Sequence record: ON470615.2
Source: Escherichia phage vB_EcoM-673R5
Length of the DNA stretch: 64,000 nucleotides
Strand: one strand, 5' to 3'
Shown here: positions 1 through 64,000 of the stretch, one piece after another
Position numbering within the stretch: the first letter of the stretch is position 1
Layout of the letters: each line of letters opens with the position of its first letter
Notes under the pieces: generated by a model
What the model saw: the letters and a program-made list of their open reading frames with translations, nothing else
Databases searched by the model: none
Told to the model about the DNA's origin: nothing
Program-made: the position numbers and the translations under genes

Positions 1-174
1 GCATTGTGGATTGAGCAGCGTAGGGAAGAAATCGCCGATATCGTTGATACAGGCGGTTATGGAGATGTTGATACTGAAGGTGTATCAAACGACCCATGGC
101 TGGAACAAGACCTGGACGAAGACGAGGAGGAAGACGAAGAAGTTACCCGCAAGCTATACGGGGATGATGATTAA
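1..174 (+). CDS. pacA: terminase small subunit PacA, C-terminal fragment (5' end outside window)
   Basis: Frame-1 ORF open from base 1; acidic tail ...[21 protein letters not shown]; TAA stop overlaps pacB ATG (TAATG, 172-176); lies upstream of large terminase as in P1. Confidence 0.5.
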
Positions 175-1658
175 TGGCCAGAAGTTGCGTAACGGATCCA
201 CGTTGGCGCGAGCTGGTGGCGCTATATCGTTATGACTGGATTGCTGCCGCTGATGTTTTGTTCGGCAAAACACCTACCTGGCAGCAGGATCTGATTATTG
301 AGTCTGTGCAGGAACAGGGTAGCAAGACATCTGTTTCGTCTGGTCACGGTACCGGGAAATCAGACATGACTTCTATCATGATCATGTTGTTCATAATCAT
401 GTATCCCGGTGCCCGCGCCATTATCGTTGCGAACAAAATTCAGCAGGTAATGACCGGTATATTCAAGTACATCAAGATAAACTGGGCTACTGCCACCAGC
501 CGTTTTCCATGGCTTGCTGATTATTTTGTTCTGACAGAAACCGCTTTCTATGAGGTTACTGGTAAAGGTGTATGGACTGTAGTACCGAAGGGCTTTCGTC
601 TGGGAAGTGAAGAAGCTCTCGCCGGTGAACACGCAGATCATCTTCTGTATATTATCGATGAAGCCTCCGGTGTCAGTGATAGAGCTTTCGGTATCATCAC
701 CGGTGCTCTTACCGGACAGGATAACCGCATCTTATTGCTGTCACAGCCTACACGCCCAAGCGGCTATTTCTACGATACACACCATAAACTGGCCAAGCGT
801 CCTGGTAACCCTGATGGCGTTTATACGGCGATCACGCTTAACAGTGAGGAATCACCGTTGGTAACGCCAGCATTTATCAAAATGAAGCTGGCGGAGTACG
901 GCGGGCGTGATAACCCTATGTACATGATTAAGGTACGCGGCCTATTCCCTAAATCACAGGATGGCTTCCTTCTTGGACGTGATGAGGTTGAACGTGCAAC
1001 GCGGCGGAAAGTCAAGATTGCCAAAGGATGGGGCTGGCTTGCATGTGTGGACGTTGCTGGTGGTACGGGACGGGATAAGTCCGTTATCAATATCATGATG
1101 GTGTCCGGCCAGCGAAATAAACGCCGTGTAATCAACTATCGAATGCTGGAATACACAGACGTTACAGAAACGCAGCTTGCCGCCAAAATTTTCGCAGAAT
1201 GTAATCCTGAGCGATTCCCAAATATCACCATAGCGATAGACGGCGATGGCCTGGGTAAAGCAACGGCGGATCTGATGTACGAGTATTATGGTATTACCGT
1301 ACAGCGTATACGCTGGGGTAAAAAGATGCATAGCCGTGAAGATAAGAGCCTGTACTTTGATAAACGTGCTTATGCCAACGTTCAAGCCGCAGAGGCCGTA
1401 AAATCTGGTCGTATGAGACTGGATAAGGGTAATGAAACTATTGAGGAAGCGTCGAAAATCCCTGTAGGGATTAACTCCGCAGGTCAATGGAAGGTGATGA
1501 GTAAGGAGGATATGAAGAAAAAACTCAACCTGCACTCACCAGACCATTGGGATACATATTGTTTCGCTATGCTGGCGGATTATGTTCCCCAGGATGAAGT
1601 GCTTAGCGTCGAAGACGAAGCGCAGGTTGATGAAGCTCTGGCATGGCTTAATGAATGA
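174..1658 (+). CDS. pacB: terminase large subunit PacB
   Basis: 494-aa ORF with Walker A GHGTGKS near N-terminus; terminase ATPase/nuclease layout; translationally coupled to pacA. Confidence 0.85.
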
Positions 1659-1661
1659 ATA

Positions 1662-1678
1662 TTTGCTCTAATAAATTG
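1662..1678 (+). promoter_or_regulatory. C1 repressor operator
   Basis: TTTGCTCTAATAAATTG, 15/17 match to P1 C1 operator consensus ATTGCTCTAATAAATTT. Confidence 0.55.
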
Positions 1679-1807
1679 TGTTTTTTAACTACCGATGTTA
1701 CATTGAGCCTGACCTCTTGCGCCTTGAGGCATTTTCGGTTTATGCTTATCAGGCACCTCATTAAAACGGGTGCCGGGATTGGCCTCCGCTTAAGTCTAAG
1801 GCGATAC

Positions 1808-1830
1808 AGACGCCGCTCGCGTCTTTTTTG
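1808..1830 (+). terminator. intrinsic terminator downstream of pacB
   Basis: GACGC-cgctc-GCGTC hairpin followed by T6 run. Confidence 0.45.
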
Positions 1831-1858
1831 TATCGGCGTACACGCACACCTCTACAAT

Positions 1859-1938
1859 GGTGGGCTGTATGGGGCTACCTTCGGGTAGGCTGGTTACCTT
1901 GGACGCCAGTAAGGCCAACTCCGTACAGTCCACCGCCA
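1859..1938 (+). ncRNA. c4: c4-like antisense immunity RNA, copy A
   Basis: About 80-nt tRNA-like element: 5' GGTGGGC pairs with 3' GTCCACC followed by GCCA; shares GGTGGG..ATGGGG..CTTCGG..CTGGTT..GCCAGT blocks with the element at 49637; sits just upstream of icd as in P1 ImmI. Confidence 0.45.
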
Positions 1939-1994
1939 GCAAGATTGGTCTCTTCTGCGGTGGTTACATACCAACGTCTAAGGAGGCTGCCAAT

Positions 1995-2216
1995 ATGGCT
2001 ACTATCCCTACCCCAACTCATCCTGAATTTATCTGGCGCTTTTACTCCTGCCAAAAACGTCACTATCACTTCGTTATTGCACCGACAGAAGATGAGGCCC
2101 GCTCTCAGCTTCCTGACGCCCCATGTATTTTCTCTGCCCGTTTTTCCACTGATTCACGCAATTCTCTCAGTTACTGGTGCCTCCCTGTTAACGCTTCTGC
2201 TCAGGAGGGACTATGA
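1995..2216 (+). CDS. icd: Icd-like protein, copy A
   Basis: 73-aa ORF with AAGGAGG RBS; stop overlaps ant start (ATGA); paralogous to the icd-like sequence at 49763 (shared EFIWRFYSC.K.HYHFVIA.TEDEARSQLPD). Confidence 0.6.
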   Translation: MATIPTPTHPEFIWRFYSCQKRHYHFVIAPTEDEARSQLPDAPCIFSARFSTDSRNSLSYWCLPVNASAQEGL

Positions 2217-3330
2217 GAACGTCATTAGTCACCCGTGAAGAGATGATCGAGGCAATTGAACAGCACACTGCCTGTATCAGTACCAGGGATATACCAAGCG
2301 TTATTGCCAACTACTTCATGATCACCAAACAACTTTACCGGAGAAAGGACAAGAACGCGGTTCACCGTATCCTGTTGTCTGATATCCGCGAATACCTGCT
2401 CGAACAGGGTCATCTGAATTACGCAACCGCCGCAGCCGAAGCACGCAAGGAGGCACACAGAATGAAAGCAACTAACGTTAAATCAGAAAAAATTCATGCA
2501 CCTTCAGTTCAAGAATCGGAGCTGGTGGTTGTTCAGAATCAGTCTGATGAAATTCCCGTTCTGGAATGGCAGGGAGTGCGTGTAGTGACAACCGAGACTC
2601 TTGCTAGAGGGTATGGGACAGAAACAATCCGTATTCGCCAAAATCATCATGAGAACAAAGTACGCTTTGTTGAAGGGAAGCACTTTTTCAAAGTTGAAGG
2701 AGAATCATTGCGCGAGTTGAAGCACAGAGTAGCTTTAAACTACTCTGTAAAAATTGCTCGCAATGTTCGCTCACTCACCCTCTGGACAGAACGCGGCGCA
2801 GCCGCCACGCTAAAATGCTCGAAACCGATCAGGCATGGGCATTCTTTGAAAAACTGGAAGACAGCTACTTCCGACAAAAAGAACAGCAACCGATCGCAAT
2901 CCCCCAGACGCTTCCTGAAGCCCTACGCCTGGCTGCCGAACTGGCTGAACAAAAGCAACTTCTGGAACAGAAAGCCCACCAGCTAAATCAGCAGCTGGTG
3001 GCCGCCGCTCCTAAAGTCGATTTTGCCGACCGGGTATCAGTAGCTAAAGGGATCCTGATTGGGAATTTTGCAAAGGTTGTTGGACTTAAACAAAACGCGC
3101 TGTTTGTCTGGTTACGGGAGAACGGCATCCTGATAGCGTCCGGTGGACGTAAAAATGTGCCGTTCCAGCAGTACATCAACGCGGGGTATTTCACGGTGAA
3201 AGAAGTGGTGCTGGATGATGAAGATGGCTACCAGATACGGTTGACGCCTCAATTAACGGGTAAAGGCCAGCAGTGGTTGACGCGTAAACTGCTCGATGCT
3301 GGCTTGTTAAAACCGGTGGCGGCTGAATAA
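2213..3330 (+). CDS. ant: antirepressor Ant-like protein, copy A; frame broken once near 2800
   Basis: ORFs 2213-2986 and 2815-3330 join into about 372 aa; antirepressor-like core (LTLWTERGAA / MLETDQAWAFFEKL); C-terminal KilA-C-like region near-identical to 50600-51022. Confidence 0.6.
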
Positions 3331-3335
3331 TGGAA

Positions 3336-3368
3336 GAATGCCCGGTTGATGCCGGGCATAATTTATTG
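3336..3368. terminator. bidirectional hairpin between ant (copy A) and c1
   Basis: ATGCCCGG-ttgatg-CCGGGCAT perfect 8-bp stem followed by AATTTATT. Confidence 0.45.
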
Positions 3369-3388
3369 CGCGCTTTCGGGGTTGTCGT

Positions 3389-4212
3389 TTACTGGCTGCC
3401 CCTTCTTGGTTTTACGGCTGCGCGTAACTGATGCGGCTGACTTAACCTTTTTCTCTTCGCGAGTGATGGCAATTTGTTTTTTACATTTTCAATATCTGCC
3501 AGGCGATATATTTTTGCTTGCGGCCAGCGGTCGCAGATGATCGGTTCTATGGAGTCATAAAGGCTAAATTTTGCTTTTTCGAATTCACCGTTGATGATAA
3601 TTCCATCACGAGAGAGTTTCATCGCAGATAAACACGCCACACAGTGGCACATGGTAACTAACTGATTTACCATCATTGTAGTTAGGGCTACTGGAAATGT
3701 AGTGGACGCGCAGCATTGTTTCGCTAAAGCCGTGTACGCGCATACGGAATTTTTCATCCTCCGGGTACTGCTTCATTAGCTCTTTTGTTGCTTCCAGGTT
3801 CTCTATGTATTTCGCACTGTGCTCATTGATCCCCGCGCTTTTTGGATGCGAATGTCCTTATCAATCAGATGAATAATGCGGCCAGCGGTCATGTTGACGC
3901 TGTTCACAGCTTCTGTCTGATAAGTTGTAACCTTACGCACACCGCGAAGGATGTTAGGCACTGGATATAAAATAGTCTTTGGGATATTGAGGTCTGGGTA
4001 CTGTTCCAGTTCCCGCGCCATTAAAGTCCATTTATCAATTTCAGCCTGAATGCTGTCAGTTTCTTTGAACGGTAGAACGACAACCGGGCGTACAGGACGA
4101 CCGTCGCTGGCTGTATCAACGTGTTGGGCGCGTGCAACAGCTTTTTTAGAAAGAGATCCCTGAAGCTGACGAACTCCTGGTACAGTTGTTCGCCGTAGAC
4201 ATAATTTATCAT
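3389..4212 (-). CDS. c1: C1 repressor of lysogeny; frame broken twice
   Basis: Pieces 4021-4212, 3803-4021, 3389-3757; N-terminus MINYVYGEQLYQEFVSFRDLFLKK and ...DKWTLMARELEQYPDLNIPKTILYPVPNILRGVRKVTTYQ match my recollection of P1 C1; first break falls in an A6 run. Confidence 0.75.
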
Positions 4213-4321
4213 TGATCCTCCTCCAGAATTGACATGGTCAATAACGCCCGGCTGAGAAAACCGGTCATTACTGACCTATATTATAGAGGATCAAACAAAA
4301 ATAATAGATTTATTAGTGCAT

Positions 4322-4531
4322 TTATTGTGAGTCTAACTGGTTAGTTGCCATGAGATATTCGATTGTGTCAGTGAGGTCATCCAAGTCGTCTTGGGTGATG
4401 CGGTACTCCTGATTGGATATCTTTGAGTAGTGTTCAGCAATGGCGCGGGCAGCGTCGGTTTCGGCAGGGTCTACAGATAAAGCGTTAGAGCAATGTCTAA
4501 CGTCGTCGATGGTTGGTTGAATGAAAGCCAT
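4322..4531 (-). CDS. coi: C1 inactivator Coi
   Basis: 69-aa ORF immediately upstream of c1 on the same strand; size and position as P1 coi. Confidence 0.6.
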   Translation of the reverse strand: MAFIQPTIDDVRHCSNALSVDPAETDAARAIAEHYSKISNQEYRITQDDLDDLTDTIEYLMATNQLDSQ

Positions 4532-4769
4532 AATTATGCCTCACTGTATTGACAACACAGAGCCTGAAGCTCTGACCTACTGTTTCACCCATGATCCATG
4601 CTGGGGTAATCTAACAACATTGCGCTGTGTGTAAGATGAGCAATGCATAGCTGTAATGCCGTTGTATAAGGTTTCCCTGTTTGCTCATTTCCTTCTGAGC
4701 CGCTCTACAACGCTGAAGACACATTAAATAGTGAATCCAAAGTCGTATTACGTAACGGCGGCAAAACTA

Positions 4770-4787
4770 TAATTTATTAGAGCAATT
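4770..4787 (-). promoter_or_regulatory. C1 operator (Op99-like)
   Basis: Reverse complement reads AATTGCTCTAATAAATT. Confidence 0.55.
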
Positions 4788-4850
4788 GTCAAACAACTAT
4801 GAAAAACAATCCAGTTTTTAGCTGGTGGAGTGGGATTTTTCTCCAAATTT

Positions 4851-4867
4851 ATTGCTCTAATAATTCT
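4851..4867 (+). promoter_or_regulatory. C1 operator (Op99-like)
   Basis: ATTGCTCTAATAATTCT upstream of the coi/c1 operon. Confidence 0.55.
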
Positions 4868-4910
4868 TGATTTTTGTGCGCAGCTGGACGTAAACTCCTC
4901 TTCGGACCTG

Positions 4911-4944
4911 ATAACTTCGTATAGCATACATTATACGAAGTTAT
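4911..4944. other. loxP: loxP recombination site
   Basis: Exact 34-bp ATAACTTCGTATA-GCATACAT-TATACGAAGTTAT: 13-bp inverted repeats around an 8-bp spacer. Confidence 0.97.
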
Positions 4945-4959
4945 CTTAAGGGTTATTGA

Positions 4960-5030
4960 ACATGATCAATTTACCTGTAAATCCATACAGTTCAATACCT
5001 TATCAGGTCAAATAGTGATCATTTGATCAA
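4960..5030 (+). promoter_or_regulatory. cre upstream control region with clustered GATC sites
   Basis: GATC at 4964, 5017 and 5025 plus an inverted repeat (GCGCTACG...CGTAGCGC) between loxP and cre; P1 cre promoters are Dam-sensitive. Confidence 0.3.
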
Positions 5031-5125
5031 GGTTGCGCTACGTAAAATCTGCGAAATGTTGGCAGTGTTAGTGCTCCAGATTTCGCGTAGCGCACTTAGC
5101 ACCACCAATCAATCAGAGGTGAAAA

Positions 5126-5347
5126 ATGGGATATTCAGCTGCTAAAGTGTCCACTCATCTTGAGCTTGAGAAAAACCGTGGTTACTGGCGGGCAAAAGGG
5201 TTTGATCGTGATAGTTGTCAACTGTCATTATCGCGCGGTGAAGAGAAAATAGAACGCACGCGCGGTCGCTGGCGTTTCTATGACGAGAACCATAAACAGG
5301 TAAAGGCAGAGCCGATCCTGTACACTTTACTTAAAACCATTATCTGA
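5126..5347 (+). CDS. hypothetical 73-aa protein upstream of cre
   Basis: ORF with GAGG RBS ending 8 bp before the cre start; basic small protein. Confidence 0.4.
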   Translation: MGYSAAKVSTHLELEKNRGYWRAKGFDRDSCQLSLSRGEEKIERTRGRWRFYDENHKQVKAEPILYTLLKTII

Positions 5348-5354
5348 GTGTTAA

Positions 5355-6386
5355 ATGTCCAATTTACTGACCGTACACCAAAATTTGCCTGCATTACCGG
5401 TCGATGCAACGAGTGATGAGGTTCGCAAGAACCTGATGGACATGTTCAGGGATCGCCAGGCGTTTTCTGAGCATACCTGGAAAATGCTTCTGTCCGTTTG
5501 CCGGTCGTGGGCGGCATGGTGCAAGTTGAATAACCGGAAATGGTTTCCCGCAGAACCTGAAGATGTTCGCGATTATCTTCTATATCTTCAGGCGCGCGGT
5601 CTGGCAGTAAAAACTATCCAGCAACATTTGGGCCAGCTAAACATGCTTCATCGTCGGTCCGGGCTGCCACGACCAAGTGACAGTAATGCTGTTTCACTGG
5701 TCATGCGACGGATCCGAAAAGAAAACGTTGATGCCGGTGAACGTGCAAAACAGGCACTGGCGTTCGAACGCACTGATTTCGACCAGGTTCGTTCACTCAT
5801 GGAAAATAGCGATCGCTGCCAGGATATACGTAATCTGGCATTTCTGGGGATTGCTTATAACACCCTATTACGTATAGCCGAAATTGCCAGGATCAGGGTT
5901 AAAGATATCTCACGTACTGACGGTGGGAGAATGTTAATCCATATTGGCAGAACGAAAACGCTGGTTAGCACCGCAGGTGTAGAGAAGGCACTTAGCCTGG
6001 GGGTAACTAAACTGGTCGAGCGATGGATTTCTGTCTCTGGTGTGGCTGATGATCCGAATAACTACTTGTTTTGCCGTGTCAGAAAAAATGGTGTTGCCGC
6101 GCCATCTGCCACCAGCCAGCTATCAACTCGCGCCCTGGAAGGGATTTTTGAAGCAACTCATCGATTGATTTACGGCGCTAAGGATGACTCTGGTCAGAGA
6201 TACCTGGCCTGGTCTGGACACAGTGCCCGTGTCGGAGCCGCGCGAGATATGGCCCGCGCCGGAGTTTCAATACCGGAGATCATGCAAGCTGGTGGCTGGA
6301 CCAACGTAAATATTGTCATGAACTATATCCGTAACCTGGATAGTGAAACGGGGGCAATGGTGCGCCTGCTGGAAGATGGCGATTAG
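5355..6386 (+). CDS. cre: Cre tyrosine site-specific recombinase
   Basis: 343-aa ORF starting MSNLLTVHQNLPALPVDATSDEVRKNLMDMFRDRQAFSEHTWKMLLSVCRSWAAWCKLNNRKWFPAEPEDVRDYLLYLQARGLAV; adjacent to loxP. Confidence 0.97.
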   Translation: MSNLLTVHQNLPALPVDATSDEVRKNLMDMFRDRQAFSEHTWKMLLSVCRSWAAWCKLNNRKWFPAEPEDVRDYLLYLQARGLAVKTIQQHLGQLNMLHRRSGLPRPSDSNAVSLVMRRIRKENVDAGERAKQALAFERTDFDQVRSLMENSDRCQDIRNLAFLGIAYNTLLRIAEIARIRVKDISRTDGGRMLIHIGRTKTLVSTAGVEKALSLGVTKLVERWISVSGVADDPNNYLFCRVRKNGVAAPSATSQLSTRALEGIFEATHRLIYGAKDDSGQRYLAWSGHSARVGAARDMARAGVSIPEIMQAGGWTNVNIVMNYIRNLDSETGAMVRLLEDGD

Positions 6387-6404
6387 CCGTTCATTTGCGC
6401 TTGA

Positions 6405-6421
6405 TTGCTCTAATCATTTGA
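6405..6421 (+). promoter_or_regulatory. C1 operator
   Basis: ATTGCTCTAATCATTTG. Confidence 0.5.
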
Positions 6422-6436
6422 TATTTATGGTGACAC

Positions 6437-6748
6437 ATGCGGAAGGATTTCAAAATAGACGGAAAATATGTGGTGCTGTCTGTAAGCTCTCAAATTCAGT
6501 CACCATCTGTCATTGTCACCGTAAAGTTGAGCGATAGGATGCCTGATATCGACTCGATATCTGTTGCGTTCCCCGTTAAAAGTATGCGGAGTGCTGAACA
6601 TTTTGTGATGAATGCAACGGAGGAGGAAGCGCGGCGCGGGCTTACTAGAGTGATGGCGGAATTTGGCGAACTCCTGGGTAAGGTAAACAATGCCCTTTCA
6701 ATCAGTTCAGCAAGATCCAAAGCGTTAACAGCTTCCATGATGAAATAA
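6437..6748 (+). CDS. hypothetical protein downstream of cre
   Basis: 103-aa ORF preceded by a C1 operator, followed by hairpin 6752-6771. Confidence 0.4.
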   Translation: MRKDFKIDGKYVVLSVSSQIQSPSVIVTVKLSDRMPDIDSISVAFPVKSMRSAEHFVMNATEEEARRGLTRVMAEFGELLGKVNNALSISSARSKALTASMMK

Positions 6749-6751
6749 AAA

Positions 6752-6771
6752 AGCCTGGCAAGGAGCCAGGC
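6752..6771. terminator. hairpin, putative terminator
   Basis: AGCCTGGC-aagga-GCCAGGCT with A-run 5' on plus strand (T-run on minus). Confidence 0.35.
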
Positions 6772-6879
6772 TGCACAAAAGAGCGGGTTTGTATTCCGCA
6801 TCCAATCAATCAAGAAGGAGTATAGCACACAGGTACTGAAGTGAAAAAATGTGATTCGCGATTAACAAAATATCTACCA

Positions 6880-6896
6880 TTGCTCTAATTGATTGC
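6880..6896 (+). promoter_or_regulatory. C1 operator upstream of ref
   Basis: ATTGCTCTAATTGATTG. Confidence 0.5.
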
Positions 6897-6991
6897 TATA
6901 ATTAAGCCGCAGTTTTTGTCAACTACGAAGACGTTGCCATTACTTAACTCCTTGACATCATTGGCGGCCATTAGGCCGCCTTTTTTGCCAT

Positions 6992-7548
6992 ATGAAAACA
7001 ATCGAACAAAAACTTGAACAGCGCCGCGAGTGGCAGAAGGCTGCCAGAGAACGAGCGATCGCTCGGCAACGGGAAAAGTTGGCTGACCCCGCTTGGCGAG
7101 AATCGCAATATCAGAAAATGCGGGATTCTATCGACCGCCGTATCGCTAAACAGAAAGAGCGCCCACCAGCCAGCAAAACGCGGAAAAGCGCGGTAAAAAT
7201 AAAATCTCGTGGCTTGAAGGGAGAACACCAACGGCGGAGGAACGGCGCATCGCCAATGCTCTTGGCGCTCTCCCTGCATTGCCTGCTACATGCATGGAGT
7301 AATATCTGAAGAGGTATCTCTGCACCATATCTCGGTCGTACCGCGCCGGGTTGTCACAAAAAGCAATTGCCCCTTTGTAGATGGCACCACCAGCATGCAG
7401 CACCGGCTGAAGTAAGAGAAAAATACCCTGGCTGGTCCCTGTTCATGCCGATGGTGTGGTTGGAGGCAAGAAAGAATTCACCTTGCTGAACAAGTCAGAG
7501 ATGGAGTTGCTGGCTGACGCCTATGAGATGGCAAACATCATGCACTAA
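6992..7548 (+). CDS. ref: Ref recombination-enhancement HNH endonuclease; several frameshifts
   Basis: N-terminus MKTIEQKLEQRREWQKAARERAIARQREKLADP...; C-terminal pieces ...EKYPWLVPVHADGVVGGKKEFTLLNKSEMELLADAYEMANIMH recoverable in other frames. Confidence 0.6.
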
Positions 7549-7583
7549 TAAATATATTATTTTTAATCTGAAATAATTGACAA

Positions 7584-7610
7584 CTGACAAGTGACTTCAG
7601 TCAGAATCAT
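7584..7610 (+). promoter_or_regulatory. putative Lpa-dependent late promoter
   Basis: ACAAGTGACT box followed by a -10-like element; same box recurs upstream of other late operons in this window. Confidence 0.35.
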
Positions 7611-7736
7611 CACATGCCCGGTACGGATGGATCCCTTTTCAAATATTCCATGGACGGCACAGTCTGAGTACCGGGCGCTACCTTCAGTTGTATTGCTAAG
7701 CCGCCGCTGGTGGCTTTTCTTTTTGTAGGGGGCGCT

Positions 7737-7988
7737 ATGGATAAGAAAATATGCGTTGTGTCGATGAGCGTCGGCAAACCGGCGTCAATGACTGCTGCAT
7801 GGATCAATAACGAGCTGATAATGGCTGAGCGGACCAGCTACCCTGAACGCCGCCGCGATATGGAACTCCAGCTGCTGCGCGAATTGCGAGAAAAAGAGGA
7901 AAAGGGTTTTATCGTGCTGGTGGAAGAGGAAAACAGCTTTATTACTGGTCGAGTTGGCCAGCGTGTAAGGTTGCGCGATCCTTCATGA
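7737..7988 (+). CDS. hypothetical 83-aa protein (P1 mat position)
   Basis: ORF downstream of late-promoter box; stop overlaps next start (ATGA at 7985-7988). Confidence 0.45.
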   Translation: MDKKICVVSMSVGKPASMTAAWINNELIMAERTSYPERRRDMELQLLRELREKEEKGFIVLVEEENSFITGRVGQRVRLRDPS

Positions 7989-8353
7989 ACGGCAGGCCGG
8001 TACTAATTGAGGCAATGCAGATTTATAAGGAGCTGGAACGCCAGAAAGCAATCAAGTTACCGCGCAAGGAATCCGGCAAATACATTCTCCACCAAAGCAT
8101 CTTCGATTCCGAACACGATAAAAAAGGCGATGAATTTTTCAACATCAACTGGAGCGAAATAACGACAGAGCATGTTCTGACGTTACTATGTTGCTTTGCG
8201 ACGGAATACAACAACGTTGCCAGCGCCGACTACATCAGGGCAATGGCTGGAGAAGTTGAGGCCCGCCAAGAACCATCGTTACTAAGTCCACTGATTAACA
8301 TAATTCTGGGCACCCAGATACTGGAACAAAAAAAGTGCCGAAAGGGGTATTAA
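7985..8353 (+). CDS. hypothetical 122-aa protein
   Basis: ORF translationally coupled to 7737-7988; no recognisable motif. Confidence 0.45.
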   Translation: MNGRPVLIEAMQIYKELERQKAIKLPRKESGKYILHQSIFDSEHDKKGDEFFNINWSEITTEHVLTLLCCFATEYNNVASADYIRAMAGEVEARQEPSLLSPLINIILGTQILEQKKCRKGY

Positions 8354-8469
8354 CAGGCAAGCATAATTATTTTTAACAATTACATACAGTAATTTTGTGG
8401 TTACATTCTCCATTGATTTTCTAACCGCTTTATCATTAGATGTAACAGCATGTAAATCATTTAAAATGG

Positions 8470-9578
8470 ATGAAAGCAATGGGGAATGAAGTTTATCAAA
8501 GTCAAAAATGCAAGTTGAAATATTCAAAATCTCAAATTGATAGGGCTGCTCAATTGATAAGGCACGGGTGTAGTGACGAAGAAAGGCAGCAATCTATTGA
8601 AATGATACAAAATTTCCGTGAGCTGCATCTTTATCCATTAATGCTCATGAAAAATCATTTAGCAAGAGCAGCTGCTAAGGTTGACAAGGACAAAAAGATT
8701 CTCGTTGCAAGAAGACTTAAGCGACTTTCTACCATAATAGATAAACTAGAGCGTCCTAGTCTTGATGGAGGCAGAACTAGCAATGCAATTAAATTAACAC
8801 GGATGCAGGACGTTGGCGGATGTAGGGCCATTGTCAGAAACTTAGACCAGTTGATACAGCTAAAGGAACGTCTTTTAAAAAGCAAATCTGTTCATAGGAT
8901 TGTTAAAGAGTATGATTATCTTACTCCCAAAGACAGCGGCTATAGTGGAATCCACCTTGCATACAGTTGCTTCGATCAGAAGAGGATCAATATCCGTGGC
9001 GAAAAACAAAGATTGAGATACAGTTAAGAACTCAATTGCAGCATGCTTGGGCTACCAGCCTTGAAATAATTGATACCCTTGAAGGTATCAAGCTGAAAAC
9101 TTCAAGTGAAGGGCATCCAGAATGGAGACGATTTTTCTATCTAGCCGGATGTCTTGTAGCGCACGACGAAAAAGCCTGCACTCTTGATGAGCTAGTTGTA
9201 TCTCAGTATGAAGGCGAGCTTAAAGAGCTGGAACGGACTTTATCTGTACGGAGGAAACTAAGCACATACACCATCGCCTTAAATTTAACTTCTGACGCGA
9301 ATTTGATTAAGAAGTTGCCAAAAAATCATAAGGGGCATTACTTAGTAACAATGAGAAATGCAGAAAACAAGCCCAATACAAAAAACAAAAAAATGTTCCT
9401 AGTGTCTGTTCGCGCATTTAAAACAAAAGAAGCAGATGAAGCCCTTGAGGCCTTAAATAAAGACGATTCTAATCCTAATGTATTGATATCTGTTCTCGTT
9501 GCTACAGATAACATTAAGTCACTAAAAAAGCCTACCCCAACTATTTTGGCTCAACAAACCAGTTTACAAAATTCTTAG
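8470..9578 (+). CDS. fused RelA/SpoT-domain toxin (toxSAS, CapRel-like); frame broken once in an A5 run near 9005
   Basis: ORFs 8470-9027 and 8967-9578 join to about 369 aa; RelA/SpoT synthetase motifs (DVGGCRAIV, GYSGIHLAY, EIQLRTQLQHAWA); AT-rich vs flanks. Confidence 0.65.
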
Positions 9579-9610
9579 ATAAGCATCTTCGTAACGAAGG
9601 ATAGTTGCTT

Positions 9611-9640
9611 AATTTTGCCCGGTAATTCCGGGCAAAATTG
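9611..9640. terminator. bidirectional intrinsic terminator
   Basis: TTTTGCCCGG-taatt-CCGGGCAAAA 10-bp perfect stem with A/T tracts on both sides, between convergent genes. Confidence 0.6.
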
Positions 9641-9889
9641 TCAATCTGCATTCAGGAGCAATGCGTTATCTATGATGATCTGCTCCCATTCTTCGAATGC
9701 CCGATCGCGGACGCCCTGGGGAACACTGTTAGTTTTGAAATCGACCACCGTCCGCCATTTCCCGTCCGGGCGGTACATGCGCAGAGCTTTACTTCCCCCT
9801 TCCCTGCGCACCTCAACGTTATGCTTATCAGCAAACTCTTGTAATGCTCGTAGCGTCCCATGCTTTACTGTGTAGTATCGCTTTTTCAA
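9641..9889 (-). CDS. 82-aa protein, Lxc/Bof-like by size and position
   Basis: 82-aa ORF downstream of darB operon genes; P1 lxc(bof) is 82 aa at the equivalent map position. Confidence 0.4.
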   Translation of the reverse strand: MKKRYYTVKHGTLRALQEFADKHNVEVRREGGSKALRMYRPDGKWRTVVDFKTNSVPQGVRDRAFEEWEQIIIDNALLLNAD

Positions 9890-10326
9890 GTTTTCTCTCC
9901 AGCCTGTGCCAAGGCTTCAACTTCCAAATCGTAAGACTCAAACTCATAGTCCTGGTCGTCAACTTCTTCAGGCACTGGCAGTAAATGCCAGGCTGAGTAT
10001 ATCTGACCATTATCAAAACGCTCCTGGCTGTAGAGCGTCGCGGCTATGAGTGTTAGCGCCGGGCGGTCATAACGGTAAATTTTGCGAACGTCACGGTCAA
10101 CGAGACGACCGAAATTACCATAACCGCGCTCCAGTAATAATTTTTTAATTTCCGGCCAGTATGGGCCATAGCTGCGGTACAGGCGGGGATTTTTCAGTAA
10201 TCGCCCGCGTAGCCCTGACAGGAAGAAATCAACGTATTCGTCTTCTGTCTTTCCTAACAATGCCGTACGCAGTACCGCCTCAAGATATGTTTTATTCGGT
10301 TTTATTGTATCAGATAGTGTGGCCAT
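9886..10326 (-). CDS. hypothetical 146-aa protein (ulx position)
   Basis: ORF whose stop overlaps the start of 9641-9889. Confidence 0.35.
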   Translation of the reverse strand: MATLSDTIKPNKTYLEAVLRTALLGKTEDEYVDFFLSGLRGRLLKNPRLYRSYGPYWPEIKKLLLERGYGNFGRLVDRDVRKIYRYDRPALTLIAATLYSQERFDNGQIYSAWHLLPVPEEVDDQDYEFESYDLEVEALAQAGEKT

Positions 10327-10359
10327 ATTATGCGACGCCCGGCGAACCGGGCGCTCCTG

Positions 10360-11133
10360 TTATGCGTATTGTTGGATGACGGCCAGAACGTCCGCCACGT
10401 TGTGTTTTGTCTCGATAATCCACCAGTTACCCGGGAAATCGCTGTTCTTCGCCTTCGCTGGCAGCCAGCGAGCGCCGAATTTCGCCTTGATTGCGTCTTT
10501 CGCACGGAAAAGAACGCCTTTCATGCCTGAGGCTTCCTGAAGCCCAAATACCTCGCCAGCGGCGAATTTTGGTGCGTACATCATCTTCAGGTCGGCGGTG
10601 GATACGCGATAATTCAGACCAAGAGACTGAGCTATGCTGGTGGCATCACCCTGTATTGATGATAACTCTTCTTGTTTCTCGTTTCTGGCGGCAATTTCTT
10701 CCTCCGTGATGTTGCCAAGGGCCAGGTTTATCCGATCAGCGTCGGCCTGTTTCTCTTCATCGGTGCGTCCGGCAAGAACCGTGTTAACTCTCTGCAATAT
10801 CTCCACATGATTCTTGCGCATGCTGAGCAATTCCGGCGTAACCTCGTTAAGATCCACCAGCCCAAGGATGGCAAGGTCGGAAAACATTGATACCAGGTTG
10901 TAGGTCATGCGATAGCTGAGTTGACCATAGGCTGATGGCAACTTCACCGCATCCATTTGATAGGCATCCATAAATTTAGAGCCGTCGTTTACGACATCCG
11001 CAATTGCCGGTGTGATTTTTCCTGTGGTGGCGGCCTCCCTGATTGCTGTTACCCACGATTGAGTCAGCGCGGCGACTGCATGATTCAGATTGGCTTTCCG
11101 TTCTGCTGCAATGTGCGCACTTGCTGCGTCCAT
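10360..11133 (-). CDS. hypothetical 257-aa protein downstream of darB
   Basis: Clean ORF, same strand as darB, 64 bp after the darB stop. Confidence 0.45.
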   Translation of the reverse strand: MDAASAHIAAERKANLNHAVAALTQSWVTAIREAATTGKITPAIADVVNDGSKFMDAYQMDAVKLPSAYGQLSYRMTYNLVSMFSDLAILGLVDLNEVTPELLSMRKNHVEILQRVNTVLAGRTDEEKQADADRINLALGNITEEEIAARNEKQEELSSIQGDATSIAQSLGLNYRVSTADLKMMYAPKFAAGEVFGLQEASGMKGVLFRAKDAIKAKFGARWLPAKAKNSDFPGNWWIIETKHNVADVLAVIQQYA

Positions 11134-11197
11134 TGCCTGCTTGATCTCGTCTTTATTGCTGTAAATGCCAATGGTGCCAAACTGTGCTGTGGTGATC

Positions 11198-14100
11198 TCA
11201 TAATCTGACGCCCGGACTCATGGGTACCGAAAATGGCATTGGTGACCTCAAGTTCAGAATCCCCGTTACGAGTAGCCCCTGGCTTGTTTTCTCCGGCATT
11301 TTTGCGATCGCATCCGCTATTTTCTCCTGAATTGCTTCAGGGGATAGCGTATCTCCGTATGACGCGATTACATCGCCATAATTGGAGCCAAACAATTCAA
11401 CCAGGAATGTTTCTGCCGAACGGATCTGGCGGTTATTCCCTTCCGACATCATACCAAGCACCCATTTTGCAATTGACGACTTCAGCGCGCCGTCACGGCG
11501 ATCCGGGTAAACCGCATGCTTCAGTGGGTCCGTATAGGTGCCAACAAAATCAATGCTATAGCCTGACTCTGTAGTCTGAACGCCGTATGAGTCAGTGATT
11601 TTGATCATGCCGCGCTGCTGGAAACGGTAGAAATCGTCACAGGAAATGATGTCGTTAATCCCGGCGATGGAGACGCCACCACTGATTTTCTGCATAACAG
11701 CATCTTCATCGGGAGTTACATCCACCTGTTTATCCAGCGTCTTCACATCCCAGTTACCCGATTTGGTGCCTTTGAAGGTAAAGATGATCTCCACGTCTGC
11801 GCGCTGGCTGTCGAAGTCCAGCGACTTAATGCGAACGATATCACCGGCACAATCATAGTATTGGCCTACACGCCATGAGCGATCGCCGATAACAAGGAAC
11901 TCATTCGCATGGTTAACCAGATCAGGATCAACATCCAGAATGCCTTTATTTATTGCATCCTCCACCAGCGGGCGCAGGCGTTTGATATCCGTCGCGGCCT
12001 TCTGAGTACGGTTCAATAATTTCTCATAGCGGGAGATGGCCTGAGAGATATTAGCCTTGCGCTGAATGGCGCTTTTCAACGACGCGCGATACTGTGCTAA
12101 CAACATACGGTCTGTGTGATGGACGCTACCCCAGCGGGCTTTCCAGTCTGCGTTATCAGCTGCTTTGGCCATTACCGCCTGTTTGAATTTGGCGACGTCG
12201 GCGGTGGTCTTTTCAAGTTCCGCTTTGCTTCGCTCCAATTCAGCGGTAAGTACCTCCACATCCTCACCAGCTGCGTGCTGCGCCTTGATGTAGTTCTGAA
12301 GGTCGATAGTAGCCTGTTCTTTCTGGCGAGCGCGTTTCGCAGCTTTCGCCTTATCCATTTGAACCTGCATCATTACCAGACGTTCGCCATCATCCTTAGC
12401 GGTATACATCTGCATTTCGATCATATCGTTGGCGTCGGCGTTCTCCATTTCTGACTTATCTGAACGGAGGATATCGGAGATCCAGCCTGCTTTACGCTTC
12501 AGCGTCTTCAGTCGGTATTCATCGAAAGAACCCTTGCCGCAGTAGTAATGAACGCGAACGCTTGCACGGTTGGAGCCAACTCGAGCACCGCGACCGTTAC
12601 GCTGTGCGATACTGGCTGGTGTCCATGGCAACGTCAGATGATGGATGTCAGTCGTTCCTCGATGCAGGTTGATACCCACCTCTGCCTTTTTGTTGCAGAT
12701 GATGATCGGAGTCCGGCCCTCCTGGAAGTCGGCTGCAATCTTTTCCAGACCGCCCAACGACATTTCATTTTGCTGCGCGATATAGGCGTCATACAGAGCC
12801 ATTTGCTCGTTGTATTTCGCTATCTGTGCATCTGTTGGTTCATCCGGTAACTCTTTCGGCGGTTTAACCGCTTTCAGTTTCTTACCGGTTTTACCTGCCT
12901 CGGCAACCGTCTGAGCATTCAGGATCCCCACCTTTGAAGGTTCAAGGTTAAGAGCATTGCAGATAATGCGCTTGAGCTTCTGGTGCTGCGTTTTTCGTCC
13001 GTGAAGATGATTTGCTTACCTTCCGGGAAAAACGCCTTCAGCGTGGCGATCAGCTTCGCGTATTTGGGTGTAACGGGGTGAGTTACGGTCTGTTCGTCAA
13101 TGCCAAACTTGGCCAGGCGATTATTCACTTCCTGCTCAAATGCTTCCGGTACCTGCAACTGAATAAACTCGCCCTTATCTATCAGGGAGTATTGCGATTG
13201 CTGCGTGATCGAATCATCACTGTCGTCGTCTTCGCTGGTGGCTTGTTTAGGCAAACTGTCCGCCAGCTGCTGCACCGCATCGGCGTACTCCGGCAGGAAA
13301 CGATAGGTGATCCTGCGATAGTACAGGTCCATGTCAGTACATACGCGGTCCATATCCCTGATTATTGAGAAGATCGGACGGGCTTTCTCGTGCTCAATCA
13401 CGCCGTCTTCATTGACCGAGGTCGTTACGCCATTGTTGGCTTTGGCTGCCGCTTCCGCCTGCTGACGCAATTCTTCATACGCCGCCAGTTGTTCTTCCGT
13501 AAGTGGTGCATCCTGCTGGTGTTCGTCCAGTTCCGGGATCTCCACGGTATCCTTAACGTCTTCCGCCGTTTTAAGCGTTGTCCAGCGATGGAATATGCCG
13601 CGCAGCGCATCAAGGTTTTCAAAGCCCACCAGCGCCATTTTTTCTTCAACTTCACCGCTGATTTTCTGTACCGTTTCCAGCCTGGTCTTGCCGAAGAATT
13701 TAACGAAGTCATCAGGACCGTAGATCCCCATCTTCTGCCAGTATTCCTTCGGCAGCACATGAGAAAGCATGTTGTATGCATCGATCGGGGTGTTAACGAC
13801 TGGCGTTGCAGTCAGGAGAACCGGTCCGCGCCCACCATTCTTTTTCATCAGGTACGCGTTTTTAATTGCCATATCCCGCGCCGATTGCGCCACCGCGCTG
13901 GTGGGCAGATAGGCCAGTTGTGACGCTTCGCGACCATTTTTATAGCTATTGCGGTAGTTGTGACCTTCGTCAGCGATCACACTATCGAAGCCCATATCCT
14001 CAAAGTACGGATACTTCTCTGCTTTTTCGGTGCCGGTATCTGAATACTCCGACAATACCCGGCGACGCGCGGCCTCTTTGCGGTGGGAGTCGGAGTCCAT

Positions 14101-17100
14101 TGCGCTGGCTACGCGCCCGGCGGCAACGAAGTCATAAAGCATATCCTGTGCATGCTCATCTACGGTGTCATCACGTAGCGGAATGCGGGCGTATTGTTCT
14201 TTGGTAAACACGACTGCACGGTAATTTGAGTGCGGGATCGCGTTCATCCGCGCCGTGATAGTGGCTTCATCTGCCAGTTTTAGGGCATCGCGCATAACTG
14301 GAGTGCCATCAGTACCAAGAACAGGTTTACCGTTCTCATCGAGCACCGGCACCTGGCGAATCTGATCGCCATCCATCAGCACATCAAGACCGACGAACAG
14401 GTAGTTACTGAATGCCTCTTCACTCAGGAATTCTTTTGCTTCGTAATACCAGTTTTCCAGCACTGATTTAGGCACTACATACGCAGTACGGGTGGAGCGA
14501 CCGTTCTCATAGTTGAACGCCTCAAGCGCCAGCGCGGTCGTAGTTTTACCCAGCCCGGTGCCGAAGCCCAGGATGCCGCGCCCATCTTCGGACAGTCGGC
14601 GCACTTCGCTATTCTGGTAATCAAATGGCTGGCGCTTACCGCTTAATCCCTTCAACCCAAGCGGATCGCCAGAGTGTTCATACGGGATATTGCTATTGAA
14701 CACATCGTTGTATTTGGCAACCAGTTCATCGTAGCGATCGTGCGTCTTGATCCACTTATTGAACTGGTCCTCAAGCAGTGCCATCTGCTCGCGGTAGCCG
14801 TTCGCCGTCGCGCTATCTTTGCCACCGATACGCGCACCATTGAGATACTTTTCCAGCTGTGCCGGGAACCCGGTCGCGTTTTCACCTGATTTACGGTCCC
14901 ACTCGTAGCGGATCTCGCCTGTTTCTTTATCCTTGCGCTGGACGACACCGTATCGGTGCCCGACGAACAGGCCATCACCACCGTGATAGGTGTCAGAAAC
15001 CATTTCGTCGCCTTCCAGCTGCACTGACTGCACATAGCGCAGATCCGGATAGCCGTTTTCCTGCAAAAACTCCAGAATGACGGAGCGGTCGAACCAACGG
15101 CTATTGAGCTTAAAGCGGATATTCTCTGCTGGCGTCTTGATGCGCTTCTCTTCGATCGCTGCCAGCTGATTAAGGACGTTGTTCTTTACTGGACCGTCGG
15201 GGAGTGTGGCAAGGAATTCCTGTTTTGGAGCCACTATCTCGTTAATGTCGCCGCTGGTGGCGCGGGCGAACGGAACAATCCCGCCATACGGAGAAACCGC
15301 AATACCAGGAGTGCTGGCCAATAAATTAAGCAACTCTTCATCACTGGCTGGCAGTTCGCCGGTAAACGCAAGGCGGAAATCATCGAGCTGGATTGGATCG
15401 CGGGTAAGATCGCTATAGAGATAACGCAGGGTGTCCTGATAGCTGGTGGAGTCATAACTGGCGCTGGAATCATGCGTAACCAGCTTTCCTGTTAGCTCGT
15501 CAGAAATAGTGCCATCCAGCTTAATTGCACCACGGAAAGCAAACCAGGCGCGCGCACCGCTTCCCGATAATTTAGCTATCGGACCGCGACCGGGGTTACC
15601 AAAACGGTCAATCTCTGCCTGCAAACGGGACACCAGAGAAAGGCGCTGCTGTTCGATTTGTTCAGCACTATGCCCGGCGGCCTTCATATCCTGATATTCA
15701 ATTAACATCCGGCCAATCATCGCCCCACGATACAAGCGTTCACGGTATTTTTCAGGCTGGCTGTTAATCCAGTCCACCAGCTGCACCATATCGTCGCTGA
15801 TTGATGTGGTGTACTTATCGCGGACATTTGCCATCTGGGTAAATGTCATACCGAGACGGCCTTCTGTTGTAGTCAGGTTACGCTGAAGAGCCTCCCAGCT
15901 ATCCGCGCCATAACTGGCAGCATCAATCTTAAGCTCCTTACCAGCATCAGCTTCAATCCAGCGACCACCAGCATATTTTTGCCATACGCCATTAATCAGG
16001 CGCATTTCCCCTTCATCAACAACATCTGCGGTCGGTGACGGTTCAGCCATATCGAGCAAAGACCAGTCGATACGACTTTCGAAACGATGAATCAGCTTCG
16101 CTTTAAGAGCCTGGTTATCAATCTGACCGTCGGCACGAACCTCAATACGCCCCTGGAAGCCCTTTTCCTGGGTGCCATGAACAAACCGGCGGCCATCCTT
16201 TTCAAACCACTTGCCAGAAATAAACGTTGGCCAAAGCACATTTGCCGATTCAAGAGTGCTTTCATCCACCAGGGGATTTTCTCAGCCATCTCTGCCGGAT
16301 GTTTGCGCATCAGCACCACATCAACGACTGTACTGGTCCCGTTTGCGTCAAAAGTACCGGTAGGCAAGCGGTGAGCGCCAAGAAATTCAGCTTTACGGGA
16401 TAAGCGCAGGCGTAACCGCTTCATGTTTGAACCTGAAACAATGGACGGCGGCACAATCACGCACATGAATCCGCCTGGCTTTATCTTGTCCAGCATGCGG
16501 AGCATGAAGTAAGAACCCATGTCCGTTTCTTCTGCGTAAGGCTTATCGATGTTGCGTGTGTTATCACGACCGCCGAACGGAACGTTACCCACAACATGGT
16601 CGAATGAATCGTTAGGCGTGCTTATAGCCAGCTGTTCGAACGGGGAAATCTGTACGCTGTCTTCCGGGTGTAACAACTGGTTTATACGACCGGAAACACT
16701 GCTGATCTCAGTCGCGGTCATCACCGTACCAACCGGTTTTGTCTCATTAAAAACGCCGGTTCCCGCCGATGGTTCCAGAGTGTTACCTACGTCCGCGCCG
16801 TAGAGCTTCATGATCTCCCAGACACCTTCAGCGATCGGCTTTGGTGTGTAATATTCGGAGACGGACCCGCCAATGCCGCCTTCACCGGTGTACCCAGCCA
16901 GGATCTGGCGCTGTTCATCTGTCAGTGTCGCGCCGTCCACCAGCGAATTAAGCAAATCTATCGCCTTCTGATTCGCCTCCCGGCGCAGTCGGTCATAGCT
17001 TTTGCCTTCCACCTTTTCCACGCCGTATTTAATCGGCGCTCGGTGAGATGTTATTGCCCTAATGTATTTCAATATTTCGCTGACACTTGAACAGCGAAAC

Positions 17101-17123
17101 ACCCCCATAAATAGCTTGTTCAT
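11198..17123 (-). CDS. darB: DarB antirestriction protein (methyltransferase-helicase fusion); frame broken at least twice
   Basis: ORFs 16092-17123, 12919-16269, 11198-12931; N6-MTase-like motif VVGNVPFG, helicase Walker A GFGTGLGKTT and DEGH box (VIADEGHNY); break at 12919-12931 spans a C4 run. Confidence 0.7.
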
Positions 17124-17132
17124 TGGTAATCC

Positions 17133-17156
17133 TTAACAAGTGACTAGTGTTAAATT
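17133..17156. promoter_or_regulatory. putative divergent late promoter box (darB / portal)
   Basis: Near-palindromic AACAAGTGACTAGTGTT followed by TAAATT; between divergent darB and portal gene. Confidence 0.35.
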
Positions 17157-17189
17157 CCGTTCAAACACGATGCGAATTATTCTAATTAA

Positions 17190-18920
<1,731 letters not shown>

Positions 18921-18924
18921 ACGG

Positions 18925-20150
18925 CAAACATTCCCAATTCACAGAGTCCGACCTAAACCACATGAAGCGGCTTAGGAATTACAGACTCTCCAAGGGCTAA
19001 CACTGCCAGCCCGGCAGCTTTTATATTACGGGCCGCGTTAATATCACGATCATGCTCTGCGCCACATTCCGGGCAGTGCCATTTACGAATATTAAGAGGC
19101 ATTTTTTGCATGGTGAAGCCGCAACTGCTGCAACGTTTGGAAGAAGGGAAATACTGGTCGATAGCGACAATGCTACGTCCACCCCATTCTCCTTTGTACT
19201 GGAGTTGGCGTACAAGTTCGCTCCAGCCTGCGTCAGCTATTGCTTTAGACAGCTTCGGGTTACGGATCATGTTTTTCACTTTAAGGGATTCGACGCAAAC
19301 AACTTGGTTTTCGTTAATCAGTTTGCGGGACAACTTATGCAGGTTATCCATCCGACAATCGACTATTCTCGCGTGGAGGCGGGCAACCTTTAAACGTGCT
19401 TTGGCGCGGTTCTTTGAGCCTTTTTGTTTCTTGCTCAATCTGCGCTGTAACACTGCTAATCGCTTCGCGTATTTAGCGTTGTGTCGAGGATTGCCAGTTT
19501 TAAAACCGGTATCGGTGACGAACAAATCTTTTAAACCAATATCAATGCCGACCGTGGAAACGGTGATCGGCAGTGATACAGGCTCAAACTCGCAGAGACA
19601 GGATACAAAATATCGTCCGGCAGCATCCCCTGGTGATAGTGACAGTGGATGGAGCAGACGGCAACGGACGGCTCCAGCGAACATCTAACGGCTCTTTGCT
19701 CTTTGCCATGTACAGCTTGCCGTCACGGTATTTAAATGCGCTGGCAGTTAGTTCTGCGGCCTGTTTATGCCGCTTGCTCTTAAAAACTGGGTATGCAGCA
19801 CGCCCGGCGAAAAAGTTAGCAAAAGCCGTTTGTTGGTGGCGCAGAGACTGCTGGAGGGGGACGCAGGAAACGTCATTCAGCCAAGCGAATTCTGGTTCTT
19901 TTTCAGTGCCGTTAATTTGGCGCTGGCTTGTGCATAGCCGACCCTCTCATGGCGTGCGTAGTACGCATCGGTGCGCCAGCGAAGGAGGCTGTTATAGACA
20001 AAACGCACACACCCAAAAGTCCGGGCTAATAGCTCGGTTTGTTCGGGAGTTGGATAGAATCGATATTTATAGGCACGCTTCATGTTCTATATAATACATT
20101 GAAACTAATGAGTATATAAATGAATACACGGACGAAAATGTTATCAAAGC
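18925..20150 (-). mobile_element. IS200/IS605-family element carrying tnpB only
   Basis: tnpB fills the interval between portal stop (18920) and protease start (20196); no tnpA; ends not mapped. Confidence 0.5.
18953..20083 (-). CDS. tnpB: TnpB (OrfB) of IS200/IS605 family; frameshifted
   Basis: N-terminus MKRAYKYRFYPTPEQTELLARTFGCVRFVYNSLL; C-terminal zinc-finger region (CSSCG...WHCPECGAEHDRDINAARNI). Confidence 0.7.
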
Positions 20151-20195
20151 CAATATACCAACAGACATTAGGTAAGGTAGCTGGAGGGCAATATA

Positions 20196-21215
20196 ATGAC
20201 TGATGTTTTGAAAACGGTCACTGACCGCTTTTGTCTCTATAGCAATGCTCGAAAAGGTCGCCAGAACGGGCGACAGTATGTATTAAGCGCGGTTAAGACC
20301 ATGCTTGAAAGCAAGGAAACTCAGGAAGGTTTACGCCTTGGAGAGCTTTTCGGCTATTACGGTCACGGTCGCCGACAGCTGACCGGCAAACTGGAAGTAC
20401 CAGAAACCAGCGTAATCATGGTGGAAGGTCGCCCGGTCGTAATCGACAATGTTCCAGCGTGCCGCACAGTGGCTATATCCGTTGACGACAACGGCATCGT
20501 TACCCATACACAGGAAATTCTTAACACAGAGCCGGGTAAAATTGTCGCCGCGATGATCGAAAGCCGAGCTGGTGGCTGGAGCTGGGCCACTGGCGGGCGT
20601 GAGTCCGGGAAAATCGCTGTAACCACCAGCTTCCATGGTGTGGATTATGTGACAACGCCGAACTATATCAGTCTGGATCATCCTGCCAGCGCCGGAATGT
20701 TTGAAAGCGCGGATTCTAAATCTTTACTGGCAGAGTCCCTGGCGGCGCATGGGTACTCCGACGAGTCAGTGCAGGCCGTTATATCCCATTACGGCAAAAT
20801 GGCTGAACTGGAAATGATGGTGGAGGCGACAGAGCGTACGGCAGAACTGGAAACTGCACTACTCGAAAGCCAGGGCCGCCACCTCGAAGCAATGGCCAAG
20901 ATCGCAGATGCTGAAGCGCGAATCGCTTTGCTGGAGGAAACAGCGGGTATCCGCGACGATGTGCTGGCAGCAATGCAAGACGAACTGGATAACCTCCCGA
21001 TCTTCGTCTCCGCCGCCCAAAAAGACGCATTCCGCCTCAAAGAACCTGGTGATGCAAAAATCGTTGCCACACTTTTCGAATCTCTGATCAAAGTTGGCGC
21101 ACGCAACTTGCCTGTCACCAAGAAAATTAAGGAGGTTCCGCAAGCGGCTAACGTCCAGGCACCGCGTGAGACAAGCATCATCACGTTTAATAATTCAATC
21201 AATCCGTTTAAATAA
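20196..21215 (+). CDS. head maturation protease (P1 pro position)
   Basis: 339-aa ORF with coiled-coil C-terminal half; synteny prt-pro-lyz. Confidence 0.45.
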   Translation: MTDVLKTVTDRFCLYSNARKGRQNGRQYVLSAVKTMLESKETQEGLRLGELFGYYGHGRRQLTGKLEVPETSVIMVEGRPVVIDNVPACRTVAISVDDNGIVTHTQEILNTEPGKIVAAMIESRAGGWSWATGGRESGKIAVTTSFHGVDYVTTPNYISLDHPASAGMFESADSKSLLAESLAAHGYSDESVQAVISHYGKMAELEMMVEATERTAELETALLESQGRHLEAMAKIADAEARIALLEETAGIRDDVLAAMQDELDNLPIFVSAAQKDAFRLKEPGDAKIVATLFESLIKVGARNLPVTKKIKEVPQAANVQAPRETSIITFNNSINPFK

Positions 21216-21225
21216 CCACCAAAAA

Positions 21226-21252
21226 TAACCCCGGCAGCTGCCGGGGTTCTCG
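21226..21252. terminator. bidirectional terminator
   Basis: Perfect palindrome ACCCCGGCAGCTGCCGGGGT followed by TCTCGTT. Confidence 0.5.
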
Positions 21253-21259
21253 TTAACTA

Positions 21260-21514
21260 TTATCGCCTTCGTGCCATATATTTGCGCACCGCGCGGCGTG
21301 GACAATCTGAAGCGGTTTCTTTCTGCTGCATCAATCTCGCAGCCATGCTCAAAAATGTCAGGCACAGCCGAAGCCCGGCATACAATAGCGGTTCCAGTGG
21401 CCACGTCTCATTGAGCACATATACCGCCATGAAAATCGAGTCAAAAACTATCGCCGCCAGCGATAACTTCATTGTCGAAAGTCGGCGGAGCTGCCGGAGT
21501 TTATTCATTGACAA
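21260..21514 (-). CDS. small membrane protein downstream of lyz
   Basis: 84-aa ORF with two hydrophobic segments; overlaps lyz 3' end. Confidence 0.35.
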   Translation of the reverse strand: MSMNKLRQLRRLSTMKLSLAAIVFDSIFMAVYVLNETWPLEPLLYAGLRLCLTFLSMAARLMQQKETASDCPRRAVRKYMARRR

Positions 21515-22057
21515 GCCCCGTCAGGCAAAGCTGGCGTTCTTTTTCACGGCGAATCTTTAAACCTCGCAGGGGCACGCCGTTACTGTTCACGAAATCAGGG
21601 AGATGGTTACACATATTCACCCATTCCCCTTTCTGCGCCCACTTGTGGATGGACGTTTCTACTCGCATGCCTCGCGCTTTGCTGTAGTAGGTCCGTAAGC
21701 TATTGCATCCCATATTGAATGCCGCGCTTGTCATTGCACTGAAGGCATTATCGGGCATGTCTTTGCCCCGGAAGTGCTGATTAATACAGCGTTCAGCGAT
21801 CAGGATATTCTTTTCCCAATCAGCGGCGATTTGCTGGTCGGTTTTTCGCACACCCGGCGTTACCCCGTGTGTATTACCGATCCCGTCAGTCCATACCCCG
21901 CCGGGCACATGTATGGATCACGTCGGCAACCTTCAGCGTTACCAATCAGCTCAAGCCCCGCCTGGTTGGTTCGCACATTGCCATTACCCATCACGATGGT
22001 AATCATCACCGCGATAGCGCAAATTGCACCGCCTCCTGCGGCTGTTTTTCCCTTCAT
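21501..22057 (-). CDS. lyz: SAR endolysin Lyz (T4-lysozyme fold); one frameshift
   Basis: MKGKTAAGGGAICAIAVMITIVMG SAR segment then ELIGNAEGCRRDPYMCPAG catalytic region; ORFs 21860-22099 and 21501-21908. Confidence 0.75.
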
Positions 22058-22140
22058 AAAGACCTCATAAGCGAATTTTTTACGCTCCAGGACAAACACC
22101 CATTCACAGCCAATACCGACTGACTCGATCCTTTAGAAGG

Positions 22141-22168
22141 CACAGGATAATGCAAATCACTTGTTAGC
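22141..22168 (-). promoter_or_regulatory. putative late promoter box upstream of lyz
   Basis: Minus strand AACAAGTGATT-tgcat-TATCCT. Confidence 0.3.
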
Positions 22169-22189
22169 TACGTTTCAAAGATATACATT

Positions 22190-22206
22190 ATTGCTCTAAT
22201 TAATTT
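22190..22206 (+). promoter_or_regulatory. C1 operator upstream of ssb
   Basis: ATTGCTCTAATTAATTT. Confidence 0.5.
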
Positions 22207-22225
22207 ATTTTATTAGGTAAGATAA

Positions 22226-22714
22226 GTGGCACAACGCGGTGTAAACAAAGTCATCCTGATTGGTACCCTGGGGCAAGACCCGGAGATCAGGTATATACCA
22301 AATGGCGGAGCGGTCGGAAGACTCAGCATCGCAACGAATGAATCATGGCGCGACAAGCAAACGGGCCAACAGAAAGAGCAAACAGAATGGCATAGAGTCG
22401 TTTTGTTCGGGAAACTTGCTGAAATTGCGAGTGAGTATTTACGAAAAGGTTCTCAGGTCTACATCGAAGGGAAACTTAAAACCCGTAAGTGGACAGATGA
22501 CGCCGGTGTAGAACGTTACACGACGGAAATTATCGTCAGCCAGGGCGGAACTATGCAAATGATCGGCGCCCGCCGCGACGATTCACAGTCCTCAAATGGC
22601 TGGGGGCAATCAAACCAACCTCAAAACCACCAGCAATACAGCGGTGGCGGCAAACCTCAGAGCAGCGCCAATAACGAACCTCCAATGGACTTTGACGACG
22701 ATATTCCGTTTTAG
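22226..22714 (+). CDS. ssb: single-stranded DNA-binding protein
   Basis: 162 aa; OB-fold N-terminus, Gly/Gln-rich linker, acidic tip DFDDDIPF. Confidence 0.9.
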
Positions 22715-22752
22715 AGTTAACTTGTGAGTTATTTGTAAATAGTTCATACACA

Positions 22753-22781
22753 GGCCCCTGTTAATACAGGGGATTTTTATT
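22753..22781 (+). terminator. intrinsic terminator after ssb
   Basis: CCCCTG-ttaata-CAGGGG hairpin followed by ATTTTTATTT. Confidence 0.55.
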
Positions 22782-22962
22782 TCTAGTAACTATAAGAGGT
22801 GTTAATTATTAATTGACAATCTTTAGTGTTTCGCGCACCTTGCAAGTATCCAATATTTACTGATTGTGGATGCATAAAGAAGATCCACAGCGTTACAAAT
22901 TTGTATTTCTTTCTTCAGCAATTAAGCAGGCGACTTGCTCTATCCTGCCCAAAGGAACACGT

Positions 22963-24316
22963 ATGACACACTGCAAAGAAAATACTTGGTATGAGCGTCA
23001 AGGGTACAATACCACCCGCCCGAATGAGATAAGGTCGGAGTATGAACGTGATCTTTCCCGGTTAATCCACTCTTCCGCTTTTAGGAGATTACAATCGAAG
23101 ACGCAGGTGTTGGGATTGGGCGAAAGCGATTTCTACCGTACGCGGCTAACTCACTCTATGGAAGTAGCGCAAATTGGCGGCGGTATCTTGTCTCAGTTGT
23201 CTAAGCGCGATACAGATGAGGGGGTAAATTCTTACCTGACCCAAGCCTGATGCAGGCTATCTGCCTTGCTCATGATATAGGACATCCCCCTTCGGTCATG
23301 GTGGTGAGGTCGCACTAAACTACTGCATGAGATCCTATGGCGGCTTTGAAGGTAACGGGCAGACACTGCGTATACTCTCCAAACTGGATAAGTACACCGA
23401 AACCAATGGGCTGGATCCCACCCGTAGACTTATTTTAGGCGTACTGAAATATCCAGCAAGCTATTCAGAGGTCGTCAATGAGAGGGCTTACAGCCAGTTA
23501 CAGCCAAGAAGCAATGAGTGGTTGTTTAAATCATCCGAATTTAAGCCCCCGAAATGTTACCTGGACTCTGAGGAGAACACTGTTAGATTCGCACTCCAAC
23601 CTTTTGATAGTGATGATGTTAAGTTATTCAAAACGGTAAAAACTACCGCGTTGAATAAGCACAAGGAAACAATATATAAAGCACTGGATACAACGATTAT
23701 GGACTTGGCTGATGAGATATCCTACTCACTCCATGATCTTGAAGACGCAATTTCTCTGAAGATGATCGACAAAAAAATGTGGGAGGAGCACTTCGAGGAC
23801 AAATCCCATTTATTTGCAGCTTGCCAATGCGACTCGTTTAATCTAAAAGCCGATGATGTAGCTGAAAAACTGTTCGGCGAAAGTTATCTACGCAAGGAGT
23901 GCATAGGGACACTTGTTCATCTGATGATCACTAGCGTTAAGCTTGAAGTGCAGAACTCTGATTTCAAAAGTAAAATTTTACGCTATAAAGTGGCACTTCC
24001 TGCCGCGGTAGAAGAGTTACGTAAAGCCATTTTTGAGCTGGTTAGGAACAAAGTTATTCAGCACGAAAACGTCCAACTATTAGAGTTCAAAGGTCAGAAA
24101 CTGATTGTGGAACTATTCAATGTACTGGCAAATGACCCAATACGTTTTCTCCCGACAGAAACTCGAAAGAAATATAATCAAGAGGAAGCAAAAGGTGATG
24201 ATAAAAAAATGCGTGTCATTTGCGACTATGTTTCAGGCATGACAGATGATTACGCTACTCGACTGTATGAGAAAATATTTGTACCGAGAAAAGGCTCTAT
24301 TTTTGATAGACTCTGA
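22963..24316 (+). CDS. dGTPase-family HD phosphohydrolase (dGTP triphosphohydrolase-like); one frameshift near 23250
   Basis: Motifs [24 protein letters not shown] and [15 protein letters not shown] typical of Dgt-type HD hydrolases; ORFs 22864-23250 and 23327-24316; lower GC than backbone. Confidence 0.65.
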
Positions 24317-24482
24317 TTTTTTTCTATTATATAGTACGTAGCCGGGTTCCAGAACCGCATAAAATTAGATCTGGATATAATTCATTTAATTATCTGTTAT
24401 ATGCCAAACATAACGATATATAATAGTGGATTAGATGTTACAACTTGACGCAGAATAAATAGCTTTTATTGGCGCATGATGC

Positions 24483-24508
24483 AAACCCCGCAATGAAGCG
24501 GGGTTTTA
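24483..24508. terminator. bidirectional intrinsic terminator
   Basis: AACCCCGC-aatgaa-GCGGGGTT with flanking A/T runs, between convergent genes. Confidence 0.55.
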
Positions 24509-24523
24509 ACTGTGGTAAATGAG

Positions 24524-24892
24524 TTATAATCTTTTAATCAGGCTCTCAATATTAGTTGGTTCAAAGTAATGCTTATTAACCTCTCCATTTATGAGGAAAC
24601 CGTCTTTTAGTAGTCGGTCTAGCTCACGCTCTGCTTCTTTGTTGAACATACCTGGATATATTCTCTTGTACAACTGAAACGTACCATTCATATTCCTGTA
24701 AGCATTCTCAGCAATTTCAATGGAGATTTCATTTCCGGCGTTAAATACAGGAATGAATATCTCAAGAATATCATTCTTTAACTTCTGTTTAAGTTTCTTT
24801 TTTTCAACAATATTAGAATAAAAGATACCTAAAAAAAATGTGCAGATACCAGGAAGCCAATTATTAACGAAAACCTCAGACAAAGCGTCCAC
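24524..24892 (-). CDS. hypothetical membrane-anchored protein, AT-rich gene
   Basis: 122-aa ORF, N-terminal hydrophobic segment (WLPGICTFFLGIFYSNIV) then charged domain; GC visibly below neighbours. Confidence 0.45.
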   Translation of the reverse strand: MDALSEVFVNNWLPGICTFFLGIFYSNIVEKKKLKQKLKNDILEIFIPVFNAGNEISIEIAENAYRNMNGTFQLYKRIYPGMFNKEAERELDRLLKDGFLINGEVNKHYFEPTNIESLIKRL

Positions 24893-25098
24893 TATCTTAC
24901 TCCAGAGTTAAGATTGATTCTCATAACGCACAAACTCCGTTCAAGGCGATTTTTATATTACAAACTATACATAAACGCTGATCAATATCTCCAGATTTTG
25001 TGTGCCTGTGCATGAATATGCACTAATCATAATCGACCAGAACTTCCGTTAATCGCTAAACTCGAACGATTCTAGCCACATAGACGATCTGTTAGTAT

Positions 25099-25407
25099 CT
25101 AATATACAAACTGATCCACATGATCACCCAAATCATCGTCGTCGTCCTCATCGCCACCATCTACTGCTGGCCAATCAACAAACCAGCCAGCGTAAAGATG
25201 CAGCGTTCGGAGAACATCACTTGCGGGAGCATCAAGGGTGTTAACGAATCCCATATAGCTATTGGGATTTGCTCCAGCTATGGCTTCAGCGATCATGTCC
25301 TCGGTAATGTCACCGGAGATAATGCTTAAACGCCCGGAAACTTCTTCATTATCATCAAATTCGATAATGGCATCTCCACCTAATGGCGCTGCGATTTTAA
25401 TCTGCAT
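25099..25407 (-). CDS. acidic 102-aa protein (darA-operon distal gene)
   Basis: ORF ending in DGGDEDDDDDLGDHVDQFVY; overlaps next gene start. Confidence 0.4.
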   Translation of the reverse strand: MQIKIAAPLGGDAIIEFDDNEEVSGRLSIISGDITEDMIAEAIAGANPNSYMGFVNTLDAPASDVLRTLHLYAGWFVDWPAVDGGDEDDDDDLGDHVDQFVY

Positions 25408-26086
25408 TATTTAGCTCCTTTGCCACACCTAATAACAGTTCCAGCAATCCGTCACCATTCATCAGTGATGCGGCAGCGGCCTCTTTGTCATGATACAACT
25501 GAAGAGCCATAGAGAATACTTCCGTTGCTGACGTTTTGGAAATAGTCGGTGATTTCTGCCGAATTTTCCCGGTGTTACTTACTGAGGCTGGCGGGTATAC
25601 CTTCGCCATATAAATATTACTCAATCGAGATCTGAAGCACCATTCAGGCTTGCCACGCCCACCGATATTGACGAAAGATGGCTTATCCCCTTCAACATTG
25701 GCCTTCAGGAATGACCGGGCTTTCTCTAACAAACCAGGGTTACTGTACTCAAGATGATGACCCAGCTCGTGCCACAGTGCACTTGCATTTTCATCGTTCA
25801 AATTGACAGCAACAACACCATTAAGATTTGCATACGCCCTACCCTTGTGGTGAATTACCCTTGATAAGGTTGATATTTTCCCGCCGGTCAGGCGATAAAT
25901 ATCAGCAAGTTCCTTGCGCAGGTCTATTCCACCATTCTGTCCAGCGCGGGCTTCTTCCACTTCTTCCGTGATAAAAGAGTCGGCCCACTCAAGAGCTTTT
26001 TCTTCAGATACGGATGAGTTGGCAATCGCACTGTTCATGGCAGATAACACTTTCTCGTGGACCGAACCCATACTTTGCTGATTCAT
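25397..26086 (-). CDS. HExxH-motif protein (putative zinc metallopeptidase-like)
   Basis: 229-aa ORF with WHELGHHLEY; start coupled to stop of upstream gene (ATGA). Confidence 0.45.
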   Translation of the reverse strand: MNQQSMGSVHEKVLSAMNSAIANSSVSEEKALEWADSFITEEVEEARAGQNGGIDLRKELADIYRLTGGKISTLSRVIHHKGRAYANLNGVVAVNLNDENASALWHELGHHLEYSNPGLLEKARSFLKANVEGDKPSFVNIGGRGKPEWCFRSRLSNIYMAKVYPPASVSNTGKIRQKSPTISKTSATEVFSMALQLYHDKEAAAASLMNGDGLLELLLGVAKELNNAD

Positions 26087-28113
26087 TTGCCAGCGTGTCT
26101 GCGGGTTATATGAGAATCGCTTAAGTAGTTGGTCAAGCTGCTCAAGTTCTTCTTCACTGACATACCTTTTAGCCTCACCAATAATGCCAGGAGAATATTG
26201 CCGTTAGGATTAAACGCTCGCGAAAGGAAGAGTTTCAGCGCCCCCATGCCCTCCGATGCTTCAATATCACCAATAACCCGGTTAACAATGGCCGCACTCT
26301 TCGGATTAGCATCCGCCAACGCTCTGGCTACGATTTGCAGGGACGATACGACCTCACGCTGCATATCAGTCCTGATCTCATCAATAAACTCTGGCGTTAT
26401 GCCGTGCTCTTTAAGGATATCCCGGCCTTCCGCCGTTACCCCATCGATATCACCGACATGTTTATTAACACGACTTTGCAATGCCTTAAATGCCTTCAGA
26501 ATTCCACGGGCATCATCCGCTTTACTAACGGCCTTCCTGAATGCTGGCAAGAAGTCTGAGTTAACCTCATTTTGTTGATCGGCCCACTGAATGGAGGCTT
26601 CTTTCATCTCGTCCAGAGTCAGATCACCCAACGCGGTATGGTCTGTGAATATGAGCGACAACCTCTGAACCATTTCTGCCAATGGTGATGCCGAATGCGC
26701 CGCGCTAAGGAATGCTTTCACCCTGGTTGGGCGAATGGAAAACCAGTCAATAGCTGGTGGCATATCTCCGTTTTTTATCGCCTGCGCTATCTCGTCAAAG
26801 CCATCGCGCCCAAGGGAGGATGCGTGATTTAACAAGCCGCGAAGTAACGAATTGCTGATACCGAATAATCGGCACCATTTTTTCACGTCGGCAACAGGCA
26901 TTCGAACAAAATGCGCAAGCACTTGTACAAGCTGTTCATCCTGGGGATCTGTGCGGGAAAGCAGCCTGATCAGATGAATAATGTCTTTGATGCCGGATGC
27001 CCGATGTAATAGCAAACTGGTATACGGAGCAACACCGTTGTAACTACCGCCGGAAACGGACTCGAAAAGACCGCCGGATATCCCTTGCATGCCTTCGTTT
27101 TCCAGTTCCTGAGACACCTGGCGAAGGATATCCTGTAACGACACATCGCCGCCGCCAAACATATCCCCCAGCGCCTGGCCCTGGTGCTGTAACTCATCAT
27201 TGATACGTTGAGCCATCAACTTAAAGGCGGTGGCCATACGCTTCGCGCTACGGTTATTCGCGACGATGAACAACGCGAGTGCTTTCACTTCCGGGGCCGT
27301 TTCGCTGAACATATCCCCCTGAGCAATAACATCGGTAATATGCTGGCCTGACTCCTTCGATTGCCTTACCAGGTCTACCGCATCTTTCAATGCCGCCAGC
27401 GCCATTTTATCGAGGCTATCTGCTGTCTCAATGCCATCAACAATAGTTGTCACAGCCTGCTTGTGCGCTTCTCCTGATAAAGCCTGCATCTGGACAAAAT
27501 CATTGGCTGCCGCATTAAGCGCCGTCAGAACATTACGCATATCCGGATCAGGTTCTTCTGCAACCATCCTTACCAGGCGCGCATCCTTATATGCCTTGGC
27601 AAAGATCGCGTTTTGTATACGGTCTACAAGTTGCCGTGTTGGTCGCCCATCTTCAGTTACAAGGCCAGCCGCCTGTGTGGCACCAACTTGCGTCATAAAT
27701 CCGCGAATAAACGCGTCATTACTGCGGCTAAGCAGATCTCCGCTTTCTGACGGGTTAAAAAGCGCCATCATCGCCGGTGTTATGCTGTCGGCATCAACAA
27801 AAGCTTTTTCACTGGCTGCCATTTCCTGAAGATCAGAAATATTTGAGTCCTTGGCAAACTGAACGCGGTCAACCTTAGTTAACCGGCGGCGCACCAGTAC
27901 CGGAGCCGTCATTGATTCAACCTTTTCAGGAGGTATGCCGAATTCGGTCGCATGTTCAATCAGGTACTCATGATACCGATCCGCATTGCCGTCCTGATAG
28001 GCTTTGATGATCCCCATGGTCCGTCCATTACCTGACTCAACGGCATTGTCCTCACCAATTATCGGCGCACCATGGCTGGATAAACCGGAATCAGTAAGCT
28101 GAGCTGGCCGCAA
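26083..28113 (-). CDS. large darA-operon protein (DdrB-like by position)
   Basis: 676-aa ORF; 5' end overlaps ORF 28059-28382 in another frame, so the true N-terminus may lie further upstream. Confidence 0.45.
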   Translation of the reverse strand: MRPAQLTDSGLSSHGAPIIGEDNAVESGNGRTMGIIKAYQDGNADRYHEYLIEHATEFGIPPEKVESMTAPVLVRRRLTKVDRVQFAKDSNISDLQEMAASEKAFVDADSITPAMMALFNPSESGDLLSRSNDAFIRGFMTQVGATQAAGLVTEDGRPTRQLVDRIQNAIFAKAYKDARLVRMVAEEPDPDMRNVLTALNAAANDFVQMQALSGEAHKQAVTTIVDGIETADSLDKMALAALKDAVDLVRQSKESGQHITDVIAQGDMFSETAPEVKALALFIVANNRSAKRMATAFKLMAQRINDELQHQGQALGDMFGGGDVSLQDILRQVSQELENEGMQGISGGLFESVSGGSYNGVAPYTSLLLHRASGIKDIIHLIRLLSRTDPQDEQLVQVLAHFVRMPVADVKKWCRLFGISNSLLRGLLNHASSLGRDGFDEIAQAIKNGDMPPAIDWFSIRPTRVKAFLSAAHSASPLAEMVQRLSLIFTDHTALGDLTLDEMKEASIQWADQQNEVNSDFLPAFRKAVSKADDARGILKAFKALQSRVNKHVGDIDGVTAEGRDILKEHGITPEFIDEIRTDMQREVVSSLQIVARALADANPKSAAIVNRVIGDIEASEGMGALKLFLSRAFNPNGNILLALLVRLKGMSVKKNLSSLTNYLSDSHITRRHAGK

Positions 28114-28382
28114 ATCTTTGGATATCTGGTTAACCTGAAGAAGGCTGGATGCGCGGGTCGGTCGCGCGGCTGAAGTTCCCGGGGATAGTCAGGATTAATT
28201 TTCCCATCCAGAGTATTGGATACCAAAAGAGCTGAGGCATCGACGATATCAAACGCTGTTTTTACCTCGTCTCCCTTCGCTGTCACCACATACGAAACCC
28301 GCCCATAATCGGGCAGGTTCTTTAGCAGCTCGATCAGCGTTTCTATGCTGGTGGCCATTACCACCTGATCGCTTAAGCTCAT
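28059..28382 (-). CDS. hypothetical 107-aa protein or N-terminal piece of the 26083-28113 gene
   Basis: ORF overlapping the next gene by 55 nt in a different frame. Confidence 0.3.
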   Translation of the reverse strand: MSLSDQVVMATSIETLIELLKNLPDYGRVSYVVTAKGDEVKTAFDIVDASALLVSNTLDGKINPDYPRELQPRDRPAHPAFFRLTRYPKICGQLSLLIPVYPAMVRR

Positions 28383-28420
28383 CCCTGTTACGCCTTATGC
28401 TGCCTCTTTAATGTTGGCGG

Positions 28421-28762
28421 CTATCCATGCCGCCGTGTGTGCTGTTTAACCTGGTCCAGGTCGATGTATGTGCCAACATATTGACTCAAATCCTGCAAGG
28501 TACCGATAAATGCATCGGTGCTCTGATCGACGAATTTATCAGCCAGGAAATCAGCAACCAGTTTTGGCACACCATCATGTACCGAAGGTTGTTTTTCCTC
28601 GCCACTACTGCCGCCGGACACACCGTACCCCATCTGTTGCATGATCTGGTCAATTTCATCGCTGATATCCAGCAACTCCATGCCACTCGCGGTAGCCGCT
28701 TTGGACATCAGAGCATCCAACTTATCGCTGAGATCCATTAACTCAATAGCTGATAGTGTCAT
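28421..28762 (-). CDS. hypothetical 113-aa acidic protein
   Basis: ORF in tightly packed operon. Confidence 0.35.
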   Translation of the reverse strand: MTLSAIELMDLSDKLDALMSKAATASGMELLDISDEIDQIMQQMGYGVSGGSSGEEKQPSVHDGVPKLVADFLADKFVDQSTDAFIGTLQDLSQYVGTYIDLDQVKQHTRRHG

Positions 28763-29079
28763 GCCGCTACCCCCGCTTTCTGGATTGCTACCAACAGATC
28801 AGCCAGGTGGCGAGCTGCGCCGTTAACCAGCTCTTCGTTTTCCTCAAAACGTCCGGCAGCCTGAAGGGCTGCAATCGCTTCCCGGACATTGCCCCGGGCG
28901 TTACGGATCTCCGCCATGTCAGTGCTTTGTATATCCATCACGTTATTGAGATATTCAATGGCTTTATTAGCCTCTGCATCTGCTTCGCTAACCGTTTCAT
29001 CAGGCTGTGCCGTGGCCGGTTCTGGCTGAGTAATCTCACCGACTTCGGCCTGCAATGCATTGATCATGCTCTGCACCAT
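28759..29079 (-). CDS. hypothetical 106-aa protein
   Basis: ORF with start overlapping upstream gene end. Confidence 0.35.
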   Translation of the reverse strand: MVQSMINALQAEVGEITQPEPATAQPDETVSEADAEANKAIEYLNNVMDIQSTDMAEIRNARGNVREAIAALQAAGRFEENEELVNGAARHLADLLVAIQKAGVAA

Positions 29080-30609
29080 TTTCTCGGTGCCAGCGCCCCC
29101 AGGAAACGCAATATTGGGGAAAGTTTTTGAAACTGAGTTTTCAGCATTACGCGGAACTCGTCTGGTGAGCTGGTGGCCAGCTCCAGAGCTTTTTGTGCAT
29201 ATTTGCCAAACGGACCATTAGTAAGTGTCTTAGCCAGGAAGTCGAAAGAATCCTCGCGAGGCAATAACTTCAGGTCGTACTCACTCATTTGCTGATCAGA
29301 AAGCGGGGTATCGTAAGTAGTAATGCCGTAGCGTGCATATTCATAATACGGGTCACCTTCATCAGGGCGCGGCAGAATTGCTTTGTTACCTTCAGGTATT
29401 GCGCCGGGGGCCGCCGGACGCATTTGCAGGGCATATCGATATGCACCTACAGAGACTTCTGGTTCAGGCGAAGAGCTACCGGTATCCTCCGCTGGTTCAG
29501 GTTCGACGTTTTCCGGTTTATGTTCTTCTGGTTGGACCAGGTATTCCGATACATTACCCGCTTTATAGGCTTTAAACAGCTTGCCGATCGCATCTGCCAT
29601 GTCCACACCCTGTATGGATTTAGCCTTGATCATGTATACGCTGCCATCCGGATCGGTTAACTGGATATACCCTTCGCCGCCCCCAATGAATTGCTTCATT
29701 GATGCACCATTACTGAGCGTCACTTCCCCGTCCATATGCATACGATTTTTGATACTGGCAAGGCGATCCGTCAGCGCGCGAGAGTGCCCACCAGTCATCC
29801 CCGCTGGAGCAATGGTATCGCGCCCACCAGTGCGATTGAGCTGATCAATCTCCGTCTGCAAACGCTCATTCTCTTCATAAAGAGAATCCGCTTCCGATGC
29901 AACAGCGTTAATTTTCTGCTCCAGATCTGCCTTCTGCCCTTCTACCGCTGCCACCTGATCCGCGAGGTCGCTCATGGCATCCTCTTTCTGGTCACTGTCA
30001 GCCTGTAGTTGGGTTATTTCATCAACAAGGGCTTTTTTCTTCTTCTGCGCACGCTGGAATTTTGCCGAGTTTTTCTCTGCAAGGTTGGCAAGTTTCATGG
30101 TGACCTGCGCCAGCGTCATATCACGTCCACTCATCGGAGCAACGGTGTGAGTAACGTCTTTTTATTCAGTAAGAACTGGAAAGCAACCAGCGTATCGCTA
30201 TTGGTGATCCGGTTTTCCGCTGTCGGGCTATGAAACAGAATGCTGATAGTCTGACCATCACTGAGCGGAATAATGGCTGGCAGGACCGGCAGCCCGTTAA
30301 CGTTCCGTGCCCGGCCAATTTCAGCACCGCCGATCGCGCGCGCGCCGCTCTGGGCCACATCCCCGTTTTATCACTCCCCGCAGAGATTCCGGTACCATTC
30401 AGCTTCTGGTTCAATGCCCGGACAAATGCCTGCATGGTCCGGTGTAACTGCAAACGAGTAGAACTAATCGCCTCCAGTAAATCCGTAGCACACCAGTGGA
30501 TCGGCGTGTCATAGAAGAACGTAGCCTCGATTTCCTCCAGGGTGTTGGATTCCGTCATCAGATAGCGGTCCTCACCGGCCATTAATGCGCGATATTCATC
30601 ATCAGTCAC
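29064..30609 (-). CDS. DarA-like internal head/antirestriction protein; frameshifted
   Basis: ORFs 30166-30609 and 29064-30134; coiled-coil-rich; position between hdf-like gene and ddr genes. Confidence 0.4.
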
Positions 30610-30675
30610 TGGCGGGGAAGCACGTCAAGCCCAGGCTTGATCGTCACCCCTTTATTGATATTGAACTGTTCCATG

Positions 30676-31287
30676 TTAATTTCCTGCTTTCAGTTGCTTA
30701 AGACGGCGTTTGAGTTCGCCATTTCGGGCCTTTTCGTTATTGAGTCGGCCTGTCTCCTTATCCAGCTTCGCCCGCAAATCAGTGATCTGCTGTTGATTGA
30801 AAGACACCGAGTTCTGCGCTGATTTATAAGCGGCAACCACCTGAGCATTCCGCTGTTTTGCCTCTTGCAGGCGCTGAAAGTTGGATTTTACTGCCGGTTT
30901 CTTGTCTACCGGATTGGCAACACGTTTCGCTTTGGCGATCAGTGATTTCTGGAATTTTGCGGAGTTTTTGCGGGCCGCTTGCCCCATGACGGTACCAAGC
31001 GTCTTGATATCCGGCGATTGAGCGTTAGGAATAGCTTTTCCATTCAGCCTCACAGACGATATATCGCCAGTATCGTTTACCTGTATGGCAAGAATTTGTC
31101 CGTCGTTAAGAACCAGCTTTGCGGTTTTAACTTTAACGCCATCTTTCGTTGTTGCGCGGTTGCTGGAGTCAACCTCAATTACCGTAACACCGGTTTTATT
31201 GATCGCCGCGATAAGGGATTTCAGCCCCTTTTCATTAACCTGGTCAAAATCGACCGTTGCATACTTATTTTTCGTCATCTGACACAT
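30676..31287 (-). CDS. Hdf-like protein
   Basis: 203-aa ORF upstream of darA-like gene in lysis/dar operon. Confidence 0.35.
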   Translation of the reverse strand: MCQMTKNKYATVDFDQVNEKGLKSLIAAINKTGVTVIEVDSSNRATTKDGVKVKTAKLVLNDGQILAIQVNDTGDISSVRLNGKAIPNAQSPDIKTLGTVMGQAARKNSAKFQKSLIAKAKRVANPVDKKPAVKSNFQRLQEAKQRNAQVVAAYKSAQNSVSFNQQQITDLRAKLDKETGRLNNEKARNGELKRRLKQLKAGN

Positions 31288-31700
31288 CCTGTGCGAGATT
31301 TATTACGTAACTTCTGCGGATTTGCTGAGTAACAGGGAAAATCCGATACAACGGGTTAATGAACGAGTCGCCATGCGTAACCATGACGTTGAAATGCCAC
31401 AGTCGCTCTCCTTTACCCATATATTCAGTGGGTATGTACAACCATTCACTGTTTTCGCCCTGTTCAGCCGACGTCAAACAACGTTGTTCGCCTTCAATCA
31501 CTGTCGTCGGCTTCTGAACATCGCGGATCAATATCTGACCGTTGCGCCGCGCAAAAACGGGAATTTAGACCGGTATTTGAACGGCACCCGGATGAAACCC
31601 GGTTTAATTTCCACATCACCAAGTTCTAAATGCGTGATGTCCTTGCGTTTTAGCAAATAGCGATCGGCTAAGGCTAACGCAAGAACGCATACACCCCAGC
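31265..31700 (-). CDS. membrane-anchored protein of lysis operon; frameshifted
   Basis: N-terminal piece MIGWGVCVLALALADRYLL... joins ORF 31265-31531. Confidence 0.3.
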
Positions 31701-31703
31701 CAA

Positions 31704-32033
31704 TCATTTCCCGCCTCCCTTTTTCACCAAACTTGTAAGAACATTCAGAATGCTATCGATATTCACTCGTTTCATCCCTGAAATCACCTCATGACCGTTA
31801 TTGCTGGCTATCGTTACCATTAAGTACGTAATGGATAACTCCCAGCCCTCGTGTTGCCCCAATAGGTACGCCACCGCGCCAGCTGTCACTGCAACAAAGA
31901 TCTCCGTAACCAATCCCAACAAATTGCCAGACTGGCGACCGTCTCGGACATCCATCAGGAACGTGCCTATCCCACCAATTACTGAAAGCAGGAGCGCAAT
32001 AGCAACTGGAGCTAATTCCTGTGTGTCAAGCAC
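31704..32033 (-). CDS. holin-like membrane protein (LydA-like)
   Basis: 109 aa with three hydrophobic helices and charged C-terminus; in lysis operon position. Confidence 0.45.
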   Translation of the reverse strand: MLDTQELAPVAIALLLSVIGGIGTFLMDVRDGRQSGNLLGLVTEIFVAVTAGAVAYLLGQHEGWELSITYLMVTIASNNGHEVISGMKRVNIDSILNVLTSLVKKGGGK

Positions 32034-32107
32034 AAGTTCCCTCCTACGTTGTCAGGAGGTAATGGTATGCAAAGTAACTTCTCAACCGGTTATGTTGCAT
32101 AAGAGAC

Positions 32108-32371
32108 TTACCTATTCAACCGACTTTTGGAACCTTCAATAATAAGCCTGCTATTGGCGCTGAAAATAAGAACCATGCAGCTCTGAAGGCTTTCATTCAT
32201 ATCCTTATATTCCGCGAGATACATGCCAATAAAGCCAGCAAGTACGGCGGAAATACATTCGGCCAGCAATTTCTTGCATGAAGACTCGTAACGGTTTTCA
32301 CACAGCCCACTCAAATACGAATACACCCCACCAAGAAGGGATAACATCACGATATGTACATAAAATGTCAT
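32108..32371 (-). CDS. small membrane protein, first gene of operon
   Basis: 87-aa ORF with two hydrophobic segments. Confidence 0.4.
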   Translation of the reverse strand: MTFYVHIVMLSLLGGVYSYLSGLCENRYESSCKKLLAECISAVLAGFIGMYLAEYKDMNESLQSCMVLIFSANSRLIIEGSKSRLNR

Positions 32372-32376
32372 TTTTT

Positions 32377-32398
32377 ACCTATACAACAGTAAGTTGAA
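32377..32398 (-). promoter_or_regulatory. putative late promoter of lysis/darA operon
   Basis: Minus strand CAACTTACT-gttg-TATAGG; resembles the box upstream of R-S-U. Confidence 0.3.
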
Positions 32399-32497
32399 CA
32401 ACATCTGAGAACGGTATGCACTTTGTGATTTCCACACACACTGGTTTTGTTAATTAAAACCTGTAGCTTGCAATAAATAACGATAGTGGGCAGAAAA

Positions 32498-32720
32498 TAT
32501 GCTAATAGGCTATGTACGCATATAGACAAATGAACAAAACACAGCTATGCAGTGAAAAGCACTTGAAAGCGCAGGATGTGAGCTAATTTTTGCGAATAAG
32601 GCGAGCAGCAAAAGGCTGGGCACCCTGGGTTAAAAAGGTTCTGCGTATGCTTTCCAGAGGTGATACCCTAGTCTCGGGCTAGGGACAACATTTCGAGGAC
32701 AGTTTTCATTAGCGGTCAGC
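32498..32720 (+). pseudogene. relic of a second Hin/Cin-family serine invertase (N-terminal fragment, multiple stops)
   Basis: Reads MLIGYVRI*..TNEQNTAMQ*KALESAGCELIFANKASSKRLG..GDTLVS across three frames, paralleling Cin MQIGYIRVSTNDQNTDLQRNALNCAGCELIF. Confidence 0.5.
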
Positions 32721-32804
32721 AGGCGCTAGATACATCGAATTGATGTGCCGCGCGATAAATGTACCTATTCTATCAAGATAAATTACACCGACGCGGCATT
32801 AGAA

Positions 32805-33385
32805 TTACAGCTCAGATTGAGTTTGGCGCTTCTCTACAGGATGATAACGATAAATCGTCGATACACCGATATCGTAAATAATTGCCAACTGTTTCCTGCT
32901 GTAGCCATTTTCGATCAACCTCGCTATTTGCTCATGTTGTTCTTTTGTCAACTTCGGGCGACGTCCGCCAATGCGTCCCTGTTCGCGTGCAGCTGCCAGT
33001 CCGGCCAGTGTTCTCTCAACAATTAATTCACGTTCCATTTCTGCTAAAGCCCCCATGACGTGAAAAAGAAACGCCCCATGGGTGTTGATGTGTCAATACT
33101 GTCTGTCAGACTACGGAAATTAACACCTTTTTCCCGCAACTCCTCTATAAGCGTGATAAGGTGTTTCATACTTCTGCCAAGCCTATCCAGCTTCCAGACA
33201 ACCAGCGTATCTCCTTCTGATAACGTTCTGAGCAGCTTTTTCAAGCCTGGTCTGGCTGACTTTGTTCCGCTTATTTTATCTTCAAAAATCAGTTCACATC
33301 CTGCGCAGTTCAGTGCATTTCTTTGTAAATCTGTGTTTTGGTCATTTGTTGACACACGAATGTAGCCAATTTGCATGAAAAACAA
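32805..33385 (-). CDS. cin: Cin-family serine DNA invertase; one frameshift near 33050
   Basis: MQIGYIRVSTNDQNTDLQ...GDTLVVWKLDRLGRS catalytic domain plus C-terminal HTH (SRKQLAIIYDIGVSTIYRY); ORFs 33044-33385 and 32805-33056. Confidence 0.8.
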
Positions 33386-33435
33386 CCTCTTTGTTTAGTT
33401 AAAAATACATCGTTGGTATAGGTAGGGATTAAGAC

Positions 33436-33457
33436 TAAAACGTTGGTTTGGGGAAGG
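33436..33457 (+). repeat. cix-like crossover site 1
   Basis: TAAAACGTTGGTTTGGGGAAGG; imperfect dyad around central TT. Confidence 0.5.
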
Positions 33458-33875
33458 CTCTGCACTGCCCGTTGGCGTGCCCGTTCCGTGGCCATCAGCC
33501 ACACCTCCAACGGGGTGGCTGAAATGCAATGGCGCAGCATTTTCTTCTGAAAAGTACCCAAATCTGGCAAAGGTTTACCCCACTAATAAATTGCCGGATC
33601 TACGGGGCGAATTTATTCGTGGCTGGGATGACGGACGAGGTGTGGACAATGGGCGAGCATTATTAAGCAGCCAAGAGGCTACAAACTTTTCTCAGTGTGC
33701 CGGAAATATAGGCAATGGTGCGGGGCACGCAATTAATTTTCATGATGGCATCGTCGGAAATCAGCCAGGATTTTCACGATTTAATTTCACCAGTAACTCT
33801 GTAGGTGATGGTATAAATTTTGTTGCTGTCAGGCCGCGAAATATCGCATTTAATTACATCGTAAGGGCGGCATAA
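33458..33875 (+). CDS. tail-fibre variable C-terminal cassette Sv-a (promoterless)
   Basis: GEGSALPVGVPVPWPSATPPTGWLKCNGAAFSSEKYPNLAK...RPRNIAFNYIVRAA; stop abuts next site. Confidence 0.5.
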
Positions 33876-33893
33876 AAACGTTGGTTTGGGGGA
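33872..33893 (+). repeat. cix-like crossover site 2
   Basis: AAAAACGTTGGTTTGGGGGAAGG. Confidence 0.5.
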
Positions 33894-34366
33894 AGGCTCT
33901 GCATTGCCTGTTGGCGTACCTGTTCCGTGGCCCTCAGCCACACCTCCAACGGGGTGGCTGAAATGCAATGGTGCAGCATTTTCTTCTGAAAAGTACCCAA
34001 ATCTGGCAAAGGCTTATCCCACCAATAAATTACCGGATTTACGGGAGAATTTATTCGCGGCTGGGATGATGGGCGCGGGTGGATGCGGGCCTACGGGGTC
34101 GTGCTTTATTGAGCATTCAGACAGGAATGCTGGAAAAGCATCGACATATTGTTGTAGCCAATGATGGTTACGACACAAAGATGAATGGGAGCTGGCGACA
34201 ATTTTCAAAAAACATACACACAAGGATGGGGACTTGATGCCACAAATACAGGAGGGAGTCTGATCCCATCACCGACACTTCATTCACGAGGAGTATCGGT
34301 AATACTGGCGGGAGTGAAACCCGTCCACGAAATATCGCATTTAATTATATCGTAAGGGCGGCATAA
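33894..34366 (+). CDS. tail-fibre variable cassette Sv-b; frameshifted
   Basis: Same conserved N-block; ends ...GGSETRPRNIAFNYIVRAA; indel in a GGG run near 34045. Confidence 0.45.
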
Positions 34367-34384
34367 AAACGTTGGTTTGGGAGA
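34363..34384 (+). repeat. cix-like crossover site 3
   Basis: AAAAACGTTGGTTTGGGAGAAGG. Confidence 0.5.
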
Positions 34385-34854
34385 AGGCTCTGCATTACCT
34401 GTTGGTGTCCCTGTTCCGTGGCCTTCAGCCACACCTCCAACGGGGTGGCTGAAATGCAATGGTGCAGCATTTTCTTCTGAAAAGTACCCAAATCTGGCAA
34501 AGGCTTACCCGACAAATAAATTGCCTGATTTACGTGGTGAGTTCATTCGTGGCTGGGATGACGGGCGCGGGATTGATCCGGGGTCGCTCTATTTTAAGCG
34601 AGCAAGGATATGCAACGGAGGATCATGCTCACGGATTACCGTCAAAATCAACCGTAGCAACTGACAGCTCAATTAATTTCTACTTTGACGAGGCATGGGC
34701 TACTAGTGGTAATACGGGAGTTATCAGATGGGGGAACACAAGCGATGCAGGATTGCCAGCCCCTAATTATGGAACTTTTAAAACATATAAACAGTCCGTA
34801 GCTAATTTAGGTACTGCTGGCTTAGAAACCCGCCCTCGTAATAGCCACATTTAA
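34385..34854 (+). CDS. tail-fibre variable cassette Sv-c; frameshifted
   Basis: ORFs 34377-34664 and 34459-34854; ends ...LETRPRNSHI, followed by degenerate site remnant. Confidence 0.45.
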
Positions 34855-34902
34855 TTATATTGTGAGGGCGGATTATATCAACTGGCTGTAGAAAGTTGTT
34901 TT

Positions 34903-35522
34903 TCAGGCCAGTTGAGATACCCAAATGGTTAAATCCATCGCGTTCAGCTCGTCTATATAATCTAGCACGGAGTTAAGCTGCGTGGTTTCTGCCTGCGTCA
35001 ACTTCCGTCCAGCCCGTAATTTCAACTGAATCAGACTAATGGAATCCATCGCAGTATCAATCAATGACTGACGTTTTGTTTCTGCTGTACTCCCTCGTGA
35101 ATGAAGTGTCGGTGATGGGATCAATCTACAGCTGCACTATGTTGAGCCTCAGTATCAACCACCCATTTCTCTCCATCCCATTTGTCGTATGGTGTTAGCG
35201 GGGCGATAGTGGTTGTATTTTCCGGATAGTCGCCCCAACACCGTGATTTCTTCGGGATTCCCTGTGTCAATGCTATAGACAGTTTCGCCACGATGATCTG
35301 GCACATACTCCCATGAACTTAAATCCTCTGAACGGAGAATCGCATAACCTGCTTTATGTGAACTGGAGCATCAAACAAGAATGTGCCGGAATACCAACGA
35401 ATAACAGCAAGATATTCAGTTGATGCAGAAATATATTCCCGATTACCACCATCATAGTTATAAACGATAATGTTTCCTGCCTGTATGGCTATAAGTTCGC
35501 TATTTAATATCGCATTATCCAT
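34903..35522 (-). CDS. U: tail-fibre assembly chaperone U (Tfa family); frameshifted
   Basis: Tfa-like ...KWDGEKWVVDTEAQHSAAVD and C-terminus ...LIQLKLRAGRKLTQAETTQLNSVLDYIDELNAMDLTIW; three ORF pieces. Confidence 0.6.
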
Positions 35523-35524
35523 TA

Positions 35525-35967
35525 TGCTGCTCTCACAATATAATTGAAGGCATGTTACGTGGGCGGGTTTCATTCCCCCAGATAACTCCGTTCTGTATTG
35601 ACTGGTAAATTTACCATTAATCGCTCCTTCTTGGACGGCGTTATCTGTCGACAACAGGCTATCCCCCCTCTGTCATTTGGCACCAATACCGTGTTATCCC
35701 ACGCGTCCCATGACCGAATATTATGATAATGACTTCCTGTTAACCACCCCTGTATGCTTAAGATGACCCTTCCCGCATCCACACCGCGCCCATCATCCCA
35801 ACCACGGATAAACTCACCGCGTAAATCAGGTAATTTTAACGTTGGGTAAACCTTTGCCAGATTTGGGTACTTTTCAGAAGAAAATGCTGCGCCATTGCAT
35901 TTCAGCCACCCCGTTGGAGGTGTGGCTGATGGCCACGGAACGGGCACGCCAACGGGCAGTGCAGAGC
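35525..35967 (-). CDS. tail-fibre variable cassette Sv-d
   Basis: MPVPWPSATPPTGWLKCNGAAFSSEKYPNLAKVYPTLKLPDLRGEFIRGWDDGRGVD...; directly upstream of U. Confidence 0.45.
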
Positions 35968-35990
35968 CTTCCCCAAACCAACGTTTTCAT
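35968..35990 (-). repeat. cix-like crossover site 4
   Basis: Minus strand GAAAACGTTGGTTTGGGGAAGG. Confidence 0.5.
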
Positions 35991-36009
35991 GCCGCCCTTA
36001 CGATATAAT

Positions 36010-38833
36010 TAAACGCATATGTTACGAGGACGAATGGTTACATAATTAACCCCATCACCTCGTGAAGGCCCTAAATGAAAAACGGGAAAATCCTGGTTGG
36101 TAGAAACAATTTGGTCATAGTTATTGATTGAATGACCAGACCCAATGTCGAAATTACCTCCGTAATGAGAAAAACTTTACCATCCTGCCCTGAAAGCTTA
36201 AAATAGACGTCCCGCATCAATCCCGCGCCCATCATCCCAGCCACGGATAAATTCACCGCGTAAATCCGGTAATTTATTGGTGGGGTAAGCCTTTGCCAGA
36301 TTTGGGTACTTTTCAGAAGAAAATGCTGCTCCATTACATTTCAGCCAGCCCGTTGGAGGTGTTTCTGAGGGCCACGGAACGGGCACACCAACAGGCAGTG
36401 CAGAGCCTTCCCCAAACCAAGGTAATTAAGAACGCTCTGAATACTGGGCTTACTAAGAATTGCACGTCCAACACTTGTCAGTGCAGTTAACGCGGCACGA
36501 TCAACCCCTGTGAAATAAGGGAGTTTATCTGCTGCGGTAGCTAGTGCCGCTAGAGCAGTGAGCGTAGCGTCTGCCGCTTGCTTTCCATTAGCCAAATCAT
36601 ATGCAGCCTTGACAGCTTTCGGTGTAGCGGCCAGCACTTCAGACGTGCTGTTAGTGGCACTACTGAGCTGAGTGATGCCTTTCGCTGTCAATGAAGCTGT
36701 TGGCACACCAGTGATCTGATTCGGGGATGTGTATGACTGGATGGTGCCTTTCCGGCTGCTAGATCGTATGCAGCTTTAACTGCTTTTGGCGTTGCAGCTA
36801 ATGTTTCAGAAGTGCTGTTGGTGTCGCTACTGAGCTGAACTATCCCTTTTTGTGTCGTGGTTGCATCCTGGGCTGTATACTTCCCGTTAGCCAGGTCATA
36901 TGCAGCCTTGACAGCTTTCGGTGTGGCGGCCAGCACTTCAGACGTGCTGTTAGTGGCACTACTGAGCTGAGTGATGCCTTTCGCTGTCAATGAAGCTGTT
37001 GGCACACCAGTGATCTGATTCAGGGATGTGTATGACTGGATGGTGCCTTTCCGGCTGCTAGATCGTATGCAGCTTTAACCGCTTTTGGCGTTGCAGCTAA
37101 TGTTTCAGAAGTGCTGTTGGTGTCGCTACTGAGCTGAACTATCCCTTTTTGTGTCGTGGTTGCATCCTGGGCTGTATACTTCCCGTTAGCCAGGTCATAT
37201 GCAGCCTTGACAGCTTTCGGTGTGGCGGCCAGCACTTCAGACGTGCTGTTAGTGGCACTACTGAGCTGAGTGATGCCTTTCGCTGTCAATGAAGCTGTTG
37301 GCACACCAGTAATCTGATTCCAGGGATGTGTATGACTGGATGGTGCTTTTTCGGCTGCTAGATCGTATGCAGCTTTAACCGCTTTTGGCGTTGCAGCTAA
37401 TGTTTCAGAAGTGCTGTTGGTGTCGCTACTGAGCTGAACTATCCCTTTTTGTGTCGTGGTTGCATCCTGGGCTGTATACTTCCCGTTAGCCAGGTCATAT
37501 GCAGCCTTGACAGCTTTCGGTGTGGCGGCCAGCACTTCAGACGTGCTGTTAGTGGCACTACTGAGCTGAGTGATGCCTTTCGCTGTCAATGAAGCTGTTG
37601 GCACACCAGTGATCTGATTCCAGGGATGTGTATGACTGGATGGTGCCTTTCCGGCTGCTAGATCGTATGCAGCTTTAACCGCTTTTGGCGTTGCAGCTAA
37701 TGTTTCAGAAGTGCTGTTGGTGTCGCTACTGAGCTGAACTATCCCTTTTTGTGTCGTGGTTGCATCCTGGGCTGTATACTTCCCGTTAGCCAGGTCATAT
37801 GCAGCCTTGACAGCTTTCGGTGTGGCGGCCAGCACTTCAGACGTGCTGTTAGTGGCACTACTGAGCTGAGTGATGCCTTTCGCTGTCAATGAAGCTGTTG
37901 GCACACCAGTGATCTGATTCAGGGATGTGTATGACTGGATGGTGCCTTTCCGGCTGCTAGATCGTATGCAGCTTTAACCGCTTTTGGCGTTGCAGCTAAT
38001 GTTTCAGAAGTGCTGTTGGTGTCGCTACTGAGCTGAACTATCCCTTTTTGTGTCGTGGTTGCATCCTGGGCTGTATACTTCCCGTTAGCCAGGTCATATG
38101 CAGCCTTGACAGCTTTCGGTGTGGCGGCCAGCACTTCGGACGTACTGTTAGTGGCACTACTGAGCTGAACTAATCCCTTTTGCGTTGTGCTTGCATCCTG
38201 CGCCGTATACTTGCTTTTCGCCAGATCGTAGGCTTTTTTAACTGCCAGCGAACTCGCAGCAACATCACTTCTGGTACTGGTTACAGAGTCTGAAATATCA
38301 ATGCCGATCGTGCGGTTGATACGCTCGGATGTATCAATCATCTCTTGAGTAATGGTAGATACGCCAGCAGGGATATTCACCGTACAAACCAGCAGTTCCC
38401 CATCACCTAACTGATATGAATCGGTATAGGTTCTGGCAACAAATTCAGCTGCATGAATATGTGACGCGGTATTCACCTGATAGGTATCTTCTCCAAGAAG
38501 GTATCTTCCCTTCAGCACAATTGCATATTTCTTGCCTGCGTTAAGTGCAAGAGAGATATCCTTACGATGCTGAATAGTTACCTGGTAGAATTCACCAATA
38601 TCCACTGACGCCGCGCCAGCGGTTTTATCTCCATCCACTGAGGTGATTAACAGGTTCATCCCACCGCCAGGCTTAGGCAAGAAACCAGCATAAAATCCCG
38701 GGTCAACAATTCCCCTGAATTTTCGGTTTAGAGCGGCTGACAGATATGGTTCGTGGTATTGCACATCAGCCACCAGAGCCAACGACTCGGGTGATGGGTA
38801 AGTAACCGATGTAACAACTGTAACGTCATTCAT
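36010..38833 (-). CDS. S: tail fibre protein S (constant part plus currently joined Sv-e cassette); several frameshifts in repeats
   Basis: Starts MNDVTVVTSVTYPSPESLALVADVQYHEPYL; contains 100-aa tandem repeats; joins cassette at site 5; ORFs 37919-38920, 37020-37904, 36688-37005, 36341-36706, 36198-36386. Confidence 0.7.
36408..36430 (-). repeat. cix-like crossover site 5 (Sc/Sv junction)
   Basis: Minus strand TTACCTTGGTTTGGGGAAGG. Confidence 0.5.
36575..38250 (-). repeat. tandem 300-bp coding repeats (about 5 copies) inside S
   Basis: Unit ...GTGATCTGATTC(C)AGGGATGTGTATGACTGGATGGTGCC... recurs at 36710, 37005, 37305, 37605, 37905; encodes repeated TASLTAKGITQLSSATNSTSEVLAATPKAVKAAYDLA motif. 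Confidence 0.75.
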
Positions 38834-38844
38834 CAAGCATATCC

Positions 38845-39294
38845 TTATGCTGTAGTCGAGTTTATGGCCATAACTGCGGTATATGTTTTGCCCACATACA
38901 GCGAGTCTTCCTGGACACAAATAATGGCGATTGGCTTATTCTCGTTATCCAGAACAACCAGAGTGTTGAATGGGTAGTTTTTCCCTTCCTGCAACTGACT
39001 TTGATCAAGGTCCATTCGGACAGTAATTATCCCGCCTGAGTAGGTTGGGACGAGGTTGATGGTGCAAAATTGACTGGTCAGTTCTGCCAGATCGAAAGCC
39101 TTTGGCAGTTCTCCAATCTCATAAGTGCCATCTCCTTTCTTAGTAACCAGTGAACTGGTACCGAAAACGGCCTTGCTGATTAAAAATCGAGAGCCTTTGT
39201 TAATGGACGATTCAGCGCGCCGCTGATAGTAATAGTCCAACAACTGACTCTTATAGAGGTTTGTTGAGACGTCAGACATGATTTTCCTAATCAA
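38845..39294 (-). CDS. tail-fibre operon protein R
   Basis: 149-aa ORF ending 11 bp before S start. Confidence 0.45.
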   Translation of the reverse strand: MIRKIMSDVSTNLYKSQLLDYYYQRRAESSINKGSRFLISKAVFGTSSLVTKKGDGTYEIGELPKAFDLAELTSQFCTINLVPTYSGGIITVRMDLDQSQLQEGKNYPFNTLVVLDNENKPIAIICVQEDSLYVGKTYTAVMAINSTTA

Positions 39295-39307
39295 TGTTGT
39301 GAAGCCT

Positions 39308-39333
39308 CATTGTAAGATAAGTAACTTGTCACC
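39308..39333 (-). promoter_or_regulatory. putative late promoter of R-S-U operon
   Basis: Minus strand GGTGACAAGTTACT-tatct-TACAAT. Confidence 0.35.
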
Positions 39334-39356
39334 CCGCCCTGCGGACGGGGTGATTG

Positions 39357-40196
39357 TCACGCATCGCTATCCAACAGCAAATCATCTGCGCGGGTGCGAT
39401 CAAACGTAGGCGTTGCTTTCACAATAGTGCCGCCCGGCGTTGCAGTGATCGGGGCGTTAATCGACGTAACTTCAGTAAGCGAAGTTGTATCCGAAGTTTC
39501 AAACCAGCAGAATGCTTTTTCGGTATCAGAAATCTCATTCAAAGTGATCATGTCGGCCTGTTCATTTACAACAACCGACAAATAGAGCGTAAGCCCATCA
39601 AACACTATATGCAGTGGCAGTAGAGGCTTTACGAACTGATTAAACTTTCTGAGAATTTCTTCTGTAATTGCGGACTGATCTATCGTTCCAGTAATACCCA
39701 TTGTCCGGGCCAGGTCGTTTATGGGAATACTGATCATTCCTCTGGAAGTCAGAAACATCTCGCCGAATGTGCCGCCGGTGGTTTCCAGTGTGCTTTCTGG
39801 AATCAGGACCGTGCCATAGGGATGACGTTCAAAGTCCACCGGAGCATATATTGGATCCCATAAAACCGATATACCGTTAAATTCGCGATAAATTGTCTGG
39901 TTTATAGGGCGTTCAGTACCCTTAAAATGGATCTCATCAAACCGCTGTTGTAACAACATCGGAACGGAAGATGAATTCGACGTTCTGATAGTAAAAAACT
40001 GGCCAAGTTCATTTGTCCTAGTCTCCAGATCCTCCTTGCTCATGGAGAAAATAGACTTCCGGTTGGTAATTCGCTCCAACCATGGGTCAACAAAGGTGTC
40101 CATCATTGACTGAACCAAATCAGCCAATGATTTATAAAGTAATGACTTTTGCTTAGCTGATGTAAGCCGGTTATTAAACCAGGAACGCTGCATCAC
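39357..40196 (-). CDS. baseplate/tail structural protein
   Basis: 279-aa ORF in tightly coupled tail gene block. Confidence 0.4.
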   Translation of the reverse strand: MMQRSWFNNRLTSAKQKSLLYKSLADLVQSMMDTFVDPWLERITNRKSIFSMSKEDLETRTNELGQFFTIRTSNSSSVPMLLQQRFDEIHFKGTERPINQTIYREFNGISVLWDPIYAPVDFERHPYGTVLIPESTLETTGGTFGEMFLTSRGMISIPINDLARTMGITGTIDQSAITEEILRKFNQFVKPLLPLHIVFDGLTLYLSVVVNEQADMITLNEISDTEKAFCWFETSDTTSLTEVTSINAPITATPGGTIVKATPTFDRTRADDLLLDSDA

Positions 40197-40570
40197 TCCT
40201 CCTCATACGAAATATTAAAGGTGGAGTTTTCTGTATCCAGATAAACGAAATCGTAAAAGCCGTTGGACTCATTCCACTCGACAAATTCCAGATAAAAGTC
40301 GCGGAAATAACCCAGCGTTTCGATAAATGCCCAAACGTCTTTTTTCTTGATTAGGATGTACTTGCCGACACGGTTCGGATCAAAGAAAGTTGAGTCACGC
40401 CCAAATTTTGTTTCCAGTGCCGACTTCAGCTCATCAGTCACGTTCTCAATGGTCAGGCTTGCCGATATCCGCCCAGTGATAGTGATCTTAAAGGGGAGTT
40501 TTCTGACCTCTTTATACGAGAATTTCTTGTTCAACTCATTCGGCACCTTCTTAAAGGCAGCCAGGATCAC
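40193..40570 (-). CDS. baseplate/tail structural protein
   Basis: 125-aa ORF, stop/start overlap with neighbours. Confidence 0.4.
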   Translation of the reverse strand: MILAAFKKVPNELNKKFSYKEVRKLPFKITITGRISASLTIENVTDELKSALETKFGRDSTFFDPNRVGKYILIKKKDVWAFIETLGYFRDFYLEFVEWNESNGFYDFVYLDTENSTFNISYEEE

Positions 40571-40686
40571 TTCTTCAAGCTCTGACTGGCTTTTGTTTGG
40601 ATGCCATCCTGAAATAAATATCTTATTGATATTCCGAACATTATAAGCACCATCTAATTTCTCTTGCTGGCCTTCGCCCCATGCCT

Positions 40687-41625
40687 TTACCAGGACAGTC
40701 CCGGGATGTTACGCACCAAAAAATACGTATAGTCCCCGCCCCATACGACCTGATCATCATAGGCAAGGTAATATTGTGCACGATTACGTGTGATCTCCGT
40801 TGTTTCGGCATCGGTACCTGCGGTTATGGGTGTCGTTGTCTTAACTGAAATCAAATTAGCTAAATTAGCCGCAGAATCGACAGGCGTCAGGTTTTGGCCA
40901 GCAACCAGGGTTATATCTCCGTTGGTGCACCATACCTTAAGTGTAATGGTCGAGCCTTCTGGCGGTATTTGCCCAATTAGCCCATCACCGAATCGAACCC
41001 CCAACTGCTCGGATGGCTTATAAAACTCAACGTAGACCTGGCTTTTACTACCGGCTAACCGGAACATAGTGCTGGAAGACCACTGCGTGGTCTTACCATC
41101 GGTCGTCACGAATACTTCCAGCTTATAGCAGACAGCAGTGAGAGCCTTTGATAACACGACTTCCAGAAATTCTTTGGCTGCCGTAACGGTATATGTCACC
41201 TCCTGGATTTCCAACTGTGCCACTTCTACCGTACCGGTGCCGTCAACCAACCTGCATACATCCATAGTCATGTAAGGGTACTGGTCGTCAGATATTAAAG
41301 GCATATTTTTGGGGATTACCGCTGGGGCATCTTCACTTGTGGCGGTGATCTCAATCATCCCCGATGACGGTGTTGGCTTGGTACCAACGTAACTATTCGT
41401 TTCTGCCGCTGCCAGGATAGAGGAACGCCGCGTCGCGGTCGATATAAAGCCTTCAGCCAGCGCCGCATCGGCATACTGAAAGCACCTGTAGACAATCTGG
41501 GTAATAAACAATGTCAGCATCGAGACAAATTGAGAGCCGACAAACTTCGACCAGAATGAATCTTTCTCGACAAGCTCTTCAAACTCTGCACGAATACTGT
41601 CTTTAGTCGGTGTTGTTTTACTCAT
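40687..41625 (-). CDS. baseplate protein (J-like by size and position)
   Basis: 312-aa ORF overlapping the following gene by 4 nt. Confidence 0.4.
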   Translation of the reverse strand: MSKTTPTKDSIRAEFEELVEKDSFWSKFVGSQFVSMLTLFITQIVYRCFQYADAALAEGFISTATRRSSILAAAETNSYVGTKPTPSSGMIEITATSEDAPAVIPKNMPLISDDQYPYMTMDVCRLVDGTGTVEVAQLEIQEVTYTVTAAKEFLEVVLSKALTAVCYKLEVFVTTDGKTTQWSSSTMFRLAGSKSQVYVEFYKPSEQLGVRFGDGLIGQIPPEGSTITLKVWCTNGDITLVAGQNLTPVDSAANLANLISVKTTTPITAGTDAETTEITRNRAQYYLAYDDQVVWGGDYTYFLVRNIPGLSW

Positions 41626-41981
41626 AGCACCACGTCCTGTGTGATAGTTATATCCCTGATACGAATGGATATTTTCAACTTATCAAAAGCATCTCCCTCG
41701 GCTACTGACAAGCCAGAAATCGGTATGTCAGGTAAATCTACCGTCAGTTTTTGCAACAGCATTGCCTCAACCGCAATTTGAACATGCGACAAGTTGGTCG
41801 GTTCGTGTTTAAACTGCGGTAAAACATTGCCCCATGACGGATCTCCGTATACCTCACCCTGATAAGTGTTTAGCCACTCATATAAACGAGCGCCCCAGGC
41901 CTCCTCCTGGGACTCATACGTTTTTACGCCGGATAACTCCAGCGTCAGTAAAGGATCAATTTCATTATTGTTGGCCATCAA
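41622..41981 (-). CDS. baseplate wedge protein (gpW/gp25-like by size)
   Basis: 119-aa ORF coupled between two baseplate genes. Confidence 0.35.
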   Translation of the reverse strand: MMANNNEIDPLLTLELSGVKTYESQEEAWGARLYEWLNTYQGEVYGDPSWGNVLPQFKHEPTNLSHVQIAVEAMLLQKLTVDLPDIPISGLSVAEGDAFDKLKISIRIRDITITQDVVL

Positions 41982-42556
41982 TCAACTCTCGCGTAGTCAT
42001 TCATCAACGGATCATCAATTGACAGTGGCACCGTGCGCATAACGCCCGGTTGAGGCGTGCTGACCTTTACGACAGTTCCCTGGCCTTTCGCCGAGTCTTT
42101 AGTGTGCTCTTCAATCCTGGCAAGCAATGAGGTCATCTGCGCAAACAGCCGCTTCGTTTCACCATCAAGTGAAACGGTATTATCAGCCAACTGCATTGTC
42201 GGCTTGGCACCGGAGCCGCCAAGGTCACTAATAACCTGTCCGTCTATCTGCATACGACCGGTTGGTTGCTGCAAATCGTTGGCGGCAGTCGTCACCTGGG
42301 ACGTGGAGGCTGGTTCAGGCGCATTATTTTTCCGCATCCCCGGCGAGTTGCGGAGTTTATCAAATAGTCCATCAATCCCCATTTGTGCGCCGAGTTGGTC
42401 AAAGTAACTTGAGTTGCTGGCCACCGGACGCGCCTCTTCAACTGGCATCGGAGTATCAACATACACATTGCCAGCTGCTGTTGCGGTCCCCTTCCCTCGT
42501 GCACGTTCTTCGAGCGTTCCCTGAACGACTTCCCGACGCATACCCCGGCCATTCAT
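41978..42556 (-). CDS. baseplate/tail protein
   Basis: 192-aa ORF immediately after sit. Confidence 0.4.
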   Translation of the reverse strand: MNGRGMRREVVQGTLEERARGKGTATAAGNVYVDTPMPVEEARPVASNSSYFDQLGAQMGIDGLFDKLRNSPGMRKNNAPEPASTSQVTTAANDLQQPTGRMQIDGQVISDLGGSGAKPTMQLADNTVSLDGETKRLFAQMTSLLARIEEHTKDSAKGQGTVVKVSTPQPGVMRTVPLSIDDPLMNDYARVD

Positions 42557-42603
42557 GAATTTGTTGACCAGATCGTTAACGCCAACAGCATTGCCAATTT
42601 TGT

Positions 42604-45600
42604 CTACCAGACCGCCTTTCTCAAACGGGCTATCACCAGGGTAAACGCCAGGCCAGTAGACTGATCGATAACAGCGTTATCAGGCAGTGGTCCCCTCACT
42701 CCATATTGCGCCCCACCCTGTGCTCCTGCTCCAGGTGTATAGATTTCACCACCTAAATAGCGAGCACGATGAGTATTGACCTTGATCGCGTACTCACGGT
42801 TTTCTTTCGATAAGTCACCTGTGCCTTTTTTCCACTTATTGATAGTGCCAAACCCAGCATTATATGCAGTGATGGCCTCGTTTAAGTCTCCATTGGCTTG
42901 CTTCAGATATTTGCTCATGAGAAGAGCCGCAGCTTCTGCCGATTTCACAGGATCAAACGATTCACCTTCAGCTAAGCCAGTCTCTTCACGAGCAATCCCC
43001 GTGAACTGAAACATCCCCAGAGCACCGGTTTGGGATTTTGCATACGGATTACCACCAGATTCAGTTGCAGCAATCGCGTAAAGAGTGCCTTCTGGAAGAC
43101 CGTATTTATTCTCTAGTTCGGCAAAATACGGAGCCAACTTATCGAGATTTGCCTTACCTTCAGCGCCAAGACTTCCGACTTTTACATCCAAGTTGCCATT
43201 GTTGTAGGTATCCGCAGCTTTCTGAATGTCATTCCTGGTGCCAGTGGTATTAAGCGACGATGATGACGAGCTATTTTGACCAATAGCTTTATCAATTTTC
43301 TGCAACGCGCTATTGCCCGTTTCTACGGCATTTGCATTGATAATCTGATTAGCAGTTTCTTTAACTGTTTTATTGCTATCTTTCGCCGTATCTAGGGATG
43401 CATTTACAACACGAGTGACAATATTAGCCTTTTTAGGGGTATATTCAGTCTTAGGAGCATTGTCCTCTGACTTTCTTTAGCTGGTGTTTTTAATTCAGGT
43501 GTAACCTCTTTCGCATCCGCTTTGTTGACTAGCTTTGATGCAACCAGGCCACAGGGGTGCTCTGAACAGCGGCATCTGCAACCTCACCTGAAAGCTCTTT
43601 TGCGGCACTCCATAGATTACTGCCAGCTTCTTTAATGTATTTCCCTGGGTTCTTAATGAAATCAATTGCACTATCAATTGCATCACTGAAAACCTGTTTC
43701 AGGTTATCGACAGTAAAGAAGTTTTTGATGGCGTCTAATTTTTCGTTCAGGTTCTTTGTTGTGTCACTGAACCATGCTGAAATAGCATCACCAATCTTTG
43801 CAGTATAATCACTAAATGTCGTGGATATAGTATCACCAAGGTTAGAAATATATGTTTCTAAATTGGTAATCCCACTATCAATGGCCTGGGCAATACTTTC
43901 CGTCGAAAATGATTGCAACATATTGCCGATATCCTCAAATCCAAGTGATTTGAGAACGCCGCCAATGGCACTGCTAATACCAGATACCAGTCCTCCCATA
44001 TCGAGAACGTTAGCCAGTGTATAAGCCGCTTTTTGCTGAAAAGATGGATCTTCCCCATCCTTAAGCCCAAAGGTCCGACGTTGTGCTTCTGTATCATTCC
44101 AACCGGTTACCGCATCATAGATACCTCCAGCCACCGTGCCGACTAGCGGAATTGCGCGTAAAGCCCCTTTGCAAGAGCCTTAACACCTAGTTTCCCCAAT
44201 CCCTTAGTTGCAAGTTTTCCGGCACCGCGAGTAGCCAATTCGCCAGCTTCTTTGGCAGCAGCTTTTTTCCCACCAAAGCCCAATAAGCTTGCAACTTTTT
44301 TTATACCTAAAGCGCCTAGTGCCATCGAGCCAACTTTCTTTAGTACCCCACGGCCAAAAATAAGGGAAGCAATACCACCGGCCCCCTTCCCTAACAGGCT
44401 AAATAGTTTGGACAGCAAGCCGCCCTTCTTTTTCCCGGTGTTTTTGGCTATCTGATCAAGGGCGCTGAGAATCTTGTCATTGCCCTCTTTAATTTCGCTG
44501 GTCTGCTCCTGAAGTTCCTGAACCGTCCGTTTTTGGGTGTTAACCTGAACGACATCGGCACTATTTTGCGATTTACGCCTAAAAAACCTTTTCTACGGCT
44601 GTTATCGTCATTGCCACGAATCACATCGGCAATAGACTTTCTGGCACCATTAAGCGATCCACCAACTTCTTTTGATATCCCGCCAAGCTCCTTCCCTGCT
44701 GCCCACAATGGACCAGCAACGGCATAACCTAACGCATCGACGGCACGAGTCTCTGAAGGGTTACCTATGCCTTCAGCTACTTTTGACAGTTTTTTTAATA
44801 AACCTGATTCAGCATTTAGACGCTCATCATCCTCTTTGCGCCTGGCCTTTTCAGCACGTTCAGCACGGACATCTTCCGCTGCGGCCTTACTCCCTGACTT
44901 TCCAATAAAACGACCACGCGCATCGCGTTGGTTTTGGCTTTTTGCGCACCGCCTTTTTGATCGAACATTTCGCGAGCGTGTTCGGCTGCTTCGGTCCGTT
45001 GTGCCTTTATATCCTCTGATATAGCCTTCCTGCGTCTTTTTTTACCCTTTGGTGTAGTTGATTTGGCCTGCTGTTCCTCTTGAGCAATGCCCTCTGAACT
45101 ACACGAGAAACGTCCCCTAAATTAAGCCGTTTCATTGCGTCAACAATAGGGTCTACTGATGGCGCATTGGCCACAAAGTCTGGCCGGGAATTTTCGATTG
45201 TTCGATTTAATGCCGACACACTGCGAGATACTGGGTCAACCGTTGCAACGCGTCCCCTCTCAAATCACGAGCGAGTTTGACCGTTTCTAACCGCTGTGCT
45301 TTAACATCCTCTGTTATTGCCTCTCTTCGTCTATTTGGGGGATTGTGCGCTGTTGGTGCAACCTGCTGTTCACGGTTAGTGACTTTGTCCTCCCGTATAC
45401 GAGAAACGTCCCCTAAATTAAGCCGTTTCATTGCGTCAACAATAGGGTCTACTGATGGCGCATTGGCCACAAAGTCTGGCCGGGAATTTTCGATTGTGCG
45501 ATTTAATGCCGACACACTGCGAGAGACAGGATCAACAGTTGCAACTCGTTCCCCTTTCAAATCTTCAACAGCTTCCCGAATACCTGCAAGCTCTTCCAGC

Positions 45601-45665
45601 TCTTTCGCGCTGGCGGTTTCAACTGTCCTTATAACATCGTCAATATTGGCGTTTTTTCTTTCCAT
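42604..45665 (-). CDS. sit: Sit-like tape-measure/injection transglycosylase; multiple frameshifts
   Basis: C-terminal SLT lytic transglycosylase domain (YAIAATESGGNPYAKSQTGALGMFQF); Gly/Lys-rich tape-measure-like segment; internal tandem duplication. Confidence 0.6.
45103..45562 (-). repeat. tandem duplication inside sit
   Basis: About 165-bp near-identical blocks at 45103-45265 and 45400-45562, period about 297 bp. Confidence 0.65.
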
Positions 45666-45746
45666 GATCTTATCGCCTACCGTTTCGGTTTAAGTTTTTC
45701 TTCCAGTTTCTCCAACAGGAAAAACGCATAGGATTCAGTAAGCCTT

Positions 45747-46628
45747 TCAGCGTCCTGAATCGGTATACCCCCATACAAAACCAGGTTGGACACTAAGGTC
45801 TGATAGCTTTTCAATCCCCACCTGTGGAATGAAGTCGGTAGCCCGAAAGGGCACCCACAGACGGGTATACGCACCCTCTGTGGACTCCTTTGTATCCTGG
45901 TTTGGGCATTTGTGCGGCGGGAGACGAAGACGCATTTCGCCTTTATCGATGTAGCACGGTAAACCATGTTCGAGCTTTTCATGAGCCAGCCGGATGTGTG
46001 CCGCCAGCTTCATAAATTCAGTATCAATGGCCATCCGTTTGATCGTTTCATAACGACGCTCAGCCTGCTCTTCACGAGTACCGCTAACATCGTTATAAAG
46101 TTCACACTGATAAGCGAATTCCCAAAAACGCAAATCAACGATCGCTTCTTTGAATTCCGCGTCGTCTTCAGGTGGCAATGCTGCTCGGCGCATCTCCAGC
46201 ATTTCCATTGCCCAACCATCAAGCGGCACGATACGCCATTGATAAGGCACGCCCTCTACAGACACCTCAATATCGTCAATGAACGGTTCCACTTCCAGGA
46301 CCTGGATATCTTCAGCCAGAGCATTCATATCGCAATCGTAATAATGCTCTTTACCGCAATGTTTACAGGTGTAGGTAAATGTCTCGATCGGTGTTTCGCG
46401 GGAGCCAGTAAATATCCACCATAACGCGGTAATCCGGTCCTGTGCCGTCCATTTCAGTGGATCATGTTTCGCAGCTTCAGCCAGCAAGGCTTTTAAATAC
46501 GCTGTTGTCTGCTGTTCTTGTTCCTCCGGTGTTATCGAGTTGAAACGCATCGCATCAGCAATATTTGGCTGACGGAACTGGATTAATTCAGTTGGCCGCG
46601 ATGGTAGCGGGAAAAGGGGTAAAAGCAT
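45747..46628 (-). CDS. morphogenetic protein (pmg-like)
   Basis: 293-aa ORF upstream of sit. Confidence 0.4.
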   Translation of the reverse strand: MLLPLFPLPSRPTELIQFRQPNIADAMRFNSITPEEQEQQTTAYLKALLAEAAKHDPLKWTAQDRITALWWIFTGSRETPIETFTYTCKHCGKEHYYDCDMNALAEDIQVLEVEPFIDDIEVSVEGVPYQWRIVPLDGWAMEMLEMRRAALPPEDDAEFKEAIVDLRFWEFAYQCELYNDVSGTREEQAERRYETIKRMAIDTEFMKLAAHIRLAHEKLEHGLPCYIDKGEMRLRLPPHKCPNQDTKESTEGAYTRLWVPFRATDFIPQVGIEKLSDLSVQPGFVWGYTDSGR

Positions 46629-46642
46629 CCTTGCTCCTTAAT

Positions 46643-47254
46643 TTAAAGCGAAAAACTAAAGCCCAGAAGGGAAGCTAAAGAACTTGAGGATTGGTTAAAC
46701 GTGCTGTGCAACGCGAAGGTCATTGGGAATGACTTAAATTCCGTAACCTGATCCCGCGCATAGGTGACATCGCCGGTAGTGACCGGGAATACCGTCATCT
46801 CATTTTCCAGTTTGGTTAAACCGGAGGACAGCAACCGATAAATACGCACATTGAGCAAATATTTAGACGGTATATTCCCGGTACCGTCCGGATTGATCAC
46901 CCGACTTTTTGCCGTCTTAAACCAGTCCAAAACGAGGCCATCAACGGTATCCCTGACCATCATTGTTATCTGCCCAGGCGAACGCTCCGTTGGCTGAAGG
47001 ATATTCCCTCCGCCGATTTTAATCGTTTCATATTCGATGCTGTAATCGTGGTAGGTAATGTCTTTAGCAAAGAAGTCTGCCCCCTCCAGACCATCAACTT
47101 CGACAGAGAACTGCCATCCTTGCGCGAACAGCATTTTGTTCATGATGATTGACGTCAGCTTACCAACTTCCCGCTCACCAACGCCGGAGCCAAATAATGT
47201 CGTCGTTAATGCCGAAGATACATAAGACTTTACTGAAGCAACATTAAGCCCCAT
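46643..47254 (-). CDS. morphogenetic protein (pmg-like)
   Basis: 203-aa ORF. Confidence 0.4.
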   Translation of the reverse strand: MGLNVASVKSYVSSALTTTLFGSGVGEREVGKLTSIIMNKMLFAQGWQFSVEVDGLEGADFFAKDITYHDYSIEYETIKIGGGNILQPTERSPGQITMMVRDTVDGLVLDWFKTAKSRVINPDGTGNIPSKYLLNVRIYRLLSSGLTKLENEMTVFPVTTGDVTYARDQVTEFKSFPMTFALHSTFNQSSSSLASLLGFSFSL

Positions 47255-47264
47255 ATCAGCCCCC

Positions 47265-47855
<591 letters not shown>

Positions 47856-47862
47856 TTAACCG

Positions 47863-47884
47863 ATTCTACGAGTAGTCATTTGTT
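47863..47884 (-). promoter_or_regulatory. putative late promoter
   Basis: Minus strand AACAAATGACT-actcg-TAGAAT. Confidence 0.35.
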
Positions 47885-48019
47885 CATTGAGTGGGAATAT
47901 TGCCGTCCGGGAGTAATATGGTATCATTAAGTTAGAGTAGGTAGTGTAGATGGAATGAGGAGTATCATATGGTTATCACACAATCAGGTTGCTTTGAGTC
48001 AGGTTGTTTTGAGTAAAAC

Positions 48020-48050
48020 AATAAAACGCCCTTTAATGGGCGTTTTGTTA
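48020..48050 (-). terminator. intrinsic terminator
   Basis: AAACGCCC-tttaat-GGGCGTTT hairpin with T-runs on minus strand. Confidence 0.5.
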
Positions 48051-48078
48051 AAACTTAAATTGACTATCCTTTCAAATA

Positions 48079-48444
48079 CTATTTTAATTCTATGTAATTT
48101 TTAAATTCCCTCTCATATTTATACATGATGTTATCAAATCCTTCCATTACATCAACGAATTGTTGTGAACATTCCGGCTTCCAAGGCGTACACTTACGAA
48201 CCATATCCATTTTATTCTTATCCTTCGTTGTATCGACTAAGGATAGGTACCCTATAAAATTCATCATCTGAACAGGATCTTGATTTGTGAATATATATTT
48301 GACGTTTTGCTTAGTAGGTGAAAAAGAATCAAAAGCAGGGAACATATATTCACCAGAAAAAGAGAGTGCAGCATCAATGACGTCAGTTGCTGGAGTGCAG
48401 TTGCTCAGAATTGGCACTAACCTAAAATTAGCACCGGAGCACAC
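48079..48444 (-). CDS. hypothetical small protein, AT-rich islet
   Basis: 121-aa ORF, low GC. Confidence 0.4.
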   Translation of the reverse strand: MCSGANFRLVPILSNCTPATDVIDAALSFSGEYMFPAFDSFSPTKQNVKYIFTNQDPVQMMNFIGYLSLVDTTKDKNKMDMVRKCTPWKPECSQQFVDVMEGFDNIMYKYEREFKNYIELK

Positions 48445-48520
48445 TGCATATATATCATCCCTTTTTTTAGTTTTAACAGAGAGTTTTGTTTTGAATCCAA
48501 CACTTTCAATTTGATATAAT

Positions 48521-48889
48521 TTAGTGGCGTTGCATTTTCCCTGGAGTAAATAACTCTACAATTGGTTCATTATTCACCATTCTTATGGATTTTATTTCAC
48601 CATATAGAATTGAAATTGTATTCCATTTTTCCTGAGCGGCAAATTCATTATCTTTAAAATCATTAACCAACTCAGATGGAAAATGATAACCAAATTGATT
48701 ATTCATTGCTTTCGAGGCAAATCCAGACAAATAGAACACCCTTACTAAATCATAATCTTTTTTTGAAGTAGAAAGCCAATCTGGCAATTTATTATCAGCT
48801 ATCGCGCTTCCAGCAAAAATAGCACAACAAAATGTTATTACATTAAATAATTTCATTTTCCATTCACTCATTAATCGGTTTAAACTCAC
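48521..48889 (-). CDS. small secreted protein
   Basis: Internal start MKLFNVITFCCAIFAGSAIA looks like Sec signal peptide. Confidence 0.4.
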   Translation of the reverse strand: MSLNRLMSEWKMKLFNVITFCCAIFAGSAIADNKLPDWLSTSKKDYDLVRVFYLSGFASKAMNNQFGYHFPSELVNDFKDNEFAAQEKWNTISILYGEIKSIRMVNNEPIVELFTPGKMQRH

Positions 48890-49199
48890 TAATCAATTCA
48901 CCAAGACTATTTGGGTATGCTTTATAAATAACATACTCCGAAGAGCCATCTGAATATTGGTAAACACCATAACAAACCAGTTTATTTATTCCTTTCTGAA
49001 TAGTTTTTTGATTATAAGAATCAACCACTGTTATTCCATATGACGATAATATTTCGTTATATTCTTCAATAAGAGCTTTTCTTGTTTCCACTGAATTGCA
49101 ATCTACCTTCGAAAAGTCAACTTCATCAGCAAAAACATTAAATGTTAAAAAGGAAAGCACTAAAAACAAACGAATCAGCATAAATCCACTCCTACGCAT
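48864..49199 (-). CDS. small secreted protein
   Basis: MLIRLFLVLSFLTFNVFA signal-peptide-like N-terminus. Confidence 0.4.
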   Translation of the reverse strand: MRRSGFMLIRLFLVLSFLTFNVFADEVDFSKVDCNSVETRKALIEEYNEILSSYGITVVDSYNQKTIQKGINKLVCYGVYQYSDGSSEYVIYKAYPNSLGELISEFKPINE

Positions 49200-49202
49200 G
49201 GA

Positions 49203-49334
49203 TTAATAGTCATTGATCGCAAAGGCGTAAACGTGCCCAAGGTATTTCGTATAATCGGTACAAATCTCCTTTACGCTTGATGCTGCATTAACAGTCCCGG
49301 CCATAAATAATAACGGTAGTAATAGTCTTCTCAT
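49203..49334 (-). CDS. 43-aa secreted peptide
   Basis: MRRLLLPLLFMAGTVNA signal-like N-terminus then 26 residues with one Cys; not in ORF track (below 60 aa). Confidence 0.3.
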   Translation of the reverse strand: MRRLLLPLLFMAGTVNAASSVKEICTDYTKYLGHVYAFAINDY

Positions 49335-49429
49335 TATAATCTCACCTGCCTTATAACCCATTTAGGGTACATATTTTCGCCTTTAAAAAAAGAGGTTATT
49401 AGATCCATTTGTGCATTTATTGCACAAAT

Positions 49430-49446
49430 AATGCTCTAATAAATTT
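49430..49446 (+). promoter_or_regulatory. C1 operator upstream of ImmI-like module
   Basis: AATGCTCTAATAAATTT. Confidence 0.5.
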
Positions 49447-49636
49447 GTATTTTTAAGTCGCGAATGCTATCTTTTCGCATCATATTGACCTTTTAATCGT
49501 TCAGGCTTATAGTTCCGCCGTCGTAGCAAATTCTGCGACCGGGTTTAGCAGCCTGAATACGGGAATGCGGACAACCGCAGATATCCGATATTGCGGAATT
49601 TTTGTGTCCGTAAAACCACGTTACGCCCGAATTATG

Positions 49637-49713
49637 GTGGGGCGTGATGGGGAGGCTTCGGCCTGCTGGTTTCATTCGTGCCAGTCTGCTAACCCCGTCA
49701 CGTCCTGCCACCC
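49637..49713 (+). ncRNA. c4: c4-like antisense immunity RNA, copy B
   Basis: 77-nt element GGTGGGGCGTGATGGGGAGGCTTCGGCC...GCCACCC; homologous to 1859-1938 but divergent in internal segments. Confidence 0.45.
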
Positions 49714-49762
49714 GTTTAGCAGCGGGGCGCAGGTTGTTAAACCTACGAATGAGGCCGTAACT

Positions 49763-49978
49763 ATGGTTAATGCCAATCCTTGCGCACGCCAAGAATTCAT
49801 CTGGCGTTTCTATTCCTGTAAAAAACACCACTATCACTTCGTTATCGCAGCAACAGAAGACGAAGCACGCTCTCAATTGCCTGATGGCCCCTGCATTTTT
49901 ACTGCCCGTTTTTCAACTAACTCGCGCAATTCACTTAGTTACTGGAGCCTCCCCTTCTCTGCCGACGTTCAGGGGGTT
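49763..49978 (+). CDS. icd: Icd-like protein, copy B (stop missing; reads in frame into ant)
   Basis: MVNANPCARQEFIWRFYSCKKHHYHFVIAATEDEARSQLPDGPCIFTARFSTNSRNSLSYW; junction at G5 run differs by 2 nt from copy A. Confidence 0.5.
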
Positions 49979-51022
49979 ATGAAAACACCTCTCGTCACCC
50001 GTAATGAAATAGCCGAAGCGATCGCCTTGCATACTGCCTGTATGCCGACACGGGAGATCCCCGGCGCAATTGCTAACTATTTCATGATAACCAGACGTTT
50101 TTATACCCGAACAGATAAGGCTGTGATCAACAGGCTACTGATAGCCGAGATCAGGGATTATTTGATTGAACAAGGACGTCTACGTTACGCAACAGTGGCA
50201 GCAGAAATGAGAAAGGAGGCACATAGAGTGACCGGTAAAAATTTGAATGTTGAGAAACCAGCACCTGTTACGTCAGCTACGCCAACACCAGCCGTGAATG
50301 TCATCCCCAACACCGGAGACACAATCGACAGCCAAACATTGTTGAAGATGGTCAATGAGGCACGCAAGTTATGTGGAGAACCAGAGGTTAGAAACAATAA
50401 ATTCATCGAAAAAATACTCGATGAACTTGAAGGTGAATTTTACACAAAAAGTGCAAAATCCCATGGCACAAGGGCTGGGCGCTCTTTTGAGGTCATCACC
50501 ATGACCTACAAACAAGCCTTGCGAGTCGCCGCGCGTGAGTCAAAAGCGGTCCGCCGTTCGCTGATCGACAAACTGGAAGAATTGCAGCAGGCAAACTCCC
50601 CTGCCCCATCGATCCCCCAAACATTACCAGAAGCTCTACGCCTGGCTGCCGAGTTGGCAGAACAGAAAATGCAGTTGGAACAGCAGCTGGTGGCCGCAGC
50701 CCCTAAAGTCGATTTTGCCGACCGGGTATCAGCGGCCAATGGAATCCTGATCGGGAACTTTGCAAAGGTCGTTGGACTTAAGCAAAACGCCCTTTTCTCA
50801 TGGTTGCGCCAGAACGGCATTCTCATGGCTTTTGGTGCGCGCAAAAACGTACCGCGCCAACAGTACATCAACGCCGGGTATTTCACGGTGAAAGAAGTGG
50901 TGCTGGATGATGAAAATGGCTACCAGATACGGCTGACGCCCCAATTAACGGGTAAAGGCCAGCAGTGGTTAACTCGCAAGCTACTTGATGCTGGTTTGTT
51001 AAAACCAGTAGCAATAGGTTAA
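49979..51022 (+). CDS. ant: antirepressor Ant
   Basis: About 347 aa from MKTPLVTRNE; C-terminal KilA-C-like domain shared with kilA and with copy A. Confidence 0.65.
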   Translation: MKTPLVTRNEIAEAIALHTACMPTREIPGAIANYFMITRRFYTRTDKAVINRLLIAEIRDYLIEQGRLRYATVAAEMRKEAHRVTGKNLNVEKPAPVTSATPTPAVNVIPNTGDTIDSQTLLKMVNEARKLCGEPEVRNNKFIEKILDELEGEFYTKSAKSHGTRAGRSFEVITMTYKQALRVAARESKAVRRSLIDKLEELQQANSPAPSIPQTLPEALRLAAELAEQKMQLEQQLVAAAPKVDFADRVSAANGILIGNFAKVVGLKQNALFSWLRQNGILMAFGARKNVPRQQYINAGYFTVKEVVLDDENGYQIRLTPQLTGKGQQWLTRKLLDAGLLKPVAIG

Positions 51023-51032
51023 CAAAAGAAAA

Positions 51033-51060
51033 AAACCTGCCAGCAAACTGGCAGGTTTCT
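51033..51060 (+). terminator. intrinsic terminator after ant
   Basis: ACCTGCCAG-caaa-CTGGCAGGT followed by TTCT. Confidence 0.5.
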
Positions 51061-51100
51061 GAGCAGATCGTCCAACCCGATCTGGATCGAGTCAGAAAAA

Positions 51101-51117
51101 TTTGCTCTAATAAATTT
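51101..51117 (+). promoter_or_regulatory. C1 operator upstream of kilA-repL
   Basis: TTTGCTCTAATAAATTT. Confidence 0.55.
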
Positions 51118-51186
51118 CGTTTTCTAAGTGCAAAGAATCACCATTTCGAGCTGGTGATTGAAGGTTGATGCAAATTTGGAGAAAAA

Positions 51187-51987
51187 ATGCAACAAACATT
51201 CAATGCGGATATGAATATATCAAACCTTCATCAAAATGTCGATCCTTCAACCACTCTGCCTGTTATTTGTGGTGTTGAAATTACGACCGACCGCGCTGGC
51301 CGTTACAACCTTAATGCTCTACACAGAGCGAGCGGACTCGGTGCCCATAAAGCGCCAGCTCAATGGCTAAGAACGCTGTCAGCCAAACAGCTCATCGAAG
51401 AGCTTGAAAAAGAAACTATGCAGAATTGCATAGTTTCGTTCGAAAACCGTGGCGGCGGCACTTTTGCCCATGAATTGCTCGCTGTGGAGTACGCAGGCTG
51501 GATTTCTCCCGCGTTTCGGCTGAAGGTAAACCAGACATTTATCGACTATCGAGCCGGAAGATTACAACCTGCTATTCCGCAGAGTCTCCCTGAAGCTCTC
51601 CGTTTGGCTGCCGACCTGGCAGAGCAAAAGCAACGGCTGGAGCAAAAAATGCTTATGGATGCACCTAAAGTCGAATTCGCCGAACGCGTTGCTACCGCCA
51701 GCGGGGTTCTAATCGGCAACTATGCCAAAGTGCTCGGCCTGGGCCAAAACTATCTCTTCACCTGGTTGCGTGATAACGGAATTCTGATCGCAACCGGTGA
51801 ACGCAGGAACGTCCCCAAACAAGAATACATATCCCGTGGGTATTTCACCCTTAAAGAAACCGTGATCGATACAAGCAATGGAAGCAGGATTTCTTTCACG
51901 ACTCGTATAACCGGCAAAGGTCAGCAGTGGCTGATGAAGCGATTGCTTGATGCTGGTGTGCTGGTACCTGTCGCGGCAACGCGCTAA
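51187..51987 (+). CDS. kilA: KilA
   Basis: 266 aa; KilA-N-like N-terminal half and KilA-C-like C-terminal half (IPQSLPEALRLAADLAEQKQRLEQ...TGKGQQWLMKRLLDAG). Confidence 0.75.
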   Translation: MQQTFNADMNISNLHQNVDPSTTLPVICGVEITTDRAGRYNLNALHRASGLGAHKAPAQWLRTLSAKQLIEELEKETMQNCIVSFENRGGGTFAHELLAVEYAGWISPAFRLKVNQTFIDYRAGRLQPAIPQSLPEALRLAADLAEQKQRLEQKMLMDAPKVEFAERVATASGVLIGNYAKVLGLGQNYLFTWLRDNGILIATGERRNVPKQEYISRGYFTLKETVIDTSNGSRISFTTRITGKGQQWLMKRLLDAGVLVPVAATR

Positions 51988-52016
51988 CAGACGTAGTAAG
52001 AACCACCAGCATTGTA

Positions 52017-52861
52017 ATGCTGGCTAAAGTCACTTTCCTGAGCTGTATAACGATGAGCGATTTTACTTTTTCTGGCTATGAATTGGCCTGCTTTGTAACA
52101 CACTCCGGTCTATCCCGTAGCGCCGGGCATATCCTGTCGCAATGTGCAAATCTCGCGGCAACAACCAGTGAATACTTCATTCACAAGCCTCACCGCCTGA
52201 TCGCGGCAGAAACTGGTTATAGCCAATCAACCGTCGTTCGTGCATTCCGTGAAGCTGTAAACAAAGGAATCCTGTCTGTAGAGATTGTTATCGGCGATCA
52301 CCGTGAACGTCGCGCTAACCTGTACCGGTTTACACCATCCTTTTTGGCCTTCGCACAACAAGCCAAAAATGCGCTGATTGAAAGCAAATTAAAGATCTCT
52401 TCAGCGGCAACCAAGGTTAAAGCTGTTCTCGCTAAGACATTGGCTTTATTTAATTTTTTATCCACACCCCCATGTCAAAATGATACCCCCTCCCCTGTCA
52501 GGATGACGTGGCAATAAAGAATAAGAAGTCACAAGTTAAAAAAACAAAAAGATCAGTTTCCGGCGGTGCCGGAACGAGCAGACTCAAAAAATTGACTTCA
52601 TGGATCGCTGAGACAAAAGCAAAGGCTGACAATCTGCGGTTATCCAAAAAACGCGCACAAAAACATGAGTTCAAGCAGAAAGTAGAGGCGGCAGCGCGGA
52701 AATATGCTTACCTGAAGAACAAGCGTTCTCCTGATATTGGCGGGGTATCAAACTTCGATAATTTGCCGCATTGCATGACGGTAAACGAAGCTCTTAATGC
52801 GGTTTTAGCCAAAAATAAAGATAACGAAAAATGGGGTATACCGGCAGGATTCAGAGGGTGA
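52017..52861 (+). CDS. repL: RepL lytic replication protein; one frameshift near 52510
   Basis: ORFs 52017-52517 and 52508-52861 join to about 281 aa; follows kilA. Confidence 0.6.
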
Positions 52862-52864
52862 TAG

Positions 52865-52881
52865 ATTGCTCTAATCTGGAG
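52865..52881 (+). promoter_or_regulatory. C1 operator-like site
   Basis: ATTGCTCTAATCTGGAG, 11/17 consensus with conserved core. Confidence 0.4.
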
Positions 52882-53337
52882 TCACCTGGCGTTTTCAGTT
52901 TGAGGTCGGAGATGCAATCTGATTTTTTACAGTTAGCGATCGCTTTTGCAGGATATGTTTGTATTGGCTTCTGTGTATACATGATCAGCCGAAAAATGCT
53001 TGTCGATATCGACCGCAAAGAACGAGCAGAGAGATCTTAGTATGGATTTTCTTTGGCGCGGTCTGGCCATTAGGGATCATGTTTGCTGCAACATTTCTTC
53101 TGATGTGGATATTCACCCTTCCAGGTGATTTCTATAGAAAAAAGCCAGACATTGATACAATCGCTGCGGGTGCTTGAGGCTATCTGCTTCAGGCATTACC
53201 CGACAAGCAGATAGAAGAAAGCCCCAGATAACATTACGCGTCCTGCAAGACGCTTAACATTAATCTGAGGCCATATCTATGCTTAGCATACGTAGATTAG
53301 CCCTCTCCCCTTTTTAGGAGCAAGGAATTTTTTACTG

Positions 53338-53853
53338 CTATGCCGCCTTTCCAATTATGGATTCAGCGACCAGAACAACCCCATGCTTACTTCGATCTGG
53401 GTGTTCACTCCATATCTCGGATTCAGGAATACTTACCCCGTCATAGCAAACACGTTCGCCGTCAAACGGGTAATACTGAGCGGCATCGGTGTCGAGGATA
53501 AACACTTTTAGCTCGGAAGAGCGACGGGCGATGTGTTGCCAAAGAGCTTTTCCACCTTCGTATTGCTCATTATCACTGAGCAAAACAACACCAGCTTTTG
53601 AGGCTACGGTTTCGTAAACAAAAGTAGCTAAACCGACATCCCGGACGGTTCCATCAACCACGATACCTTCAATCTGGGCAACATCGCTATCCTCCCAGAA
53701 CTTCCTTACCAGTACGCCTTCAAGCTGCGGGCGACGTTGAAGTTCAAGAGTAGCGACAACCTTATGGCGCATATCACCATCGATAACAGAAGGCGCAGCC
53801 TCTATTACAGCTGCAAATGGGGTTTTGGAATCCCATATAACCTGGTAAAGCAC
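53338..53853 (-). CDS. hypothetical 171-aa protein
   Basis: Clean ORF, no recognised motif. Confidence 0.4.
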   Translation of the reverse strand: MLYQVIWDSKTPFAAVIEAAPSVIDGDMRHKVVATLELQRRPQLEGVLVRKFWEDSDVAQIEGIVVDGTVRDVGLATFVYETVASKAGVVLLSDNEQYEGGKALWQHIARRSSELKVFILDTDAAQYYPFDGERVCYDGVSIPESEIWSEHPDRSKHGVVLVAESIIGKAA

Positions 53854-54059
53854 ACCTGGATGGTAACTCCGTCCGGGATCGAAAATCGACGAGCGACAGT
53901 ACCCGGGGAGTACGACATTGGAATCACAGCCATTTTAGAGTCCCCCTTTAACAGTACAGGCACAAACATCTACCTCAATAATTGTAGTTTATTAGAACAT
54001 TAATAATCTAACATAAAACTCAAGACAATGTTATCGATGCATTCTTATATAAAATAGTT

Positions 54060-54084
54060 ATAAAAAAAGCTCCCGAAGGAGCTT
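54060..54084 (-). terminator. intrinsic terminator downstream of structural operon
   Basis: AAGCTCC-cgaa-GGAGCTT followed by T7 on minus strand. Confidence 0.5.
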
Positions 54085-54104
54085 TAAAATACAAGGGATG
54101 ACTC

Positions 54105-54614
54105 TTAATCCCACTCAATCCAGTTGTAGACGATACGAAGTGACGGGCGCACAGCGGCAGTCACATCTTCGGTACTAAAGTCGATTGCATCACTGTAGAT
54201 TTTGCAGTCCAACATTTCAATTGTTGTAGCAGCTTTTGTCACAGCGTTAACCCCGGAAGATTTGGATTCAGGGGTAGCAGCCATCGTGATATCAACATAG
54301 TCCTTCGCCGCAATGCGATCCTTGATGAACTGAAGAATATCGCCTTCGATAGTCTCCACGCACTGGACCTGGATTTCCCCAGAGTTTCGAATTGGTCCGT
54401 GCTGGTTGAACTTCACACCATTCGGACCATAGTCCTCCACATCCTCGCGTGTCATTTCAGGGATTTGCGACGTGCGAACCAGTACGCTGATATCTTCATG
54501 GCCTGCAAAAGTGAGCTGGAATTCAGAAGATACCAGTCGTTCGCCTTTGGCCGCGTTGGCAGTATAGCGGCCCTTAATAAATTTACGGTTTCCCTTAGTG
54601 TTATTGTGCCCCAT
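54105..54614 (-). CDS. tail structural protein (tube-like by size)
   Basis: 169-aa ORF downstream of sheath gene. Confidence 0.35.
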   Translation of the reverse strand: MGHNNTKGNRKFIKGRYTANAAKGERLVSSEFQLTFAGHEDISVLVRTSQIPEMTREDVEDYGPNGVKFNQHGPIRNSGEIQVQCVETIEGDILQFIKDRIAAKDYVDITMAATPESKSSGVNAVTKAATTIEMLDCKIYSDAIDFSTEDVTAAVRPSLRIVYNWIEWD

Positions 54615-54625
54615 ATAAAATCCTT

Positions 54626-55089
54626 TTACTGGAACGCCCGAACAATATCGGAGCTGTTATATATCGAAGAACCGGTCAACTGGAGGTTGACGGTGTTTTT
54701 CAGGAAATATCCATTACTGTCCCTTGGCGCATCGAGATCAAAACTTAAGTCCTGGATGGCGACATCGGTGATGTTGATCCGGCGACCAATGTTTAGCGTC
54801 ACGCGCTCCGGGATTCGACCACCAACATTGGCCGCTTTTAGTTCCGGGCTAATCATGGCTGTCAACGCGGCGATAGCGCCTGAAACTTCAATGAATGGAT
54901 TGTTCAAAGCAATGAAAGTTACAGGCAGCGTGAACGTCGGCGGAGTCCCCCTTCCCAAACCATTAAGCTATTCCAACGGGCAACCGACGTTGTTTCAGTA
55001 CCTACTTGCACAAAACCACCCAGAGCACCAGAAACAGATCCCATGGACATACCGGTAAACGGCGCTTCCCAATTCTGGGCCATGTTCAT
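54626..55089 (-). CDS. structural protein; frameshifted
   Basis: N-terminal piece MNMAQNWEAPFTGMSMGSVSGALGGF joins ORF 54626-54958. Confidence 0.3.
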
Positions 55090-55266
55090 TGCCGCTCCTG
55101 GCTGATATATCCGGTAACCTGGTACTGAGAGTTCGTTAAAGTAACTTTCAGAAATGGCGATACACCGTCAGCCTGGCTGTAAACCCCATAAGGTATAGGT
55201 GCCATTCAAGTTAAAGGCCGGAGTTCTCCGGCCTCCTCCTTTAGCCAAGGCGCTTACGGCGCAGTT

Positions 55267-56022
55267 TCATTGACTTTTTGCGGGCAAGTTTTGCCGCGCC
55301 GGTCTGGGCTTTTCGACGCGCTTTTTCAGCGCCGATTTTTGAGCCGCAGTCAGACGTTTTTTACGCAGGCGTTTACGGATGAGTTTGATCTCACCGTTAC
55401 GAACAACCTTCTTAAATGCTTCAGTCAGCATTTCATCAGAAGTGCCAGCAACAACAAACGCCGCTTCCAGTTCGTCGCGGTCGTCGCTATCTAAACCAGC
55501 GATAGAGGCACCAACATCAGCAGCAGCGTCGTCGTCTTCATCGTCAGCCAGTGCTTCGATCAGGTCATCATCTACACCGCATGCTGCGAGGAAGTCAGCA
55601 ACATTTGCCCATGCTTCGTTATAGGCATCGTCCTGTTCTTCTGTAACTTCGGAGTCGTCGTCATCAGAGATACCAGCGATAGCCTGAACGAAACCATCAA
55701 GGGAGTCGAAAGTCAGATCACCGCTATCAGCCCAGGAGAAAACGGCGTCGGCCGCATCACTCAACGCATTCTGCATAGCACTTCGATTTGCAGCTTCCAG
55801 AATCATCTGGTGCGCCTGTTCGACGGTCCATTCTTTACCGTCTTTCCCTTCCAGGATTTGCTCTGGAGCCGGGGCAGATGGAACGTTATCGTTAGTCTGT
55901 GCCGCCGGTTCCGGATTATTATTAATAACCGGATCTGTTGGCGGTTCGGCGCTTGCTCGGGCAGACTCCATCAGCTGCACAGGATCAGAGTTCAAAGCGA
56001 AACGGGACAGTCCATTCCCCAA
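55267..56022 (-). CDS. acidic structural/scaffold-like protein
   Basis: 251 aa, Asp/Glu-rich middle, Lys/Arg-rich C-terminus. Confidence 0.4.
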   Translation of the reverse strand: MGNGLSRFALNSDPVQLMESARASAEPPTDPVINNNPEPAAQTNDNVPSAPAPEQILEGKDGKEWTVEQAHQMILEAANRSAMQNALSDAADAVFSWADSGDLTFDSLDGFVQAIAGISDDDDSEVTEEQDDAYNEAWANVADFLAACGVDDDLIEALADDEDDDAAADVGASIAGLDSDDRDELEAAFVVAGTSDEMLTEAFKKVVRNGEIKLIRKRLRKKRLTAAQKSALKKRVEKPRPARQNLPAKSQ

Positions 56023-56063
56023 AAATGCCCCGGATTGAAAAAGTTTTTGCTCATTGTATTCCC

Positions 56064-57653
56064 TTACTTAATAAGCAGCGGTACGCCCTGGATACGACGG
56101 GCTACGCCAGTCGGGCAGCAGGCCCAGACTACTTCCCATTTATCGAATTCCGCCTGCGTAACTTTCAGCACATACGGTTCTGTACCGTCAGCATCGGGAT
56201 CACGAGGAGCCACCAGAGCGCCGGAGGCGACAAAGCGATCTAAAAGTTTGGTCATCCCTTTAGTCAGGCCAGCCGCAGTAATACCGTCCGGGCTATGCTT
56301 CATCTGTCGGGCTAACTGGACAAAGAAACGACTGATTGCATTCATCAGGGATGGGACGTGCTGGAAGTGCAGATAGTTATCCTGCGTGCAGCAAGTTAAA
56401 GCATCGTCGATGATCATCTGGCCAGAGGTGCCAACAGATACTTTATTGAGACGGCCCTTGACCATTGCTTCTTCGTCCGGGGTATCTTCCGGATACAGCG
56501 GTTGAATTGACGCACGAGCAATGACGGCACGTTCTTCACCAGCCGGTGAGTAATGCCAACCGCCGACATCAGAGTTTTTCTTGACGCCACGAGCTTTCGC
56601 CGCATACGCCGCGCCAGACAGACCGAAGACCACACGGGATTGGGTCCATTTGTCTTTGCAGGAGAACGGGTAGTGATAGACAGAACAGCTTACATAATCG
56701 GTACCAAGTAAACCGGTACCCTCAACAGCTGTTAGTGCTTCTGCGTACCTTAATGTCGGTTTGACATCAAAGAAGCCATCAATCAGGCGATCTGCACAGA
56801 TTTTACCTAATGCGGTGATAGCCGCATTGTCATAGCAGCCCAGGCCAAGAACAGCGGTGTACATGTACGGCGCATTATTCAGCACTTTAACCGCACGCAG
56901 GTAAGCAGCGGTTGAGATTTTCGACTGATCGCCATTGGTACCGCCAGTGAATGCCACCGATTTTTTATTTGTTACTTTCGCTGTAGAAATCAGCTCTTCA
57001 TTAACAACCGCACGCAGATATTTAGAACGGGCTTCCAGAGCCGTAGGCAGATAACACAAGCGGCCCATGTCATCTTTCGCTTCTTCCGCCAAAGACACAG
57101 TGTGTGTCTCCGGGGTCGTTACCACACCGAGCGAAGTCGTCTGGGTCAGTTTTAAGAGGAAGCGTTCATTACCCGCGCTGTCCGCTGTTGCCGTTTCGAT
57201 GGTTAACTCACGGGTAGGTGAAATACACGGATCACCATCATCAACGTAGATAGCAAAGGCTTCGCCGCTATCAAGTTCAATTTCAGAACCGTATGGCAAC
57301 GCACTGTTAGCCGGTTCGCCTGATTCATCGAACATAATAATCGGGAACTTCGCATCATCCGGAACAGCACGGACAACATAACCAGACGTTTGCTGAATAG
57401 CTTCGTACACATGGCGAATTGGTTCAAACTGTGAGCCGGAAGACGGCTTCAGCGGTTCGCCAAGAACATCTTCGTAATTGGACTCAGTAACCGCAAGAAC
57501 AGTAAACGGCTTGCCACGCGCAAATACGCCAATACCAGCCCACAAGCTGCTATTTAATGCAACACCGGTAGATAACGTCGCATCGGCATTGATCGGGCTA
57601 ACCGCGACGCCGGATGCATTACCTAATGACTGTTGAATTGAATATTGAGACAT
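56064..57653 (-). CDS. tail sheath protein (P1 gene 22 position)
   Basis: 529 aa, about 58 kDa; between capsid and tube-like genes. Confidence 0.5.
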   Translation of the reverse strand: MSQYSIQQSLGNASGVAVSPINADATLSTGVALNSSLWAGIGVFARGKPFTVLAVTESNYEDVLGEPLKPSSGSQFEPIRHVYEAIQQTSGYVVRAVPDDAKFPIIMFDESGEPANSALPYGSEIELDSGEAFAIYVDDGDPCISPTRELTIETATADSAGNERFLLKLTQTTSLGVVTTPETHTVSLAEEAKDDMGRLCYLPTALEARSKYLRAVVNEELISTAKVTNKKSVAFTGGTNGDQSKISTAAYLRAVKVLNNAPYMYTAVLGLGCYDNAAITALGKICADRLIDGFFDVKPTLRYAEALTAVEGTGLLGTDYVSCSVYHYPFSCKDKWTQSRVVFGLSGAAYAAKARGVKKNSDVGGWHYSPAGEERAVIARASIQPLYPEDTPDEEAMVKGRLNKVSVGTSGQMIIDDALTCCTQDNYLHFQHVPSLMNAISRFFVQLARQMKHSPDGITAAGLTKGMTKLLDRFVASGALVAPRDPDADGTEPYVLKVTQAEFDKWEVVWACCPTGVARRIQGVPLLIK

Positions 57654-57710
57654 AACTTTCCCTGTTATGCGCCGCGCGGGGGCGCTATGTTAAACGGAGA
57701 GCTTCCCTGA

Positions 57711-59438
57711 TTACTCAGAGTCACCAGCATCAATCGTGTTACCGGTCAGGAAGTTAATTCCGCCATTTTTTGCCATAGTCAGAGTTACACGGGTGAAGTA
57801 GTCAGCACCGTTGCGTGGATGCATATCGTTGATAGCCGAACCCCACAGAGTGGTTCGGTTGACTAGTGCCGGGGTGGTCGGATGCTGGAATGGGACAGCC
57901 GGGACTGCATCACCAGTTACGAAGCCCGCTTTGCCCGGATTTTCATCACGGACGTAGCACAGCACATCCATTGGGCTGAACTGGATACCGTCGGCGGTCA
58001 GGTTCGTACAAATACCTTCTGGTACTTCGAACACTTTGACGTTGCCGAACAGAGTGCCAATGTAGTGGACGTATGGGGTCTGGATGTAATCTTCTGCTGG
58101 CTGGAAGAAATCCTTCGGCAATTGTTTGAAGAAAGATGCCGCATCAGCACCGGCATACATCCCCATCGCACCAGAAGATTTAACACGCTCAATAATACCG
58201 CGATATACCGTCTGGAATTTGCCTCGAATGATGGTTGCCCACACATCAAAGGTCTGGTTAGCTGGTAGTGCAATATCAAAGGAGTCGGTCGCAAGAGTTC
58301 GCCAAATCATGATACGAAGACGAAGCATATCTTGCTCATGGGACAGGTATTCCTTCAGGGTGCGGAACTGTAGGGAGCCAAGATCCAGACCAAATTCACG
58401 CTGTGCTTCATACGCCGCCTGTACCGTGTGCTCAGCCGCGATGACGAACTGGTTTGGGAACAGGGTGTAACTCTTCATTTCGTGGTTGATAAGTGGGATC
58501 AGCTCAGGAGCTGCTTCTATATTGATCTCCGCCTCAATGGCGATCTCAGTGCCTTTATCCGGCGCTTTGGAGAACGACAGGGCAATCTGACCAACGTTGT
58601 AATTCAAAGAGCAAGTAACAGTGATTTGTTCGCCTGCTTTGTTATTGAATGTGTGAAGCAGAGTACCGGAGCCGTTATCAACAACAGACTTAATACGGTT
58701 AACGTAGATGTTTGTGCGACCTTTGCGAATCGGGACATTCTGACCTTCGACATCTTCCATCTTGAAGGTTGCAGTTTTGCTGGTGCCGTCGGAGCTTGCA
58801 ACCAGCACATAGCGGCGGCGCAACTGGCTGTACACGCCAACGGATTGCATGTCCAGAACATCACCAATAGCATAGGAGCCAAAAGAAGAACCCGCTACGT
58901 TAAAGATTTCATAGATTTCGGACTTGTCACGCGTAACCGGAATGAATGTACACGCATCAGCGGTAGCTGCCCCCAACTGAACAGGCAGGATCATCGCCAA
59001 GAATAAAGGCAGACGCATAACCCCGTCAGAAACACTCATCATCTCTGCCGCGACTGATTCCAGCATCGCTTTATTGGTGGCGTCCATGCTATTGCGGGTG
59101 GACTCAATCAGGCAGTTTTCCAGCGTCTGATGGCAGGAGGCCAGAATTTCCGGACGTGGCATAGATTTATGTGTTGCGGCGTAGTCAGCCAGTGCACTTG
59201 CCCACGCTGTAGCGATTTGAGCGGTGGCATTATCAGAGATACCCGCAAAAATTGGGTCTTTACGTGCAGCTTCAAGGATAGATGCGGCACGCGCGGCATC
59301 ATCTTTAATGAATTGGTTATCAGTACCGAACTGCGCAGTGCTTGCCCAGCCAAGCACAGCTTTAGAGCGTTTTGCGATATCTGCAATACGATTCTGGTAT
59401 TCGCGTAAGTTACTCAATTTACTCTTCCTTAAACACAA
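57711..59438 (-). CDS. major head protein (P1 gene 23 position)
   Basis: 575 aa, about 63 kDa; adjacent to parS as in P1. Confidence 0.5.
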   Translation of the reverse strand: MCLRKSKLSNLREYQNRIADIAKRSKAVLGWASTAQFGTDNQFIKDDAARAASILEAARKDPIFAGISDNATAQIATAWASALADYAATHKSMPRPEILASCHQTLENCLIESTRNSMDATNKAMLESVAAEMMSVSDGVMRLPLFLAMILPVQLGAATADACTFIPVTRDKSEIYEIFNVAGSSFGSYAIGDVLDMQSVGVYSQLRRRYVLVASSDGTSKTATFKMEDVEGQNVPIRKGRTNIYVNRIKSVVDNGSGTLLHTFNNKAGEQITVTCSLNYNVGQIALSFSKAPDKGTEIAIEAEINIEAAPELIPLINHEMKSYTLFPNQFVIAAEHTVQAAYEAQREFGLDLGSLQFRTLKEYLSHEQDMLRLRIMIWRTLATDSFDIALPANQTFDVWATIIRGKFQTVYRGIIERVKSSGAMGMYAGADAASFFKQLPKDFFQPAEDYIQTPYVHYIGTLFGNVKVFEVPEGICTNLTADGIQFSPMDVLCYVRDENPGKAGFVTGDAVPAVPFQHPTTPALVNRTTLWGSAINDMHPRNGADYFTRVTLTMAKNGGINFLTGNTIDAGDSE

Positions 59439-59469
59439 GGCACTTGTGTGAATCCCTTTTCGGAAGAGA

Positions 59470-59494
59470 TTTTATTGAAAGTCACTTGTTGACT
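59470..59494 (-). promoter_or_regulatory. putative late promoter of head/sheath operon
   Basis: Minus strand GTCAACAAGTGACT-ttcaa-TAAAAT. Confidence 0.35.
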
Positions 59495-59550
59495 TTCTCG
59501 TGACAAGCAATTTTTTTATTTTTTTCGGGAGTAGGGGAGGAAGGTAAAAT

Positions 59551-59638
59551 CCAAGGTGAAATCGTGGCGATTTCACCTTGAAATTTTAGAGTGATTTACT
59601 TTAAAAACAGTAGTTTAATAGTGAAATTTGAATGGCGA
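59551..59638. other. parS: parS partition site
   Basis: Heptamer ATTTCAC/GTGAAAT and hexamer TCGCCA/TGGCGA boxes flanking an A/T-rich IHF-like core; immediately downstream of parB. Confidence 0.8.
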
Positions 59639-59642
59639 AAGT

Positions 59643-60643
59643 TTAAGGCTTCGGCTTTTTATCGAGGCTCTTTCTAAGGATATGCCCAATCATCCTGTCG
59701 AGTTCTTCCTGTAGCTCTTTTGAAAGTCGATTAAACTCATAAGAAAATGCACGGCCTTTCACGCGCTTCCTTGCAAAGCGATCCTTGTCCTCAAATTTCC
59801 ATAATTCAGTAACTACGGACTTATCTTTAGAACCTTTATCCGTGAGTAGTGAGGCTTCCTTTGTTATCAAGCGCAGGATTTTATTTTTAACTTCATCTTC
59901 GGCCATTTCTTCAATGGATAAGATGTCGTTTATTTCCGGGGATATGTTTTGAATAAGCTGATCAAACTCTAAATTCTTGTTCCCCATTTCGTCGCCAACA
60001 GCACAAAGCGTTTTGTAGTCCGAAAAGGTTAATTCCGACTGCACAGGGAAAAGGGCGACTAATTCTTCCGGAGCACTCGCTGCCTGGAGAGCACGCGTGA
60101 CCTTCGCCTGAGACAGCCCTTCTTTGGCTGCAATATCCTTCTGACTCATCCCATCATTTTTCATTCGCATCAAACGCAGACCTATTTCTCGAATGCTGTG
60201 CTGCAATGCTGTCTGAACGTCTTTCGCTAAATTTTGCGCTTCCTGAACGCTGATCTCCTGGTCCGTGACTAAAACCCGCAACCCTACGTTCTCTAAGATG
60301 GCAGAAGCTCGACGCCGGGAACCATCCAAAATTTCAATTTTCCCTGTAGCCCGTCTAACACCTATTGCAGGGTAAAATTGCTGATGCTTAATAGTGCTTC
60401 GGATACTTTTTAATGATTTTGGCGTAAGAGATGCCTGGTCACGCCCGTTGTTATGCTGATCAACAAAGGTATCGCTTTTACCTGGTTCGGAGGTATTACC
60501 TCTTCAATAAATGTGGCCTGGCGACCAGTTGATAACTTGAATACCTGCTCGACTCGATCGCCAGAGGCTGAAGAACTATCAAATCCGCTTAATATTGAAG
60601 GATTAAGGGTTCGCCCAATTGTTGGTCTGTTTTTCTTTGACAT
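59643..60643 (-). CDS. parB: ParB partition protein; one frameshift
   Basis: N-terminus MSKKNRPTIGRTLNPSILSGFDSSSASGDRVEQVFKLSTGRQATFIEEVIPPNQV; ORFs 60410-60643 and 59643-60329; about 333 aa. Confidence 0.85.
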
Positions 60644-60659
60644 GGGGGTTTCTTACTCC

Positions 60660-61856
60660 TCAGTTAGATCTGATAAATTCAATACGGTCAAAAACTGCTT
60701 TAGCAAAATCTTCCGCAGCAATTCGCGCGTTCTTCAATGCATCAGCACTACCAACATACGTTGCCGGGTTAGCTGAAATAACAGTGTCAAAAGACTCGCC
60801 GCAGCGTTCAAAACCGTCAAGGCGAGGGAGGACAACATCAAGCATATCCCCACCGAACACTTCTTTAGCCAGGCTATGGCAATACTTATGGTCTGCCTTG
60901 TTACTCAACTTGGACATAAAACCAATGTTAGTTGCAAGCTGACACTCGCAGCCTTCATCCGAAATGAGTTTCACCAACTCAGGAAGGCGGGCAACGTATT
61001 TAAGCGATGAGTGGAAATCAACCGTTGCAGGCGGCAGAGGTGTAAACAGTATATTGGCCGAGGCCAAAGCATTTTTCAGGAAGGCGTCAAGGTGAGGACC
61101 ACTATCAACGAGGATAAAGTCATAATCGCTCTTCAGCTTATCAATCACATTTTCTTTCAGGACTGCATGGATGTTCTGACCCGGTAGATGCTCATTGCAC
61201 AGCTCTCTCCAATCGGATGCAATAAAGGCATCGTCAATCGACGCAGGCATAACGTCAACCCCAGGTACAACAGAAGGAACAATAAACTCCTCTAACAGCT
61301 CTTCACGGCTTACATTCTGCAACATAGCCTGTGCAGATGTTGCGTTTACGATACCAATAGAGTGTTTATGGCTTAAAAACATCGTTGCTGAAGATTGCGG
61401 ATCAAGGTCAATAACCAGAATCCTTAAATCTTCCATCAGAAGATGAGGATGAGCACGCATTGCATGCGCCAGAGAAACCGTCGATACAGTTTTTGACACA
61501 CCGCCTTTAAGATTGGAGATGAAAATCACATACGCTTCGCTGTAGCGATCCCGGTATTTTGGCACTCCGCGATGTTCATATATGTCAATGATGTTCTGAA
61601 TTGACATCGCATATTTCATTGAAGAGCCAGCAGGGCGTTTATCGAAAACATAACCCTTTTCTTCCATTTCACTTACGGCATAGTCAACGTTCGCACGAGT
61701 CAGTAGAGGCAATTTTGCCAGTGCCGCTTTCGCATAGACCTGGTAAAACTCGTTCGCGTGTAGCTCATCCTTTTGCAACTGTACTTGTTCAGTCAGAACA
61801 TTGAGCATTCTATTTGCTCTTTGAGCAACCTTGTGAAGCTGGCTGGAATCACTCAT
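60660..61856 (-). CDS. parA: ParA partition ATPase
   Basis: 398 aa; deviant Walker A KGGVSKT; long N-terminal HTH extension typical of type Ia ParA. Confidence 0.9.
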   Translation of the reverse strand: MSDSSQLHKVAQRANRMLNVLTEQVQLQKDELHANEFYQVYAKAALAKLPLLTRANVDYAVSEMEEKGYVFDKRPAGSSMKYAMSIQNIIDIYEHRGVPKYRDRYSEAYVIFISNLKGGVSKTVSTVSLAHAMRAHPHLLMEDLRILVIDLDPQSSATMFLSHKHSIGIVNATSAQAMLQNVSREELLEEFIVPSVVPGVDVMPASIDDAFIASDWRELCNEHLPGQNIHAVLKENVIDKLKSDYDFILVDSGPHLDAFLKNALASANILFTPLPPATVDFHSSLKYVARLPELVKLISDEGCECQLATNIGFMSKLSNKADHKYCHSLAKEVFGGDMLDVVLPRLDGFERCGESFDTVISANPATYVGSADALKNARIAAEDFAKAVFDRIEFIRSN

Positions 61857-62024
61857 CGAAAGTCATCCTTTATGCTGTATTTTTGAATTTAATTAAAAAT
61901 GCTGCATAAAATAATAATGTATGCGTAGATGCTTGTACATAGCATTTTCTGCATGTTTGGTTCATTTTGCACGATTGAGAGTTACAAGGAGGGCACAAAA
62001 AAGCCCCGTTCAGGGGCATCAGTG

Positions 62025-62832
62025 TTATTTGCTAAGAGCAGCGAATAATCGTTCGAAATCGATAGTATCTATAGCACGCGTAAGCGCCGGAAGTTCAGCC
62101 TCAAAGTACCCGTGTCGATCGTAAAAGAAGGGACCGAAGAGCGAGGCATGTTGGATTCTACTTCGCCCCAGCCCGGACACACAGTTAAGCCCATTACCGG
62201 CTAAAAGGCTAAAAAACTTCTCTGGATTATCGTGGTAAAGCTGGGAATCAATGGTGGCGGTTAACTCTTCCATAGGGAAGCACACCCGCCCTGTATCCCA
62301 GGGATATTTAGTCCGAAGCATAAACATTGCTTTCAGCAATTCACATTGAGCGCGGATCGCGTCCGGTTCATAGCCAGATATGGAGACATAAGCCACGTCC
62401 CTCATTCCTGCGTCATCTTTGAAAGTCACGATAGAAGTAACATCCAGCTCTTTTTCGAAAGAGCAAGCAGCATCTACTGGACGCTGAAGTAAATCATTCG
62501 ACTTAATGCGCTCGAGAATCCCTCCCCACATATCATTTAGATATTCGATATGAGCCAAAACCTTATCAAGACACTCTCGTGTAAACCATTCAGTATGCCG
62601 CCACCGACGCTTTTCTCCCACGGCGCATTCCAGGGAAAAAGGTTGCGTGTAAAGCCCGCTCAAGATTAACCATTGCCAAACGCGTACCACGATAGACCCG
62701 TGAAAGCGCAAAATCGGGACTCACTTGTAGCCCTTTAAACCGTGCCAATGGACCACATGAAATGCCGATTTTAAAAGTATCTCCGTTCTCTGGCACCAGA
62801 ACGTAGAGGTAGTGTTGTTTCTCTTCTTGCAT
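62025..62832 (-). CDS. T5orf172/GIY-YIG-like domain protein; one frameshift
   Basis: N-terminal YLYVLVPENGDTFKIGIS...ERALHATF...TEWFTRE pattern; ORFs 62590-62832 and 62025-62711. Confidence 0.45.
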
Positions 62833-62859
62833 ATCAATACCACTGCTTGATGAGAACCG

Positions 62860-63125
62860 CGCAAATGTTGACTATGCGCGAAGGTTAATGTGAATAGTTG
62901 ACTATGCGCGATGTGACTACAGTCAAAAGTTGACTGTAGTCGATTTAACTCCACCAAAGATCGACTATGTAAGATATTGTCGGGAGAAACGTTGACTATA
63001 CGCGATGAAATGCCCCTAAAAGCCATCTCAATAGCGACTTGCAGAATATTGACGCCAGCAAAAATCCACCAGCGTCAACGAATGTCGCCTATAGTCAACT
63101 TCTCGCTATCGCATATAGTCAATAT
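62860..63125. repeat. iteron array downstream of repA (incA-like)
   Basis: At least 6 copies of about 15-bp GTTGACTAT(G/A)CGCGA in both orientations (62867, 62897, 62928, 62991, 63085, 63109). Confidence 0.55.
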
Positions 63126-64000
63126 TATGGATTGCGCTTATGGATCTGGAAGCCGATTTTCCTGCCGTTTTTTATCTCTGAAAATTTAAGATATTCAATA
63201 GCTTCCAAATCTTTCATGGCTTTTCTGATAACGCTATTTTGCACGCTAACGGATGATTTGAGATTAAGCCTCGCTCTAAGGCGCTCAATGCTGACAGGTG
63301 CCGGGTTGGCGGGTAGAGCCTCAAAGAATGTATACAGTACCTTGGCCGTCTCTTTGCGCCCTAGTTTATCCAGCATCTTCAGCTTCAGGATTCGCTTATA
63401 GTCAACATAGTAAAGTTCAGATAGCTGTTTCTGCGGCTGGATCTCGATAACATCAAGCTCGGTATTCAGGCTGCTATATGCCAACAAGTTGACGTTAATG
63501 TTATTGAGATGACCTTTTGCCGCCGGGAAGCGGAATTTGACAACTGTCTGCTGAATGCGTGTCAGAGAGTCATCAATACTTTTACGGAACGCCTTTGAAA
63601 GGCGCTTACGTGGATAGCCGCATCGATCGGCAAACTCGGAGAATGGCAGGGTGATTATGCCGTCATCATCAGGTGCGTAGTCAAACAACGCGGAGGTTAT
63701 GCCCACCCACACCTTAAAATCAGTATCCATATCCAGGCGTGGACCATGAATTTCAATTCCCTCATAGCCTTCCTGCTCAACAATTTTGAGGCTTGATAGT
63801 TCTTCAGTTGCGTTCGTTGTGTTTGTTGTAACTGACGATCCGCGACGTAGCGCCACATTGGTAGATTTTAAGGTTGGCACAAACACACCTAAGCGCAACA
63901 AAGCGATGGGTTGTATAGTGCTGTTGTTATTGGGCTTCAGGCTGTGGATTTCTCCTGTATTTCCTGCAACTTCTTCAACGCTAAGGAAGCCTTTACTTTC
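63125..64000 (-). CDS. repA: RepA iteron-binding replication initiator (N-terminus beyond window end)
   Basis: Frame open to base 64000; flanked by iterons; followed by par operon. Confidence 0.65.
   Translation of the reverse strand, partial: ESKGFLSVEEVAGNTGEIHSLKPNNNSTIQPIALLRLGVFVPTLKSTNVALRRGSSVTTNTTNATEELSSLKIVEQEGYEGIEIHGPRLDMDTDFKVWVGITSALFDYAPDDDGIITLPFSEFADRCGYPRKRLSKAFRKSIDDSLTRIQQTVVKFRFPAAKGHLNNINVNLLAYSSLNTELDVIEIQPQKQLSELYYVDYKRILKLKMLDKLGRKETAKVLYTFFEALPANPAPVSIERLRARLNLKSSVSVQNSVIRKAMKDLEAIEYLKFSEIKNGRKIGFQIHKRNP

Follow-up and report, generated by a model that had tools for sequence, protein, structure and literature searches.

What occupies the interval between pacB and c1 in Escherichia phage vB_EcoM-673R5, and does it provide a second immunity system beside the canonical ImmI module? 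The stop codons of these two genes are only ~25 bp apart in P1, P7, and SJ46. In the window analyzed here, a 64,000-nucleotide stretch of sequence record ON470615.2, positions 1659 to 3363 stand in place of the 25-bp spacer of P1/P7. The short stop-to-stop gap in the three other phages marks this segment as an insertion relative to them, as an earlier note on this sequence had claimed. The insertion contains, in order, a C1 operator and promoter, an IsrK-family leader, a C4 RNA, the target sites a2 and b2, an icd-like gene, and ant. On computational evidence, this segment is likely to be a further antirepressor operon of the c4/ImmI kind, self-contained and repressible by C1; the module is real and probably functional. 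For the control of phage immunity specificity by an antisense RNA, P1/P7 heteroimmunity is the textbook example. The c4 RNA stops translation of ant at the ribosome-binding site and sets the heteroimmunity of P1 and P7 (PMC12197685).

Four nucleotides past the pacB stop codon lies a C1 repressor operator (TTTGCTCTAATAAATTG; 1662 to 1678 on the plus strand, as are all further features unless stated otherwise) that agrees with the consensus at 15 of 17 positions. By this 17-bp consensus, the window contains 10 predicted C1 operators, compared with 0.33 expected by chance. The operator at 1662 is one base off that at 51101 to 51117 and aligns with Oc4/Op51 of P1. As in P1/P7 ImmI, it overlaps a promoter, here a putative sigma-70 promoter at 1676 to 1704 (−35 element TTGTGT at 1676 to 1681, a 17-nt spacer, and −10 element TACATT at 1699 to 1704). 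A sigma-70 consensus scan returned no plus-strand promoters in the leader of the pacB-c1 module, and the two elements are weak by consensus. They do align with the annotated −35 and −10 elements of P1 P2c4, which suggests that the two promoters are homologous in position. At the far end of the inserted segment, a terminator scan found a GC-rich terminator-like hairpin (3338 to 3359, assigned to neither strand) where ant and c1 converge, directly ahead of the c1 stop codon.

The predicted mature form of the c4-type antisense RNA spans 1859 to 1937, based upon the Rfam match, minimum free energy (MFE), and covariation. The Rfam C4 model (RF01695; gathering score, 45) matches at 1853 to 1940 with 75.9 bits over its full length (1 to 87) and again at 49630 to 49715, in the canonical module, with 71.9 bits. 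The MFE is −41.8 kcal/mol (z, −4.06) for the pacB-c1 RNA and −41.5 kcal/mol (z, −4.16) for the canonical one, and both RNAs, at 77 to 79 nt, have the three-helix fold of P1 and P7 c4. The element at 1859 to 1938 that the earlier note took for c4 like therefore does fold in this way. The b′ loop (CCUUGGACG) lies at 1897 to 1905 and the single-stranded a′ (AGGCCAA) at 1912 to 1918; the closing stem is followed by GCCA at 1935 to 1938 (the tail GCC at 1935 to 1937 plus A1938). Among 32 distinct relatives, 97.8% of the cells in the c4 stems are paired, compared with 36 to 49% in slid controls, and 16 of the 27 stem pairs show compensatory (double) changes. RefSeq annotates a pseudo “ash family protein” coding sequence over this RNA.

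The canonical ImmI module (49430 to 51022) is 96.5% identical to P1 ImmI and lies in the usual place, upstream of kilA-repL. The pacB-c1 copy differs in location, since it is not between the sim genes and kilA-repL. The canonical parts are an operator (49430 to 49446), a c4-a1b1 leader (49507 to 49559), c4 (49636 to 49712), icd (from 49764), and ant (to 51022). Both modules contain an Rfam C4 RNA, a 73-codon icd-like open reading frame (ORF), and a KilAC-containing Ant, so the description of them as two paralogous c4-icd-ant modules holds. The claim that the two c4 RNAs share their framework and differ in internal segments needs to be amended: the differing segments are indeed a′ and b′, but most stem positions also differ, with compensation. 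The canonical a′ (CUGCUAA) is that of P7, and the canonical b′ (UCAUUCGU) is unlike those of P1 and P7; the pacB-c1 module has other a′ and b′ sequences than P1/P7 ImmI.

The leaders of the two modules belong to different families. The IsrK-family leader of the pacB-c1 module (1753 to 1829) comprises a first hairpin, a second hairpin with a1 in its loop, a linker carrying b1, and an intrinsic terminator. It scores 49.5 bits against Rfam isrK (RF01394), just under the gathering score of 50 because a C is missing at 1785; two bases are also absent from the T run. The same leader scores 60.8 bits in NZ_CP027133, 60.2 in RCS47, and 59 in JL22. The terminator scan places a terminator-like hairpin at 1808 to 1824, followed by a T run to 1829, and terminator activity is predicted. 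The Rfam c4-a1b1 leader (RF03163) is confined to the canonical copy and is absent from the pacB-c1 module even at an E value of ≤1; the a1 hairpins are similar in form. The isrK leader and the stronger intrinsic terminator both set the second module apart from P1/P7 ImmI.

As in P1/P7 ImmI, each of the two recognition elements of c4 has one upstream and one downstream site. The a1 site (TTGGCCT; 1779 to 1785) is complementary to a′ (duplex at 1775 to 1786, −11.6 kcal/mol), and b1 (GTCTAAGG; 1794 to 1801) is complementary to the b′ loop (−12.4 kcal/mol). Downstream, a2 (TTGGTCT, with one G·U pair; 1945 to 1951) is conserved in position and forms a duplex of −8.8 kcal/mol. The b2 site (CGTCTAAGG; 1975 to 1983) overlaps the icd Shine-Dalgarno sequence AAGGAGG (1980 to 1986), just as the downstream b site covers the icd ribosome-binding site in P1/P7, and its duplex (−13.9 kcal/mol) has a shuffle fraction of 0.003. 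GAGG directly follows b2 in those cassette types whose listed b2 match extends that far. The folding energy of the leader is no better than that of shuffles (z, −0.97), and the a2 duplex energy alone is not significant (shuffle fraction, 0.24); these two assignments therefore lean on covariation. A broadened c4 sequence pattern recovered 127 of 130 related cassettes, where a narrower regular expression had missed 46 of 125, C4 positive by Rfam. The 127 cassettes fall into 29 types of (a,b) specificity. Within every type, a1/a′/a2 and b1/b′/b2 co-vary: a1 changes with a′ in 29 of 29, and a2 tracks a′ across types. Cognate b pairing is ≥8 nt long at each of the two sites in 27 of the 29 types, compared with a mode of 5 to 6 nt for noncognate pairs.

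Within this genome, the cognate duplexes range from −8.8 to −13.9 kcal/mol and lie at positions homologous to the annotated a1, b1, a2, and b2 of P1. Each c4 has contiguous complementarity solely to its own four sites, and cross-module matches are at chance level. Because the recognition loops match their own sites and not the canonical ones, two orthogonal immunity RNAs are predicted. The suggestion that the element may carry two heteroimmune ImmI systems thus gains support, and on the basis of sequence complementarity, we predict that it does. One candidate for cross talk, between a′ of the pacB-c1 c4 and GGCC at the canonical icd ribosome-binding site, was rejected as being at chance level (4 bp, −8.8 kcal/mol).

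The icd-like gene (1995 to 2216) has 73 codons and a score of 49.8 bits against NCBIfam NF033153 (cutoff, 25 bits). Its stop codon overlaps the ant start codon in an ATGA that we located at 2213 to 2216, in agreement with the earlier note; P1/P7 ImmI likewise has a 73-codon icd with an ATGA overlap. The two icd-like ORFs of this genome are 81% identical across 63 aligned residues, and dN/dS among slot variants is 0.02 to 0.09. The ant gene (2213 to 3330; dN/dS, 0.33 to 0.40) would encode an Ant1-type antirepressor of 372 amino acids if intact, with Pfam matches to ORF6N (PF10543; residues 116 to 202, 70.1 bits) and KilAC (PF03374; residues 260 to 361, 107.9 bits). An internal Shine-Dalgarno sequence (2447 to 2453) and ATG (2462 to 2464), in the arrangement AAGGAGG-N8-ATG at codon 84, form a putative Ant2-type start whose context is conserved with P1. 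The nested Ant1/Ant2 starts and the KilAC C terminus are further traits shared with P1/P7. KilAC is found in both Ant proteins of this genome and ORF6N in the pacB-c1 copy only, and an ORF6N middle domain is also a point of difference from P1/P7 ImmI. The two Ant proteins had been described as near-identical at the C terminus and different at the N terminus. The first part stands (90% identity over the C-terminal ~140 residues), but residues 1 to 83 are 64% identical, and it is the middle that is unrelated (27%).

These comparisons bear on whether the module arose simply by duplication of the canonical ImmI operon within the genome, followed by drift, and lacks a specificity of its own. The gene order is the same, the operator and promoter are similar, and the icd-like proteins and the Ant C termini show the identities given above. 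However, the leader is of another Rfam family, the c4 RNAs differ in their stems as well as in a′ and b′, the middle domains of the two Ant proteins are unrelated, and synonymous sites have diverged from the canonical copy to saturation (dS, 1.3 to 2.1). Furthermore, the leader and c4 are ~79% identical to cassettes of lambdoid Stx phages. A duplication of this kind is the least credible of the explanations considered here. Judging from these sequence relationships, the module is mosaic and was acquired through recombination.

Several reading frames in the window are broken. The ant gene as given consists of two ORFs (2213 to 2986 and 2815 to 3330), split near 2801, where the sequence has CC and 99.7%-identical plasmids have CCC; it is whole in NZ_CP027133, RCS47, and JL22. 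In the canonical module, icd runs in frame into ant across a G5 run at 49972 to 49976, as had been noted, and the nearest relative has G7 there. Single-base run-length differences break c1 three times. In the first 6.4 kb, 9 of the 10 difference events relative to NZ_CP027133 are insertions or deletions, mostly run-length changes. The breaks in ant and c1 and the icd-ant fusion are almost certainly assembly errors, as the earlier note had suspected of the fusion, since they are homopolymer-length differences from 99.7%-identical plasmids and the essential c1 is also affected. If the frameshift in ant and the base missing beside a1 were real, this copy would be defective: a decaying remnant in which at most the c4 RNA works and which yields no second antirepressor. 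The split of ant and the isrK score depressed by the C missing at 1785 would fit such a remnant. However, the same type of difference breaks c1 and fuses the canonical icd to ant, a plasmid prophage with a broken c1 could hardly survive, the genes are intact in all close relatives among the matches listed, and they are under purifying selection. We consider decay very unlikely, and on the evidence against each, both simple ImmI duplication and pseudogenization were rejected. The practical lesson is that the apparent pseudogenes in this sequence are best read as long-read homopolymer errors.

Most probably, transcription would begin just 3′ of the C1 operator, and the IsrK-type leader would present a1 and b1 as decoy sites and might terminate some transcripts early. 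By analogy with P1, the tRNA-like c4 RNA would be excised from read-through transcripts; in P1, c4 processing is performed by RNase P. The b′ loop and a′ strand would then pair with b2 and a2 on the same mRNA species and mask the icd ribosome-binding site. The resulting block of icd translation would prevent synthesis of Ant1/Ant2-type antirepressors, since icd overlaps ant by ATGA and the two are presumably coupled. In a resident prophage, the two c4 RNAs would keep ant genes of either type silent on entry, and an infecting phage would produce one Ant or more unless both c4 types are present in the resident.

A precedent for the coupling is the isrK-orf45(STnc1160)-anrP locus of Gifsy-1 in Salmonella, where an AUGA overlap makes translation of the antirepressor dependent on that of the small ORF and where the IsrK leader has a trans-acting role (PMC4825925). 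It resembles the pacB-c1 module in having an IsrK-family leader with a Rho-independent terminator and a processed ~80-nt RNA followed by a small ORF coupled by AUGA to an antirepressor (PMC4825925). At all 14 sampled loci, every Rfam isrK match was followed by a C4 match 24 to 62 nt on. STnc1160 may itself be a C4 RNA. In contrast, control by a P1 C1 operator and an Ant with the N and C termini of the P1 type mark the pacB-c1 module, and its Icd-like protein is conserved and has 73 codons, whereas the Gifsy-1 ORF has 45 codons and a variable sequence. The CI RNA of P4 (seqA/seqB/seqC) is also a processed small RNA that pairs with sites up- and downstream on the same transcript, and SeqA was termed a structural homologue of IsrK by the authors of the IsrK study (PMC4825925). 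As described there, P4 CI acts by premature transcription termination of replication genes, with no icd or ant mentioned (PMC4825925). A P1-related plasmid prophage with a pair of c4-icd regions is already known, the D6-like pYU39_89; it differs in phage group and location, and for its second copy no ant has been described (PMC6799933).

The middle of the Ant encoded between pacB and c1 is an ORF6N domain and not the N-domain of P1 Ant2, so C1 is perhaps not its target or not its sole target. Such a c4-controlled cassette could be aimed at the repressors of other resident prophages, or at the host in the manner of AnrP in Gifsy-1, as a means of inter-prophage warfare and not of P1 immunity. 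The C1 operator is absent from 81 of the 127 sampled IsrK-c4 cassettes, Stx-converting phages commonly have the cassette, which lies there upstream of Rha/antirepressor genes, ORF6N is missing from the canonical P1-type Ant, and AnrP of Gifsy-1 acts on the circuit of its own prophage (PMC4825925). However, the versions in the P1 slot have the C1 operator and a P1-type promoter, a P1-specific Ant1 N-terminal extension (64% identity) and internal Ant2 start, and a KilAC domain that matches the canonical Ant at 90% identity, and the module directly adjoins c1. We therefore regard a target other than C1 as unlikely and favor an operon whose Ant would bind C1.

The module is not new but belongs to a known family. 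In PLSDB, 260 of 593 records have it after pacB, and 279 of 5,426 complete E. coli genomes contain it; the phages RCS47, where it is annotated, and JL22 carry it too. The pacB-c1 location is published, and “ant plus two ORFs between pacB and c1” is already in print (PMC6906374), so the novelty implied by the earlier note does not hold; neither is the module universal in P1-like phages, although it is common. The “ant” insertions of RCS47, JL22, and pTZ20_1P share the slot and the gene order, and together with those of many P1-like plasmids, they show 89 to 99.7% nucleotide identity. Eleven loci initially classed as having a C1 operator but not pacB turned out to represent this slot, their pacB tail having diverged, and no third insertion site was established. 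An exact-match scan of genome contigs gave 17 loci, several of them in implausible metagenome-assembled genomes (MAGs), and did not retrieve Gifsy-1; it was left out of the host-range assessment. Published and database annotation of the slot names no RNA gene, and the regulatory nature of the module has gone unrecognized because databases present a pseudo “ash family protein” and hypothetical ORFs plus ant. The reading as a second heteroimmune c4 operon was found in none of the searchable papers; it may be discussed in Gilcrease and Casjens 2018 or Lobocka 2004.

The slot is occupied by modules of several specificities. RCS47 and JL22 have other a/b specificities than the module described here, with a1/a′/a2 changed jointly and b1, b′, and b2 altered together. 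The 43 slot modules sampled have five (a,b) specificities among them, including all four combinations of two a types with two b types on an otherwise identical c4 backbone. Since the three sites of each element are interleaved (a1-b1-b′-a′-a2-b2), a switch of specificity requires coordinated changes beyond a single crossover. Tentatively, and with less than even confidence, the pacB-c1 spacer of P1-like phage-plasmids could be regarded as a dedicated site at which a second RNA “immunity barcode” can be exchanged. If so, selection for new specificities would be frequent as related plasmid prophages compete in an arms race, and a templated mechanism (gene conversion or template switching between direct and inverted copies) might copy changes from site to site. 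Two orthogonal locks would then confer both broader immunity and a broader ability to defeat the immunity of relatives.

A second, orthogonal c4-icd-ant operon next to c1 appears to be present in roughly 4 in 10 of the P1-like plasmids sequenced. If this is true, predictions of coexistence, exclusion, and induction for P1-like phage-plasmids, many of which carry resistance genes, would need to take into account two RNA specificities and not one.

The stop codons of pacB and c1 are only ~25 bp apart in P1 and P7, but in this P1-like phage-plasmid 1659 to 3363 lies between them instead, with pacA/pacB ending at 1658 and c1, coi, loxP, and cre extending from ~3360 to 6386. Four bases past the pacB stop is a C1 operator (1662 to 1678) that matches 15 of 17 consensus positions, a quality of match found 10 times in the window versus 0.33 expected by chance. 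The operator and the next ~50 bp align with P1 Oc4/P2c4, which places a putative promoter at 1676 to 1681 (−35) and 1699 to 1704 (−10). The leader (1753 to 1829) matches the Rfam isrK family and ends in an intrinsic-terminator-like hairpin with a T run; it scores 49.5 bits here and 59 to 61 bits in error-free relatives (gathering score, 50). In contrast, the c4 of the canonical ImmI-kilA-repL region (49430 to 52500) is preceded by a leader of the c4-a1b1 family. The slot leader is followed by c4 (1859 to 1937), icd (1995 to 2216), ant (2213 to 3330; 372 codons when intact), and a GC-rich hairpin (3338 to 3359) ahead of the convergent c1 gene. Codon 84 of ant is an internal ATG with a Shine-Dalgarno sequence, at the same place as the P1 Ant2 start. 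Separately, an Rfam match to the sok antitoxin RNA (RF01794, 89.7 bits) at 53168 to 53342 suggests a hok/sok-type addiction module downstream of repL.

The earlier note had interpreted this segment as a second immunity module paralogous to the canonical one, and that interpretation is essentially right; the finding is real. Both copies contain a C4 antisense RNA by Rfam (1853 to 1940, 75.9 bits; 49630 to 49715, 71.9 bits; gathering score, 45), and both elements fold with a long closing stem and two internal hairpins, as do the annotated c4 RNAs of P1 and P7, with energies ~4 standard deviations better than those of shuffles. Each is followed by a 73-codon icd-like open reading frame (81% identity over 63 aligned residues), of which that at 1995 to 2216 matches NCBIfam NF033153, and then by an antirepressor gene with a KilAC domain. 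The ATGA overlap of icd and ant (2213 to 2216) and the canonical G5 run (49972 to 49976) are also as had been described.

The in-frame reading of the canonical icd into ant had been put down to a probable assembly error, and comparison with NZ_CP027133, a 99.7%-identical plasmid, bears this out for that and the other frame breaks. Over the first 6.4 kb there are 12 differing positions representing 10 events, 9 of them insertions or deletions and mostly run-length changes in T, C, or G runs. The slot ant is split at 2801 by CC where the plasmid has CCC, and c1 (3389 to 4212, minus strand) is in three open reading frames owing to T-run deletions at 3476, 3838, and 4141 and an extra A at 3611. 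The canonical G5 run is G7 in the plasmid, and with G7, icd stops at a TGA overlapping the ant ATG. Because a plasmid prophage is unlikely to persist with c1 broken three times, these frame problems are almost certainly not real and look like long-read assembly errors, and the c1 breaks point to an unpolished long-read assembly as the source of the whole window.

In the P1 annotation, target sites a1 and b1 lie upstream of c4, a2 just past it, and b2 over the icd ribosome-binding site. At homologous positions in the slot, a1 (TTGGCCT, 1779 to 1785) and a2 (TTGGTCT, 1945 to 1951) are complementary to the single-stranded AGGCCAA of the slot c4, and its hairpin loop CCUUGGACG is complementary to b1 (GTCTAAGG, 1794 to 1801) and b2 (CGTCTAAGG, 1975 to 1983), the latter overlapping the icd Shine-Dalgarno sequence AAGGAGG. 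In the canonical c4 (49636 to 49712), a′ (CUGCUAA) is that of P7, but the b′ loop (UCAUUCGU) is found in neither P1 nor P7; this c4 has matching targets of its own, including b2 at 49743 to 49755. Matches between the c4 of one module and the targets of the other are no better than chance, which, together with the separate recognition elements, predicts two mutually blind immunity RNAs, as the proposal of two specificities would have it. The canonical locus represents a third ImmI specificity, common to phage vB_EcoM-813R1 and several plasmids. Its b1 (49559 to 49568) reads ACGGGAATGC in the window versus ACGAATGC in the 99.7%-identical relative, and the two extra G residues, which fall within the site, weaken b′-b1 pairing to −6.2 kcal/mol. 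This difference could be real rather than a sequencing artifact because it is less typical of homopolymer error than the others.

Phages RCS47 and JL22 have the slot module with differing recognition sequences, and the three copies of each element have changed together, both for a (GAGAC/GUCUC/GAGAC) and for b (GTCAAAGG or GCAAAAGG paired with CCUUUGAC or CCUUUUGC). Scanning IMG/VR with a conserved leader 19-mer yielded >120 loci, and 127 cassettes comprise 29 (a,b) types, built from 9 a-types and 25 b-types. In all but 2 of the 29, cognate b′ forms an uninterrupted pairing of 8 nt or more with b1 and also with b2 (noncognate mode, 5 to 6 nt), and cognate a pairing spans 7 to 8 nt (noncognate mode, 4 to 5 nt). 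When the proposed stems are laid over 32 distinct c4 sequences, pairing is kept in 97.8% of cases (36 to 49% in slid controls), and 16 of the 27 pairs show compensatory changes. The slot icd is under strong purifying selection (dN/dS, 0.02 to 0.09), and constraint on ant is weaker (0.33 to 0.40). Given the covariation, stem compensation, and dN/dS values together, the RNA, its targets, and the two proteins are very likely functional in this lineage.

By sequence comparison, the slot module is mosaic in makeup. Its P1-like parts are the operator/promoter, icd, Ant residues 1 to 83 (64% identical), and the KilAC end of Ant (90% identical), while the Ant middle domain is an ORF6N domain, which the canonical Ant lacks. 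The leader and c4 are ~79% identical to the IsrK-C4 cassette abundant in lambdoid and Stx-converting prophages, and a C4 match lies 24 to 62 nt after every isrK match in all 14 sampled loci. The studied member of this family is isrK-orf45-anrP of Gifsy-1, in which leader termination yields the IsrK sRNA, read-through RNA is processed to the ~80-nt STnc1160, and an AUGA couples the small ORF to the antirepressor; its authors pointed out the likeness to P4 seqA/CI (PMC4825925). We infer that STnc1160 is a C4 RNA and that IsrK activates via a1/b1 sites that sequester it.

Tandem isrK-C4 units, two or three per contig and ~850 nt apart, occur in some prophage contigs of IMG/VR (L065, 3038 to 4934; L073, 3931 to 5826; L055, 1123 to 1725). 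The units differ in b specificity, two in L065 have the same c4 core, and they look like arrays of immunity RNAs. At two prophage loci, a DicF RNA gene (RF00039) lies 200 to 350 nt from the cassette (L007, 4747 to 4798; L077, 3936 to 3985), and thus a cell-division-inhibiting sRNA adjoins an icd-type module. Exact matches to the 19-mer of this enterobacterial leader also occur in contigs labeled Ruminococcus, Rhodobacteraceae, Thioclava, Bdellovibrionota, and Acidobacteriota (L130 to L140), probably through contamination or mis-binning of E. coli phage-plasmid DNA.

The module is not very new and is already widespread in databases. At ≥80% coverage the segment is found in 268 PLSDB plasmids, it directly follows the pacB tail in 260 of the 593 records containing that tail, and it is present in 279 of 5,426 complete E. 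coli genomes. The earlier note had raised the possibility that it is universal and known in P1-like phages: it is not universal, being present in RCS47 and JL22 and absent from P1, P7, SJ46, and phiW39, but the insertion in the pacB-c1 interval as in RCS47 has been published by Venturini et al. (PMC6906374). A second c4 and icd region is likewise known in D6-like prophages (PMC6799933). Among the papers searched, none names a c4 RNA in the slot or treats dual specificity. RefSeq/PGAP places a pseudo “ash family protein” coding sequence exactly over the slot c4 RNA gene (L129, 501 to 614; NZ_CP033882.1), and “isrK” and “C4 antisense RNA” are annotated side by side in a few GenBank Stx-phage records, such as LC710660.1. 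Module matches occur at three to four separate places in some P1-like plasmids in PLSDB/RefSeq (NZ_CP038378, NZ_CP021336, and NZ_CP173116), and pSvP1 has icd-ant homologues in another region (PMC6906374). Some P1-like plasmids may have a third module site, but none was located.

Beyond the presence and complementarity of its parts, operation of the module can be proposed by analogy with P1/P7 (PMC12197685) and Gifsy-1. In the prophage, C1 would hold slot-operon transcription low, and the residual transcript would give rise to c4, which would cover the icd ribosome-binding site, blocking translation of icd and, through translational coupling, of ant. Upon entry into a cell without cognate c4, Ant would be made and would antagonize C1, the least certain of these steps given the ORF6N domain in the middle of the slot Ant. 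Two modules of different specificity would silence incoming ant genes of either type and would leave one Ant expressible against residents with just one matching c4. At least five specificities occur in the slot, including all four pairings of two a-types with two b-types, and each switch requires coordinated change at three interleaved sites. These changes of specificity are the most interesting remaining aspect of the slot, and it is an evolutionary one.

Follow-up and report, generated by a model that had tools for sequence, protein, structure and literature searches.

A CapRel-family fused toxSAS gene in the mat-lxc slot of a P1-like phage-plasmid, with frame breaks that probably stem from the assembly

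Which gene occupies the interval between mat and lxc in the P1-like element deposited as Escherichia phage vB_EcoM-673R5 (ON470615.2), and is this gene as defective as its sequence makes it appear? The stretch of DNA analyzed, hereafter the window, is 64,000 nucleotides long. It is part of a P1-like phage-plasmid, with cre at 5355..6386 and with c1, ref, mat, lxc, ulx, and darB assigned from the annotation of a near-identical plasmid. The segment between mat and lxc corresponds to the slot in which P1 carries res/mod. In the window, it most likely contains a copy of a CapRel-family defense gene that is functional in reality and broken only in the assembly, and that forms a self-contained, AT-rich cassette (Table 1).

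Table 1. Features of the capRel cassette and its flanks. Positions are nucleotides of the window or, where marked aa, residues of the 375-aa protein.
Feature	Position	Strand	Remarks
mat (maturation control) homologue, left flank	7737..8376	+	Mapped from the intact 213-aa WP_023351534.1 of NZ_CP103764
capRel upstream region, 102 bp	8377..8478	+	83% identical to the SJ46 upstream region
Candidate sigma-70 promoter	TTGATT 8413-8418, N17, TTAGAT 8436-8441		Recognized by eye; its sole support is conservation with SJ46
GGA(T)G Shine-Dalgarno-like element	8468-8472
capRel allele, fused toxSAS toxin-antitoxin	8479..9604	+	Repaired product is WP_000526244.1, 375 aa
toxSYNTH domain	aa ~1-235
Anchor-1 and pseudo-ZFD sensor	aa ~236-340
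Anchor-2 with YPNY auto-inhibition motif	YPNY at aa 353-356
Frame break 1	8980..8982	+	One A lost, A3 to A2, CAGAAAGAGG to CAGAAGAGG; from the alignment to p1540-3 and the indel list
Frame break 2	9524..9530	+	One A lost, A7 to A6; from the alignment and the indel list
Cassette-specific hairpin AAUUUUGCCCGG-UAAUU-CCGGGCAAAAUU	9610..9640		Abuts the lxc stop codon
lxc (modulator of C1), right flank	9641..9889	-

Identity of the gene

As the sequence is written, two overlapping open reading frames are found on the + strand in different frames (8470..9027 and 8967..9578). A preliminary description of this DNA had recognized in them a gene of the RelA/SpoT type, and the motifs on which it relied, DVGGCRAIV, GYSGIHLAY, and EIQLRTQLQHAWA, are all present in the translations. 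The N-terminal fragment by itself matches the Pfam family RelA_SpoT (E = 3.8e-7). When three missing A's are restored in the aligned 1.4 kb, the capRel product equals the RefSeq protein WP_000526244.1, which is labeled "RelA/SpoT domain-containing protein." With this repaired protein, the score for RelA_SpoT (PF04607) is 47.4 bits vs. a cut-off of 27, and the match covers aa 79-193.

The further proposal, a fused toxSAS belonging to the CapRel family, was also supported. The repaired protein aligns end to end with CapRel-SJ46 of Salmonella phage SJ46 (J46_0058); in BLASTP, 371 aa are aligned with one gap, and of these 74% are identical and 87% positive. Among all PDB chains, phmmer retrieved the structures of CapRel-SJ46 as best matches (7ZTB_A, E = 4.6e-185, aa 1-371 vs. 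1-370; 9ERV_A, ~1e-185), and the matches that came next were small alarmone synthetases at 1e-8. The two proteins have the same domain order and nearly the same length (375 aa in the window vs. 373 aa). PADLOC 2.0 has no model named CapRel; its candidate family PDC-S33 matches the window and SJ46 alleles with equal strength.

In CapRel-SJ46, the roles of individual residues were tested: R79, R116, and Y155 serve catalysis, A77, V338, L339, A341, A351, Y352, and Y355 auto-inhibition, and L280 and L307 the opening of the protein and its response to capsid (Zhang et al., 2022; PMC9712102). All twelve are identical in the window allele in the pairwise alignment, where the interface residues are numbered A77, V339, L340, A342, and A352. 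In 36 homologues, with identities down to 54%, R79, R116, Y155, E180, Q182, R184, and the YPNY motif are invariant, A77 is conserved in at least 90%, and the interface residues are either invariant or conserved in at least 90%. The YPNY motif is out of frame in the sequence as written and comes into frame once the A7 run is restored.

An AF2 model of the repaired protein (pLDDT 79.8) has the toxSYNTH fold followed by a beta-beta-alpha-beta C-terminal domain, with strands at 286-294, 307-315, and 335-343; the second and third strands flank a helix at 316-330. The best Foldseek matches of this model are again 9ERV and 7ZTB, with TM scores of 0.69-0.75. The model deviates from these crystal structures by 9-10 Å rmsd, which suggests a closed vs. 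an open arrangement of the domains. Judged by sequence and by predicted structure, the protein is a member of the CapRel family on every count considered.

Origin of the frame breaks and alternative readings

Two single-A deletions deprive the sequence as given of an uninterrupted capRel reading frame. The first break affects codon 168, between the G-loop residue Y155 and the EIQLRT strand, and the second affects codons K350-K351, directly before the YPNY motif. Read literally, the sequence interrupts the open reading frame at codon 168, shifts the YXXY motif into another frame, and encodes no functional protein. The third missing A is located inside mat (A8 to A7 at ~8328), and these three A's are the only differences from p1540-3 over the capRel region, where substitutions are absent. 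On this point the preliminary description needs correction. It had reported a single, possibly real break in an A5 run near 9005; that run (9003-9007) is unchanged relative to intact copies, and two breaks are found elsewhere, i.e., A3 to A2 at ~8980 and A7 to A6 at ~9524. As the second of these was overlooked, a product of ~369 aa with the false C-terminus ...PTPTILAQQTSLQNS was proposed, whereas the actual protein of 375 aa ends in ...KKAYPNYFGSTNQFTKFLDKHLRNEG, with its stop codon at 9602-9604. Similarly, the start coordinate 8354 that had been given follows a false mat stop that results from the deletion at ~8328; capRel starts at 8479. The mat gene is broken by homopolymer deletions at ~7980 and ~8328, and its true stop codon is at 8374-8376.

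The quality of the assembly was assessed by aligning positions 1-33400 of the window with the closest plasmid, NZ_CP103764. The alignment contains 5 substitutions, 4 insertions, and 39 deletions, and all 39 deletions are in homopolymer runs. The deletion rate per run is 0.1% for runs of length 2, 5.5% for length 5, and 37-44% for lengths 6-7. The frame is broken in 16 of the 31 reference CDSs in this part of the window, including c1 (with 4 indels), ref, mat, darB, tnpB, and the genes for a dGTPase, a lysozyme, and tail proteins. So many broken genes beside only 5 substitutions in effect rule out natural frameshifts and mark the breaks as artefacts of the assembly. Thus, the frame breaks in capRel have very probably arisen by systematic under-calling of homopolymers. 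None of the capRel indels of the window is present in the other copies among the 30 plasmid and 30 genome matches listed, which are 99.7-99.8% identical and extend over 1404 bp, vs. 1401 bp in the window. Since the breaks are attributed to the assembly, they leave the functional call on capRel unaffected. By the same token, any pseudogene, frameshift, or split gene found in this stretch should be discounted unless it has been checked against a polished relative. Eleven more single-base deletions were noticed between 37479 and 47883.

Taken at face value, the two breaks in the sequence as given would describe a decayed pseudogene, in which the toxin is inactivated at codon 168 and the element has lost this defense. 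Decay of this kind has precedents, as truncated or disrupted copies are present in a few natural plasmids, such as NZ_CP070916 (86% coverage), NZ_CP103610 (76%, with two annotated CDSs), and AP024695 (49%); genuine disruption of this allele does happen elsewhere. For the window, we nevertheless regard a pseudogene as improbable. The single-base losses are spread over the 16 broken genes of the first 33 kb, among them c1, the lysozyme gene, and tail genes, all required by a P1-like element that is active or maintained. The scarcity of substitutions and the steep increase of the loss rate with run length form the pattern of a base caller rather than of selection or drift, and the indels are absent from the database copies listed. 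Moreover, a genuine second break would cost the protein its auto-inhibitory motif, and by itself this would be expected to leave the toxin constitutively active, which casts further doubt on the reality of that break. The location of both breaks in A-runs also brings to mind a regulatory device, i.e., programmed ribosomal or transcriptional slippage or phase variation, by which the toxin would be kept low or switchable. In E. coli, tRNA-Lys is known to slip on A-rich sites, and a low expression of a toxin is plausible. Yet, the runs have their in-frame lengths in all other copies inspected, the first site (A2/A3) is too short for either mechanism, the frame would have to be compensated twice independently, and the artefact that pervades the window accounts for both sites with no extra assumption. 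Programmed frameshifting and phase variation at the A-runs were rejected on these grounds and have only a negligible probability.

A different question is whether the repaired protein, in spite of its family relationship, acts on nucleotide pools as a small alarmone synthetase or a (pp)pApp-making toxSAS, or serves as a plasmid-addiction module, rather than being a phage-sensing tRNA pyrophosphokinase. The generic annotations "RelA/SpoT domain-containing protein" and "GTP pyrophosphokinase" would fit such a role, the only NCBIfam match is the YjbM GTP diphosphokinase, and the next-best structural neighbors are the SAS enzymes RelQ and RelP. The NCBIfam match is weak, though; its 35.9 bits are far below the cut-off of 320. 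Identity to the SAS enzymes is ~20%, vs. 74% to CapRel-SJ46, and the C-terminal sensor and YXXY module, which these enzymes lack, is complete in the window allele. In addition, the fusion of toxin and antitoxin would be incompatible with classical post-segregational killing, which depends on differential decay of two proteins. An alarmone synthetase or addiction module is therefore very improbable here. The bicistronic toxSAS systems, such as PhRel/ATphRel of mycobacteriophage Phrann and FaRel2/ATfaRel2, resemble the window allele in their toxin with a RelA/SpoT fold, which blocks translation by pyrophosphorylation of the tRNA CCA end. [quoted passage not shown]

The mat-lxc slot and expression of the cassette

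The location of the gene between mat and lxc, in the slot of P1 res/mod, was confirmed by comparison with P1, RCS47, JL22, and SJ46. The slot is bordered by the genes cre-c8-ref-mat and, at its other end, by lxc-ulx-darB. The mat homologue is annotated as a maturation control protein in SJ46 and RCS47. When the junctions are aligned, homology of the backbone stops near the 3' end of mat and restarts exactly at the stop codon of lxc. The content of the slot differs between the elements. In P1, res/mod plus IS5 are present on the other strand, and in SJ46 the order is mat-capRel-lxc. RCS47 has no gene in the slot; 39 bp separate mat from lxc there. JL22 has an unrelated gene for a hypothetical protein of 315 aa (L006, 3510-4460, - strand). 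The C-terminus of this protein weakly matches the candidate defense family PDC-S34 in PADLOC (E = 1.4e-11), and it may constitute another defense cargo of the slot.

The cassette (8377-9640) is indeed AT-rich, as had been remarked earlier: its GC content is 0.38, vs. 0.476 for the window and ~0.50 for the flanks, and the open reading frame has a GC content of 0.39 in the window and 0.37 in SJ46. Together with the empty slot in RCS47 and the unrelated gene in JL22, these data support the reading of the mat-lxc interval as an exchangeable defense cassette, which the preliminary description had put forward. Thus, the interval in P1 and its relatives can be considered an exchangeable defense slot with at least five states, i.e., a type III restriction-modification system, two CapRel alleles, a PDC-S34-like gene, and the empty state. 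EcoP1I of P1 shares with the window allele both this slot and a function in defense of the lysogen against other phages, but the proteins and their mechanism are unrelated, and res/mod with IS5 takes up ~6.2 kb on the opposite strand, vs. 1.26 kb for the single-gene cassette of the window.

A strong bidirectional terminator had been claimed at the end of the cassette. A stable hairpin is present there, with a perfect 10-bp core, a dG of -21.8 and -18.4 kcal/mol on the two strands, and a z-score of ~-4.4. The polarity on both strands is U4-stem-A4, which is the reverse of that in a canonical bidirectional terminator. As a 3' U-tract is missing from the hairpin in either direction, and as a terminator scan made no call, its function as a strong bidirectional terminator is unproven. 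Each state of the slot that was compared has a different, unrelated GC-rich hairpin immediately next to the stop codon of lxc (~5975-6000 of L002 in SJ46, ~3472-3492 of L005 in RCS47, and ~4480-4515 of L006 in JL22); hence, also in this respect, the capRel cassette of SJ46 is different from that of the window.

At the other end of the cassette, a scan for promoter and terminator consensus sequences yielded no promoter in 8377-8478. A search for C1 operators revealed no site between 6895 and 17053. Native expression of CapRel was obtained from 100-200 bp of upstream DNA (Zhang et al., 2022; PMC9712102). Considering the sufficiency of such a short segment, the similarity of the upstream region to that of SJ46, and the lack of a C1 operator nearby, constitutive expression in the lysogen is a reasonable inference.

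Divergence of the sensor and the question of the trigger

The mechanism of CapRel-SJ46 has been described in detail (PMC9712102, Nature 2022; PMC11578894, 2024). Pyrophosphorylation of tRNA and sensing of capsid were shown biochemically (PMC9712102), and the known triggers are the major capsid protein of the SECphi27 type and Gp54 of Bas11 (PMC9712102; PMC11578894). For the window allele, we infer enzymatic activity, abortive phenotype, and expression by analogy. Given its 74% identity to CapRel-SJ46, the 375-aa protein would be made constitutively in the lysogen and would adopt a closed, auto-inhibited state, with the ATP site between R79 and R116 blocked by the YXXY motif (Y353/Y356) of the C-terminal part. 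A protein of a superinfecting phage would then bind the hypervariable anchor/pseudo-ZFD sensor (aa ~236-340) and keep the enzyme open. In this state, toxSYNTH would pyrophosphorylate the 3' CCA ends of tRNAs, upon which translation would halt and the infection would be aborted. Sibling cells carrying the P1-like element would thus be protected.

The preliminary description had surmised that the C-terminal half may differ from that of SJ46, and this is correct in degree. Identity is 77% for aa 1-272 and 63% for the part of the sensor that was exchanged in chimeras (270-339), where it drops to 53% at 286-330. Correspondingly, the sensor has a dN of 0.31 between the two alleles and the toxin domain one of 0.15, and the mean column entropy across homologues is 2.0 bits for aa 236-340 vs. 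0.72 for aa 71-200. This variability is consistent with the published picture of a fast-evolving sensor. At the nucleotide level, the alleles are 69% identical, and dN/dS between them is uninformative, since synonymous sites are saturated (pS 0.85). Several residues of CapRel-SJ46 that contact Gp54 of Bas11 (PMC11578894) are different in the window allele, i.e., K269N, S279K, and RKKE to KTKE at 314-317.

A homologue from Enterobacter chengduensis, CapRel-Ebc, shows how far sensing can diverge within the family. Like the window allele, it is a fused protein with a toxSYNTH, pseudo-ZFD, and anchor architecture and with the same catalytic tyrosine logic, and the two have diverged from SJ46 to a similar extent (70% identity for CapRel-Ebc and 74% for the window allele, both relative to SJ46). 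Its C-terminal domain shares 47% identity with the one in SJ46 and recognizes an unrelated trigger: CapRel-Ebc senses Gp0.4 of T7 together with FtsZ, and its authors warn against transferring triggers between homologues (Nat Microbiol 2026; PMC13423816). Consequently, family membership gives no guide to what triggers the window allele. It is conceivable, and we suggest it tentatively, that this trigger is unrelated to those of SJ46 and consists of another structural protein or, as in CapRel-Ebc, of a phage protein plus a host factor. If so, carriers of the window allele would have a different spectrum of phage exclusion. As part of the same tentative reading, the window allele might be the commonest CapRel of the P1-like phage-plasmids of E. 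coli.

The two alleles are clearly separated in natural populations. At the mat-lxc locus in PLSDB, these two alone are found, with 52 records at 95% identity or more, 22 records at 74%, and no intermediates. The window allele is an old, discrete one. In PLSDB, it outnumbers the SJ46 allele about two to one, and the protein clusters have 313 and 122 members, respectively. With megablast, it was detected at 80% query coverage or more in ~50 PLSDB plasmids and in 77 of 5,426 complete E. coli genomes. Among the INPHARED phages, megablast matched the lxc flank alone, the allele being absent at the DNA level, and tblastn against deposited phage genomes retrieved only that of SJ46 (74%). Possibly, the locus has retained two discrete alleles since each has to escape activation by the capsid of its own P1-like element while covering different competitors. 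Identity of the window allele with CapRel-EcHT (Zhang et al., 2022) was considered and rejected, as the window allele ranked with the least similar of 30 homologues in a tblastn search against the gBlocks of the supplement; the sequence text used is truncated and has OCR errors, which makes the percentages rough.

The family, its mechanism, and its location on P1-like elements are already known, with SJ46 as the type example, and the exact protein is already in RefSeq. A literature search on the accession WP_000526244.1 yielded no paper naming it. The allele is, thus, an uncharacterized member of a known family, and it has little biological significance, enlarging the set of natural CapRel alleles by one, albeit a frequent one. 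Since its sensor shares 63% identity with the sensor of the SJ46 protein, which has been studied well, it does offer a convenient natural variant for mapping the relation between sensor sequence and trigger specificity.

In a survey of clinical Enterobacteriaceae in 2025, CapRel and dGTPase were reported as common defenses of the P1-like phage-plasmids of E. coli, and the window carries both. Its second defense gene (~22963-24316, + strand) is a homologue of the "anti-phage deoxyguanosine triphosphatase" WP_000148486.1 of the near-identical plasmid and is broken here by two homopolymer indels. Downstream of darB, at ~18953-20083 on the - strand, a gene is found for an RNA-guided endonuclease TnpB of the IS200/IS605 type (WP_001312284.1 in the relative). 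This gene is separated from darB by a hypothetical gene of 573 aa and is also broken by two indels. Finally, clustered mismatches and rearranged or inverted matches to NZ_CP103764 are observed at 33400-37500, adjoining a cin-like recombinase gene (~32805-33376); this region presumably represents the invertible C-segment of the tail fibers with its variable S and U genes.

Follow-up and report, generated by a model that had tools for sequence, protein, structure and literature searches.

An apparently immobilised TnpB-only IS200/IS605 derivative between the portal and head processing genes of a P1-like phage-plasmid lineage, with a predicted guide RNA against the empty site

A minority of P1-like phage-plasmids carry a tnpB gene, together with a predicted guide RNA, inserted at the junction of the portal gene prt and the head processing gene pro. 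The analysis of one such copy, in a stretch of 64,000 nucleotides referred to here as the window, favours the reading that this is a retained TnpB/guide-RNA module in an immobilised IS element, and that the module would cut P1 relatives that lack the element; we regard this as rather probable. Elements of this kind are already known. It is the position at the prt/pro junction that is instructive.

The limits of the element were established by comparison with the empty site of phage P1 and with the conserved ends of related elements. The insertion holds a minus-strand tnpB and extends from 18901 to 20195, with an ambiguity of 3 bp (TAT/ATA), which corrects the interval of 18925-20150 given in a preliminary description of this DNA. 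The element and the genes around it are organised as follows.

17199 to 18920, plus strand: portal gene prt, with indels at 17513 and 17770 that split it in the window and a C-terminus altered by the insertion (open reading frames, comparison with P1)
18901 to 20195, minus strand: whole inserted element, 1295 bp (P1 empty site, conserved ends of relatives)
18901 to 18952, minus strand: right end (RE), with the subterminal hairpin GTTTGCCG-TTTA-TGGCGGAC and the terminal GTCAA (sequence, comparison with relatives)
18953 to 20083, minus strand: tnpB coding sequence, 1131 nt, 376 residues in intact alleles, here represented by the reading frames 19877 to 20083 and 18953 to 19684 (open reading frames, homology)
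20084 to 20195, minus strand: left end (LE), 112 nt, AT-rich, lacking a stable hairpin, unique to P1-borne copies (DNA fold, plasmid search)
20183 to 20188, plus strand: ribosome-binding site of pro, GGAGGG, contributed by the LE terminus and 7 nt upstream of the ATG at 20196 (sequence)
20196 to 20199, minus strand: target and predicted TAM, TCAT, the complement of ATGA (the pro start codon and the next base)
20196 to 21215, plus strand: pro, head processing protein (open reading frames, comparison with P1)

Read along the tnpB strand, a flank ending in CAGTCAT is followed by the LE, which begins TATATTGCCCTCC, by tnpB, by the RE, which terminates in GGCGGACAATTGTCAA, and by the flank TATCGTTTCCC. 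The P1 empty site is CATCAGTCAT^TATCGTTTCCC, and the 1295 bp are missing in P1 between GGGAAACGATA and ATGACTG. The element therefore sits 3' of a bottom-strand TCAT without a target duplication, and both junctions fit the P1 empty site apart from the 3-bp ambiguity. An RE ending in GTCAA and an LE starting after TCAT are common to the gipA element of Gifsy-1, to copies in Citrobacter plasmids and the E. coli chromosome, and to about 30 further loci. An imperfect repeat, GAGGG(A/C)AA..ATA(A/T)TGAC, is present at both junctions; it was rejected as a target duplication, as its right-hand copy is the LE terminus, which also occurs in relatives at unrelated sites.

IS608 and the IS200/IS605 elements, which reportedly move by "peel-and-paste", likewise insert 3' of a 4-nt target that is not duplicated, and have a right end that terminates in TCAA. 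Relatives of the P1-borne element have the IS608-type layout, with subterminal hairpins spaced about 18 nt from the cleavage site at the LE and 10 nt at the RE. IS608 has its own TnpA and its target is TTAC, whereas the P1-borne copy has neither TnpA nor an LE hairpin.

In P1, prt and pro overlap by 8 bp, and there is no portal-protease intergenic space of the kind that the preliminary description supposed the element to fill. The insertion point is within this overlap. As the TCAT target is the complement of the pro ATGA, the element is situated exactly between the SD sequence of pro and its start codon. The portal C-terminus is rewritten from ND* to IDNCPP*, the plus strand of the RE providing the last codons and the stop codon TAA at 18918-18920. 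Three promoters or candidate promoters bear on the transcription of this region.

17138 to 17156, plus strand: P1 late promoter LPpro (-22 box plus -10), upstream of prt (P1 GenBank annotation)
20066 to 20095, plus strand: candidate sigma-70-like promoter facing pro, TTTATA-18-TATAAT, 10/12 (consensus scan)
20091 to 20120, minus strand: candidate sigma-70-like promoter facing tnpB, TTTATA-18-TATTAT, 9/12 (consensus scan)

LPpro is the only late promoter annotated for prt-pro in the P1 record and is present in the window. Because it lies upstream of prt, the element separates pro from its late promoter, as had been proposed. Inside the element, the plus strand has no P1 late-promoter motif (-22 box plus TANNNT). 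Transcripts from LPpro might read through to pro, antisense to tnpB, or transcription of pro might start at the sigma-70-like promoter in the AT-rich LE; the consensus scan found two such sites against 1.9 expected. Since several weak terminator-like hairpins are found on the plus strand within the element, read-through to pro is put forward here as a possibility.

The tnpB gene itself is genuine. The N-terminus cited for it earlier, MKRAYKYRFYPTPEQTELLARTFGCVRFVYNSLL, is the start of the 68-residue reading frame at 19877-20083, and the C-terminal zinc finger (CSSCG...CPECG), also recognised earlier, is inside the 243-residue frame at 18953-19684. The protein has the HTH, OrfB_IS605 (RuvC) and zinc-ribbon architecture of TnpB, matching the Pfam families HTH_OrfB_IS605, OrfB_IS605 and Cas12f1-like_TNB (PF12323, PF01385, PF07282) above cut-off and the NCBIfam model guided_TnpB (NF040570) with 358 bits against a cut-off of 100. 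It can be aligned over its full length with the ISDra2 TnpB structures 8EXA and 8H1J (E = 7e-77). Upon this alignment the RuvC D-E-D triad is seen to be retained, GIDIGLKD, VCVESLK and HDRDINAA corresponding to gvDvgikd, gtEhlk and hdrDenaa of ISDra2, as is the CxxC..CxxC zinc finger (CSSCG, CPECG). The catalytic positions follow the residue numbering of ISDra2.

In the window, tnpB is not one open frame. Relative to the intact 376-residue allele WP_001312284.1 there are two single-base differences.

19627: extra C in a C-run, second frameshift in tnpB reading order, probable assembly error
19898 to 19899: missing T in a T6 run, first frameshift in tnpB reading order, probable assembly error

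If the window is read literally, the additional C at 19627 and the T lost at about 19898 would be genuine mutations, and tnpB of this plasmid would be a true pseudogene and the copy dead. This is improbable. A 29-kb comparison of the window with its nearest relative, NZ_CP033882.1, shows 41 single-base indels, of which 36 are deletions, and just four substitutions, which is the signature of sequencing error, not of evolution. Because indels exceed substitutions so greatly across the window, the two tnpB frameshifts are probably assembly errors. Both fall in homopolymer runs, and indels of the same type break prt twice and also the genes for a darB-like methylase and a dGTPase. The apparent tnpB, portal and other "pseudogenes" of the window should accordingly be annotated with caution, as probable assembly errors. 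Elsewhere the tnpB frame is unbroken in all seven RefSeq copies inspected and in two of three IMG/VR copies, the third having a premature stop.

The left end is the part of the element that departs most from its family. Folded as DNA it has an energy of -2.5 kcal/mol (z = +0.95), whereas a Citrobacter relative (L012) has a perfect 8-bp GC stem. The RE hairpin is present and the LE hairpin is missing, so that the IS200/IS605 trait of hairpins at both ends is lacking. In characterised members of the family the LE hairpin is what TnpA recognises. A search with the LE gave only 25 plasmid matches, all 100% identical and all at the prt/pro locus; nothing beyond these 25 P1-borne copies was found when a mobile parent was sought elsewhere through the AT-rich LE. 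Searches of 72,556 plasmids and 5,426 E. coli genomes revealed no second copy of the element or of its LE. In agreement with the preliminary description, there is no tnpA in the element or in the window, the best tblastn match to the IS200C TnpA having an E value of 0.46 in a search that could miss a divergent Y1 transposase. No reading frame adjoining the element is free to be a tnpA. It is the lack of tnpA that defines the IS1341-type, TnpB-only subgroup.

As the LE hairpin has decayed, no tnpA is linked and only one site is occupied, we infer that the copy is fixed and immobile, a derivative instead of an active IS. The earlier classification as a TnpB-only IS200/IS605 element thus holds for its derivation, but not for mobility, since the LE hairpin and further sites are missing. 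That the element might still be an active IS, moved by a TnpA supplied in trans, is hardly credible, although relatives occur in several copies in genomes of Serratia and Klebsiella and some carrier plasmids also have the tnpA of IS200C. IS200C is not the same element and is found neither in the window nor in pMS6198C, and neither the lost LE hairpin nor the lack of any other copy in the plasmids and genomes searched is in accord with continued movement.

The element and its LE occur solely at the prt/pro junction of P1-like replicons. Carriers number 23-25 of about 490 P1-like plasmids in PLSDB, and the element is missing from P1, P7 and about 95% of P1-like plasmids. Among 5426 E. coli genomes, 39 have it at an identity of at least 98.7%, and every one inspected shows the same context; in IMG/VR, 3-4 occupied sites compare with 63 exact empty sites. 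The next closest element anywhere has 85% identity. The comparison with P1-like genomes lacking the insertion, which the preliminary description had suggested, thus shows that P1, P7 and most P1-like replicons do not have it, and hence tnpB is neither a backbone gene of all P1-like phages nor part of a larger composite element.

The divergence among copies is 1.1% for the element and 0.6-2.6% for its flanks. Because these values are similar, there is no signature of recent horizontal homing, for which the element would be much less diverged than the flanks. The pattern fits vertical inheritance of a tolerated passenger. The occupancy of about 5% is below what a strong drive would give.

In TnpB systems the flank that follows the RE reportedly serves as the guide, and the target sequence of the transposon, found 5' of the LE, as the TAM. 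This layout has been illustrated for ISGst. Applied to the P1-borne element, it predicts the following two features.

18881 to 18900, minus strand: predicted 20-nt guide TATCGTTTCCCTCTTTAAAG, the flank directly 3' of the RE (from the TnpB mechanism)
18901 to 19025, minus strand: predicted omega-RNA scaffold, covering 125 nt or more up to the RE end and including the 3' end of tnpB (RNAalifold on 43 relatives)

The RNAalifold consensus of the 43 relatives has four helices with many covarying pairs. The window sequence makes standard pairs at 28 of the 28 predicted positions and has unique compensatory pairs in the RE hairpin. The presence of this conserved structured RNA at 18901-19025 supports the earlier placement of a guide-RNA region at the 3' end of tnpB, beside the portal stop codon (18918-18920). 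An Rfam scan of the region and four relatives found no curated omega-RNA family. A resemblance to RAGATH-18 (RF03064) at 18931-18996 is sub-threshold, with 21.8 bits against a gathering threshold of 44.9 and E = 0.51, and the relatives have no RAGATH-18 match at all.

The predicted guide contains the displaced original SD sequence of pro (GAGGG, 18888-18892, plus strand). TCAT followed by TATCGTTTCCCTCTTTAAAG is the P1 empty site, which is absent as such from the window. The guide sequence is matched there once, preceded by TCAA instead of TCAT, one base off a TAM. The resident copy would be protected because its guide match is preceded by this TCAA of the RE, discrimination between TCAA and TCAT being assumed. 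Among the P1-like contigs of IMG/VR, 63 of 92 have the exact TCAT and 20-nt target, and in 22 of 92 the second target position next to the TAM is changed, which could be an escape allele.

The best studied comparison is the ISDra2 TnpB/omega RNA of Deinococcus radiodurans (PDB 8EXA, 8BF8, 8H1J). The two are alike in their full-length homology, domain order, RuvC D-E-D residues and zinc finger, in a guide-RNA scaffold that overlaps the 3' end of tnpB and the RE, and, as is established for the family, in having the guide as the flank after the RE and the TAM as the target 5' of the LE. They differ in that ISDra2 targets TTGAT and the P1-borne element TCAT, and in that the latter has no tnpA partner, has lost its LE hairpin, resides in the late operon of a phage-plasmid and has a nuclease activity that is predicted.

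It might be argued that the element is a neutral relic, a dead and tolerated passenger whose TnpB and omega RNA have neither current activity nor benefit, and which is fixed since excision is impossible and the SD sequence and stop codon that it supplies keep prt and pro working. The single site, the missing tnpA and the decayed LE are all as this would have it, as are the low occupancy, the truncation of one IMG/VR copy and the similar divergence of element and flanks expected under vertical descent; at about 1% divergence an intact reading frame is weak evidence of selection. We nevertheless consider this unlikely, if clearly the most serious of the alternatives. The decay is asymmetric: the LE hairpin has been destroyed, whereas the RE hairpin and the omega-RNA helices keep all 28 pairs by compensatory or wobble changes. 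All catalytic and zinc-finger residues are intact. The variable tnpB codons are divided into 11 synonymous and 11 nonsynonymous, an excess of synonymous changes (P = 0.01 against a neutral expectation of 75%). With 22 variable codons this dN/dS signal is modest, and a single plasmid accounts for eight of the 11 nonsynonymous changes.

A domesticated role other than that of a nuclease, either as an RNA-guided repressor or as a virulence factor, would be suggested by the immobilisation of the element, which is the usual prelude to domestication, and by the annotation of its closest phage-borne relative as the Peyer's-patch virulence factor GipA of Gifsy-1. The nuclease-dead TnpB-like repressors TldR (PMC10705468) are likewise immobilised tnpB derivatives on phage-related elements. 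The P1-borne TnpB differs from them in keeping its RuvC D-E-D residues and zinc finger, and its guide matches only its own insertion flank, the empty site, as in selfish elements, instead of a host promoter. No associated target gene is evident, and such a role is very improbable.

The Gifsy-1 gipA element of a Salmonella prophage (AF246666 / NC_010392) is 79.6% identical in nucleotide sequence across tnpB and the RE. It is also TnpB-only and antisense in a phage morphogenesis operon, and its LE, with CCTCC in the terminus, likewise abuts the ATG of the next structural gene (a gpU homologue) via TCAT. It differs in retaining a GC-rich LE hairpin, in residing in a lambdoid integrated prophage and in having a product that its record calls a virulence factor. 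Among 31 independent relatives, 24 have a TCAT complementary to the ATG of a reading frame of at least 80 residues that faces away from the LE, compared with 34% of control TCAT sites (p = 1e-6). Several of the targeted frames have recognisable protein N-termini, and the LE of the relatives carries an equivalent CCTCC ahead of the ATGs of the flanking genes.

The history that we favour would begin with the single insertion of a TnpB-only (IS1341-type) IS200/IS605 element, presumably by a TnpA acting in trans, into the ancestor of a minority P1-like phage-plasmid lineage. The phage would have tolerated the insertion because the RE completes the portal frame, the GGAGGG of the LE terminus replaces the displaced SD sequence and pro can still be transcribed. 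Since then the LE hairpin would have decayed, while the tnpB frame, the RuvC triad, the zinc finger and the omega-RNA scaffold were preserved, the RE hairpin through compensatory changes. TnpB with its omega RNA, if expressed, would recognise TCAT next to the guide sequence. As this combination exists only in element-free P1-type genomes, the module should cut such relatives when they enter or share the cell. Cutting would give the carrier an advantage or, as with a homing nuclease or gene drive, would lead to recombinational repair that leaves a copy of the element in the rival. A functional analogy is offered by phage homing endonucleases, both free-standing and intron-encoded, in the predicted cutting of the element-free allele while the interrupted site is safe; they differ in that recognition here would be RNA-guided, and the divergence comparison gave no evidence of homing.

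A wider proposal has two linked parts, that this P1 sublineage retains the module as an RNA-guided weapon, or a gene drive, directed at P1 relatives without the element, and that the TCAT-targeting clade is adapted to the gap between SD sequence and start codon. As a pair they are put forward tentatively. If true, an insertion by this clade would be a silent lodger in the 5'-UTR and not a knockout, its LE giving a replacement GGAGG at the right spacing. The literature library that was searched gave no paper linking TnpB to P1-like plasmids, to a TCAT target, to start-codon insertion or to phage homing.

A current view of TnpB nucleases, from which Cas12 is descended, is that they persist by cutting the "empty" allele once the transposon has been lost. 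In the P1-borne element transposition has apparently been lost and the nuclease and guide kept, with competing P1-type phage-plasmids as the only possible substrates. The element also shows how an insertion can survive in an essential, translationally coupled late operon: the phage is not killed because the element provides prt with a stop codon and pro with a ribosome-binding site. It may thus provide a tractable natural system, in E. coli and P1, in which to ask whether TnpB alone can serve homing or exclusion between viruses or plasmids.

This P1-like phage-plasmid carries, at the junction of its portal (prt) and head-processing (pro) genes, a segment that P1 (NC_005856 / AF234172), P7 and most relatives lack. 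To set the ends of the segment, the window was aligned with P1 and with related elements, namely Gifsy-1 gipA, those of Citrobacter plasmids and of the E. coli bioA-ybhB locus, and 79 genome-collection loci. The features are:

17138-17156: late promoter LPpro, intact in the window
18901-20195: whole insertion of 1295 bp, its limits uncertain by 3 bp, the target not duplicated
18953-20083, minus strand: tnpB, between prt and pro

On the tnpB strand the ends read ..CAGTCAT / TATATTGCCCTCC.. at the left end (LE, 112 nt) and ..GGCGGACAATTGTCAA / TATCGTTTCCCTC.. at the right end (RE, 52 nt), the slash separating element from flank. The RE terminus GTCAA is invariant among relatives and, in one large subclass of them, LE always starts directly after TCAT. 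The TCAT targeted here is complementary to the ATGA of pro (20196-20199), and the insertion point falls between the Shine-Dalgarno sequence (SD) and the ATG of that gene. The original SD (GAGGG, 18888-18892) has ended up 1.3 kb off, beyond the other end of the element, and a GGAGGG from the LE terminus (20183-20188) stands 7 nt ahead of the pro ATG. RE now provides the final codons of prt together with its stop, the portal protein ending in ..NDIDNCPP instead of ..NDND. The preliminary description had the element filling a portal-protease intergenic space; however, prt and pro of P1 overlap by 8 bp (..GAT AAT GAC TGA and ATG ACT GA..), so that there was no such space to fill.

ORF 19877..20083 opens with the N-terminus quoted in that description, and the zinc-finger C-terminus is in ORF 18953..19684. 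Plasmids near-identical to the window carry the intact allele WP_001312284.1; compared with it, the frame here is broken by an inserted C at 19627 (+1) and a missing T at about 19898 (-1). Decay of tnpB was considered and set aside. Over 29 kb (window 1-29031), comparison with the nearest relative plasmid, NZ_CP033882.1, shows 41 single-base indels, of which 36 are deletions, but only 4 substitutions, and similar indels split prt twice (17513, 17770), a darB-like methylase gene (ORFs 12919..16269 and 16092..17123) and the lysozyme gene (21895). Because of this excess and the splitting of other long genes, the frameshifts were not taken as decay; judged from the alignment, the indel pattern points to an unpolished assembly rather than to evolutionary change. 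The tnpB gene reported earlier is real, its interpretation there largely right and its broken frame an apparent artefact, and apparent pseudogenes in the window are not to be trusted. An accessory gene at 22961-24316 (+), after ssb (22226-22714) and annotated in NZ_CP033882.1 as 'anti-phage deoxyguanosine triphosphatase', is also split by an indel (ORFs 22864..23250 and 23327..24316).

The reconstructed TnpB (376 aa) matches Pfam HTH_OrfB_IS605, OrfB_IS605 and Cas12f1-like_TNB, as well as the NCBIfam 'RNA-guided endonuclease TnpB family'. It aligns over its full length with the solved ISDra2 TnpB (E = 7e-77), including the RuvC acidic residues (GIDIGLKD, VESLK, HDRDINAA) and both CxxC pairs. 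No tnpA was detectable across the whole window, in agreement with the TnpB-only element proposed at the outset. The ORF is intact in all 7 RefSeq copies inspected and in 2 of 3 IMG/VR copies. Variable codons among eight copies comprise 11 synonymous and 11 nonsynonymous; the nonsynonymous changes fall below the neutral prediction (P = 0.01), but 8 of the 11 come from one plasmid. In RefSeq the gene already bears the TnpB label.

For the prt-pro operon a single late promoter is annotated in the P1 record, LPpro, upstream of prt, and no late-promoter motif was found inside the element. As had been anticipated, pro is therefore separated from its late promoter and would be expressed by read-through antisense to tnpB or from an alternative promoter. 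Read-through from LPpro would pass several weak terminator-like hairpins; the alternative could be a sigma-70-like TTTATA-18-TATAAT (20066-20095) in the AT-rich LE. Eight terminator-like sites, each a hairpin plus T-run, occur in window 19003-20274 (+), where 1.9 are expected. Seven of the eight are on the strand antisense to tnpB, the direction of LPpro transcription toward pro, and one (19003-19017) is the complement of the first helix of the predicted omega RNA.

Placement ahead of a start codon recurs in the family. Among genome-contig loci L011-L076 (e.g. L038:1390-1400, L039, L049), 24 of 31 independent insertions of the clade's TCAT-type TnpB-only elements directly precede the ATG of a gene in divergent orientation, the CAT being complementary to the start codon of an ORF (80 aa or longer) that reads away from the element; the figure for other TCAT sites in the same flanks is 34% (p = 1e-6). 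Many of these ORFs have unmistakable protein N-termini (MiaB-, GrxB- and PdxB-like, signal peptides). Most TCAT-type left ends have a CCTCC at 7-9 nt from the junction, giving the flanking ATG a GGAGG at SD spacing, and the RE-side flanks hold the complement of the displaced native SD. The Gifsy-1 gipA element is likewise placed ahead of a gpU homologue, the E. coli chromosomal copy ahead of ybhB and the Citrobacter plasmid copy ahead of trbC. A second LE subclass, TTATCA / ATTTGCGCGTAAG.., uses another target. No description of such start-codon/SD placement was found in the literature searched, and the P1-lineage element, this anatomy and the asymmetry between LE and RE appear to be undescribed.

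The LE of relatives has a perfect GC-rich subterminal hairpin, CCCCGGCC-TTTA-GGCCGGGG in the Citrobacter relative L012, with a matching hairpin in RE. The AT-rich LE of the window forms no stable hairpin (-2.5 kcal/mol, z = +0.95); its sequence occurs only in 25 P1-like plasmids, 100% identical in all. In contrast, the RE hairpin is retained as GTTTGCCG-TTTA-TGGCGGAC through compensatory and wobble changes. For the 125 nt preceding the RE end, the RNAalifold consensus of 43 relatives has four helices with abundant covariation, and the window has standard pairs at 28 of 28 predicted positions, including two pair types unique to it. Such a scaffold is expected of an omega RNA. A sub-threshold resemblance to RAGATH-18, RNAs that are known guides of IS607 TnpBs (PMC11061315), is the nearest that Rfam comes to a model of it.

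The whole element is confined to the prt/pro junction wherever found: in 23-25 of roughly 490 P1-like plasmids in PLSDB, 39 of 5,426 complete E. coli genomes and 3-4 IMG/VR contigs. The next-closest sequence anywhere is 85% identical. The lack of tnpA, of an LE hairpin and of any second site indicates an IS derivative that is fixed and no longer active; the IS200/IS605 assignment holds for its TnpB-only origin but not for its mobility. Between the two most different carriers the element diverges by 1.1%, equal to its flanks (0.6-2.6%), which fits one old insertion, vertically inherited. In NZ_CP033882.1 an IS200C with tnpA (7817-8508) lies just downstream of pro; the counterpart site in the window (21220-21236) and the carrier plasmid pMS6198C are without it, and a Y1 transposase is thus co-resident with the element sometimes, not always. 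E. coli ST2747 chromosomes NZ_CP007392-4 (locus L005) also contain the element, along with pro, lysozyme and ssb; beside these are non-phage genes and P1 genes in truncated form (ref, ant), and prt is missing upstream of RE. This is a rearranged P1-like remnant, either chromosomally integrated or mis-assembled.

TnpB takes its guide from the flank just past RE, and its TAM, the short motif recognised beside the target, is the transposon target. ISGst elements illustrate this rule, their TAMs equalling their insertion targets. By this established rule, TATCGTTTCCCTCTTTAAAG (18881-18900, minus strand) would serve as guide and TCAT as TAM; together they make up the exact empty site of P1. The guide has one match in the window, preceded by the TCAA of RE. 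A near-copy, TCAC / TATCGTTTCCGT (17594-17609, minus strand, inside prt), has the first 10 target bases identical, a TAM off by one base and one later mismatch; it is probably a chance match, conceivably an off-target in the carrier itself.

Of 93 matched P1-like IMG/VR contigs, 92 were scored. The exact TAM plus target is present in 63, G in place of T at the second position of the target (CGAGA / ATGA, not CGATA / ATGA) in 22 (L163-L166 and 18 others), other variants in 4, and 3 are occupied. The T-to-G variant, at position -2 from the pro ATG, is a TAM-proximal mismatch that turns the Prt end ..NDND into ..NEND, and may represent either an escape allele or plain polymorphism. With the exact target in 63 of 92 contigs, the TnpB module could cut most P1 relatives that lack the element. 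As this copy apparently cannot excise, the only substrates conceivable for it are P1 genomes, foreign or co-resident. Such a restriction would give the module a possible role in homing or exclusion; low occupancy and the absent homing signature argue against a strong drive.

What the first reader, a model, noticed from the sequence alone, without database searches (positions are those of the whole stretch)
22800..24520. dGTPase-family HD hydrolase carried between ssb and the darA operon
The joined ORFs 22864-23250 and 23327-24316 carry Dgt-type motifs ([29 protein letters not shown]) and have lower GC than the backbone; a strong terminator follows. Cellular dGTPase homologues act as antiphage defence by depleting dGTP (established for bacterial defence islands). 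I do not recall a dGTPase in P1 itself, where this interval holds isaA/IS1/isaB, so this looks like a cargo gene in a variable slot. A prophage-borne dGTPase could exclude superinfecting phages.
Basis: partly seen in the sequence, partly recalled or inferred. Interest (0 to 1): 0.7.

Follow-up and report, generated by a model that had tools for sequence, protein, structure and literature searches.

The report
Known anti-phage dGTPase on P1-like plasmid
This is an ordinary copy of an already catalogued anti-phage dGTP-degrading enzyme, carried as optional cargo by about a tenth of P1-like phage-plasmids, and its apparent breaks are almost certainly sequencing errors.

Summary
Window 22963-24316 (+) encodes a stand-alone anti-phage dGTPase. 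After repair it scores 571 bits against NCBIfam NF041026 (cutoff 400) and 493 bits against the PADLOC dGTPase model. It is about 60% identical to the tested Shewanella putrefaciens defence dGTPase (PDB 9P8W).

It lies in a replaceable slot (22713-25098) between the ssb stop and the hxr stop. P1 carries isaA/IS1/isaB there, and P7 carries nmpC.

Three details need correcting:
- There are two frameshifts, not one.
- The start codon is ATG at 22963, not 22864.
- The hairpin lies 166 nt after the stop and has a short U-tract.

Both frameshifts are 1-nt losses in 6-nt homopolymers. They are the only differences from the intact allele over 1809 nt. The whole window shows the same pattern: 55 indels against 28 substitutions over 38 kb. 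Indels fall in 20 of 36 genes, including the C1 repressor gene. So the breaks are assembly artefacts, not pseudogenisation.

The finding is not new. At least 53 PLSDB plasmids and 64 complete E. coli genomes carry a copy at least 99% identical. RefSeq names it "anti-phage deoxyguanosine triphosphatase", and a 2025 survey lists dGTPase as a common defence on E. coli P1-like phage-plasmids. Interest is low.

The parts
22226..22714 (+). ssb, the left backbone flank. Homology to P1, P7 and Ro157c2YLVW ends at its stop codon.
   Evidence: The C1 operator Ossb lies at 22190-22206.
22713..25098 (.). Replaceable cargo slot (2.39 kb, 39.7% G+C). It holds the dGTPase gene and ORF122.
   Evidence: No P1-like phage record matches this stretch. 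The junction alignments show where homology stops and resumes.
22755..22772 (+). Terminator-like hairpin plus T-run after ssb. It would insulate the dGTPase gene from the C1-controlled ssb transcript.
22963..24316 (+). Anti-phage dGTPase gene. It is 451 aa when the two missing bases are restored. Catalytic residues are H64, H104/D105, H113/E116 and the DLADE aspartate.
23220..23224 (+). First frameshift: G5 here against G6 in intact alleles (codons 86-88).
23286..23290 (+). Second frameshift: C5 here against C6 in intact alleles (codons 108-110, between the HD motif and FGHGGE).
24483..24506 (.). G+C-rich hairpin with a 9-bp stem, between the convergent dGTPase gene and ORF122. Possible bidirectional terminator.
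   Evidence: Not called by the scan.
24524..24892 (-). ORF122, the second cargo gene. It encodes a small helical protein with a hydrophobic N-terminus. Function is unknown (phrog_26730).
25099..25407 (-). hxr homologue, the right backbone flank. Homology to P1 resumes at its stop codon.

Best explanation
The window comes from a P1-like phage-plasmid. In the replaceable slot between ssb and hxr it carries a two-gene cargo whose main gene is a stand-alone anti-phage dGTPase.

Proposed mechanism:
- In the real molecule the gene is intact. The two frameshifts are homopolymer under-calls of the assembly.
- The enzyme is made in lysogens from its own, still unidentified, promoter. It lies behind the ssb terminator and has no C1 operator.
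- When another phage infects, the HD-domain enzyme hydrolyses dGTP to deoxyguanosine and triphosphate. This starves the invader's DNA replication and protects both the host and the resident phage-plasmid.

What is shown here: gene identity, family membership, conserved catalytic residues, the cargo and slot structure, the distribution, and the artefactual nature of the frameshifts.

What is inferred from the family (Tal et al., preprint 10.1101/2021.04.26.441389; PMC12265719): dGTP hydrolysis, phage exclusion, and expression in the lysogen.
For: Identity:
- The repaired protein matches NF041026 antiphage_dGTPase end to end (571 bits, cutoff 400).
- It matches PADLOC dGTPase at 493 bits and Pfam HD plus HD_assoc.
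- The best PDB match is 9P8W (E = 3e-158, about 60% identity over 436 columns). 9P8W is the S. putrefaciens dGTPase.
- That enzyme protects E. coli from phages and depletes dGTP, and its D101A mutant is inactive. D101 aligns with D105 here.

Artefact:
- The two 1-nt deletions are the only differences from NZ_CP027133.1 over 1809 nt.
- Against NZ_CP142927.1 the window has 55 indels and 28 mismatches over 38.4 kb. In 46 of the 55 the window lacks bases.
- The chance that a run is shortened rises with its length: 6% of 5-nt runs, 40% of 6-nt, 56% of 7-nt and 67% of 8-nt.
- 20 of 36 CDS carry indels, including the C1 repressor, lysozyme, darA and darB.
- The rate predicts 1.9 indels in a gene of this length, and 2 are observed.

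Cargo:
- Homology to P1, P7 and Ro157c2YLVW stops at the ssb stop and resumes at the hxr stop.
- 53 of about 502 P1-like plasmids carry the gene.
- 64 of 5426 complete E. coli genomes carry it on plasmids, all annotated as intact.
- There is no C1 operator in the cargo.
Against: - As sequenced, the gene cannot make an active enzyme. The first ORF ends before the HD motif, and the second starts after FGHGGE.
- No reads are available to prove that the indels are errors.
- No sigma-70-like promoter was found upstream of the gene, so expression in the lysogen is unproven.
- This allele has not been tested against phages. Only four of the six dGTPases cloned by Tal et al. gave substantial protection.
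- It is unexplained how a dGTP-depleting enzyme is reconciled with the element's own lytic replication.
Confidence: 0.85

Rival explanations
1. The gene is a true pseudogene in this element. Two real slippage frameshifts inactivated a costly dGTPase.
For: The window sequence as given has both frameshifts. A dGTP-depleting enzyme could be costly to a replicon that must itself replicate lytically.
Against: - There are no substitutions relative to the intact allele over 1809 nt.
- The same type of deletion occurs about 1.4 times per kb across the whole window.
- These deletions would also break the C1 repressor, lysozyme, portal-like, dar and tail genes. That is not credible for a maintained element.
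- All 64 E. coli genome copies are annotated as intact.
Confidence: 0.05
2. The dGTPase and ORF122 form a two-gene system. ORF122 would be a regulator, membrane partner or antidote that restrains the enzyme or spares the element's own replication.
For: - ORF122 accompanies the dGTPase in 52 of 53 plasmids.
- It lies inside the same low-G+C cargo.
- Both proteins have their own PHROG families of unknown function.
Against: - The genes are convergent, not an operon.
- ORF122 homologues in Salmonella Dublin, Marinomonas and Yersinia have no dGTPase neighbour.
- The chromosomal E. coli homologue of the dGTPase has no ORF122 next to it.
- The Sp-dGTPase works alone in vivo and in vitro.
- ORF122 has no Pfam, PADLOC or fold match.
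- At 99% or higher identity, co-occurrence may only reflect one recent acquisition.
Confidence: 0.08
3. The enzyme serves the element's or the host's nucleotide housekeeping, as E. coli Dgt does, and not defence.
For: It belongs to the broad dGTP triphosphohydrolase superfamily (TIGR01353, 373 bits).
Against: - It falls well below the cutoffs of all housekeeping equivalog models. The E. coli Dgt model NF003429 scores 143 bits against a cutoff of 405.
- It is sporadic cargo in a variable slot, not a conserved gene.
- Its closest E. coli chromosomal relative sits in the yjcB-ssb defence island next to Detocs-type response regulators (PMC11728103).
Confidence: 0.03

Closest known systems
Shewanella putrefaciens CN-32 defence dGTPase (Sp-dGTPase; Tal et al., preprint 10.1101/2021.04.26.441389; structure PDB 9P8W)
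   Same: - Single-gene system with the same length class (451 against 462 aa).
- About 60% identity across the whole protein.
- Identical [20 protein letters not shown] and SGMTDDYAT motifs, including the aspartate whose mutation (D101A) abolishes defence.
   Different: - A different host and carrier: this copy rides on a P1-like phage-plasmid rather than a chromosomal defence island.
- This allele has not been tested.
WP_000148486.1, 'anti-phage deoxyguanosine triphosphatase' of E. coli P1-like plasmids (for example NZ_CP027133.1 and NZ_CP142927.1)
   Same: It is the same gene in the same slot with the same neighbours. The DNA is identical over 1809 nt apart from the two homopolymer bases.
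   Different: Only the two missing bases, attributed here to assembly error.
E. coli chromosomal dGTPase of the yjcB-ssb defence island (WP_057061554.1; PMC11728103)
   Same: 80% protein identity and the same family name. It lies in a mobile defence context next to Detocs-like genes.
   Different: It is chromosomal, has different neighbours (a MazE-like gene and no ORF122), and shares only about 80% nucleotide identity. It is therefore not the direct donor.
Clover system (CloA dGTPase plus CloB nucleotidyltransferase; PMC12265719)
   Same: An HD-domain dGTPase effector that depletes dGTP during infection.
   Different: - No CloB-like nucleotidyltransferase is adjacent.
- Similarity to CloA structures is weak and confined to the N-terminal region (E about 1e-24).
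- CloA needs dTTP activation, whereas the stand-alone type is active alone in vitro.
E. coli housekeeping Dgt, which is inhibited by T7 Gp1.2 (PMC9478638)
   Same: The same superfamily and the same chemistry: dGTP to deoxyguanosine plus triphosphate.
   Different: It is a distant relative. The NF003429 model scores 143 bits against a cutoff of 405, and the PDB 4X9E match covers only residues 13-124.

Membership tests
Stand-alone anti-phage dGTPase (NCBIfam NF041026; DefenseFinder/PADLOC 'dGTPase'; Tal et al.) | Full-length profile match above the curated cutoff | tested here: met
   NF041026 scores 571.4 bits (cutoff 400) over residues 9-440, covering profile positions 1-425 of 425. PADLOC PDLC02374 scores 493 bits.
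Stand-alone anti-phage dGTPase (NCBIfam NF041026; DefenseFinder/PADLOC 'dGTPase'; Tal et al.) | Tal et al. homologue criteria: more than 400 aa, at least 25% identity to Sp-dGTPase, and at least 90% overlap on both sequences | tested here: met
   The protein is 451 aa and about 60% identical. The alignment covers query residues 16-451 and 9P8W residues 11-462 of 462.
Stand-alone anti-phage dGTPase (NCBIfam NF041026; DefenseFinder/PADLOC 'dGTPase'; Tal et al.) | HD metal-binding and catalytic residues present | tested here: met
   H64 (RLTHS), H104-D105 (LAHD), H113/E116 (FGHGGE) and the DLADE aspartate are all present and align with Sp-dGTPase.
Stand-alone anti-phage dGTPase (NCBIfam NF041026; DefenseFinder/PADLOC 'dGTPase'; Tal et al.) | Uninterrupted reading frame in this copy | tested here: inconclusive
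   As sequenced, the frame is broken twice. The window-wide excess of homopolymer deletions points to assembly error, but no reads were available.
Stand-alone anti-phage dGTPase (NCBIfam NF041026; DefenseFinder/PADLOC 'dGTPase'; Tal et al.) | dGTP depletion on infection and protection against phages | not testable with these tools
   Shown for the 60%-identical Sp-dGTPase, not for this allele.
Clover (CloA/CloB) | Adjacent CloB nucleotidyltransferase partner | tested here: not met
   The neighbours are ssb and a 122-aa protein with no Pfam or PADLOC match.
Housekeeping dGTPase Dgt (NF003429 and related equivalogs) | Score above the equivalog cutoff | tested here: not met
   NF003429 scores 142.8 bits against 405. 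All other housekeeping equivalogs also fall below their cutoffs.
P1 (Punavirus) backbone gene | Present at this position in P1-like genomes generally | tested here: not met
   None of the 19 P1-like phage records has it. P1, P7 and Ro157c2YLVW hold other genes in the slot. 53 of about 502 P1-like plasmids have it.

The most novel reading that the evidence does not exclude
A temperate element that replicates lytically carries an enzyme that destroys dGTP, so it may need a way to spare itself. ORF122 is inherited with the dGTPase in 52 of 53 plasmids. It is transcribed in the same direction as the dar genes just upstream of it. It could be a self-immunity factor or inhibitor of the dGTPase, analogous in role to T7 Gp1.2 acting on Dgt. 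Nothing here tests this, and the contexts of ORF122 homologues elsewhere argue against an obligate link.
Probability: 0.05. Interest if true: 0.55.

Novelty: already known. Interest (0 to 1): 0.1.

Why it matters
The biology adds little. A prophage-borne nucleotide-depletion defence in a variable slot of P1-like phage-plasmids is already annotated in RefSeq and reported in surveys.

The practical value is a quality warning. This window carries about 1.4 homopolymer indels per kb, so any apparent frameshift or pseudogene in it should be treated as an assembly artefact until polished.

One question remains open: how the element's own lytic replication coexists with a dGTPase.

Tried and rejected
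- Phage collection: megablast of the locus found nothing. The cargo is known only from plasmid and genome records.
- Promoter: I looked for a promoter or a C1 operator controlling the gene. There is no sigma-70-like site upstream and no C1 operator inside the cargo. Expression control stays unknown.
- RNA: an Rfam scan of 22000-25600 at E up to 0.1 gave no RNA family.
- ORF122 as a partner gene:
  - It has no Pfam or PADLOC hit.
  - Its only PHROG is of unknown function.
  - The AlphaFold model has moderate confidence (pLDDT 72), and no PDB fold match reached E <= 0.001.
  - Homologues in three other genera have no dGTPase neighbour.
  - I therefore rejected it as an obligate partner.
- Clover: considered and rejected, because there is no CloB and similarity to CloA is weak.
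- Chromosomal origin: I considered the yjcB-ssb island copy as the source. It is only about 80% identical, so it is not the direct donor.
- Tal et al. final paper: one literature search for it found nothing in the library. I used the preprint instead.

Full report
**What is in the sequence**

The window is a P1-like phage-plasmid. It has lyz, ssb and hxr/ddrB/darA in P1 order. It also has ten matches to the P1 C1 operator, where 0.33 would be expected by chance.

Between ssb (22226-22714, +) and hxr (25099-25407, -) there is a dGTPase-like reading frame, but it is spread over three frames:
- Frame 1 runs to a stop at 23248-23250.
- The segment [21 protein letters not shown] is in a second frame.
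- [18 protein letters not shown]... onward is in the third frame.

The quoted motif [15 protein letters not shown] straddles the second shift. The real start is ATG 22963, which matches the annotated start of intact alleles, not the TTG at 22864.

**The frameshifts are assembly artefacts**

The 1809-nt locus (22715-24523) differs from NZ_CP027133.1 at exactly two positions, and both are homopolymers. One is G5 instead of G6 at 23220-23224. The other is C5 instead of C6 at 23286-23290. There are no substitutions.

I then compared 38.4 kb of the window with NZ_CP142927.1:
- There are 28 mismatches but 55 indel events, and in 46 of them the window lacks bases.
- The fraction of reference homopolymers that are shortened rises steeply with run length:

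| Run length (nt) | Fraction shortened |
|---|---|
| 1 | 0.02% |
| 5 | 6% |
| 6 | 40% |
| 7 | 56% |
| 8 | 67% |

- 20 of 36 annotated genes carry indels, among them the C1 repressor (four events), lysozyme, the portal-like gene, darA, darB, ddrB and tail genes.
- At 1.43 indels per kb, a 1356-nt gene should carry 1.9, and it carries 2.

This is the signature of an unpolished long-read consensus, not of selective decay of one gene. I put the probability of a real pseudogene at about 5%.

**What the gene is**

With the two bases restored, the product is identical to WP_000148486.1 (451 aa).
- It matches NCBIfam NF041026 "anti-phage deoxyguanosine triphosphatase" end to end (571 bits, cutoff 400).
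- It scores far below the cutoffs of the housekeeping dGTPase equivalogs. The E. coli Dgt model scores 143 bits against 405.
- It also matches PADLOC dGTPase at 493 bits and Pfam HD plus HD_assoc.
- The best solved structure is 9P8W (E = 3e-158). The depositing paper identifies 9P8W as the Shewanella putrefaciens CN-32 dGTPase. Identity is about 60% over 436 aligned columns.
- All catalytic motifs are conserved, including D105. This aligns with the D101 whose alanine substitution abolishes defence by Sp-dGTPase.
- The family is very large: more than 3900 cluster representatives at E <= 1e-100.

**Context**

Homology to P1, P7 and Ro157c2YLVW stops exactly at the ssb stop codon and resumes at the hxr stop codon. 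The cargo is therefore 22713-25098, which is 2.39 kb at 39.7% G+C. The flanks are at 51.4% and 48.4%.

The same slot holds other genes elsewhere:
- isaA/IS1/isaB in P1
- nmpC in P7
- a DUF2829 gene and two unknown ORFs in Ro157c2YLVW

A terminator-like hairpin follows ssb at 22755-22772. The C1 operator Ossb lies upstream of ssb at 22190-22206, and none lies within the cargo. This fits expression that is independent of ssb, but no promoter was identified.

The second cargo gene is ORF122 (24524-24892, -). It converges on the dGTPase gene across a hairpin at 24483-24506.
- ORF122 accompanies the dGTPase in 52 of 53 plasmids.
- It has no Pfam or PADLOC match and only a PHROG of unknown function.
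- It is predicted to be helical, with a hydrophobic N-terminus that is borderline for a membrane helix.
- It has no informative fold match.
- Its homologues in Salmonella, Marinomonas and Yersinia are not next to a dGTPase.

I treat it as an independent passenger gene.

**Distribution**

- 53 PLSDB plasmids hold a copy at least 99% identical. Of these, 52 are from Escherichia species and one is from Cronobacter sakazakii. About 502 plasmids share the P1 lyz-ssb backbone.
- 64 of 5426 complete E. coli genomes carry it on plasmids, and the listed records annotate it as intact "anti-phage deoxyguanosine triphosphatase".
- Nine chromosomal places hold a homologue with about 80% nucleotide and 80% protein identity. 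The one inspected lies beside yjcB, next to Detocs-type response regulators. This matches the yjcB-ssb defence island described in PMC11728103.
- A 2025 survey states that P1-like phage-plasmids from E. coli commonly carry CapRel or dGTPase systems (10.1101/2025.09.12.675607).

**How it most likely works**

This section is inferred from the family. The enzyme hydrolyses dGTP to deoxyguanosine and triphosphate during infection by another phage. That removes a substrate for phage DNA synthesis.
- For Sp-dGTPase, dGTP falls after T7 infection.
- T7 escape mutants map to genes 5.7, 5.5 and 0.7, which modify host RNA polymerase. This suggests the trigger is tampering with host transcription.
- The purified enzyme is active on its own in vitro.

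Carried on a prophage-plasmid, the enzyme would protect the lysogen and the resident element against superinfecting lytic phages. It is not known how the element's own lytic cycle avoids or tolerates it.

**Verdict**

However, the feature is already known and named, and the only unusual aspect, the broken frame, is a sequencing artefact. Interest is low.

Noticed in passing
window 2020-43544 (whole aligned part): The window shows a systematic excess of 1-nt deletions in homopolymers relative to NZ_CP142927.1. There are 55 indels against 28 mismatches, and 20 of 36 genes are affected, including the C1 repressor gene (about 3477-4142) with four events. Any frameshift seen in this window is suspect.
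   Followed up: yes
window 8470-9578 (+): A RelA/SpoT-domain gene is split here into two ORFs (8470-9027 and 8967-9578) by indels at 8980 and 9524. The intact homologue (WP_280956992.1, 378 aa) matches PADLOC candidate defence family PDC-S33 at 287 bits. A survey reports CapRel-type systems as common on E. coli P1-like phage-plasmids.
   Followed up: partly
window 36581-38168: There is a tandem repeat of a 299-nt unit, 5.3 copies at 98% identity, in the tail-fibre gene region. The blastn pattern suggests a different copy number from NZ_CP142927.1. In an error-prone long-read assembly this could be either real variation or mis-assembly.
   Followed up: no
window about 18950-20090 (-): By alignment to NZ_CP142927.1, an IS200/IS605-type TnpB (RNA-guided endonuclease family) gene lies between the portal-like gene and pro. 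It is absent at this place in P1 and P7. NZ_CP027133.1 additionally has an IS200C tnpA after pro.
   Followed up: no
window 24524-24892 (-); L008 6001-6384; L012 6001-6399: The ORF122 family has a strongly conserved KLxQKLKNDILEIFIPVFN motif. Besides P1-like plasmids, it occurs in a Salmonella Dublin island beside DUF1281 and N6-methylase genes. In Yersinia it lies downstream of a giant LPD/MuF 'polyvalent' protein. In the window it lies just downstream of hxr/ddrB/darA. This hints at an association with injected anti-restriction modules, but that was not tested.
   Followed up: partly
window 25397-28113 (-): ddrB appears as two overlapping ORFs (25397-26086 and 26083-28113), whereas relatives have a single 2988-nt gene. 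Homopolymer deletions at 26190 and 28159 account for the disruption.
   Followed up: yes
L007 7042-8406 (E. coli ABWA45 chromosome): The chromosomal E. coli homologue of the dGTPase lies in the island named after yjcB and the host ssb, while the plasmid copy abuts the P1 ssb. The dGTPase sits at the yjcB end of that island, so this is probably coincidence. Recombination through ssb homology was not examined.
   Followed up: no

What the first reader, a model, noticed from the sequence alone, without database searches (positions are those of the whole stretch)
24509..25098. Very AT-rich gene for a membrane-anchored 122-aa protein next to the dGTPase
ORF 24524-24892 has markedly lower GC than anything around it, one N-terminal hydrophobic helix and a charged C-terminal domain, and is convergent with the dGTPase across a shared terminator. 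The composition suggests recent horizontal acquisition; small membrane-anchored proteins at such sites are often superinfection-exclusion or abortive-infection factors. It may function with the dGTPase or independently.
Basis: inference. Interest (0 to 1): 0.5.

Follow-up and report, generated by a model that had tools for sequence, protein, structure and literature searches.

The report
Orphan membrane-protein gene beside phage-plasmid dGTPase
A real, strongly conserved but uncharacterised 122-residue protein gene sits as an independent, horizontally acquired unit next to a known anti-phage dGTPase in the cargo slot of a P1-like phage-plasmid; its relatives are integron gene cassettes in marine bacteria, so it is a reasonable but untested candidate for a small phage-exclusion factor.

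Summary
The ORF (24524-24892, minus strand, 122 aa) is real. It equals RefSeq WP_000339558 and evolves under purifying selection (dN/dS 0.07-0.14). Its GC is 33.6% against 47.6% for the window.

The window is a P1-like phage-plasmid. The ORF and an anti-phage dGTPase fill a 2.4-kb insert in the variable ssb-hxr slot, where P1 has IS1 and P7 has nmpC.

The two genes are not a system:
- ORF122 with about 65 nt of leader, its hairpin terminator and about 70 nt beyond recurs without any dGTPase in other enterobacterial islands.
- dGTPase relatives occur without ORF122.
- One sibling plasmid lost the ORF by an IS1 event and kept the dGTPase.

The family is tiny: 13 representatives among 1.84 billion proteins, and 7 of 185,579 species genomes. 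It has no Pfam, NCBIfam, PADLOC or fold match.

In Halomonas, Rheinheimera, Marinomonas and Vibrio it is a bounded integron cassette with a conserved attC. In Halomonas it lies beside intI.

The predicted protein has a marginally hydrophobic N-terminal helix, a lysine-rich stretch and a cytoplasmic helical bundle.

A defence or exclusion role is plausible from context and from published cassette screens, but it is not shown. Horizontal acquisition is supported; partnership with the dGTPase is not.

The parts
24524..24892 (-). ORF122 coding sequence. It encodes 122 aa with a GTG start: an N-terminal hydrophobic helix (about residues 7-29), a K-rich juxtamembrane stretch (30-40), the invariant ILEIFIPVFN motif (42-51) and a helical C-terminal domain.
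   Evidence: WP_000339558.1; phrog_26730, 2.3e-77; alignment with invariant columns. AlphaFold2 mean pLDDT 74, helices 2-55, 58-78, 85-97 and 112-121; dN/dS 0.07-0.14.
24900..24903 (-). Shine-Dalgarno GGAG, 7 nt upstream of the GTG start. It is conserved in the enterobacterial homologues.
24483..24507 (.). Hairpin AAACCCCGC-N6-GCGGGGTTT followed by T, a terminator-like element with A- and T-tracts on both sides. It lies 16 nt after the ORF122 stop and belongs to the ORF122 unit.
   Evidence: -18.1 and -20.1 kcal/mol, z -3.4 and -3.1; conserved after the homologues in E. coli MS6198, Proteus, Lonsdalea and a metagenome-assembled genome (MAG); split by an IS remnant in Salmonella; not called by the strict consensus scan.
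24416..24965 (-). The conserved mobile unit: about 65 nt of leader, ORF122, the hairpin and about 70 nt beyond. It recurs at 78-81% nucleotide identity in unrelated chromosomal islands.
   Evidence: blastn limits 549/553 to 1080/1085 in reverse-complement coordinates; alignment A2..
24966..25098 (.). Spacer between the hxr/odaA stop and the ORF122 unit. It is found neither in P1 nor in the other ORF122 contexts. It holds a weak sigma-70-like match (TGGAGA-18-TATAGT, 24993-24964) and the palindrome GTGCAT-N4-ATGCAC (25008-25023). In some sibling plasmids IS1 replaces everything upstream of the start codon.
22963..24316 (+). Anti-phage dGTPase gene, 451 aa in sibling plasmids. In this window it is interrupted by two 1-nt deletions, in a G6 run (about 23220) and a C6 run (about 23286). 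It is a neighbour of ORF122, not a partner.
22713..25100 (.). The 2.4-kb cargo insert in the ssb-hxr variable slot of the P1 backbone. P1 carries IS1 with isaA and isaB here; P7 carries nmpC.
   Evidence: P1/P7 similarity stops at about 22712 and resumes at about 25100. P7 annotation; 52 plasmids with the whole block at 99% identity or more. GC 39.7%.
25099..25407 (-). hxr/odaA, a 102-aa P1 backbone gene upstream of ORF122 on the same strand. It is unrelated to the 111-aa gene that precedes ORF122 homologues in other islands.

Best explanation
ORF122 is an autonomous, horizontally mobile accessory gene. It landed, with its own ribosome-binding site and hairpin terminator, next to a single-gene dGTPase defence system in the cargo slot between ssb and hxr of a P1-like phage-plasmid. 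It belongs to a very small orphan family of Gammaproteobacteria. In marine genera the family circulates as a roughly 600-bp integron cassette. In enterobacteria it circulates as an attC-less unit in genomic islands, plasmids and this phage-plasmid lineage.

The product is most likely a bitopic inner-membrane protein. It would have a short acidic N-terminus outside, one helix through the membrane, a lysine-rich stretch and a roughly 90-residue helical bundle in the cytoplasm.

My committed guess for function is lysogenic-conversion cargo that protects the carrier cell from other phages at the inner membrane. It could do this by hindering DNA entry, or by acting as a small membrane-perturbing abortive-infection effector. 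It would work on its own and add to, rather than cooperate with, the dGTPase.

Shown: the gene is real and constrained; it is foreign; it is independent of the dGTPase; its relatives are integron cassettes.
Inferred: membrane topology.
Speculative: the anti-phage role and its mechanism.
For: Real gene:
- Annotated in RefSeq.
- dN/dS 0.07-0.14 across pairs with dS 0.6-1.9.
- 25 invariant columns over 23 sequences of 55-96% identity.

Foreign cargo in a variable slot.

Independence from the dGTPase:
- Homologue contexts in Salmonella and E. coli islands, an Enterobacter plasmid, Yersinia, Vibrio, Marinomonas, Rheinheimera, Halomonas, Proteus, Lonsdalea and Dryocola contain no dGTPase.
- Chromosomal dGTPase relatives at 80% identity lack ORF122.
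- The IS1 deletion variant keeps the dGTPase only.
- The hairpin and leader travel with ORF122.

Integron cassette relatives:
- The Halomonas locus has an integron integrase (TIGR02249, 399 bits, cut-off 265) followed by a same-strand array with repeated GGCGTTAT cores. The homologue is the second cassette.
- In four genera, conservation starts exactly at G|TTATCTT and ends at GCGGCG|TT, with unrelated flanks. AAGATAAC is complementary to GTTATCTT.

Protein architecture.

Context favouring defence:
- Immediate neighbours include the dGTPase, a Tiamat/Mokosh-like 1589-aa helicase (TmtA 1e-41), an Mrr-type nuclease, an Eco57I-type enzyme and the PADLOC candidate PDC-S08 (1e-117).
[quoted passage not shown] About a third of those carry transmembrane helices, and their homologues also occur outside integrons without attC (10.1101/2024.07.02.601719).
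- dGTPase and other defence systems are common cargo of E. coli P1-like elements (10.1101/2025.09.12.675607).
Against: - No similarity of any kind to a known defence, exclusion or abortive-infection protein.
- Hydrophobicity of the anchor is marginal (Kyte-Doolittle maximum 1.39). No dedicated topology predictor was available.
- In integron arrays, adjacency carries no functional meaning, so part of the guilt-by-association signal is weak.
- No C1 operator and no convincing promoter lie upstream, so expression in the lysogen is unknown. The gene lies downstream of the late dar operon on the same strand and could be read through during lytic growth.
- The family is absent from all isolated phage genomes searched. 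It is too rare for a statistical test of defence-island enrichment.
- In some sibling plasmids IS1 replaces everything upstream of the start codon. This could either silence the gene or drive it.
Confidence: 0.4

Rival explanations
1. Cargo with a non-defence role. ORF122 would be a small membrane-associated protein that benefits the host or the element in another way, for example membrane or envelope stress adaptation, immunity or regulation toward a membrane protein, or plasmid-maintenance physiology. Its placement beside defence genes would only reflect that cargo slots and integron arrays collect all kinds of accessory genes.
For: - Most integron cassettes of unknown function did not score as phage resistance in the published screen (at least one third did).
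- Neighbours vary without pattern.
- There is no homology to defence proteins.
- The same P1 slot carries porin genes in P7 and JL22, so the slot is not defence-specific.
Against: - No positive evidence for any particular alternative function: no Pfam or NCBIfam domain and only generic helical-bundle fold matches.
- Recurrent adjacency to defence genes outside integrons, namely P1-like dGTPase, a Tiamat/Mokosh-like helicase island and an Eco57I island.
Confidence: 0.33
2. A phage-serving gene expressed late. ORF122 would be the last gene of the leftward dar/ddr/hxr transcription unit. It would help the P1-like phage itself during lytic growth or entry, for example as an anti-defence factor or by modulating membrane or lysis timing.
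For: - Same strand as hxr-ddrB-ddrA-darA and 206 nt downstream of hxr.
- No hairpin terminator was detected between them by the scan.
- No convincing promoter of its own.
- P1-like elements carry many anti-defence genes.
Against: - The same gene unit lives in chromosomal islands, a Rep3 plasmid and chromosomal integrons that are not phages.
- No isolated phage genome encodes it.
- It is dispensable in P1, P7 and most P1-like elements.
- Sibling plasmids with IS1 inserted directly upstream are cut off from dar transcription yet keep the ORF intact.
Confidence: 0.12
3. ORF122 is a functional partner of the adjacent dGTPase (sensor, regulator or membrane tether), making a two-gene defence system.
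For: - Adjacent and always together in 64 of 5426 complete E. coli genomes.
- One marine homologue also sits beside a nucleotide-degrading candidate defence enzyme, the PF06189 5'-nucleotidase / PDC-S08.
Against: - Convergent orientation.
- No dGTPase in any of about 12 other genomic contexts.
- dGTPase relatives occur without ORF122.
- The natural variant p5359h6_scFOS retains the dGTPase without ORF122.
- The dGTPase system is modelled as a single gene in PADLOC and NCBIfam, and it was described as such in 10.1101/2021.04.26.441389 (my own knowledge of that work; only lists the paper).
- The 99% or higher identity of all co-occurring copies means a single recent lineage, not repeated association.
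- The Marinomonas neighbour is simply the preceding integron cassette.
Confidence: 0.05
4. ORF122 is not a functional gene: a chance ORF in AT-rich spacer DNA, or a decaying remnant.
For: AT-rich sequence. No domain hits. An unusual GTG start.
Against: - dN/dS 0.07-0.14 with saturated synonymous divergence.
- Full-length conservation across at least ten genera.
- Conserved Shine-Dalgarno.
- Confident helical model, mean pLDDT 74.
Confidence: 0.02

Closest known systems
Integron gene cassettes of unknown function (gcu), including the 'BRiC' phage-resistance cassettes (Kieffer et al., bioRxiv 10.1101/2024.07.02.601719)
   Same: - The marine homologues are bounded cassettes of about 600 bp: one promoter-less ORF plus its own attC.
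- The recombination points are G|TT. In Halomonas an intI gene is adjacent.
- The ORF is small and has a predicted transmembrane helix, as about a third of the BRiCs do.
- Homologues also exist outside integrons without attC, as reported for BRiCs.
   Different: - The window copy has no attC and no integrase nearby. It carries a hairpin terminator instead.
- No phage-resistance phenotype has been tested for this family.
- I could not check whether any tested BRiC is a homologue. The family motif was not found in any paper text.
Phage 'morons' and superinfection-exclusion membrane proteins (T4 Imm and Sp, P22 SieA, HK97 gp15, lambda RexB, P1 Sim). These are recalled from general knowledge.
   Same: - A small protein with a predicted membrane anchor, encoded by a temperate element in a dispensable cargo slot.
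- Lower GC than the backbone, with its own terminator.
   Different: - No sequence, profile or structural similarity was detected.
- The predicted C-terminal domain is cytoplasmic, unlike the periplasmic-acting Sp or Sim.
- The family is mostly found outside phages.
- Prophage-state expression is not established.
Single-gene anti-phage dGTPase (NCBIfam NF041026; PADLOC dGTPase)
   Same: It occupies the same 2.4-kb cargo insert, and both genes have low GC for a P1 backbone.
   Different: ORF122 is unrelated in sequence and convergently transcribed. It has a separate evolutionary history and distribution.
PHROG phrog_26730 (unknown function)
   Same: Full-length match, 2.3e-77, positions 2-122 of a 122-position profile.
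   Different: This is a label only. The family has no annotation or characterised member.

Membership tests
Integron gene cassette | An attC recombination site (inverse core RYYYAAC and core GTTRRRY, imperfect inverted repeat) at the 3' end of the ORF, with cassette limits at G|TT | tested here: not met
   Window copy: no RYYYAAC...GTTRRRY pair at 50-160 nt on either strand of the flanks, and no flank similarity to the marine cassettes.
Marine homologues (met): conservation in four genera begins at G|TTATCTT and ends at GCGGCG|TT. AAGATAAC pairs with GTTATCTT, and GCGCA(G)CAT pairs with ATGTGCGC leaving one extrahelical G. Free-energy folding prefers an alternative inner stem.
Integron gene cassette | Location in an array next to an integron integrase (intI) | tested here: not met
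   Window: no intI-like sequence (tblastn).
Halomonas halocynthiae L026: intI at 6284-7249 (TIGR02249, 398.9 bits, cut-off 265). Seven exact GGCGTTAT cores lie on the cassette strand downstream, and the homologue is the second cassette.
dGTPase-based defence system (as a second component) | Conserved co-occurrence with the dGTPase across independent lineages | tested here: not met
   dGTPase is found beside the ORF only in the single P1-like lineage, whose copies are 99% or more identical. It is absent from all other contexts. dGTPase relatives occur without the ORF. An IS1 deletion variant keeps the dGTPase alone.
Known anti-phage defence or exclusion protein families (PADLOC-DB v2, Pfam, NCBIfam) | A significant profile match | tested here: not met
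   No hit for the protein. Across 23 family members, only 3 gave insignificant hits (E = 0.025) to a '2TM effector' model. DefenseFinder models were not available.
Superinfection-exclusion / abortive-infection membrane proteins (functional class) | Inner-membrane localisation | tested here: inconclusive
   There is one hydrophobic segment with a Kyte-Doolittle maximum of 1.39, followed by KKKLKQKLK. The segment is longer and more hydrophobic in homologues. AlphaFold2 predicts a 54-residue N-terminal helix whose first half protrudes from the bundle. No TMHMM- or Phobius-type tool was available.
Superinfection-exclusion / abortive-infection membrane proteins (functional class) | Expression from the prophage, and protection against superinfecting phage | not testable with these tools
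   Only a weak promoter-like match at 24993-24964 (9 of 12, no more than expected by chance). No C1 operator nearby. The phenotype needs experiment.
   No DNA match and no tblastn match in 50,697 phage records. P1/P7 similarity is interrupted exactly over 22713-25100.
PHROG phrog_26730 | A full-length profile match | tested here: met
   2.3e-77, 258 bits, residues 2-122 on profile positions 2-122 of 122. The family function is unknown.

The most novel reading that the evidence does not exclude
ORF122 founds a new single-gene anti-phage or exclusion family. It would be a bitopic inner-membrane protein with a cytoplasmic four-helix bundle that shuttles between chromosomal integrons of marine Gammaproteobacteria and enterobacterial defence islands and P1-like phage-plasmids. 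There it would stack with the dGTPase to give the lysogen two mechanistically unrelated layers of protection.
Probability: 0.3. Interest if true: 0.6.

Novelty: new member of a known kind. Interest (0 to 1): 0.4.

Why it matters
P1-like phage-plasmids are common in clinical and livestock E. coli, and their cargo slots spread resistance and defence genes. This work shows that one slot carries two independent units: a known dGTPase defence gene and an orphan gene.

The orphan family directly links integron cassette pools of marine bacteria with enterobacterial phage-plasmids and genomic islands. That is a concrete example of the cassette-to-island traffic proposed for small defence genes.

The gene is small, self-contained and present in 148 of 5426 complete E. 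coli genomes. Natural variants exist that lack its upstream region or lack it entirely. Its function can therefore be tested cheaply. A positive result would add a new minimal membrane-based anti-phage protein. A negative result would caution against reading every small membrane protein in a cargo slot as defence.

Tried and rejected
1. Two-gene system with the dGTPase: rejected on distribution.
2. Homology to hxr/odaA of the 111-aa gene that precedes ORF122 homologues in E. coli MS6198, Proteus and Lonsdalea: none.
3. Vibrio locus as a classical superintegron with repeated attC: no repeat family of 20 nt or more. The cassette limits are nevertheless the same as in Halomonas.
4. attC remnant in the window: none.
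5. Sequence or profile annotation: Pfam, NCBIfam and PADLOC on the protein and on all 23 family members, and a PDB sequence profile search, gave nothing significant.
7. Exhaustive profile search of 1.84 billion representatives found only 13 proteins and no distant annotated relatives.
8. Regulatory clues: no C1 operator near the gene, no Rfam family, and promoter-like sites no more frequent than in shuffles.
9. RNAalifold on the four marine attC sites found no covariation because the sequences are too similar. It chose an inner alternative stem. The canonical R/L pairing is by inspection only.
10. Literature: no paper mentions WP_000339558 or the family motif. The recent dGTPase structure paper does not discuss neighbouring genes.

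Full report
**What the window is.** The flanks of the finding match phage P1, P7 and other punaviruses at 97.5-98.5% identity. The pro-lyz-ssb genes lie on one side and hxr(odaA)-ddrB on the other. Similarity stops at about 22712 and resumes at about 25100.

In P7 this slot holds the porin gene nmpC. In P1 it holds IS1 with isaA and isaB. The 2.4 kb in between has no match in 50,697 phage records. It is present, at 99% identity or more and in the same place, in 52 plasmid records that are P1-like phage-plasmids of Escherichia, plus one Cronobacter. It is also on plasmids of 64 of 5426 complete E. coli genomes.

RefSeq annotates the block as an 'anti-phage deoxyguanosine triphosphatase' (451 aa) followed by a convergent hypothetical protein, WP_000339558.1 (122 aa). 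dGTPase cargo in E. coli P1-like elements has already been reported (10.1101/2025.09.12.675607).

**Checking the observation.** The ORF is at 24524-24892 on the minus strand, with a GTG start preceded by GGAG at a 7-nt spacing. Its GC is 33.6% against 47.6% for the window, the 1.3rd percentile of equal-length windows.

The flanking spacers are just as AT-rich, and three other places in the window are as low or lower. So the composition is unusual but not unique.

The neighbouring gene is a bona fide defence-type dGTPase (NF041026, 571 bits against a cut-off of 400; PADLOC 1.7e-148).

In this window the dGTPase reading frame is broken twice. All differences from a sibling plasmid over 8.5 kb, bar one substitution, are single-base deletions in short same-base runs (C5 to C4, C3 to C2, G6 to G5, C6 to C5, G3 to G2), and these also split lyz and ddrB. 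I read these as sequencing errors rather than pseudogenes. ORF122 itself is identical to the sibling copy.

The hairpin at 24483-24506 is stable (-18 to -20 kcal/mol, z about -3). Its T-tract is short, and the strict consensus scan did not report it.

**The gene is real and constrained.** A word-indexed search of 5.8 billion proteins found 34 clusters. An exhaustive profile search of 1.84 billion representatives found only 13. Only 7 of 185,579 species-representative genomes carry it.

All hits are Gammaproteobacteria: Escherichia, Salmonella, Enterobacter, Proteus, Lonsdalea, Dryocola, Yersinia, Vibrio, Marinomonas, Rheinheimera and Halomonas, plus metagenome bins. Identity to the window protein runs from 55 to 99%.

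There are 25 invariant positions, including the motif ILEIFIPVFN. Pairwise dN/dS is 0.07-0.14, with synonymous sites at or near saturation.

The family keeps 31-42% GC in every host, even where the surrounding DNA is 67% GC. That is the signature of a gene that keeps moving.

**It is not part of the dGTPase system.** tblastn with the dGTPase against every fetched locus hits only the P1-like plasmids. The other contexts are:
- A Salmonella/E. coli island with a methylase-like gene and an Eco57I-type enzyme.
- An integrase-bounded E. coli island, where the gene precedes a 1589-aa helicase resembling Tiamat/Mokosh proteins.
- An Enterobacter Rep3 plasmid.
- A Yersinia element, behind a giant polyvalent protein.
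- Marine loci.

Chromosomal dGTPase relatives of E. coli (80% identity) match only over the dGTPase coding region.

Within the P1-like lineage there are natural variants. In one set, IS1 replaces everything upstream of the ORF start codon. In one plasmid, IS1 has removed the ORF while leaving the dGTPase intact.

Nucleotide similarity between the window and the enterobacterial chromosomal copies spans about 24416-24965. That covers some 65 nt of leader with the Shine-Dalgarno, the ORF, the hairpin and about 70 nt beyond. The terminator therefore belongs to the ORF122 unit. It is only positionally shared with the dGTPase, whose stop codon is 166 nt away. In Salmonella a degenerate IS4-family element is inserted inside this hairpin.

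**Relatives are integron cassettes.** In Halomonas halocynthiae the homologue lies two genes from an integron integrase (TIGR02249, 399 bits, cut-off 265). It sits in a same-strand gene array punctuated by GGCGTTAT cores: seven exact copies on that strand downstream of intI, and 31 matches allowing one mismatch on both strands against 12.6 expected.

I aligned the Halomonas, Rheinheimera, Marinomonas and Vibrio loci. Conservation begins exactly at G|TTATCTT, about 70 nt before the start codon, and ends exactly at GCGGCG|TT, about 140 nt after the stop. The flanks are unrelated.

The 3' element starts with AAGATAAC, the complement of GTTATCTT. It is followed by GCGCA(G)CAT, which pairs with ATGTGCGC and leaves one extrahelical G. 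This is the canonical R''/L''-L'/R' layout of an attC site.

Thermodynamic folding prefers an alternative inner stem, and the four copies are too similar to show covariation. The attC assignment therefore rests on the boundaries, the core sequences and the integrase, not on a structure test.

In these genomes the neighbours are simply other cassettes: an Mrr-type nuclease, a PF06189 5'-nucleotidase that matches PADLOC candidate PDC-S08, and an LPO_1073/Vpar_1526 protein.

The window copy has no attC, and its N-terminus and leader differ from the marine form. Which form is ancestral cannot be decided here.

**The protein.** Residues about 7-29 are hydrophobic but contain N, P, G and S (Kyte-Doolittle maximum 1.39). 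Homologues carry a 5-10-residue longer and more hydrophobic version. The segment is followed by EKKKLKQKLK.

By the positive-inside rule (established knowledge) this places the C-terminal 90 residues in the cytoplasm.

No Pfam, NCBIfam, PADLOC or PDB-sequence match exists for any family member. The only label is phrog_26730, of unknown function.

**Regulation.** No C1 operator lies near the gene; the nearest is Op(ssb) at 22190. Promoter-like matches are no more frequent than in shuffled sequence, and there is no Rfam family.

The gene is on the same strand as the late dar/ddr/hxr genes, 206 nt downstream of hxr. Both prophage-state and late expression therefore remain possible.

**Interpretation.** Four things are firmly shown. 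The gene is genuine and under selection. It is foreign to the P1 backbone. It is an independent unit with its own terminator. Its relatives are integron cassettes.

The topology (N-out, C-in) is inferred.

The function is not shown. I favour a stand-alone protective role at the inner membrane, either exclusion of incoming phage DNA or a small abortive-infection effector, for four reasons:
1. The gene recurs in cargo slots and islands that hold defence genes.
2. A published functional screen found that at least a third of integron cassettes of unknown function give phage resistance.
3. In that screen, about a third of the resistance cassettes have transmembrane helices.
4. Their homologues are also found outside integrons without attC (10.1101/2024.07.02.601719).

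This is guilt by association plus a base rate, not a test. A non-defence cargo role is nearly as likely.

**Verdict.** The link to the dGTPase is coincidental, and the defence idea is plausible but open. The item is a new member of a known kind, a mobile accessory gene or cassette of unknown function. It has an unexpectedly clean integron-to-phage-plasmid connection and an easy experimental path.

Noticed in passing
window about 21896 (lyz), 22130, 23220 and 23286 (dGTPase), 26190 (ddrB); a further ddrB split near 28059-28113: All indel differences from the sibling plasmid NZ_CP027133 are 1-nt deletions in homopolymer runs. They split lyz, the dGTPase and ddrB into several ORFs. This is typical of assembly or sequencing error, so gene calls in this window should not be trusted at homopolymers.
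   Followed up: partly
window 47993-49185 and 8294-9647: These regions have GC as low as or lower than the finding (28.7-34.7% in 369-nt windows). They may be further foreign cargo in this phage-plasmid.
   Followed up: no
window 25008-25023: A perfect palindrome GTGCAT-N4-ATGCAC sits in the spacer between hxr and ORF122. This segment is found neither in P1 nor in other ORF122 contexts. It could be a regulator binding site.
   Followed up: no
window 1662, 4306, 4770, 4851, 6404, 6879, 17053, 22190, 49430, 51101: Ten matches (3 mismatches or fewer) to the P1 C1 repressor operator consensus, against 0.33 expected by chance. They include Op(ssb) at 22190-22206. None lies near the dGTPase or ORF122.
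   Followed up: partly
L003-L006 6385-7580 (Salmonella / E. coli chromosomal island): A roughly 1.2-kb degenerate IS4-family transposase remnant is inserted precisely inside the terminator hairpin that follows the ORF122 homologue.
   Followed up: partly
L026 6284-14450 (Halomonas halocynthiae DSM 14573): A chromosomal integron: intI plus an array of at least eight same-strand cassettes with GGCGTTAT cores. Apart from the ORF122 homologue, the cassette products tested (107 aa and 243 aa) have no family match.
   Followed up: partly
L009 4889-5884 (Marinomonas sp. BSi20584): The gene preceding the ORF122 cassette is a PF06189 5'-nucleotidase that matches PADLOC candidate defence family PDC-S08 (1e-117). 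It ends at the GTTATCTT boundary, so it is probably itself a cassette.
   Followed up: partly
L021 3678-9920 (E. coli MS6198), L023 and L024 7464-7799: In an integrase-bounded E. coli island the ORF122 homologue is preceded by a conserved acidic 111-aa protein. That protein is also present in Proteus and Lonsdalea, where downstream genes differ. In E. coli a 1589-aa Tiamat/Mokosh-like helicase follows. The 111-aa protein has no family match and is unrelated to P1 Hxr.
   Followed up: partly
L001 918-1376 versus window about 21220-21237: The sibling plasmid NZ_CP027133 carries an IS200C insertion between the head-processing gene and lydD/lyz. This window lacks it.
   Followed up: no
window 22755-22772: A terminator-like hairpin (CCCCTGT-TAAT-ACAGGGG followed by a T-run) lies just after ssb, inside the insert. 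This suggests that the dGTPase is transcribed from its own promoter and not from the C1-controlled ssb promoter.
   Followed up: no
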